Virus record (IMG/VR): IMGVR_UViG_3300044708_000098
Location: 1-27,307 of that record
DNA: 27,307 nt
Source of the DNA: a virus
Lineage: Duplodnaviria > Caudoviricetes
Reading direction: 5' to 3' (one strand)
Within the stretch, counting starts at the first letter, position 1; every line of letters starts with the position of its first letter. The notes below the pieces were generated by a model that worked only from the letters and a program-made list of their open reading frames with translations, did no database searches and was not told where the DNA came from. Positions 1-27,307 of this stretch are shown piece after piece. The translations under genes were made by a program, and so were the position numbers.

Positions 1-183
1 AATGGGCGCGGCTTCGGTGAGGGCAAAGTTCCAGTTCGCGCGGTTGTTGAAGTGCTGGAGTCCGGCAAACAGCGAACGTCCGGCGCGGGTCGTCATCTCC
101 GCATCGCCGGACGCGCCGACCGTGTCTGCGATCTCTTGGCAGGCGGCGCTAACCGCTTTCGTCGAGGGCTGGAACAGGCTCAT
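1..183 (-). CDS. Putative head-tail adaptor / tail tubular protein A-like (3' truncated by window edge)
   Basis: Not in the ORF track. ATG at 183 with GGAG upstream; MSLFQPSTKAVSAACQEIADTVGASGDAEMTTRAGRSLFAGLQHFNNRANWNFAL... The helical N-terminus and W-N-F-A motif resemble podovirus adaptors, and it lies downstream of the capsid. Confidence 0.55.
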   Translation of the reverse strand, partial: MSLFQPSTKAVSAACQEIADTVGASGDAEMTTRAGRSLFAGLQHFNNRANWNFALTEAAPI

Positions 184-1513
184 CCGTGACTCCGTTCTCC
201 GATTCCTGCTCGGCGCGGTCAGCGGCTTCGATCTCGGCCCATTCGGGCTCGCCGACGTGCGGCTGCTCGATGGTCCGCTCCTCGCGCAAGCGCTCCCATG
301 ACTCGATGATGCTCGGCACCACCTTCATCGCGTCCCGGTTCTCCGACACCCAATCCTTCGCGTTCGCTGCCAACTGCTTCCTGAACGTCACGTCCTCGAT
401 GAGCCGGGACAGCTTCTCCTCGAACTCGTCGGGGTTGTTGAACAGCAGGGCGGTCTCGCCGTCCACGATCTCGGCACGGTAGGCGGCGGTGTTCTGCGCC
501 AGCGTCGCAGCGGGCTTGTGGAGCACCGAGGACTCGTAGAACTTGATCGCGCTCCGGCAGCAGTTGAACACGTTGTCCGACAGCGGTGCGAGCGAGATGT
601 CGTGCCCGATCATGCACAGGCGCAGCTTGTACTCCTGGTACGGGCACCAGTCCTGGAACGTGTAGCGGTGCGGCGGGATCAACTCGTTGACCCACGGGAA
701 CTGTGCCCCCCAGATGACCCAATGAACCTGCGGGTACTTCTGGGTGATACGCCCCAACTGCTCGCGCAGTGGATACCAGTCCTCGTAGTGGGCAATACCC
801 CCCTGCCAGAGAATCTTGACCTGGTCGGGGTTCTCAGCGAGATGGACCTGCGGGTAGTGGTCGAAACGCACGAGGTTCGGGAACACCCGCGTTCTGCGGG
901 GCGTGACCTCCTTGCGAACGGCTGCTTCGACTTCCGGCGTGGAACACTGGACCTGGTCCGCCATCTCCAAGAGCGTGCGGTAGCTGGCGATGGACTGGCG
1001 GTTCTTGGCGAGGTTGATCGGCCGTGCGGTGTCGCGACGCTCGGGGCGGCTGCCGTTCATCAACGAGGTGTCGTACCACAGCACCTTGCGTTCGCCGTCT
1101 TGGACCACGCCGATCTCATGCCCGAGCGGAATCGTGGTGCCGTTCATGTCCCGCACACCGAGACTTTTGAATGCCTGGTTCAGCGGGGAGACGTTGAACA
1201 GGTTGTCGTCCGTCTCGATCACGAAGCTCGGTGCCCACTTCCAGTCTCCGTCCCGCTTCGAAGGCAGGAAGCCCTGCACGCCGCGCACGTTGTTGATCGC
1301 GGTGTCCCCGAGCGGTTGGTAGAGCAGGATGATGTCCGACTCGCAGAACTGCGACACGCGCTCTTCGGCACTGGTGCCGGCGTCGTGGCGGTCGATCACG
1401 GATTGGATCGGCAGCCCGAGTGTCGCGGCTGTCTCCAGTACCACCTCGGCACGGTAGTACTGCGAGGCCGTGTGAGAATAGGGCACGAGGGTGTACACCT
1501 TGAGTGGCTTCAC
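149..1513 (-). CDS. Glycosyltransferase, GT-B fold (GT4-like)
   Basis: Motifs YYRA, IETDDNLF, CSTPE, FPNLV, ILWQGG..H..DW, DISLAPLSDNVFN..RSAIKFYE, IVDGETALL and a C-terminal helix typical of phage GT4-like enzymes. GTG start overlaps the upstream stop. Confidence 0.88.
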   Translation of the reverse strand: MKPLKVYTLVPYSHTASQYYRAEVVLETAATLGLPIQSVIDRHDAGTSAEERVSQFCESDIILLYQPLGDTAINNVRGVQGFLPSKRDGDWKWAPSFVIETDDNLFNVSPLNQAFKSLGVRDMNGTTIPLGHEIGVVQDGERKVLWYDTSLMNGSRPERRDTARPINLAKNRQSIASYRTLLEMADQVQCSTPEVEAAVRKEVTPRRTRVFPNLVRFDHYPQVHLAENPDQVKILWQGGIAHYEDWYPLREQLGRITQKYPQVHWVIWGAQFPWVNELIPPHRYTFQDWCPYQEYKLRLCMIGHDISLAPLSDNVFNCCRSAIKFYESSVLHKPAATLAQNTAAYRAEIVDGETALLFNNPDEFEEKLSRLIEDVTFRKQLAANAKDWVSENRDAMKVVPSIIESWERLREERTIEQPHVGEPEWAEIEAADRAEQESENGVTDEPVPALDESG

Positions 1514-1878
1514 ACGGCCTTCCCATCCACGAAGGTCATCGTTCCCTTCGGGGCAACGGTGTGGCTCCGGATGTCGTAGGTGCAGTACCGCTTGTTACGC
1601 CGGAGCCAGGCGTAGAACTTCTTCTTGTCCTGCATGAACTCGTGGTCCAGCACGGTCCGGACCGCCGCGAACAGCGGCACGTTCACGAACGATGCGATGC
1701 GCCGGAAACCCTGCCCCCGGTGCAGCGAGCCGTCGTCCTGAGCGCGCAGGTCAGCGATGGCGTCGAAGCGCGGACCGTAGTACTCCGGAGCCGCCTTCAA
1801 AAGCATGTCCGGGTTCAGCACCTCGTCCACCGCCGTCTCCGGCTTCGAGATGAAGAAACTACCGTTCGGCTCGCTCAC
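1510..1878 (-). CDS. Hypothetical protein (small protein type often seen downstream of DUF5309 capsids)
   Basis: GTG at 1878 overlaps the upstream TGA. C-terminal RIASFVNVPL...DKKKFYAWLRRN pattern. Confidence 0.65.
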   Translation of the reverse strand: MSEPNGSFFISKPETAVDEVLNPDMLLKAAPEYYGPRFDAIADLRAQDDGSLHRGQGFRRIASFVNVPLFAAVRTVLDHEFMQDKKKFYAWLRRNKRYCTYDIRSHTVAPKGTMTFVDGKAV

Positions 1879-2177
1879 TCGTAACCACCCGTGTTGAACG
1901 CCTTTTCGCCGCCGAGCTTGCCGATGTAGTTCTTGTCGATGTCCTGCTGGCAAATGTCGCTGGAGCCCTCCGGGATCGTGCCCCCCGTGGGCATGAAGTC
2001 CGGCGTCGCCTGCTGGTAGTGATCGCGCCTGAACTCCTGTGCCTGGAAATGGACCGTGCTGGGGACCGCACCCGAAGTCTCGGTCCGGAGTACCGGCTGT
2101 GCATTGCCAGAAGACGGCACCGGAGGGCTTGCGCTCTCGCGGTTCCCGCTCGGCCCGCCCGTGAACGTGACGCCCAT
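1875..2177 (-). CDS. Hypothetical G/P/S/T-rich protein (100 aa)
   Basis: ATG at 2177 preceded by GGAGG; MGVTFTGGPSG... Confidence 0.7.
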   Translation of the reverse strand: MGVTFTGGPSGNRESASPPVPSSGNAQPVLRTETSGAVPSTVHFQAQEFRRDHYQQATPDFMPTGGTIPEGSSDICQQDIDKNYIGKLGGEKAFNTGGYE

Positions 2178-2187
2178 GACGTACCTC

Positions 2188-2469
2188 CTACTCCTGTGGT
2201 GGTGTACCCGCACCGGAGTCGAGCCCCGGCGTTTCTCCTGAGATGTCCGATCCCGCCGAACCGCCGCGAATCGGCCCCGCACCCGATGGGCCGTCATTGC
2301 GCTCTCCCGAGTGAGAGAGCGTTCCCGGAAGCTGTGGTGAGTACTCCGGCCCCGCAATCACACCAACGTCCGGAGCACCCTTGAACACGGTGCCTTCCCC
2401 TTTCGCCATGATGCTATCGGTCGAAAAGGTCTCGGTTTGCGTCCACTTGGGGTTCAGGTTCGGGCTCAT
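2188..2469 (-). CDS. Hypothetical G/P/S-rich protein (93 aa)
   Basis: ATGA overlap with the upstream gene; fills the gap exactly. Confidence 0.7.
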   Translation of the reverse strand: MSPNLNPKWTQTETFSTDSIMAKGEGTVFKGAPDVGVIAGPEYSPQLPGTLSHSGERNDGPSGAGPIRGGSAGSDISGETPGLDSGAGTPPQE

Positions 2470-2756
2470 GTCTGCCCCGCGAACGGATCGGCATTGGCCG
2501 TGCGCCGCGCCGTGTTCTCTCGGTCCGTGTCCGGGTACGAGAACTTCACCGTGCCAGTCTCCAGCGTCGGCAACCCGCGCTCATCGGGCCACGAGTCGGG
2601 AGTACCGTCCGGGAGCGTGCCGACAGGGCGGCCCGGCAGGTTTCCCTGGTCCTTGTCGAAGTTGGCAATGCTCTCGCCCGTGCCCTGAATCACGGTTGGG
2701 TCCCACCCGCGAGTCTTTGAGGCCGCGATCAAACCACGGCTTTGGTTTCCCGCCAT
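2466..2756 (-). CDS. Hypothetical protein (96 aa), possible minor virion protein
   Basis: ATG at 2756 preceded by AAAGGAG; MAGNQSRG...; first gene after the capsid. Confidence 0.72.
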   Translation of the reverse strand: MAGNQSRGLIAASKTRGWDPTVIQGTGESIANFDKDQGNLPGRPVGTLPDGTPDSWPDERGLPTLETGTVKFSYPDTDRENTARRTANADPFAGQT

Positions 2757-2771
2757 TGCTGGCTCCTTTCT

Positions 2772-2839
2772 TTGAGAGGGTGCTGTTGACTCCGAGGCTC
2801 CCCACGAAGACCGTGACCCCGGCCCAGCACCCTCCCCAA
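2772..2839 (-). other. Long irregular RNA hairpin after the capsid stop
   Basis: Perfect inverted repeat GAGGGTGCTG (2776-2785) / CAGCACCCTC (2825-2834), with nested stems using G-U pairs on the minus strand. No U-tract. Confidence 0.6.
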
Positions 2840-2851
2840 GATTACCGCGTA

Positions 2852-3808
2852 CTAACCGTTGGTGACGCCCGTCATGGCTGCCCAAGAACTTGGGTGCGCC
2901 AGTTCCAGCGTGCACTCCATGAGCACGATGCCGCGCGTGTGATCGCCGCCCTTACCCATCGCCTTGTGCTGAGGCGGCCGGAAGAACGCGATCTTCGCCA
3001 TACTGCGGTCGCCGATGTAGTAGGCACCGGAGGCCGAGTTCGTGCTGATCGGGATGAACCGATCCGTGATGACCGCGTACAACTGGTTGAACGGCGTCTC
3101 GAACACGTCGATATTCGCCACGAGACGCTGGTCGGTCGCCGCGATGTTGCGCACGTTGCCCGAGCCAGACGAGACGGTGGCGTTCACGAACTGCCGCTTC
3201 GAAGCCGGTGCGAACCAGATCGAGTCAGGCTCCGCGCCGTTCTCGAACAACGTCTGCGACAGCGTGACAATGTCCGCCGTTGTGACGCCGCCCGAGGCCG
3301 AGCTCGAAGTCGTGATGCCGAAACCACGGAACCCTGCCATGAGCGGAGCCGTACCGGCCTCGGCGCCCGTTGCGGAACCCGTGGACGAGATCGCCCACAG
3401 ACGAGCCTCGCAGTTGCGGGCGATGACCTTGAACTCCTTCATCACCTGGTGCTCGTACATGTCCGCGATGCCCGCCGGGTTCGACGCCCGCTCGCGGTCC
3501 GACACGCCAACGTGACGCGAGAAAATCTGCGTACCGTTCACGAGCCGGGTGGGTCCGGTCAGCGTGTCACCGCCGAAGTCAGCGGCTTCGATGACACCTG
3601 CCGTGGCCGTCGCTGCGAGCGTGTCGATGGTCCATGAGTGGACCACGTCCGTGGCGCGCTTCTTCGGCGAGGAACTGAACATCGGCGTCTGGAACGAGTC
3701 GAGGATGGTCACAACATCGGCCAAATCCTCGTGGTGAACTCCAGTCCCGGAGGGCCAGAAGCCCGCATCGAAAGTGGAGAACACACCTGAAAGCACACTA
3801 CCTGGCAT
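2852..3808 (-). CDS. Major capsid protein, DUF5309 / SU10-type
   Basis: Signature EDLADVVTILDSFQTPMFS...ATDVVHSWTIDTL, NGTQIF, FETPF and KGGDHTRG..LMECTLE; follows the scaffold gene. Confidence 0.92.
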   Translation of the reverse strand: MPGSVLSGVFSTFDAGFWPSGTGVHHEDLADVVTILDSFQTPMFSSSPKKRATDVVHSWTIDTLAATATAGVIEAADFGGDTLTGPTRLVNGTQIFSRHVGVSDRERASNPAGIADMYEHQVMKEFKVIARNCEARLWAISSTGSATGAEAGTAPLMAGFRGFGITTSSSASGGVTTADIVTLSQTLFENGAEPDSIWFAPASKRQFVNATVSSGSGNVRNIAATDQRLVANIDVFETPFNQLYAVITDRFIPISTNSASGAYYIGDRSMAKIAFFRPPQHKAMGKGGDHTRGIVLMECTLELAHPSSWAAMTGVTNG

Positions 3809-3833
3809 TTCCGTATGCCTCCTGGATCAGTCC

Positions 3834-4565
3834 CTAAAGCTCTTGCCCCATCGCTCGGAACTGGTCCTTGAGTAGAGGTCCGAGCCGTGCCTTGGCATAG
3901 GCCGCTGCGTCCCGACTGGAGCCGGTCTTGTTGAAGCGTTCGAACGCTTCCTGGACCTGCGCGTCAGCAGTCGGAGCCCTGCGGCCATCGCCAGCACGGC
4001 TACCGGGAATCTGTGCGTCCGCCACTCCATTGCGAGTCTCGCCCTCAGGCGGGCCTCCGGAACGACGACGCGAGTCGCTGAACCGCAGAAGCGCATATTC
4101 CATCGCCGCGTACGGATCGGCCGCGTACAGCGCGGGATACCGCTGCGAGAGGTCGGGGTCCGTATTGATGAACTGCGCCACATCGGTCTCAAACTGAACG
4201 TATCCCGGATGCTTCGCCACGATCTGCCCCCGCGCTTCGATGCCGCGAGAAAGCGGCTGAAACGCCTTCTGGATGCTCTGCTGGACAACCTCTTCGAGAG
4301 CATCGACCGGGATACCGAAGTCGGTGAGCCGGTCCTGCGCGCTGGTAGCTCGACGGTCTGGCACGTTTTGGCGACCGTTCGGGACGCCTCCGTTCTGGAC
4401 CACCTGAGCCAGCACAGACTCGTACTTCCCGACCTGCTCGCGGAGGCGCTTCGCCTCCTCACCACTGGATCGGTAGCCCTGTACCAGGGCCTCCACCGAA
4501 GGGTATCCGGCGAGATCGGGATTGAGTGGAGCCTGCTGCGTTTGGGTTGGATCGTTGTCGGGCAT
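3834..4565 (-). CDS. Putative capsid scaffolding protein
   Basis: Helical, low-complexity protein with YPSVEALVQGY motif, directly upstream of the capsid gene. Confidence 0.72.
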   Translation of the reverse strand: MPDNDPTQTQQAPLNPDLAGYPSVEALVQGYRSSGEEAKRLREQVGKYESVLAQVVQNGGVPNGRQNVPDRRATSAQDRLTDFGIPVDALEEVVQQSIQKAFQPLSRGIEARGQIVAKHPGYVQFETDVAQFINTDPDLSQRYPALYAADPYAAMEYALLRFSDSRRRSGGPPEGETRNGVADAQIPGSRAGDGRRAPTADAQVQEAFERFNKTGSSRDAAAYAKARLGPLLKDQFRAMGQEL

Positions 4566-4583
4566 TGCGGGATTCCTTTCCGG

Positions 4584-4901
4584 CTAGCGGTTCGCGCCAG
4601 CGGTTGTTCCGTTCGAGTCCTGACGGTCGAGTTCGTCGCGCCGTCTGTTTTGATCCGCCACCGCGACTTCGTTCAACCACGAGTAGATCATCCACTCACA
4701 GTCTCGGATAATCGCCCGTAGCACGTCGTCGTCGGTGTCGAAATCCTGCCCCGCGAACTGGCTCGTGCGTTCGGCCCGGCTCAGTACCAGGGCTTTTGTT
4801 GCCTGCCGGGATCGGTTCTCGATCCGGGGTCGCATCACATTGTTCCATCCACCCAACGAGAGTACAAGCTTAACCTGTTGCACTTCCTCGTCGTTGAGCA
4901 T
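4584..4901 (-). CDS. Small helical protein between portal and scaffold
   Basis: 105 aa in a conserved position for podovirus head modules. Confidence 0.7.
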   Translation of the reverse strand: MLNDEEVQQVKLVLSLGGWNNVMRPRIENRSRQATKALVLSRAERTSQFAGQDFDTDDDVLRAIIRDCEWMIYSWLNEVAVADQNRRRDELDRQDSNGTTAGANR

Positions 4902-4907
4902 GGTGGC

Positions 4908-6851
4908 CTACTGGAGCGCGGCGAGACTGCCCGCGTTCCCGCTCTGCATCAGTTGTCCCAAAATCTCAGGGCTCAGTTGCTCCAGCGGAGTGGATACGGC
5001 GCCGGCCGCCATCTCGGGAGAAATCCCGGCCCCGGCCGCCATCGCGTTCACCCCCGGTACCTGCTGGACAAGAAGGTCGTTCACGTTCTTGAAATCGAAC
5101 AGTTCGAACGCCTGCCGCGCGAAGTTGCCCCAGTTGACCAGTTGCAGGAGCGCCGGATTGGCCGACATCATCTGGAGCAGGGCGACCAAGTTCTGCTGGC
5201 GCACGCTGCGGCCCATCATCTGCGACGCTCCCACCGCACGCGCCCGGTAGTCCGGAACCAAGTCGTCGTAGTCCACCGTCGAGTTCTCGGGTGCGTAAGG
5301 CATCCCCGTGACGGGATCGGTGGTGGCGAGGCTACCGAGGATTTTTACCTCGTGCGGCATTTGCAGCCACATCCGGTCCATGCGCCGGAAGGCGTTCGCC
5401 AGGGGTTCGATGAACCCCTCCTCGGCGAGCCGGGACTCCATCGCCAAGCGGGTGAGGGCATTTTCCTGCCGGCCGAGGAACCCACGAGCCGTTTCGCGGT
5501 TGCCTCCGCCACCCCCACCCGATAGGCCCAGGAGACTCTCCGTCTCGCCTGTGCCCAACTGCATGAACCCGAATTGAGCCCCAATCTCGCCGGGGACCAG
5601 GTTCACGCCGTTCATGTTCGGGACCAGCGCGCGCAGATTCGATTCGTCCGCTGCGCCGTCCACGAGGATGATCCGCCCCGCCCGGGTGAACAAGTGCTGC
5701 GTGTTCAGGTTCGCCCCGGAATTGGCAACGTACATCGGGTCAATCAGGTGGTCCAGTGCATCCAACCTCTGATTTACCAACCTATTAGCGGTCTGCTGCG
5801 GGCCGTAGGCGATTTCGGTCTTGGCGACCCCGTCGAAGCTATAGGGGTCCGGCATCGGGGAGTAGGACACGAACGGGAGTTCGTTGGTCCCCATTGCGCC
5901 CTCGCGGTTCTTCAAGACGACCCTGCCGTTGCCAACCGCAATGCATCGGAACCGGATGCCATCGGGAGCGAACTCGCGCGGAACGAGGCCGTGCATCTCC
6001 CATATTTCCACAGGTTTAGCAAAGCGCTCGTTGGCGCGAGCTTGGTAGTCGTACTCGTTCCGGAACCGCACCTGCCGCTGCGAGAACTCCTGCGACATGT
6101 TGCCGCTCATCGGGTTATGCCGCAGCCGTAGCACAGCCTCGCGGTCGAAATAGGGTCTCGGGCCGACCGAGTCCTCCAGCAGATCGTCCAAGTCGGCGTA
6201 GTAGCGATGGATACACCACGCCATGTCCTGAATACGGTTGCGGGCGGGCTGCTGCCAGAAATCGAGCCGGTCCACCGGCTCCCACACCGGACCGTCAAAC
6301 ATGGTCGCGTCGTACTCATGGACCACCGGGACGGAGTAGCCGGGGGCGATCTGCTCCATTTTCCGCATCCGGTTCCGGCGGGTGATGTTCTTCCAGCCGT
6401 AGCGGGCGACCCCGGTGCCGCAGATGTCGGCTTGCAGGAAGAAGTCCACCGCCCGCATAACCGAGTCGCAGTCCTTCATTTGCGCCGAAATCAAGACTTC
6501 GTTTTTCTTGGCGCGAGGAGCGTCCTCGGGGGCGTAGCCTTCGAAGCTAACAATGGGCCAGGAGCCGAAGGAGGTTTGCACCTTGCGGGCCACGTCGGAC
6601 TGGATCATGGCGAACGTGAACGGGATGGTCACGTTGTTGCGGAACTGGGCCAGCCGGCCGGTCCAGACCCCACGGTAGGCGTCGTACCAGCGCTGGAGTT
6701 TGCCGAACACGACGCTGTTATGGCGCAGGGAGGCTTGGCGGCGGGCGTCCACCAAGTCGATGATACGGGCCTCAGAGACGCCCGTGGCGGGCGCCCGGTC
6801 GCTGGCGCCTGGTCTCCCTACCGAGGGGTTCGAAGTGGTCGCTACGGCCAT
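4908..6851 (-). CDS. Portal protein (P22/SU10-like)
   Basis: 647 aa with WYDAYRG, ICGTGVARYGW, VEIWEMHG, LPFVSY..MPDPYSFDG and ETARG motifs and a Q/A-rich tail; lies between terminase and scaffold. Confidence 0.92.
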   Translation of the reverse strand: MAVATTSNPSVGRPGASDRAPATGVSEARIIDLVDARRQASLRHNSVVFGKLQRWYDAYRGVWTGRLAQFRNNVTIPFTFAMIQSDVARKVQTSFGSWPIVSFEGYAPEDAPRAKKNEVLISAQMKDCDSVMRAVDFFLQADICGTGVARYGWKNITRRNRMRKMEQIAPGYSVPVVHEYDATMFDGPVWEPVDRLDFWQQPARNRIQDMAWCIHRYYADLDDLLEDSVGPRPYFDREAVLRLRHNPMSGNMSQEFSQRQVRFRNEYDYQARANERFAKPVEIWEMHGLVPREFAPDGIRFRCIAVGNGRVVLKNREGAMGTNELPFVSYSPMPDPYSFDGVAKTEIAYGPQQTANRLVNQRLDALDHLIDPMYVANSGANLNTQHLFTRAGRIILVDGAADESNLRALVPNMNGVNLVPGEIGAQFGFMQLGTGETESLLGLSGGGGGGNRETARGFLGRQENALTRLAMESRLAEEGFIEPLANAFRRMDRMWLQMPHEVKILGSLATTDPVTGMPYAPENSTVDYDDLVPDYRARAVGASQMMGRSVRQQNLVALLQMMSANPALLQLVNWGNFARQAFELFDFKNVNDLLVQQVPGVNAMAAGAGISPEMAAGAVSTPLEQLSPEILGQLMQSGNAGSLAALQ

Positions 6852-6876
6852 CCTTGGAAGCCTCCGAACGCGTAAG

Positions 6877-7737
6877 CTACGTCGTTGCGGGCTCGGCGTC
6901 TACAGACTTCTGAACCAGCCACTTGTCTCGGAACGTCGGCCAGGACTTGCGAAGCTCGATTTCCGTGTCGTTGATGCTGTTTGGAGAAAGGTTGTTCCAA
7001 ATCACCTTGGGGGCGTCGTTGGCGATCTTGTCGTGGACCCGGATCGATGGGACTTTCAAGAGGCCAGCGAGCACGACGGGTGCCGATCCGCACGCAATCA
7101 TGGCGCGCGAGGCCGCGATGTAGCCCGCCAGCTTGGCAAAGTCCCCGGCGTCGTCGTAGGCGTGCCAGTTGGGATAGGTCCGCAGCCCCACCTCGCGGTC
7201 CCGCTCAACCCCCACGAACACGATCTCGTCGAACATGCGCTCTAACTCGCCCCGGATGCCGGCGAGGAACTTCCAGAAGGTCGGGCTGTTCTTGGTGTGC
7301 GCGTAGCACGCCTGCCCGTGGAGCACGAGCCGGTTGTACTTGGCGGGCACCGGCACCACGAGGCTCGGCTCGTTGGCGAGGTCTTCCACGCTGACCTTGA
7401 CCGGGACCTTCGAGACTTGCAGGCACTCCAGCGTGAGTTGCCGCGCGGGGAAGGCTCTCAGACCCAGGTGGTAGACCTTGTGCCCTTCGAACGCTGAGGT
7501 CGGGAGGTTCATGTGGAAGGGCTGGCCACCGCAGTTGTAGTTCTCGACCCCGCCCAAGAGCTTCACGGACTCGACGCACGGCTGCGACTCGAACAACGGG
7601 ACCAGCGGCTTGCAGGTCTTCTCGTCGAGCCACATCTCGCACTTCTGTCCCGACTGCTTTGCCCAATGATAGGCAATGGGCCATTGCATAAGAGCATCGC
7701 CGAGCTTTCCTGGGCAAGTCATCACCACTGTGCTCAT
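6877..7737 (-). CDS. Glycosyltransferase family 9 (heptosyltransferase-like)
   Basis: N-terminal PGKLGDALM (GT9 xGD motif). C-terminal LAGYIAASRAMIACGSAPVVLAGLLKVPSI resembles the GT9 'DSGPMHLA' region. Confidence 0.75.
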   Translation of the reverse strand: MSTVVMTCPGKLGDALMQWPIAYHWAKQSGQKCEMWLDEKTCKPLVPLFESQPCVESVKLLGGVENYNCGGQPFHMNLPTSAFEGHKVYHLGLRAFPARQLTLECLQVSKVPVKVSVEDLANEPSLVVPVPAKYNRLVLHGQACYAHTKNSPTFWKFLAGIRGELERMFDEIVFVGVERDREVGLRTYPNWHAYDDAGDFAKLAGYIAASRAMIACGSAPVVLAGLLKVPSIRVHDKIANDAPKVIWNNLSPNSINDTEIELRKSWPTFRDKWLVQKSVDAEPATT

Positions 7738-8312
7738 TGGTCACCCCTAAGAAGATATCGGTTGTCATCCGATCCACTCCCGACTTGGCGATATCCGAGC
7801 TTAAAGAAAGATTCCAGCCGTCCGTCCGTGTCCTTCTCGATAACGACCGCCTTCGGATTCCACCGCGCGATATCGAATCCCTCGATGATCTGTCGTTCTA
7901 TTCCGTCTACGTCCAGAGATAGCACATCCAGCCGGGGGAATCCGACGATCTCAAGGCACTGGTCCAACGTCAGAACTGTAGTTGGAAACAAATCTGGGTC
8001 TTGCGAATCTTCAAAACTGGTCCAGGTGTCCCTAAAAACCTTAGGATGTTCGCGCATGTACCGACGCGCGCTAGGCTGACTGTCACAGGCACAGGTCAGA
8101 ACCAGTTTACGGTTCTTCCTTAGAGCCTCCTGATGGCGCGGGTTGGGCTCGATGCACAAACAGGTCCACCCACGGTCTTCCAGAAGCTTTGTGTTGGAGA
8201 TGTAGACGCCATCCAGGGCACCCAGCTCGCAGGCATACCCATGGAAATCTTCGGGGAACTGCCCGAGCAACCAAGAGTCCTCGTCGCCCCCGGCATAGTT
8301 AAGCTTTGTCAC
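7734..8312 (-). CDS. FkbM-family SAM-dependent methyltransferase
   Basis: ELGALDGVYISNT, GWTCLCIEPNP, LDVLSLDVDGIE, PKAVVIE. Start moved to GTG 8312 (GGAG upstream). Confidence 0.85.
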   Translation of the reverse strand: MTKLNYAGGDEDSWLLGQFPEDFHGYACELGALDGVYISNTKLLEDRGWTCLCIEPNPRHQEALRKNRKLVLTCACDSQPSARRYMREHPKVFRDTWTSFEDSQDPDLFPTTVLTLDQCLEIVGFPRLDVLSLDVDGIERQIIEGFDIARWNPKAVVIEKDTDGRLESFFKLGYRQVGSGSDDNRYLLRGDQ

Positions 8313-8976
8313 TTGGGAGTCTCCACTGTCGAGGGACCGTTTCCCTGCAAATGTACGCATCGTTATCCGCTGACCGCCAGACTCGTTCATACCCAAACTC
8401 CTTCAGTTGCTCGTCCAACGCCCCTGCGTCCCAAGACTCCACGAGGATGACGCGTGGCTGCCAGCGCGCGATGTCGAACCCGCGCAGCACGTCCGGCTCC
8501 GTCCCCTCCGTGTCGATGCACAGTGCGTCCAGACTCGGGAACTCGCACTCGGCGAGTAGTTGGTCCAGCGTTCGCACATTGACCTTGGTTGTCGCCCACC
8601 GCTCTCCCGCCTCGGCTGCCAGCTTCGGGTGCTGGCTCGGCTTGAGCGAGGAGTATGCTTCAAGGTTGTCGAGGTTGATGTGGAAGTCCGCGCCGTCCGA
8701 GGGTGACTCCGCGACCGCGCACATCTTCACGAACGCCCGGCACTCGTTCAGCAGGTGCTTGTAGTAGGGGTTCGCCTCGACGGAGAGCACGGTCCAACGG
8801 TGCTGCTTCTCCAGTAGATAGGTGGAGTTGATGGACATGCCGTCGCTGGCACCCACGTCAATGCAGTAGCCGACGTACCCCGGCGGGAACTGGTCCGCGA
8901 TCCAGGTGGAAACCGTCCCGTTGGGAGGGTAGAACATGTGCTTGCCGGCAGCCGGCGGTCCGAGCGTGTCTTTCAT
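8299..8976 (-). CDS. FkbM-family SAM-dependent methyltransferase
   Basis: IDVGASDGMSINST, WTVLSVEANP, TLDQLL, LCIDTEGTE, PRVILVE. Confidence 0.9.
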   Translation of the reverse strand: MKDTLGPPAAGKHMFYPPNGTVSTWIADQFPPGYVGYCIDVGASDGMSINSTYLLEKQHRWTVLSVEANPYYKHLLNECRAFVKMCAVAESPSDGADFHINLDNLEAYSSLKPSQHPKLAAEAGERWATTKVNVRTLDQLLAECEFPSLDALCIDTEGTEPDVLRGFDIARWQPRVILVESWDAGALDEQLKEFGYERVWRSADNDAYICRETVPRQWRLPSDKA

Positions 8977-9647
8977 GTCACTACCTCAGGCTTCATGGCG
9001 TCCCGTAACGCCTCGACGTGGACCGGCATCTTGAGCGCGACGTACTCGAAGAACTTTTTGGCGTCATCGTCCCGCGAGGCGAGGTTCGTATGCGGCAACC
9101 CCTCGTGGTGGATCGCGAACGACTGCTCCGGAGCGTGGACAATCGCCGTCATCTCGCCGATCAACCCGGTCAGGATCGGCCAGCAGTAGTGGTAGAACTC
9201 CGGGCAGGCATACCAGCCCACACAGTCGATCCACTCCCACGACACGAACGGCATGTCCACATGCTCGCCGAGGTTGTGGCGCGGAGAGACTACCGCCAGC
9301 CGACGCGGGAAGAAATCCAGTGTCTCCAGGAGCCAGGCGTCCCAACCCCACGTCTCCGTCTTAATCGTCGTGTCATCGGTGATGAGTCCGTAGGCCGCAT
9401 AAGACGGGTTCTCGTCCACGAGCGAGTTCGCCGCCGCCACGGGTCCAATACGGGCCGCGTAGAGCGCCTTCACGCGCGGTCCGAATCCTGCTCCGGTGAG
9501 CCCGGACTCGTACAGTTCGCGCTGGTCCTCATCGACATATACGAGCACGTCGGCGAGGTTCGAGGTCGCGAGCACGGAGCGGCACGCCTTTAGCAACTTC
9601 TCCGGGCGGTCCCGGCTCGGAATCAGGACGGCGATGCGGTTCATCAT
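8973..9647 (-). CDS. Glycosyltransferase family 2 (GT-A fold)
   Basis: IAVLIPSRDRPEKL..AC.SVL, VLVYVDED, xDD metal motif (LITDD), MPFVS..W...VGW. Start moved to ATG 9647. Confidence 0.8.
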   Translation of the reverse strand: MMNRIAVLIPSRDRPEKLLKACRSVLATSNLADVLVYVDEDQRELYESGLTGAGFGPRVKALYAARIGPVAAANSLVDENPSYAAYGLITDDTTIKTETWGWDAWLLETLDFFPRRLAVVSPRHNLGEHVDMPFVSWEWIDCVGWYACPEFYHYCWPILTGLIGEMTAIVHAPEQSFAIHHEGLPHTNLASRDDDAKKFFEYVALKMPVHVEALRDAMKPEVVT

Positions 9648-9703
9648 CGCACCCTGCCCGCTACTGTCGCCGTCCAGCGATACCCGTTCGCTTGTATCGT
9701 CAT
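9644..9703 (-). CDS. Possible 19-aa mini-ORF MTIQANGYRWTATVAGRVR
   Basis: Its ATG overlaps the upstream stop (TGATG) and its TGA overlaps the GT2 start (ATGA). Confidence 0.35.
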   Translation of the reverse strand: MTIQANGYRWTATVAGRVR

Positions 9704-10974
9704 CACAACACCTGCTCGATGTTCGGGAGCGGAATGATGAAGGTCGTTCCCTCGTCGAGCAGTTTCCGCTCGCGTTCGACGAACTCCTTGCGGAAGGCCC
9801 AGGGTAGAATGAACACATTGCGCGGGTGCTCGTCGCGCATGTCCTGTTCGTTCGTCACCGGGAGCCAGGTCCCCGTCATGTAGGTCCCGAACTTGACCGG
9901 GTTGCGGTCCGCGATGGCCTTGAACGTGCCCGGCATGTCGAGGTACTGGAGCAGGACGCAACCCTTGGTACTCGCGCCGTAGCACCAGAGAGCCCCGCCC
10001 AACGTCAGCGGACCCTCCAACTGCTCGCGCATCCGGTCGCGCCATTTCTGCACCCGACCCGCAAAGTTGTGGGCATCGAGGTCCGAGACCGTGCGGTGCT
10101 CAGAAATGAGCGACCCGTGCGGGTTCTCCCACGTCCGCTTCACCGCCGTGACCCGGATGCTGCCGCCGTTCACGTCGTTGTAGGTGATGCCGATGATCGA
10201 GAGCCCGTTCCGCTCGTAGAGCGCGTTCAGCGAGCGCACATCGTAGTAGCACAGGTGCTCATGGCAGATCGCGTCGAACGCGTTAGCGCGCACCATCGTC
10301 GGCGAGTCGTTCAACTGGTTGATCCAGACGCCGCCCGGCGATAGTACCCGAGCGATGTCGCGCACGAAGGCGTCGGGCTCGTCCAGATCATAGAACATGG
10401 CGATGCTGGTGACGACATCACACCCGCCCTGCTTGCCGGGTCCGTACAGGCAGTCATGGTCGGCCGAGAAGTAATCCGCGATGACGTGGTCCGAGACCTT
10501 GTGCAAGTCCTCGGTGAAGTTGAGCGCGGGCTCGCAGGCGATCCGCGTGAAGCCGGGGGGCAGCGAAGCGAGCAGGAAGCCATCGTTCGCGCCGATGTCC
10601 AGCCAACGCCCGCCCGCATGATGGTTCAAGCCGGTCTGGATCACGTCCTTCAAGGCGTTCCGCATGGTCTCGTTGACGCTGGAGCGATACCAGAACTCCC
10701 GGTAGAGCAGGTCGGGATTGACCGTGTGGTCCAACTGGAGCAGCCCACAACCCTCGCAGCGCACCAGGTTCAGCGGACTCCGGGGCAGGTTCAGGTCCGG
10801 AGCGGGCACGAAGTTGACGAGGTACTGCTCGCCGAGCGAAAGCACCGGCGTCAGCGTGCGCTCGTGGCAGGAGCGGCAGGTGGTCCGCAGCTTCGAGACC
10901 GGGCTCGTGGAGACATCCGTGAGAGTCATCGTTCCGTCCTTGTTGGCGGTGGCCTTGAGCTTGGTCCGGTTCAT
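9703..10974 (-). CDS. NDP-hexose C-methyltransferase (TylCIII/EryBIII/TcaB9-like)
   Basis: Zn site CRSC...LVRCEGCGLLQL, SAM motif LDIGANDG, CHEHLCYY, C-terminal YGASTKG..LLQY, DRNPVKFG and ILPWAF. Start ATG 10974 overlaps the terminase stop. Confidence 0.92.
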   Translation of the reverse strand: MNRTKLKATANKDGTMTLTDVSTSPVSKLRTTCRSCHERTLTPVLSLGEQYLVNFVPAPDLNLPRSPLNLVRCEGCGLLQLDHTVNPDLLYREFWYRSSVNETMRNALKDVIQTGLNHHAGGRWLDIGANDGFLLASLPPGFTRIACEPALNFTEDLHKVSDHVIADYFSADHDCLYGPGKQGGCDVVTSIAMFYDLDEPDAFVRDIARVLSPGGVWINQLNDSPTMVRANAFDAICHEHLCYYDVRSLNALYERNGLSIIGITYNDVNGGSIRVTAVKRTWENPHGSLISEHRTVSDLDAHNFAGRVQKWRDRMREQLEGPLTLGGALWCYGASTKGCVLLQYLDMPGTFKAIADRNPVKFGTYMTGTWLPVTNEQDMRDEHPRNVFILPWAFRKEFVERERKLLDEGTTFIIPLPNIEQVL

Positions 10975-12707
10975 CGGATCGGCTCCCTCGGCACCAGTTC
11001 TCTCCAACTGCGATCTTCGTCGTCCTCGAACTGCCGCATGTCCATCCCCTCCATCGCAATCGGCTGTGCTCCGCGATCCCAAGGTGAACTGTTCGGTCCC
11101 ACCCGCCGCATTGGGACGTACATAGGCGCGCTGAACGCATCAGCATGGGCGTCGGCCCAGTCGATCTTGGTGCGTGGGTTCACGGCGTACTGGCCGATGC
11201 GTGCCATTTGCTCGGTCAGGCGGTCCATACCGGGAGCACCCTTCACCCAGCGAACATGGCCGTCCACCCAGAACGTCGTCGCGGCGTGCAAGCGCTCGTA
11301 CTTCTTCGTGTTGCCACGCTCGTACTCGATGAACGTGGGCATAGGCTCGTTCACGTCCGCGAACATGTTGCGGAGGTTCATCTCCCATGAGCCCTTCTTG
11401 CCCGCGCGCGTCTTCTCGTCGGTGATGGCGATGATCTTGAATCCCTTGCGGCGGTAGCGCTGGACCGTTACCACGATCAACTTGCCAAAATCCTCGGCCC
11501 GCATCGTGGCATCGCCGTAGCCCTCGATGACGTAGACATCACCGGAGCCGTTGCGGGGATAGCCGTGAACGAGGAGCACGGTCTCGTCTTTGCCCGCGAT
11601 TCTGCTTCCGTCTGAGAAAGCGGTGTCGCACTGGAGGGAGAAACGCAGCGCGGACCACGGGACCTCCTTGGGAGAGATGCCGCATTGCTCGATCTGCTCG
11701 CGCGTGATCGGGTTCAGTTCGGAAATGCTCGGGTCGTTCATCACCTGGGCAGCGTAGCGCAGGGCATCCGTACGCTGGTAGCGCTTCATGCGGTCGTGGC
11801 TCCAGACCAGCGGCGTCGTCGGCTTGCCCTCGGGGCACTCCTCGGAAACCTGAGCCGGGTCCCGGCCGGAGAGGAAGTAGACGTGGATGTTGCCAGTCGG
11901 GTCCACCGGGATGCTGCCGGTCTTCATGCCGCTCAGCGAGCACACGCCCTGAGTCCGGAATGCCTCCCCGAAGTGGTCCCCGTCGTCGTACCTCGTCCCG
12001 ACCCATACCACGAGCCCGTCCCCCTGAATGACCGGGACCAACGAAGACACCTGCGAGTTGACCGTCGCGAGCCAGTTGGTGTCCGTGGTCAGGCGTTCAT
12101 AGCTGATTGGGTCGTCGTAGAAGATGGCGTCGGGGTGAGAGCCGGTGATGGAAGTCTCCACGCCGAAGGTGACGAACGACGGGTCTTGGCGGGAAGTATT
12201 GCGGCGGCCGGAATGCACGATCTCGCGACCCGTCCACCTGCGAGCGTTGGCGCTCCAGTCGCCGTACAGCAGGGTCCACATGGCGTGCGAGTCGGAACCA
12301 TCGAGCACCGCCTTCATGGCTTCGAGCATCTTCGAGGCGAGTTCGACCTTCTCGGAGCCGGTGGCCGTCGCGATCTCGGGGTCCAGCAGGTGAAGCCAGA
12401 GTTGCCCCGCGCGCGTGATGAGCGTGGTCTTGCCGATTTCGCGGTGAACGATGACAGCTAGGTGCTTCTGGCGGGCGATACCCAGTCGGCGCCACTCGAT
12501 CCACTCCCGGATGTGCTTCTCGTACCAGTCCGCGAGCGGCTTGTGTACGTCAGGGTCGATCCAGCGCCGGCCCTTCGGGTTCGATCCCGCGCCGAACGCG
12601 ATGAGGAAGAAGGTCCAGAAGTTCACGCGGCAGAAATGCCGGAGCAAGTCCATCTCGGCGGCGCCGTCCCACGAGAACTCCCGGCTGGCGGGCTTGGCTC
12701 TAGGCAT
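10971..12707 (-). CDS. terL: Terminase large subunit
   Basis: Walker A VHREIGKTT, Walker B GSHPDAIFYDDP, coupling motif VGTRY, RNase H-like nuclease CDTAFS...KDET and DWADA. Start moved to ATG 12707. Confidence 0.92.
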   Translation of the reverse strand: MPRAKPASREFSWDGAAEMDLLRHFCRVNFWTFFLIAFGAGSNPKGRRWIDPDVHKPLADWYEKHIREWIEWRRLGIARQKHLAVIVHREIGKTTLITRAGQLWLHLLDPEIATATGSEKVELASKMLEAMKAVLDGSDSHAMWTLLYGDWSANARRWTGREIVHSGRRNTSRQDPSFVTFGVETSITGSHPDAIFYDDPISYERLTTDTNWLATVNSQVSSLVPVIQGDGLVVWVGTRYDDGDHFGEAFRTQGVCSLSGMKTGSIPVDPTGNIHVYFLSGRDPAQVSEECPEGKPTTPLVWSHDRMKRYQRTDALRYAAQVMNDPSISELNPITREQIEQCGISPKEVPWSALRFSLQCDTAFSDGSRIAGKDETVLLVHGYPRNGSGDVYVIEGYGDATMRAEDFGKLIVVTVQRYRRKGFKIIAITDEKTRAGKKGSWEMNLRNMFADVNEPMPTFIEYERGNTKKYERLHAATTFWVDGHVRWVKGAPGMDRLTEQMARIGQYAVNPRTKIDWADAHADAFSAPMYVPMRRVGPNSSPWDRGAQPIAMEGMDMRQFEDDEDRSWRELVPREPIR

Positions 12708-13242
12708 CGGGCTTCTGCTCCGGGGCGGCTGCGATGGGAGACAATGCTTCGAGCCGGGCCTGCTCACGGTCGCGCAGCATTTCTAGCGCCTTCTTCTGGC
12801 ACCAGATGGCTTGGACCTCCAGCCCCTCTTTCCTCGGGAATCCCTTCGGGTATCCGCCGCGCTTGATGTGCGGGAACTGTTTGTAGAGCGCTTTCAGGGT
12901 CTTCGGGAGGTCCGACTTGGTGAACGGATCGAGGTCGCTTATTTCGATCTTCGGGAACTCGGCTCCCAGCGGTTTCTGAGTCTTGGGGAACGCCTTGCGA
13001 TAGGCGATCTGGGTATTGGCGACTCCTGCGGGGTGCATCATGCGAGCCAGCCGGTCCTGAACTTCTGCGGCGGTGAGCGGTTCCGGGAGAACGGCGGTCT
13101 CGGAGTTCTGAGCCGCGATGAACTTCAATGCACGGAACTTATCAGCCCCGTCGCCGTAACGGGCGATTTCGCTGATGTGCTCCATCACCTCGTTGAATGA
13201 GAGGGTAGCGGGCTTGGGCTTATCGGGCTTCTCGTAGCTCAT
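12700..13242 (-). CDS. Hypothetical protein, candidate terminase small subunit
   Basis: 180-aa basic, helical protein directly upstream of terL; ATG 13242 overlaps the upstream stop. Function inferred from position only. Confidence 0.5.
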   Translation of the reverse strand: MSYEKPDKPKPATLSFNEVMEHISEIARYGDGADKFRALKFIAAQNSETAVLPEPLTAAEVQDRLARMMHPAGVANTQIAYRKAFPKTQKPLGAEFPKIEISDLDPFTKSDLPKTLKALYKQFPHIKRGGYPKGFPRKEGLEVQAIWCQKKALEMLRDREQARLEALSPIAAAPEQKPDA

Positions 13243-14054
13243 CCGGTACCGTCCAGCGTTTGCGAATAGGGAGCGCAGTAGATGTTTGCCACGCTGATCG
13301 AATAGTGAGAGACGGTGGTGTCGGCCCCGTTGCTCATCTGGACCTGCGGGGCGCACATGGTCGTGGTTGTTGGGCCGCCGCCCTGGGCGTTCCACTTCAC
13401 GCGATTGACTCGCTTGTTGGTGGCGTCGAACTGGCTCAGTCGGAAGTTCGTGTTGATGACACTGATCCCGAACGGGAATGCCCACATCTCCCACAAGAGC
13501 GTAACGCCAGCGGCGAGAATACCGGGGTTCAGTGCATGCGTCGTCACCGAAAGCGTCTTATCCACGGCTCCGGTTCCCTTGATGACGAGGTTCATCACGT
13601 CCTGCCCGTCGGTCGAGTCGTGCCACAGACCAATGGTGTTGTTCGGGATCGTGTCCGAGATGCACACGGGGTTCGTGCTGGCGGTCATGCCCGCGAACAG
13701 CCTGCCGCTATCACTGTTCCAAGTCTCGATGCGGAAGATCGTGGACATGTACCAACCACCGAGACTCGCGGCGTTGCCGAACCAGAACTGGTAATCGCCG
13801 GCATGAGACTGGCGCGGGCCGAGTTCCTGGTTCGCCGTGCCCGCAGCGTTGGTGTAGATCGTGCGCTTGAACTGGGTGTCGAACGCCGTGCCCACCGTGG
13901 CGTGCGTCACAGCGATACCCACGGCGGCGGTATCCGTCGTCCATGCCGAACCGAGCCCCGCTCCGCTCCCGGTGCCATCCACGCTATTCGGAAGGAACAG
14001 ACATCCGTTGAAGAACTGGAGCCCGCGCTGATAGAACGAGGTCGGGCGGGTCAT
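13239..14054 (-). CDS. Beta-sandwich (lectin-like) virion fibre/receptor-binding-like protein
   Basis: T/G/A/S-rich with alternating beta strands and many aromatics; ATG 14054 overlaps the upstream stop. Confidence 0.55.
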   Translation of the reverse strand: MTRPTSFYQRGLQFFNGCLFLPNSVDGTGSGAGLGSAWTTDTAAVGIAVTHATVGTAFDTQFKRTIYTNAAGTANQELGPRQSHAGDYQFWFGNAASLGGWYMSTIFRIETWNSDSGRLFAGMTASTNPVCISDTIPNNTIGLWHDSTDGQDVMNLVIKGTGAVDKTLSVTTHALNPGILAAGVTLLWEMWAFPFGISVINTNFRLSQFDATNKRVNRVKWNAQGGGPTTTTMCAPQVQMSNGADTTVSHYSISVANIYCAPYSQTLDGTG

Positions 14055-14992
14055 GTCACGCCCCACATCGAGCCACGATTGTTGATGACTCTGCCAGCCC
14101 CGTCAGCGTTCGTCACGTTGCCGTAGGCCTGACACTGGACACAGGTATCCGTGAAGATGCCGATGGCACCGGCATCAAACCCCGAGGTCCGGTTGTAGCG
14201 AACCAGCCCGGCCTCGACACCACTCATCGTGAAGAACTTCGCCGACGATGCACTGCCCGTGACCACGAAGTTGCAATACTCGATGATGGCTGGATTGCTG
14301 GTCCGGATGTCCACAACGCTCGTGATGGCTTGGCTCGTCTCGAAGTCGATGCCCTCGAACCGCACCAGCGTGTTGCTGTCCACCAACACATCGCCCAAGA
14401 TGTTGTTCTCAATGTTTCCGCCAACGAAGTGGTGCAACATCATCGCCGCCACACCGTCGCCACCCTGCTCCAGGTGGACCCCATAGGTGCCGTTGCCGTT
14501 GAACGTGCAGTCGCGGAAGCTATTGACGTTGGTCGAGAACGCTCCGACGGTGGTGTTGACGTAGAGCCCGGCCCCGGTATTGAACTGAGTCGTGCAATGG
14601 TCAAATACCGTCAGAATGGCCCCATCGAGCCAGATGCCGACCGTTGGACCGTCTCCCGATACGGCGGAGGTCGCGCCCACGACCACGTTGCGAAACTCGT
14701 TGCGCGGCGTTCCTGCGCCCGAGGTGAACAACTTGAGACCGAATGCCTTGCCAGTCGCACGGATCGTCAGGTTGTTCATCTTGACGGCACCTGTCTGAAT
14801 CGCGACCGAGCCCGTCAGGACCGTCGCGTCTACGCCGGACCCACGCAGTTCGAGGTTCGATTGAGTCCAGGTGATGTCGCCCGCGAATGTACCGGGGCCA
14901 AGTTGAACGATACCACCACCTGTCAGGCTCGCAATCGCCGAGTTCACCGCTCCTGAAGCGGCCTTCGAGACTTCGATGATGTTGGCACCCAC
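14051..14992 (-). CDS. Right-handed beta-helix (pectin lyase-like) tailspike-type protein
   Basis: AIASLTGGGIVQLGPGTF...LELRGSG..ATVL cap, followed by repeated N..GI/V rungs (FNTGAGLYV, NGNGTYGVHL, ENNILGDV). Confidence 0.8.
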   Translation of the reverse strand: MGANIIEVSKAASGAVNSAIASLTGGGIVQLGPGTFAGDITWTQSNLELRGSGVDATVLTGSVAIQTGAVKMNNLTIRATGKAFGLKLFTSGAGTPRNEFRNVVVGATSAVSGDGPTVGIWLDGAILTVFDHCTTQFNTGAGLYVNTTVGAFSTNVNSFRDCTFNGNGTYGVHLEQGGDGVAAMMLHHFVGGNIENNILGDVLVDSNTLVRFEGIDFETSQAITSVVDIRTSNPAIIEYCNFVVTGSASSAKFFTMSGVEAGLVRYNRTSGFDAGAIGIFTDTCVQCQAYGNVTNADGAGRVINNRGSMWGVT

Positions 14993-15612
14993 TACGGCAG
15001 CCTCGTGATGAGGCAGAGAGACCCCTGCCGGACCGTGACCGTGCCGCCGCTCGATTCGTTCCCGGCCTGCAACTGCACGGACCCCACCGCCGAGGGGACA
15101 ATCACGCCCTCAATCGTGATCGGGTAATCCGTGTTCGCGACCGGGAAGTTGACCGTCGTCACGGCGTCCCCGCTGGACAGGATCGTGTCCTCCCAAGTTG
15201 TCACGGCTCCGTCGCCGCCAAGGCAAGCTTTCGCGACGCAATCGAACCGCGTCGAGGTCGGGAAGGTGAGCGTGAACTTGGCACCTTCGTTGATGACGCT
15301 GTTCCGGACCAGGAGGAAGAACCGGAAGTGAACATAAAGACCGCCGACGAGCGGGAAGGCGAGGCCCGTGACGTTCACGACGGAGGAGGACGTAAACGTT
15401 TGGTCGGCGGTCAAGTTGACCGAGTTGATGGACGGACTCACGGGCGGGTACGCATCGCCGCGCAGTACCGTGAGGTCGCGGAAGCTCTTGAGTTCGGCGC
15501 GCGGAGTGCGTTCCCAGCACACGTCACACTCGTAGATCGGCGGCGGCGGCTGGACCATCGCGGGCATGACCGAGTTCTCGCAGGCTGGGCAGTAGAGCGT
15601 CGTGCGGGCCAC
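14992..15612 (-). CDS. Zn-ribbon + C1q/TNF-like jelly-roll fibre-tip-like protein
   Basis: N-terminal CPAC...CDVC. The C-terminus LTADQT...VTGLAFPL...IEGVIV...GSVQLQ...TVRQGS resembles phage fibre tip domains. Confidence 0.6.
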   Translation of the reverse strand: MARTTLYCPACENSVMPAMVQPPPPIYECDVCWERTPRAELKSFRDLTVLRGDAYPPVSPSINSVNLTADQTFTSSSVVNVTGLAFPLVGGLYVHFRFFLLVRNSVINEGAKFTLTFPTSTRFDCVAKACLGGDGAVTTWEDTILSSGDAVTTVNFPVANTDYPITIEGVIVPSAVGSVQLQAGNESSGGTVTVRQGSLCLITRLP

Positions 15613-15628
15613 ACTCAGCGGTCCTCTC

Positions 15629-16480
15629 TCATGCGGGCTTGAACGTCGCGAGCGCGATCACCCAGTCGATCTCTCCACTGGGGATCGTACCGCCTGCGCG
15701 CGTAGCAGCGGCGGAGAGGAGTTGCGCCCGGCCTTCGTACAGACTGACATCGCCGCCCGGAATCGAAGCACAGTGCACGGCAAGAGCACCACCGAACGGG
15801 GTCGTCCATGACGGCGCTCCAGCCGAGAGGTCTTCGAACACGGCGAGCGCGGCAGCCGCGTATTCGTTGATACTGGTGAGTGCGGTCGTCAGCCCGCTGT
15901 TGAACGATGGCCCGGTACCTGATGCGGTCTTGGTCTTGTCGAGCACAGAGACCGTCGCCGAGCGCGTCAGCCTGGATACGGACATGACGGCGGCAGCGGG
16001 CAGGGTCCCGCCCCAGGTCGCAACCATCGTGTCTCCGGCTCCTGCGGTGCCGATGTCGGCTGCGTTGGAGTACCAGATGCTCACCCAAATAGCTCCGGCG
16101 GAGTTCGCCGATGCCGCCTTGGTGAGCGTGTTGGCTCCGGCTCCAGACTTGACGCTGGTCGGGTCGGCACTGTTCAGAGAACTGGCGACGCTGACGACGT
16201 AGATGTCTCCAACGCGTGAGGTGAAGGTGCCGGATGTCAGGGTCGTGGTGAGTTGCGTCGCGTCGATCATCGACCCTGTCGCCAGATTGGTTGCCCCAGC
16301 ACCGCCATAGATCGGTCCGGTACCCGCGACGACGAGACTTTCGTAACGCTGCTGCTTCAGGTTCTTGCGCAGAGTGGTCTCGTGACAGGTCTCACAGGTG
16401 AACATCTCCGGCGGAGGTTGCATGAGGGACGGCCTCGCTGGAGTCTCGCAGTTCGGGCATAGCAGTTCGAGGCGTCCCAT
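15629..16480 (-). CDS. Zn-ribbon + A/T/G/S-rich beta domain protein
   Basis: N-terminal CPNC...CETC. The C-terminus GDIYVVSVAS...VSIWYS...TMVATW resembles virion surface domains. Confidence 0.6.
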   Translation of the reverse strand: MGRLELLCPNCETPARPSLMQPPPEMFTCETCHETTLRKNLKQQRYESLVVAGTGPIYGGAGATNLATGSMIDATQLTTTLTSGTFTSRVGDIYVVSVASSLNSADPTSVKSGAGANTLTKAASANSAGAIWVSIWYSNAADIGTAGAGDTMVATWGGTLPAAAVMSVSRLTRSATVSVLDKTKTASGTGPSFNSGLTTALTSINEYAAAALAVFEDLSAGAPSWTTPFGGALAVHCASIPGGDVSLYEGRAQLLSAAATRAGGTIPSGEIDWVIALATFKPA

Positions 16481-16481
16481 G

Positions 16482-17414
16482 TCAGAACGAGTTCACCATC
16501 GCGGGGAGCGGCTGATAGATGGCGTTGTCGTAGAACCCCGCTTCACTGCGAGCACCCGAGGTACCTTGCGTGACGAAGTATCCTGCCGCAAACCCGTCGT
16601 TGTTACCCGCAAGCAGGACATTGTCCAGCCGAGTTCCGCTGTAGGTGTGGGCGAGTTGACCATTCAGGTAGGCCTTGAGCGTTGAACCTCCGCCGACTAC
16701 CGGGGTGTAATCCATGCGCAGTTCAACGAGATGGTAGTCCACTTGGAATGACGGCTGGAGCGTGCATTCGACGACATCCGGCGGGGTTCCGGTATCCGTA
16801 TCCCACACCAGCACTTCCCATTTCTGGCTGGTGGAATTGAAACGCAATTGGATCACCGATCCGGTGCTTGCCGAGGCATAGTTGGTCTGCCACGGTGGGT
16901 TTTGGCTGAAGGACCCCCACTGGATTCCCTGCAACGATTCACCGGCCTGGGTACCAACGTTGTTACCCTGATTTTGGAGCATCTTGTAGCTGAACGGCAG
17001 CGCCCAGACGTTGAATGGGTCCACGAGCAGTTTCTCGCAAATCTCGAAAATCTTATTGGTTCCGGCGGGGAGATCGACATAACGGACGATCCCAAGCGCC
17101 TTGTCGATGTAGCTTGCCGAGCGAAATCCCGGAATCGTGGACCCGGCGGGGACTTGCAGATCATACCGAAACTTGCGGTGATAGAACGCGGTATCGTAGA
17201 GGCGCGCGTCGATCAGGGCGTTTACTTCGGCGATGTTCAAGTCCGCGACTCCGCCGCCACCCATCCAAATCGCGAGTTGGGGGTTGCACTTGAGTTCTTC
17301 GCGCAGGCACCACTCGCCGCAATCGGGGCAGGGGTAGGTGAGCTCGCGCAACTGTGCGATCGGGTTCGGGACCGGGGCGTCACAGTGGGGGCAGGCGAGT
17401 TGGAGACCGGACAC
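16482..17414 (-). CDS. Zn-ribbon + ConA-like lectin domain protein
   Basis: N-terminal CPHC...CPDC. The C-terminus YHLVELRMDY...LKAYLNGQLAHTY is a ConA/LamG-like pattern. Confidence 0.6.
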   Translation of the reverse strand: MSGLQLACPHCDAPVPNPIAQLRELTYPCPDCGEWCLREELKCNPQLAIWMGGGGVADLNIAEVNALIDARLYDTAFYHRKFRYDLQVPAGSTIPGFRSASYIDKALGIVRYVDLPAGTNKIFEICEKLLVDPFNVWALPFSYKMLQNQGNNVGTQAGESLQGIQWGSFSQNPPWQTNYASASTGSVIQLRFNSTSQKWEVLVWDTDTGTPPDVVECTLQPSFQVDYHLVELRMDYTPVVGGGSTLKAYLNGQLAHTYSGTRLDNVLLAGNNDGFAAGYFVTQGTSGARSEAGFYDNAIYQPLPAMVNSF

Positions 17415-17418
17415 ACGA

Positions 17419-17598
17419 TCACGCCCGTCTACGGGTGGGTTTCTTGTGTCGATCAGCGGAGCCGGTTTCCTGCTCGTTGCGCCGCTCGCCGAGCAGGATG
17501 GCGACCATCTGCTTGGGGTCCGTAACGATGGGGCCGTGCTTGGAGCCGCTGTGGAGCTTGCCGGCCTTGAACTTCTTGGAGACCAAGGCGCTTGGCAT
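17419..17598 (-). CDS. DUF6496-like small basic protein (59 aa)
   Basis: Not in the ORF track. MPSALVSKKFKAGKLHSGSKHGPIVTDPKQMVAILLGERR matches the FK.GKLHSGS..GP.V...KQA.AI signature. Confidence 0.75.
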   Translation of the reverse strand: MPSALVSKKFKAGKLHSGSKHGPIVTDPKQMVAILLGERRNEQETGSADRHKKPTRRRA

Positions 17599-17605
17599 CG
17601 TCAGA

Positions 17606-17769
17606 CCGGAAAACGAAGGCCGCTCTCAACCGGGCTCAGGGCGGCTAGGGTGAGCGGCATCCTGCCTACGGCCTTCGCGCAGACTTCCGGGCGGTCCATC
17701 GCGTGCCTCGCTCGATCCGTGAAGGGGTGACGCGGCGCGATCCTGTCGTGCAGTCGCGCGCGCCGCGTC
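17606..17769 (-). ncRNA. Candidate structured leader / ncRNA
   Basis: Stems CCGGAA/TTCCGG (17606-11/17685-90), CGAAGGCCG/CGGCCTTCG (17614-22/17669-77) enclosing two small hairpins, and GACGCGGCGCG/CGCGCCGCGTC (17729-39/17759-69). Confidence 0.4.
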
Positions 17770-17814
17770 CGGGAGTCGCGACCTCGGGCATGTTGCTCCG
17801 GGTCACGCGTTGCG

Positions 17815-18444
17815 TCAAGCGTGTTCTTGGTGAGCGGCGAACGCGGCGAGCTGGCGTGCTTTCTCGGCGGCCATCTCGTCGTCGCTCATGGTCAGGAGCG
17901 GCCGGTACTGCCACAACTCGTCGGGGTCTTTCGGGGCGGGTGGCATGTGCAGCAGGTCCGTCAGCAGTTCAGCGACGTTGAGTTTTTCGGGGAGCGGGTA
18001 GTCCTTGTCGCCGATGCGCAAGTAGGTCCCGTATTCGGGCTCGCCGTGAATCTTGGCAGCGAGCGAGACGCGTTCGCGCCACGGCTGTTCGTCGTCGAAC
18101 GTGAGCGGGACTCCGGCGCCCCGGTACTTGAGCGTGCTCATAGCGGAGCCGGTGGTCCAGGCGAGGCGCCACTGCCAGTAGCGGTCGAGCGTGGACCACT
18201 GGGCGAGCTCGGTAAGGCCGAACATGTGGCGGACGAAATCGGGTTCGTGAGCGATCTCCAGGACCATTTCGCAGGGACGCAGATTGCGTTGCTGGAGGGT
18301 GCGGACGAGGCGCCAGACGGCACGGGTGCAGGCGGAATCAACCGGACTTGCGGACTTGTAGCTGCTTCCGTCCTCGCGGAACCCGTAGAACTCCGGCAGC
18401 TTGGGCTCGGCGTTGCGCTTCTTCTCGGACGTTTTCCAGCCCAC
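17815..18444 (-). CDS. Hypothetical protein
   Basis: GTG 18444 preceded by GGAGG (alternative ATG 18471); protein-like composition; no family recognised. Confidence 0.7.
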   Translation of the reverse strand: MGWKTSEKKRNAEPKLPEFYGFREDGSSYKSASPVDSACTRAVWRLVRTLQQRNLRPCEMVLEIAHEPDFVRHMFGLTELAQWSTLDRYWQWRLAWTTGSAMSTLKYRGAGVPLTFDDEQPWRERVSLAAKIHGEPEYGTYLRIGDKDYPLPEKLNVAELLTDLLHMPPAPKDPDELWQYRPLLTMSDDEMAAEKARQLAAFAAHQEHA

Positions 18445-18601
18445 GGGGACCTCCTGTTTCGGGTTTTTCATCGAGCCACGGGCAGCGGGGAAAACCGGCG
18501 CCGACCCAAGTGCTGGCAGCGGGGGTGGACATCCAGACCGAGCCGTCGGAGAGCAGGACGTAGGCGCGGCCCTGATCGACGGCGAAGGCAACTAGTTTCA
18601 T
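18338..18601 (-). CDS. Hypothetical protein (MKLVAFAVDQGRAYVLLSDGSVW...)
   Basis: ATG overlaps the rep stop (ATGA), but it overlaps the downstream gene by about 100 nt. Confidence 0.5.
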   Translation of the reverse strand: MKLVAFAVDQGRAYVLLSDGSVWMSTPAASTWVGAGFPRCPWLDEKPETGGPRGLENVREEAQRRAQAAGVLRVPRGRKQLQVRKSG

Positions 18602-19398
18602 CCGGCCTCCAGCATCAGGTTGCGGTGGTAATCGTTCAACCAGGTCGAGGCGTCTTTGCGAAAACGCGGCTCCGAGGGGGCTTTTTCTCGGTAGCCTTCG
18701 AAGGCGGACCAGACGGCGTCCCAGTCGGACTGGCCTTCGGGGTGGGGTATGGCGCACCAGGCTTTCCAGGCGGCGGCCCGAGAACAACCCGGCTTGAACT
18801 CGCTGTAGGCGGGCCAGAAGCTCTCAGCGAAGGTTTCGGCCCAGTCCTTGTCGGTGCGGGGCATATCGAGCCCGCGCGGAGGCCGAGACCGAACCTTCTT
18901 CGCTGGAAGCCTCGAACCTCCGTTGAGTGATAACGAAAACTCACTCGCGGAGCCGTTAGGCGACGTGTGTGTGTTTGTTTCTATAGCTTCTAGACTAGAA
19001 GCAGAAGCAACACCAGAAGCAGGGCTCGCCATGGCTTGCCGTCGCTCGCCGTCGCTAGCCACGGCTAGCCGCCGCTTGCCACGGCTAACAGACGCGTTCG
19101 CCCGCTGCACCCGGCTCACCTCCGCCTGCCGTACCGCTTCGTCCCGCAAAAATGGCAGGTACCAGCCGTCCTCGTGCCCCAGGACGATCTCGTACCCGCC
19201 GCGTACTGCTACCCACGCCTCAACGCTGTACCCCAACGACTTGCGCCATTCGTCCTCGCTCGACTCCGCCCCCCTCCCACCCAGCCATATCGCAGGGATC
19301 GCATCGTACAGCCGCAACCGCTCCGCATCCCCCAAGACGTTCCGCCCCGTCTCCGTCACCCACCGCGCCATGTCCAAGCTAACTGTCCTCCAGGCCAT
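18598..19398 (-). CDS. Phage replication initiator (YdaU/DUF1376-like N-terminus, 'FW..Y' C-terminal domain)
   Basis: N-terminus ..AERLRLYDAIPAIW...EDGWYLPFLRDEA..., low-complexity linker, C-terminus FAESFWPAY...AAWKAW...RFRKDASTWLND. ATG 19398 with GGAGG. Confidence 0.72.
   Translation of the reverse strand: MAWRTVSLDMARWVTETGRNVLGDAERLRLYDAIPAIWLGGRGAESSEDEWRKSLGYSVEAWVAVRGGYEIVLGHEDGWYLPFLRDEAVRQAEVSRVQRANASVSRGKRRLAVASDGERRQAMASPASGVASASSLEAIETNTHTSPNGSASEFSLSLNGGSRLPAKKVRSRPPRGLDMPRTDKDWAETFAESFWPAYSEFKPGCSRAAAWKAWCAIPHPEGQSDWDAVWSAFEGYREKAPSEPRFRKDASTWLNDYHRNLMLEAG
19021..19090. repeat. Seven 10-bp-period repeats (NNSGCTHGCC), candidate origin iterons
   Basis: agggctcgcc atggcttgcc gtcgctcgcc gtcgctagcc acggctagcc gccgcttgcc acggctaaca; adjacent palindrome GCTTCTAG-A-CTAGAAGC (18986-19002) and an AT-richer patch. 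Confidence 0.7.
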
Positions 19399-19418
19399 CC
19401 GTTGCCTCCATCCAAGCA

Positions 19419-19499
19419 GAAATCCGGCCCGTCCACGGTACTGCTGCTCTCCGTCTGCCTGCGGGGCGAGGGAAGGCCTTCGTGAACGGACCGGATTCC
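19419..19499 (-). promoter_or_regulatory. Long stem in the 5' UTR of the rep/late operon
   Basis: Arms 19421-19437 and 19481-19497 pair over 17 bp, uninterrupted on the minus-strand RNA via two G-U pairs. Confidence 0.6.
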
Positions 19500-19526
19500 T
19501 GTTGCCTTTCTCTCCCCGCACTTACC

Positions 19527-19555
19527 AATCTATGCCCGCTCCCTGCATTTGTCAA
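19527..19555 (-). promoter_or_regulatory. Sigma70-type promoter for the rep operon
   Basis: TTGACA-N17-TAGATT on the minus strand. Confidence 0.75.
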
Positions 19556-19686
19556 TGCCCGCTATCTCCATGTCCCCAAAAAACTTCCCGTATTTCTCGA
19601 CTTGGGTATCTCTAAATCTCACTCGCCCAGTTGGGGCCCTCCCCCGCCCACTTCACTGGTCAGAAACAAGCCAATAATCGTGCGTA

Positions 19687-19710
19687 ATGTAAACCTGTTA
19701 TGTAAACCTG
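19687..19710. repeat. Direct repeat ATGTAAACCTG x2
   Basis: Copies at 19687-19697 and 19700-19710 in the divergent intergenic region. Confidence 0.6.
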
Positions 19711-19986
19711 GCTGTCTGCGAGCTGGTTACCAAAGCTGACAGGGTGACAGGCGGTTGGGCATAGCGCTCTGGGACGGCGTTGGGCTCACGAGGCTGGGCT
19801 GAGCGGGCGGGACAGGTTCGAGGTAGGCGTGGAGTACTAGGTAGCGTAGGCAGGGCTAGGGTGGGCGCGCCGGTTGACCACGAGGTGGCGTTCTCGTGTG
19901 ACCCGCATGGCAGGTTGTATCTAGGTTGGGCTCAAGGCCCCGCCGGCCCTTGCCGAAGAAATCAACACCCCCTCGCAGAATAGCTA

Positions 19987-20016
19987 TTGACACGGCCACC
20001 AGTGCGGCCATATGAT
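19987..20016 (+). promoter_or_regulatory. Sigma70-type early promoter
   Basis: TTGACA-N18-TATGAT; the palindrome AATAGCTATT (19979-19988) overlaps the -35. Confidence 0.75.
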
Positions 20017-20064
20017 GTGGGTGACAGGCGGATTGGGCCGCTTGCCACCAGAAAGGCGGAGAAC

Positions 20065-20874
20065 ATGACCGAACGCCAGCAGCTCCGATTCGCGGACTTG
20101 CTCCGCGAGGCCGTAGAGCAGCCGGGCAGCATCGCGGCAGCCTATTCCATGTTCCACACGTACAGCATGGGGAATGCCATGGCTGCAATGTTCCAGTGTC
20201 GCGGCCGTGGCATTACGCCCGGACCTATCGCGACGTTCCCCAAGTGGAAGGAACTGGGACGGCATGTCAAGCGGGGCGAGCGTGCGTTGACGCTGTGCAT
20301 GCCGCTGACCTGCAAGCGTGAGGTCAACCGCCCGGACGGCGAAGTGGATACCGAAGTTTTCGCCCGGTTCGTATGGCGTCCACTTTGGTTCGTGCTGGCG
20401 CAGACGGACGGCGCAACCGAGCCGACACTGCCAGCCGTTCCCGGGTTCGATTGGGACCGTGCGCTCCAATCGCTCAAGGTAGTGCGTGTGCCGTTCACGA
20501 TGGAGAACGGGAATTGTCAGGGATACGCCTATGAGCGCTCCGTTGCCGTGTCTCCGCTCGCGTACAATCCCGGCCGCACGCTGGCGCATGAAGTGGCGCA
20601 CGTGGTGCTCGGGCACACGGAACACGAAACCGCCAGCCTGTCCGATACGGAAACTCTGACGCACTCGGACCGGGAAGTAGAAGCGGAAGGAACGGCCTAC
20701 ATCGTGGCCAGCGTTCTCGGCCTGCCGGAACTGGACAAGTCCCGAGGCTACTTGCAGCATTGGCTTGGGAAGGGTGAAGTTTCGGAGCGTAGTGCCGCGC
20801 GCATCTTCAAGGCAGCAGACCAAATCCTGAAGGCGGGCCGGGAAGTCTCCGAGTCTGCAGAGGTGGCGTCATGA
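20065..20874 (+). CDS. ardC: ArdC-like antirestriction protein (ssDNA-binding N-domain + zincin-like HExxH domain)
   Basis: FHTYSMGN, ATFPKWKELGRHVKRGERA, FVLAQTDG, TLAHEVAH, REVEAE..AY, SRGYLQHW, RIFKAADQIL. ATG 20065 with GGAG; the track's TTG start is the -35 box. Confidence 0.88.
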   Translation: MTERQQLRFADLLREAVEQPGSIAAAYSMFHTYSMGNAMAAMFQCRGRGITPGPIATFPKWKELGRHVKRGERALTLCMPLTCKREVNRPDGEVDTEVFARFVWRPLWFVLAQTDGATEPTLPAVPGFDWDRALQSLKVVRVPFTMENGNCQGYAYERSVAVSPLAYNPGRTLAHEVAHVVLGHTEHETASLSDTETLTHSDREVEAEGTAYIVASVLGLPELDKSRGYLQHWLGKGEVSERSAARIFKAADQILKAGREVSESAEVAS

Positions 20875-21212
20875 CCCGCTCGCCCGGACAGGTTGCGCTC
20901 AAACTGTTGTGGCATTCCGAGAACGACGGCAAGCCGGACATGCCAAATGCGGATCGCTGGCGCGCGATCGAGGATGTCCGCGCGCTGATCGCCGAGCGCG
21001 ACTCGCTCCGCTCCGCAGCCGCCGAGATGGCGGAGGCGCTGGCGGATGTGCGACGGATCGCCACGGAATCGGGCAACAGCATCACCGACAATGCGCCGTT
21101 CTGGTCCGTGTTGCAGATCAAGAATCATGCGCAGCAGACGAACTGCGAGATTGCGGATCGGATCGACGGGACGCTCTCCCGCTGGTCCGCCCTGACTGGA
21201 GGTGCCAAGTGA
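20871..21212 (+). CDS. Hypothetical protein
   Basis: ATGA overlap; coiled-coil segment. Confidence 0.65.
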   Translation: MTRSPGQVALKLLWHSENDGKPDMPNADRWRAIEDVRALIAERDSLRSAAAEMAEALADVRRIATESGNSITDNAPFWSVLQIKNHAQQTNCEIADRIDGTLSRWSALTGGAK

Positions 21213-21574
21213 CCGCCCGCCAGAACGCAGCGCCCGACAAGCACACGCCAGCTCCCGGCGACCCCGGCATGCCAACCTATGCCACCCTCCGCGATGGCGA
21301 AGATGAAACGCACCTAGAATGCCGGTTCAGCGATGGACAGAAGTACGCGGCCGTCACCGTCGATGTGGACTGCGAAACTCTCGCCGGCTTCGTGCTCTAT
21401 GCCATCAACCACGCCACGCTCATGGCTGCCGCGCCCGACCTGCTCGCTGCGCTCAAGGTTCTCATGGACCACGCCAGCGAAACGTACCCCCATTTCGAGG
21501 ACACGCGCGGACAGGCGGGCATCGCGGCCGCCCGCGCCGCTATCGCCAAGGCCGCCCCGGAGGTGATCTCGTGA
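21209..21574 (+). CDS. Phage protein with KHTP...AAAPDLL motif
   Basis: GTG 21209 with GGAGG; KHTPAP and ATLMAAAPDLLAALK, a common early phage protein motif. Confidence 0.72.
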   Translation: MTARQNAAPDKHTPAPGDPGMPTYATLRDGEDETHLECRFSDGQKYAAVTVDVDCETLAGFVLYAINHATLMAAAPDLLAALKVLMDHASETYPHFEDTRGQAGIAAARAAIAKAAPEVIS

Positions 21575-21768
21575 ACGGGCTCCGATGCTCCCAATACTAC
21601 GGCCGCGAGCGCTGCACCACTCCGGCAGATGTCTGGCTCGTCGCGCCGGACGGCCACAAGGTTCCCGGATGCTGGTACTGCCAGAAGCACGCGAACGTCA
21701 TCATCGCCGAGTACAACATGAAACTCGGGGAACTTTGGAGCACCGTCCGGCTGGAGGTGCTGTCATGA
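21571..21768 (+). CDS. Small Cys/His-rich protein
   Basis: GTG 21571 with GGAGG; C..C...CWYCQKH. Confidence 0.6.
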   Translation: MNGLRCSQYYGRERCTTPADVWLVAPDGHKVPGCWYCQKHANVIIAEYNMKLGELWSTVRLEVLS

Positions 21769-22169
21769 CCCTGCCCTACGATCCCACGCGCCAGACCGGA
21801 ACCAATGACTTGTCCCGCTCCGATACTGACCCACGCTCGCCCGGACAGTGCTGGCTGTGGCCTGACCGCACCATCGGCAAGGTGGAGTCTCGAATCCTGC
21901 GCGACGAGCACAACGCGCTGGTGAACGAGTCCGCCGCGCTCCGGGAGCAGGTCGCGACACTCACGGAGGCGCTCCGGGACGCGCTTGGCGCGATGGAAGC
22001 GTCGGCGTACCATTGTCAGCAAACAGCGGGGCCGACCTGCTGCTATCAGCGCGGAGTACCAAGCGGGGCAATGTGTATCACAGGGAAGATGATCCTCAAC
22101 TCGCGCGCCGCTCTCGCCCGCGCGGAGCAGGGGAGCGGACGTGCCACCGGACAGGAGACGGACCGATGA
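21765..22169 (+). CDS. Hypothetical protein (coiled coil, Cys-rich C-terminus)
   Basis: ATG 21765 with GGAGG and ATGA overlap. Confidence 0.62.
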   Translation: MTLPYDPTRQTGTNDLSRSDTDPRSPGQCWLWPDRTIGKVESRILRDEHNALVNESAALREQVATLTEALRDALGAMEASAYHCQQTAGPTCCYQRGVPSGAMCITGKMILNSRAALARAEQGSGRATGQETDR

Positions 22170-22519
22170 GCCGCTTCCGTGGTCGCCCAGCCAATCGGGT
22201 GTCGTCACCATATCGCGCCTCGCTCTTGCAGCGTTGGCTAAGGAGAATCAAACATGATGGCGAACACTGGCTGTGGACTGGCGCTACCACCGACACCGGG
22301 TACGGGACAATCGGTGCTGGCGGGGTTGGTGGGGCCACTCTCAAGGCGCATCGGGTTGCGTGGTTTTTCAGTACTGGTGAATGGCCAGCCGACGGACTGG
22401 TGGTACGCCATCTATGCGGAAACCGACTGTGCGTTCGCCCCGGACACCTGTCCATCGGCACTCAGTCCGATAACCGGAGAGACGCGGTAGCCGCCCGCGC
22501 CCAGGAGGGGACCAAGTGA
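22166..22519 (+). CDS. HNH (His-Me finger) endonuclease
   Basis: WLWTGA...GYG, AHRVAW, VRHLCGNRLCVRPGHL..GTQSDN. Start ATG 22166. Confidence 0.88.
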   Translation: MSRFRGRPANRVSSPYRASLLQRWLRRIKHDGEHWLWTGATTDTGYGTIGAGGVGGATLKAHRVAWFFSTGEWPADGLVVRHLCGNRLCVRPGHLSIGTQSDNRRDAVAARAQEGTK

Positions 22520-23214
22520 GCGCCATTGAGCAGGCCGCACCCAGCATCACCGTCTGGCATTTCGCTGCCGACAAACTCCGCGATGGCCGTCCGCTCCCGA
22601 AGGCTGGCGACGCGTTGCACCATGAGGGCGAAGTCATCCCGTGCGAGTCCGGTTACCACGGCTCCCTGCGGGCGCTCGACGCTCTGCAATACGCGCCGGG
22701 GCCGTTCGTCGCGCGCCGTCACTTGTCGGGCGTCATCCTACCGCACCAAAACGACAAGCACGCCGCGTCCGACTGCACGATGCTGACCGACTACATTGAC
22801 GCGACGAACATGCTGCATCGGTTCGCTTGCTGGTGCGCTACGAAGGCACTGGACCGCGAGGACGCTGCGGGCCGACCCGTGGACCCACGAAGCCGCGCGG
22901 CCGTTGCAGCCAAGCTCGCATGGCTCGACGGCGAGATTGACGAGGCGACGCTGGCTGCCGCGTGGGATGCCGCGAGGGATGCCGCGAGGGCTGCCGCGAG
23001 GGATGCCGCGAGGGATGCCGCGAGGGATGCCGCGAGGGCTGCCGCGAGGGCTGCCGCGTGGGATGCCGCGTGGGCTGCCGCGTGGGATGCCGCGTGGGCT
23101 GCCGCGTGGGATGCCGCGAGGGATGCCGCGAGGGATGCCGCGTGGGATGATTTCAACACCGAATTGGAGCGACTTCTCACCGAACTGCTCGACGCCAGCG
23201 AGGTCCAACCATGA
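22516..23214 (+). CDS. Phage protein with (D/A)AA(R/W) repeats
   Basis: N-terminal [19 protein letters not shown] domain, FACWCA...[13 protein letters not shown] helical domain, then a tetrapeptide repeat. Confidence 0.8.
22954..23145 (+). repeat. 16 x 12-bp coding tandem repeat G(A/C)TGCCGCG(A/T)GG
   Basis: Counted directly; encodes [16 protein letters not shown]. Confidence 0.95.
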
Positions 23215-23390
23215 GCCGCAACCTGCGTAGCCTCGCGTTCCAATACGCCCGCGCCAGTTCCCGCGAGCTGGCCGCTTGGGACTCGCCCTACCGTGCCCGC
23301 TGGTCCTACCGGGCCGAACGTGCCCGCCGGCGCCTGCCCGCCCATGTCCAAACTGTCCTACGGCCGCATACGAAGGTGCCACATGCCTGA
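23211..23390 (+). CDS. Small basic hypothetical protein (59 aa)
   Basis: Not in the track; [27 protein letters not shown]...; ATGA overlap and GAGG RBS. Confidence 0.55.
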
Positions 23391-23550
23391 CCTGCGCGAA
23401 CAACTTGCTCATCGGCTTGAACAAGTCTGGCTTGCGAGCATTCAATCCGGTCTGCCCGTACCGCTGCTGCTCTTAGCTATTGGCAGCTTCGCAGAATACA
23501 TTGACGAACATCGCAAGCCGAAAGACAACCGGGAGGGCTGGAGACCATGA
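23383..23550 (+). CDS. Hypothetical protein (55 aa)
   Basis: ATG 23383 with AAGGTG; [12 protein letters not shown]... Confidence 0.55.
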   Translation: MPDLREQLAHRLEQVWLASIQSGLPVPLLLLAIGSFAEYIDEHRKPKDNREGWRP

Positions 23551-23711
23551 CAGCCATCTGCTGGCTGTGCGACCGCCCGATCACTGACCTATCCGTCGAA
23601 ACCAGCGCGGAGCCGTTCCGCCTGCCTCCGGGCGAGGCTCACTTGGACTGCGCGCTCATTCGCTGGACCGAGCTCTACGCCGATGTCGCAGACCAGTTCC
23701 CGCTGAGATAG
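23547..23711 (+). CDS. Small Zn-finger protein (CxxC...HxxC)
   Basis: Not in the track; MTAICWLCDRPI...EAHLDCA; ATGA overlap and GGAG. Confidence 0.6.
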   Translation: MTAICWLCDRPITDLSVETSAEPFRLPPGEAHLDCALIRWTELYADVADQFPLR

Positions 23712-23743
23712 CCGTTGACTTGGCTAAACTGATAGCCTAGTAT
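23709..23743 (+). promoter_or_regulatory. Sigma70-type promoter with overlapping inverted repeats
   Basis: TTGACT(23715-20)-N17-TAGTAT(23738-43); TAGCC/GGCTA/TAGCC at 23709, 23722 and 23733. Confidence 0.65.
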
Positions 23744-24035
23744 GATGCCCATGAGGACCGCCACGAAAATGTCCCGCAAGCGCAGACTGAGACCCCGCCG
23801 CAACGCTGGCCCACTCGCTCAGTTGGGCATCCAAGCCGGATTGCCGACAGCGGTGGAGCGGGCAATCGCGCTGGAGTGCTCCGTCTCGCACCTGCACCAC
23901 TGTGAACGCGGCGCCGTAATGCCTGGCTTGGACCTCATTGACCGCATGGCGAAGGCGTACCGAGTCAAGCCGAACGTAGTCGAAGTCGCTGCCCACGAAT
24001 GCTGTGTCCTGCTGGAACGGAGGATCGCCCCATGA
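23742..24035 (+). CDS. XRE/Cro-like helix-turn-helix regulator
   Basis: AVERAIALECSVSHLHHCERGAVMPGLDLIDRMAKAYRV. The true start may be ATG 23751 (leaderless) or 23768. Confidence 0.78.
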   Translation: MMPMRTATKMSRKRRLRPRRNAGPLAQLGIQAGLPTAVERAIALECSVSHLHHCERGAVMPGLDLIDRMAKAYRVKPNVVEVAAHECCVLLERRIAP

Positions 24036-24262
24036 GTGACCTGTCCGCTGTCTCGCCCGCGTTCGCTGCCGCGTTCGCCCGCTATCGGGAGGGTGATTTC
24101 GAACCGCTGCGTGCCTACTACTCGCTGGTCCCCGGCAAGCAATGGGGGGTCTGCTTTGCCTGTGAGACCCCCGGCTGGGTCGCGCCCTCGGGCCTGCTCG
24201 GCAAGCTGACCTGCTCGGACTGCGAGGCTGACATCGCGGCTAACCTCGGGGGTGCGGTGTGA
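24032..24262 (+). CDS. Small Zn-finger protein (CxxC...CxxC)
   Basis: ATG 24032 with GGAGG; CFAC...CSDC. Confidence 0.62.
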   Translation: MSDLSAVSPAFAAAFARYREGDFEPLRAYYSLVPGKQWGVCFACETPGWVAPSGLLGKLTCSDCEADIAANLGGAV

Positions 24263-24552
24263 AGATGTTTGTAACAGGCCTCGATGGCGTGGTTGCCCAA
24301 GCTCCGGACGGGAGATTCTGGTCGCGCACCGAACAGGATGGTAACGCACAGCTCCCAGTTGGCGACGACGACGGATTCGGCCCGATTGACAAGGCTCGGA
24401 TCGGCAATCCCAAGTTCTGCCACAAATCCACAGACATGACATGGGACCCAGAGCGAGCGGGGCGCACCAATCCAGAGCACGACGCGCTGAGTAAATGCAC
24501 GCTTGTCTGGGTCCGTGTTCGCACGATTTACGAACTTTTGGAGGACCGATGA
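24259..24552 (+). CDS. Hypothetical protein
   Basis: GTGA overlap; 97 aa. Confidence 0.62.
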   Translation: MKMFVTGLDGVVAQAPDGRFWSRTEQDGNAQLPVGDDDGFGPIDKARIGNPKFCHKSTDMTWDPERAGRTNPEHDALSKCTLVWVRVRTIYELLEDR

Positions 24553-24881
24553 CCGCTCCCGGTGTCTGCCCTACTCACGGCACAGCCTGGAAACTCGTAC
24601 CCTCCGGCGTCTCCAAAACCACCGGCAAGGCCTACGGGGAGTTCTGGGCGTGCTCGTTCCCTGGCTGCCGGGAACGGCCCGCCAAGCCCGCCGCGCCCCA
24701 GACAACCCAGAACACTACCCCGGCCGGGAAAACCCGCCCTGAGGCAACGTCGGAGCGCACGCTGCTGCTGCTCGGCTGCCTCGACTTCGCCAGCCGGGTC
24801 TTTCAGGGCAGTTCGGACATGATGGGCTCACGGCAACTCGCCTTGGAACTCTACGAGGCATGGAAGGACTACGTCTCGTGA
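24549..24881 (+). CDS. Zn-ribbon protein (CPTHG...GVSKTTGKAY..FWAC...C)
   Basis: ATG 24549 with GGAGG; motif common in phage recombination modules. Confidence 0.7.
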   Translation: MTAPGVCPTHGTAWKLVPSGVSKTTGKAYGEFWACSFPGCRERPAKPAAPQTTQNTTPAGKTRPEATSERTLLLLGCLDFASRVFQGSSDMMGSRQLALELYEAWKDYVS

Positions 24882-25060
24882 GCAAAGGCCAAGTAGTTCA
24901 CCTGTTCGATACGATTGAGGAGGGTCCGATCCTTCTCAGAGACGCGCTGATTAAAGGAATGTCGCCATCCCTCGCAGACGAGTTCTTGGAGTGGGTTTCC
25001 AAGACTCAAGAACACGCCACAAAGCCTCGCACCTGCCCATTTTGCGGAGTTCCTGTATGA
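24878..25060 (+). CDS. Hypothetical protein (60 aa, C-terminal CPFCG)
   Basis: GTG 24878 overlap on both sides. Confidence 0.55.
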   Translation: MSKGQVVHLFDTIEEGPILLRDALIKGMSPSLADEFLEWVSKTQEHATKPRTCPFCGVPV

Positions 25061-25911
25061 CCGCGCTCGACCTGTTCGGAACCGCGTGGCCGGAGCCCGG
25101 CTCGCTCAAGATTCGCAACCGGAACGGTGCCCAGTTCTATGACACCCCCGAGGGCGATATGCCACGCGTGACCGCCGTGCTCAAGTGTGCCGGGCTCGGG
25201 ACCGAAGGACTCATTAAGTGGTCCGCTAACTCGGAGCGCGCCGCCGTGCTGGAGGCAGTCGGCGAACTCCTGATAACCGCCCCCGGACAGTTCACGGTGT
25301 CTGCTGTAGAAAATCGTCTCGGCAAGGCCCGCGCTCACCAGCGCTTGCTCGCCAAAGCCGGGGACATCGGCGCCGAGATTCATGGTCGTATCCAGTGGCA
25401 TCTTCAGCGCGAACTCGGCCTCAAGGTCGGCCCAGAGCCCAGCCTATCCTCCCCCGCTGCCATCGGGTTCTCGTCCTGGCGTGCATGGTGGGTCGGCGCC
25501 AAGCGCAAGCCTGTCCGTATCGAGCAGCCCGTGTGGGACCCGGAGTGGGGATACGCCGGCACCATCGACCTGCTCTCCGAAGCCCTGCCCGGCTGCCCCG
25601 ACACCCCCGCCGGCTCGCTTCTGCTGGACGACTGGAAGTCCTCGACAGGCATCTACGACACTCACCACATGCAGATGGCGGCGTACCTGCGGGCAGCGAA
25701 TAGGTGGGCAGTCGTGGTCCCCGGCAGGCTGGTGCATATCCCGAAGACTGCGGGCGGGTCGCTCGAAGTCGTGCCGCACGAACTCGGGCACCTGTACGAT
25801 GGCCGCACGCTCTCGCTCGACGAACTGCTAGCTGGCTTCAAAGCTGCGCTGACGTTGTGGTCCCTGTTCGTAGGGCCACGGGAGCACGCCAATGTGCCAG
25901 ACCTGCATTGA
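25057..25911 (+). CDS. PD-(D/E)XK exonuclease (RecB/Cas4-like)
   Basis: PRVTAVL, GAEIH, IEQPVW, YAGTIDLL, LDDWKSS, QMAAY. Start ATG 25057. Confidence 0.88.
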   Translation: MTALDLFGTAWPEPGSLKIRNRNGAQFYDTPEGDMPRVTAVLKCAGLGTEGLIKWSANSERAAVLEAVGELLITAPGQFTVSAVENRLGKARAHQRLLAKAGDIGAEIHGRIQWHLQRELGLKVGPEPSLSSPAAIGFSSWRAWWVGAKRKPVRIEQPVWDPEWGYAGTIDLLSEALPGCPDTPAGSLLLDDWKSSTGIYDTHHMQMAAYLRAANRWAVVVPGRLVHIPKTAGGSLEVVPHELGHLYDGRTLSLDELLAGFKAALTLWSLFVGPREHANVPDLH

Positions 25912-26161
25912 TGACGGTAGCATCAGTCAGTTCGTTTACGATGTCATCTGCGCGCACGAGGACGTTTACGACGACGGCTACGAGCCATACGCAGCGCACA
26001 TCGTCATCGGGGACAACAACGTCGAGGATACCCACATCCGGTTCTGCCTCGACCCGATCAACTGTCCGCTCCTACGGCCCGAGACACGATCGTTCCTGCT
26101 GTGGCTCCTGACCATCCCCGAAGAAGAACGTGTCCCTAAACTCAAAAGGACTCCCGCATGA
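25892..26161 (+). CDS. Hypothetical protein
   Basis: MCQTC...HIVIGDNNVED.HI..C; GGAG RBS. Confidence 0.65.
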   Translation: MCQTCIDDGSISQFVYDVICAHEDVYDDGYEPYAAHIVIGDNNVEDTHIRFCLDPINCPLLRPETRSFLLWLLTIPEEERVPKLKRTPA

Positions 26162-26808
26162 GCAGTCTCATTCAGGACCTCGACAAGATTCGCGAGCTTC
26201 AGGGCCGCGACCCGCTCCCGGACCCGACCGTCATCCAAGGTTTCGGGCCGGGCTCCGCTCCCGTGCCGAACTACGACCCCGATGTGCCCGCCGAGTGGCT
26301 GGACCCCGAGCTCGACCAGCACGACCCGCGCGTGAACCTGCCCCCAAGCCCGCTCATCCCGCAGTCCGCTCCGGTGCCGGCGCCTGTTGCCATGCCCAAT
26401 CCTTCCGTGGCAGCAGAGCCGGCCCGGAGCATGAGGACTTCACCACAGTCCGCAGAGGACACGGCGCGGATCGCAGAACTCCAGAAAGTGCTGGAACTCG
26501 TGGAACTGTTGTCATGGAACGGGCAGCCGGCGCCGCTCTCGGACGAGGATCGCGCCGGGGTGCGAGCAATCGTGTTGCGTTCGGTGCAACGACGAGTTGC
26601 CGCAGACCTAGAAGCGGTCGCACCCACGAAACGGAAGCGGCGCACCATCGTTCGCCACACTACAGGCACCCTTGCAACAGGACCGGCCACAGGGGTGGCG
26701 TCGTGGCAAGATTCTGTGCCGACCATCAAGAACGACCCTCTCCCCAACGTCATCACCAACACTATCCCGAAGCGCAAGCGCGGACGGCCGCGCAAGAACG
26801 TAAGTTGA
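26158..26808 (+). CDS. Pro-rich protein with C-terminal AT-hook
   Basis: AAAGGA RBS and ATGA overlap; ends KRKRGRPRK. Confidence 0.75.
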   Translation: MSSLIQDLDKIRELQGRDPLPDPTVIQGFGPGSAPVPNYDPDVPAEWLDPELDQHDPRVNLPPSPLIPQSAPVPAPVAMPNPSVAAEPARSMRTSPQSAEDTARIAELQKVLELVELLSWNGQPAPLSDEDRAGVRAIVLRSVQRRVAADLEAVAPTKRKRRTIVRHTTGTLATGPATGVASWQDSVPTIKNDPLPNVITNTIPKRKRGRPRKNVS

Positions 26809-26813
26809 ACATG

Positions 26814-26986
26814 GTGGGGTGGCGGCGTGGATGGACACGCACGACTCTCGGGCTAGAAACCCGAGCGAAGGCCTGCTAGACAGGAATCTGTTGAACGACC
26901 ATCGAAGCCTCGGTTACTGGTCGGCCCGAACACAAGCAACAGGGTGCAGAAATGAGCAAGCCGGTATCAAGCCCGGCACGCCCCAC
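26814..26986 (+). ncRNA. tRNA-like structured RNA with expanded variable region
   Basis: Acceptor TGGGGTG/CGCCCCA, D-like arm GCGTG-GATGGA-CACGC, anticodon-like arm CTCGGG-CTAGAAA-CCCGAG, T-like arm GCCGG-TATCAAGC-CCGGC. Confidence 0.6.
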
Positions 26987-27008
26987 GACACTCGAAAGGA
27001 GAATTCCT

Positions 27009-27307
27009 GTGAACAAAGCAGAAGCAATGAACGTACCCCAGACCAGCTACATGATGATGAAAGCATTCGACACGAATCCCTTGGACGGGTGGTACAGGAT
27101 CGGCCCCGCAGCCGCCGAAGTTCTTTTGAACAACGGCACCAAGAATCGTCACCTGTCCGAAATCCGGGCCACCTTTATCGCCTCTCAGATCGACCGGGGT
27201 GCTTGGGAGGCCAATGGGGAGTCCATCGTCATCGACGCGGATGGGCGGCTGTGTGATGGACAACACAGGATGCGCGCGGTGGTGATTTGTGGGACCCCGA
27301 TTACGGT
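27009..27307 (+). CDS. ParB/Srx-like DGQHR-domain protein (3' truncated)
   Basis: Not in the track; GTG 27009 after AAAGGAG; IGPAAAEVLLNNGTKNRHL...GAWEANGESIVIDADGRLCDGQHRMRAVV. Confidence 0.8.
   Translation, partial: MNKAEAMNVPQTSYMMMKAFDTNPLDGWYRIGPAAAEVLLNNGTKNRHLSEIRATFIASQIDRGAWEANGESIVIDADGRLCDGQHRMRAVVICGTPIT

Follow-up and report, generated by a model that had tools for sequence, protein, structure and literature searches.

Three neighbouring late genes on the minus strand of an uncultured, podovirus-like soil phage encode proteins that share a small N-terminal Cys4 module and then diverge into unrelated heads. Judged from sequence comparisons and structure predictions, the module is probably a zinc-held anchor that fixes exchangeable accessory adsorption heads to the exterior of the virion. 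The genes, designated A, B, and C, and their neighbours are arranged as follows in the window, the whole 27,307-nucleotide stretch of DNA that was analysed.

17419..17598, minus strand: small basic ORF (weak DUF6496) at the upstream edge of the block, present in module-less genomes too
16482..17414, minus strand: gene A, 310 aa; Cys4 module and head A (possibly ConA/LamG-like)
17250..17414, minus strand: module of gene A, codons 1-55, with Cys 8, 11, 29, and 32
15629..16480, minus strand: gene B, 283 aa; module, flexible linker (46-59), and two predicted beta-sandwich domains
16316..16480, minus strand: module of gene B; predicted rubredoxin-like zinc ribbon with a beta-strand at its end
14992..15612, minus strand: gene C, 206 aa; module and a 150-aa head
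15448..15612, minus strand: module of gene C
14051..14992, minus strand: gene D; beta-helix protein, without a module here (Pfam Beta_helix E 5.9e-5, below cut-off)
13239..14048, minus strand: gene E; module-less neighbour of D
12700..13236, minus strand: probable terminase small subunit at the downstream edge of the block, assigned from position, with no library match
10971..12707, minus strand: terminase large subunit (phrog_38, E 7e-43)

The earlier note had recognised three genes with a common N-terminal Cys4 module and had placed them correctly. Residues 1-48 of the three proteins align without gaps as a CPxC-x17-CxxC module in which L6, C8, P9, C11, Q21, C29, C32, E34, R38, L41, and K42 are invariant; the identity at M1 reflects only the start-codon convention. 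With the cysteines held fixed, 7 of the 40 remaining positions are identical in all three modules; 100,000 shuffles gave a mean of 0.33 identical positions and a maximum of 5, and none reached 7. Over codons 1-50 of the three genes, comparison with two close relatives shows 38 synonymous and 5 non-synonymous codon differences, and the genes are therefore real. The module is under purifying selection. Between the window's paralogues, identity to the B module is just 29-36%. When a profile was made from 63 modules, none from the window's lineage, it gave C 54.9, B 50.5, and A 30.2 bits, versus at best 16.8 bits for 78 other Cys4 segments of the fetched loci. One of those segments, in L030, scores 11.9 bits and is a short-spacer member counted as a module, so this profile cannot tell the shortest variants from background.

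The module is predicted to fold as a rubredoxin-like zinc ribbon followed by a Gly-rich flexible linker. Its two CxxC knuckles retain all four cysteines in 33 of 33 aligned modules, with CxC as the first pair in one of them. The model has the beta-hairpin ribbon fold (pLDDT 69), and the module of B superimposes on YfgJ with Z 5.0 and rmsd 1.8 over 45 residues; the match to rubredoxin has Z 3.1, and rubredoxin-like zinc ribbons overall give Z 2.6-5.0, which is weak, as expected at such a size. All three modules of the window match Pfam DUF7836 (PF25206) weakly, the best at 21.9 bits against a gathering cut-off of 26.7, and those of relatives score 15.2-18.5 bits, also below the cut-off. The two CxxC knuckles and predicted fold are thus held in common with Rpb12/RpoP, YfgJ, and DUF7836; unlike these ribbons, the one described here always stands at the N-terminus of a large protein of beta-rich or barrel type. 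That the module resembles only generic cytoplasmic zinc ribbons argues against a role as an anchor.

No virion protein occurs among the best 60 of 214 PDB sequence matches or the 50 fold rows listed for the module, and viral structures yield no match to it at E<=0.001. In profile searches of Pfam and named PHROG families, the N-termini match no anchor family of the T7 gp17 N-terminal domain, T4 gp10-like XD/TD, or KP32 conserved-peptide type. The earlier note had not recognised the module as a described fibre anchor; none among Pfam, PHROG, and solved virion anchors matches it, and profile searches found no well-described domain with another role. A transmembrane helix following the module is also absent from 74 proteins, in which 19-residue segments that begin within residues 1-60 reach a hydropathy of at most 1.46 (1.8 is reached further on in two of the 74, within head B); this supports an anchor on the particle.

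The heads are mutually unrelated, as the earlier note had proposed. Pairwise BLASTP comparisons of A, B, and C give best E values of 0.56, 3.4, and 3.3, profile-profile probabilities for A/B, A/C, and B/C are at most 0.2%, and no homology among the C-termini was detected. Two outcomes that the note had named as refuting its reading, a known domain with another role and homologous C-termini, were thus looked for and not observed. The proposed identities of individual heads fared less well. A ConA-like fold for head A may still apply, but the case is weaker than was claimed: the only match is to Pfam Laminin_G_3 (E 0.018; 15.6 bits against a cut-off of 27.6 for the window protein), none of four head A homologues matches that family, and head A has no PDB match. 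A C1q/TNF-like head C finds no support in Pfam, PDB sequence, or Atlas searches; the Atlas matches, at 0.85, are viral proteins without a name. Gene C has one distant homologue, module included, in L057, at 36% identity. It is the predicted domains of B that resemble TNF-type jelly rolls, with Z only about 6. The best VIA rows for head B are the receptor-binding head of Tuc2009 (Z 6.2) and the TNF family, at scores below the level that divides kinship from common arrangement. The AF2 model of B (pLDDT 81.5) has no PDB match for its head by Foldseek at E<=0.001; head B has 66 viral structure matches at that threshold, several annotated as minor tail protein, a label that reflects annotation and not tested function. 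Comparisons found no homology of the heads to tail fibre, adaptor, or nozzle apart from two weak matches, one between the L104 head and a nozzle insertion (28.5%, E 6e-4) and the other between head C and a fibre-block gene of G017 (E 0.0065). Assignment of that G017 gene as a B-type head was unsupported (3.9%).

Relatives were collected through the terminase large subunit, so the range of the module family described here is that of this terminase clade. Each of 18 related virus records holds from 0 to 4 module genes, and all 25 strong profile matches in them are genes of the block just upstream of the terminase genes. The module is invariably N-terminal, and at least six types of head follow it, among them a beta-helix and a GHL15 glycosidase-like barrel. 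Type B accounts for 34 of 73 heads. The cargo ranges from sandwiches of 150 residues to barrels of 450, and most heads are non-enzymatic beta-sandwiches. For head G, the GHL15 cut-off (PF14885, 27 bits) is exceeded in two of five scanned relatives (L015, 31.2; L057, 27.8) and barely missed in L010 (26.6); L012 and L018 have no such Pfam match. The beta-helix and GHL15 heads, together with the viral matches of head B, favour an anchor for adsorption parts. On the other hand, G003 carries a module-less GHL15-type homologue on the opposite strand, outside the late block; such heads can therefore serve other roles, which counts against that reading.

Wider searches added little to this range. The profile of the three N-termini suggested by the earlier note recovered only near-identical phages, a 21-row module alignment held no stretch conserved enough for a DNA scan, and a full-length B profile was uninformative, returning two proteins among 8000 scored candidates. 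Terminase and capsid queries located no prophage in GTDB, and no RNA holder is listed. Cultured phages are at most 25-36% identical in the capsid protein, and searches with proteins B and C, one G-type protein, and one short-spacer protein gave no match and no cultured relative.

The heads have been exchanged behind a conserved module, as had been suggested. Modules that are 79-88% identical bear unrelated heads (A or B), and head A has been replaced in a near-identical phage that keeps the module. Among phages with about 94% DNA identity, modules are 93-100% identical; in gene A of L009 the module is 93% and the head 52% identical to the window, and a comparable replacement occurs in a contig of run X8, with 735 nt in place of 711 nt of gene A. 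D and E have been exchanged together in L007, where their identities fall to 62 and 68%. Conservation of the modules while heads are exchanged is a further argument for an anchor. Modules at the same gene position are similar between phages and group by position rather than by head; the module tree, made by a quick method from 58 columns, is mostly unresolved, and the analysis draws on its terminal groups and on pairwise identities alone. Divergence of the paralogues combined with this position-wise similarity fits either one type of docking site or several.

A, B, and C lie on the same strand as, and directly upstream of, the genes for TerS/TerL, the portal, and an SU10-type capsid protein. 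This context is a late virion operon, and its position beside terminase, portal, and capsid genes favours an anchor. A promoter scan gave 2 sites versus 1.4 expected, and a glycosyl- and methyltransferase cassette lies near the block. Homologues of D exceed the Pfam Beta_helix cut-off in relatives and carry the module in L012, L013, L018, L021, and L034, though not in the window's lineage; E lacks it wherever seen and has a homologue among the clustered structural genes of Flavobacterium phage 11b. The module is absent from 7 of the 18 records and hence dispensable. Its absence there, from D in the window's lineage, and from E weighs against the anchor.

The presence of the module is associated with a short tail-fibre block. 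The block spans 888-2571 nt in all ten module-bearing genomes and 2840-3928 nt in all six module-less ones. The correlation (rho -0.81), which three sister comparisons repeat in direction, partly tracks the tree, and limits on genome size could lie behind it. This trade-off supports an anchor for adsorption parts; the finding that no adaptor column and only one nozzle column track the module across 16 genomes speaks against it.

The closest precedent is the capsid spike gp52 of the Pseudomonas podovirus Pa223, a beta-helix/TNF-knob protein attached at the three-fold axes of the capsid solely by its 41-residue N-terminal domain (10.1101/2025.06.11.659172). This precedent favours an anchor. The best solved match of the window's capsid protein is PDB 9NY2 (E 5.9e-11), which was deposited with the Pa223 paper. 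An N-terminal attachment domain (putative here) of about 40 residues, a beta-rich head, a total length of roughly 290 aa, a related capsid protein, and a separate ordinary tail fibre are features that gp52 and its phage share with the present system. The predicted layout here, a module of about 46-55 residues, a linker, and a beta-sandwich head, is gp52-like in architecture only, and gp52 is not among the matches listed for the module or head B in structure and PDB sequence searches. Up to four paralogues bearing unrelated heads occur in the present phages, whereas one spike is described for Pa223. The words zinc and cysteine are absent from the main text of that paper.

On the anchor reading, the A, B, and C proteins would be made late, together with the virion genes, and the module would fold around zinc in the cytoplasm before docking on the particle. 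The heads, predicted to bind or cut sugars, could then aid adsorption to host or soil glycans beside the ordinary tail fibre, and recombination within the linker would change specificity while leaving the anchor untouched. The capsid surface is a tentative choice of docking site, slightly more likely than the tail (nozzle or fibre), which is itself possible but on balance unlikely. T4 Hoc, T5 pb10, and the phi29 head fibre are likewise surface proteins that the phage can do without, in which one part binds the capsid and other domains are directed at glycans (PMC7602432). That review of capsid decoration lists five folds in its abstract, none a zinc ribbon, and its main text lacks the word zinc. 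So do the main texts of the Peru-2 (PMC13320782) and SU10 (PMC9509320) papers; the zinc sites described for HFTV1 are His-based (PMC12494034). No zinc-ribbon or CxxC virion anchor was found in the literature covered (main texts, mostly of non-subscription papers).

Variable tips behind a shared N-terminus are the usual pattern of receptor-binding proteins (10.64898/2026.05.12.724579). Branched systems described for Klebsiella phage KP32, with a conserved 29-residue docking peptide and a branching domain (PMC13352976), and for Ackermannviridae, with T4 gp10-like XD/TD docking domains (PMC11414711), resemble the present one in layout: the N-terminal docking part (putative here) is short and conserved, the specificity modules at the C-terminus can be exchanged, and a genome encodes several such proteins. 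They differ in that no such Pfam family is matched here and that the present genes precede the terminase, away from the tail block. The logic of an anchor with swappable heads is thus known, and the zinc-ribbon part appears to be undescribed; because the modular logic is so familiar, the surprise lies in the part used, its copy number, and the trade-off with tail fibres. If the anchor reading is correct, virion anchors would gain a new class, in which a compact domain of about 50 residues, stabilised by metal, tolerates very different cargo, and the module might offer a display tag. It would also explain how small podoviruses diversify adsorption without a longer tail, and would flag the pre-terminase block, annotated as hypothetical, as a host-range hot spot. 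A bolder version, which is rather doubtful, holds that in this soil podovirus clade the ribbon plugs a socket on the capsid surface, that as many as four different heads (lectin, beta-helix, and glycosidase) form a mosaic on each particle, and that host recognition has partly shifted from secondary tail fibres.

It is also conceivable, though improbable, that the module serves oligomerisation or linkage, connecting the paralogues in a trimer cap or branched chain, with only one member or another protein contacting the virion. The grouping of modules by gene position would suit such an arrangement, as in branched tailspike complexes with position-specific N-terminal domains (PMC11414711). So would the complementary distribution of C and D: where C is present, in the window's lineage and L057, neighbouring beta-rich genes lack the module, and C is absent from the five records in which D carries it. 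Four records, however, have a single module gene, and L057, L018, and the window are not alike in gene order and content, so that a fixed chain is unnecessary.

Similarly small is the likelihood that the proteins are late, soluble, glycan-acting products, released at lysis or intracellular, with the module as a tag for stability or targeting. Cys4 ribbons occur typically in cytoplasmic proteins, and the nearby transferase cassette and the G003 homologue would agree with such a role. Yet the predominance of non-enzymatic beta-sandwiches, and structural matches to phage proteins often named minor tail protein, point elsewhere, and adsorption parts account more readily than soluble products for head exchange and for the fibre-block trade-off.

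Very improbable is a module with affinity for nucleic acid or for the packaging motor that would carry its cargo into or onto the head as DNA is packaged: the block adjoins the terminase genes, and RNA polymerase and ribosomal zinc ribbons are among the nearest matches by sequence and fold, but these matches are weak and generic, with Z 3.1 at best, glycan-directed folds of 150-450 residues are implausible as cargo inside a head, and the cysteine spacer varies from 6 to 23 residues across the modules.

Three tandem genes of the window, A, B and C, begin with the same module, a Cys4 N-terminus of about 50 residues predicted to form a rubredoxin-like zinc ribbon; the C-terminal remainder of each protein is here called the head. 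They lie head to tail and are followed by a beta-helix gene (D), gene E and a probable small terminase gene.

16482–17414, minus strand: gene A, module and head A
15629–16480, minus strand: gene B, module and head B
14992–15612, minus strand: gene C, module and head C
14051–14992, minus strand: gene D, beta-helix protein
13239–14048, minus strand: gene E, module-less neighbour
12700–13236, minus strand: probable terminase small subunit
10971–12707, minus strand: terminase large subunit

The gapless alignment of the three N-termini described in the earlier note is real: 7 of 40 non-Cys positions are common to A, B and C, and 100,000 shuffles never gave more than 5. A profile built without the window's lineage scores these modules at 30–55 bits and 78 other Cys4 segments at no more than 16.8 bits, and matches to the module within the window number exactly three. 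Synonymous changes dominate the module codons (38 versus 5 non-synonymous). The C-termini are unrelated, as that note had also held, with no kinship by BLASTP or profile comparison. A module-only model (pLDDT 69) resembles rubredoxin, YfgJ and RNA polymerase Rpb12/RpoP with low Z scores; a Pfam scan of the module gave nothing above family cut-offs, at most 5 of the 33 members matched any one PHROG, and no membrane helix follows the module. The model of B (pLDDT 81.5) comprises the module, a low-confidence linker (46–59) and two beta-sandwich domains. It has no firm match in the PDB. At E ≤ 0.001 its matches are 66 viral models, and where these have names they are for the most part minor tail proteins from phages of Mycobacterium and Gordonia.

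Terminase searches for relatives returned strongly overlapping sets of 34, 54 and 50 loci; these and one protein search supplied 75 distinct module proteins, or 73 once a short ORF and a truncated duplicate were dropped. Cataloguing their C-terminal partners, as the earlier note had proposed, brought out several unrelated head types: 34 B, 11 G (GHL15-like), 11 D (beta-helix), 6 A, 4 C, 3 of a further type N, and 4 uncertain or single, many being strain variants, so that counts are not independent events. The module spacer varies from 6 to 23 residues, and a glycine lies 12–30 residues past the last cysteine in 72 of the 73. Eighteen whole records, from a set of 23 loci, contain 4, 4, 3, 3, 3, 2, 2, 1, 1, 1 and 1 module genes and, in seven cases, none; two weaker matches (E 0.002 and 0.009) were left out, and the profile includes most counted sequences, whose recovery thus holds by construction. 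Motif scans of upstream regions support zero in those seven, though a very divergent module might escape. Every one of the 25 counted genes belongs to the block that precedes the terminase genes.

Phages swap heads behind a retained module. Where two modules are 79–88% identical, one can bear head A and the other, in a different phage, head B. The close comparison covers three phages of about 94% DNA identity. Gene A of locus L009 has a module 93% identical and a head only 52% identical, and a contig from sequencing run X8, perhaps representing the L009 strain, has 735 other nucleotides in place of 711 nt of gene A. In L007, D and E are 62% and 68% identical, whereas the A, B and C heads are 99–100% identical; D and E (13239–14992, minus strand) are always adjacent and were exchanged jointly there. 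Flavobacterium phage 11b has a homologue of E within its block of structural genes. D carries the module in L012, L013, L018, L021 and L034, all without C; in the window's lineage C is present and D lacks the module. L057 also has C, followed by two module-less beta-rich genes. That C serves as an adaptor for D and E is a guess based on two lineages.

The window, a whole record of estimated 64% completeness, encodes on its minus strand the large terminase, a glycosyl-/methyltransferase cassette, and SU10-type portal and capsid proteins. The late set extends in G003, a near-identical relative (terminase 99%), to an SU10-type adaptor, an 860-aa protein, a fibre-like gene, a DNA-ejection protein and an M15 peptidase, and the window phage is therefore podovirus-like. 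The 860-aa protein and the fibre-like gene have no library match and are called nozzle and tail fibre from position only. At least half of the window was found in two metagenome runs, from soil and rhizosphere, one of which may be its source.

The best reading of the module, and a fairly probable one from the genes and predicted folds, is that it anchors accessory adsorption heads, which it would hold on the virion while an ordinary tail fibre is kept besides. By analogy, Rpb12/RpoP docks through its ribbon and a terminal strand, and in PAAR proteins a zinc-stabilised plug carries variable cargo. Each of the 16 genomes compared has a fibre-like gene of ordinary kind after its nozzle gene, which makes the module proteins additional to it. 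From nozzle to first ejection gene, the block spans 2840–3928 nt in all six module-less genomes and 888–2571 nt in all ten module-bearing ones (rho −0.81); G017/G016, G005/G004 and G012 versus its sister clade, three contrasts only on a quick tree, show the same direction. Second fibre genes occur in this block in several of the module-less genomes. The trade-off suggests a functional overlap between module genes and fibre-block genes; alternatively, it could reflect a limit on genome size. Alignment columns tracking module presence number 0 in the adaptor and 1 in the nozzle.

Other roles are less probable. The module proteins might act away from the virion, as a GHL15-type homologue without module, outside the late block of G003 and on the opposite strand (L042:11111–12388, minus), would allow; this is unlikely, and equally so is a module that links or oligomerises proteins. 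Binding to nucleic acid or the motor is the least likely role.

If the module is an anchor, the capsid is placed slightly ahead of the tail as its site. Adaptor sites are probably occupied by the ordinary fibre, as in SU10 (PMC9509320), and equivalent sites for anything from zero to four paralogues are plentiful on a capsid. Among solved capsids the nearest is 9NY2, from the Pa223 study, in which a 41-residue N-terminal domain alone fixes a spike to the capsid. The likeness is one of architecture, a short N-terminal part ahead of a beta-rich head. The fibre-gene trade-off and depolymerase-like heads point to a tail site.

Proteins that pair a conserved N-terminal anchor with an exchangeable tip are well documented (PMC13352976, PMC11414711, 10.64898/2026.05.12.724579 and PMC7602432), so that this logic is already known. 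A Cys4 ribbon would, by literature and database comparison, be a new part in that role: consistent with the earlier note, which recognised no described anchor, none was found in Pfam, PHROGs, the PDB or the main texts of open papers.

Second fibre-like genes follow the tail fibre in module-less L143, L147 and L148 (G007, G012, G013); by eye, their starting motif recurs inside the main fibre, which suggests a chain-like or branched fibre. The module-borne head of L104:1722–2417 bears a weak resemblance to a nozzle-protein insertion (nozzle genes of G015, G008 and G010). Between terminase and portal (6877–11082, minus) lie glycosyltransferases, two FkbM methyltransferases and a sugar C-methyltransferase, and a further glycosyltransferase follows the capsid gene (149–1513, minus); at partial coverage, all 16 genomes have the latter and 15 of them the C-methyltransferase. 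These genes are possibly a virion glycosylation cassette. Two insertions after the G003 capsid gene (L041:16242–16757 and 18087–18587), absent from the window, resemble HNH and LAGLIDADG homing endonucleases by their motifs.

In many relatives, whether or not they have module genes, the block is preceded by one to several small Lys/Arg-rich ORFs (17419–17598 in the window; equivalents in L026, L028, L031 and L038). Two divergent sigma-70-like sites (19527–19555, minus; 19987–20016, plus) flank the switch in gene direction, and the count of such sites in the window is not above chance. A protein with Ala/Trp/Asp/Arg tandem repeats (22516–23214, plus) matches three unnamed PHROGs, and its repeat tract differs in L006.
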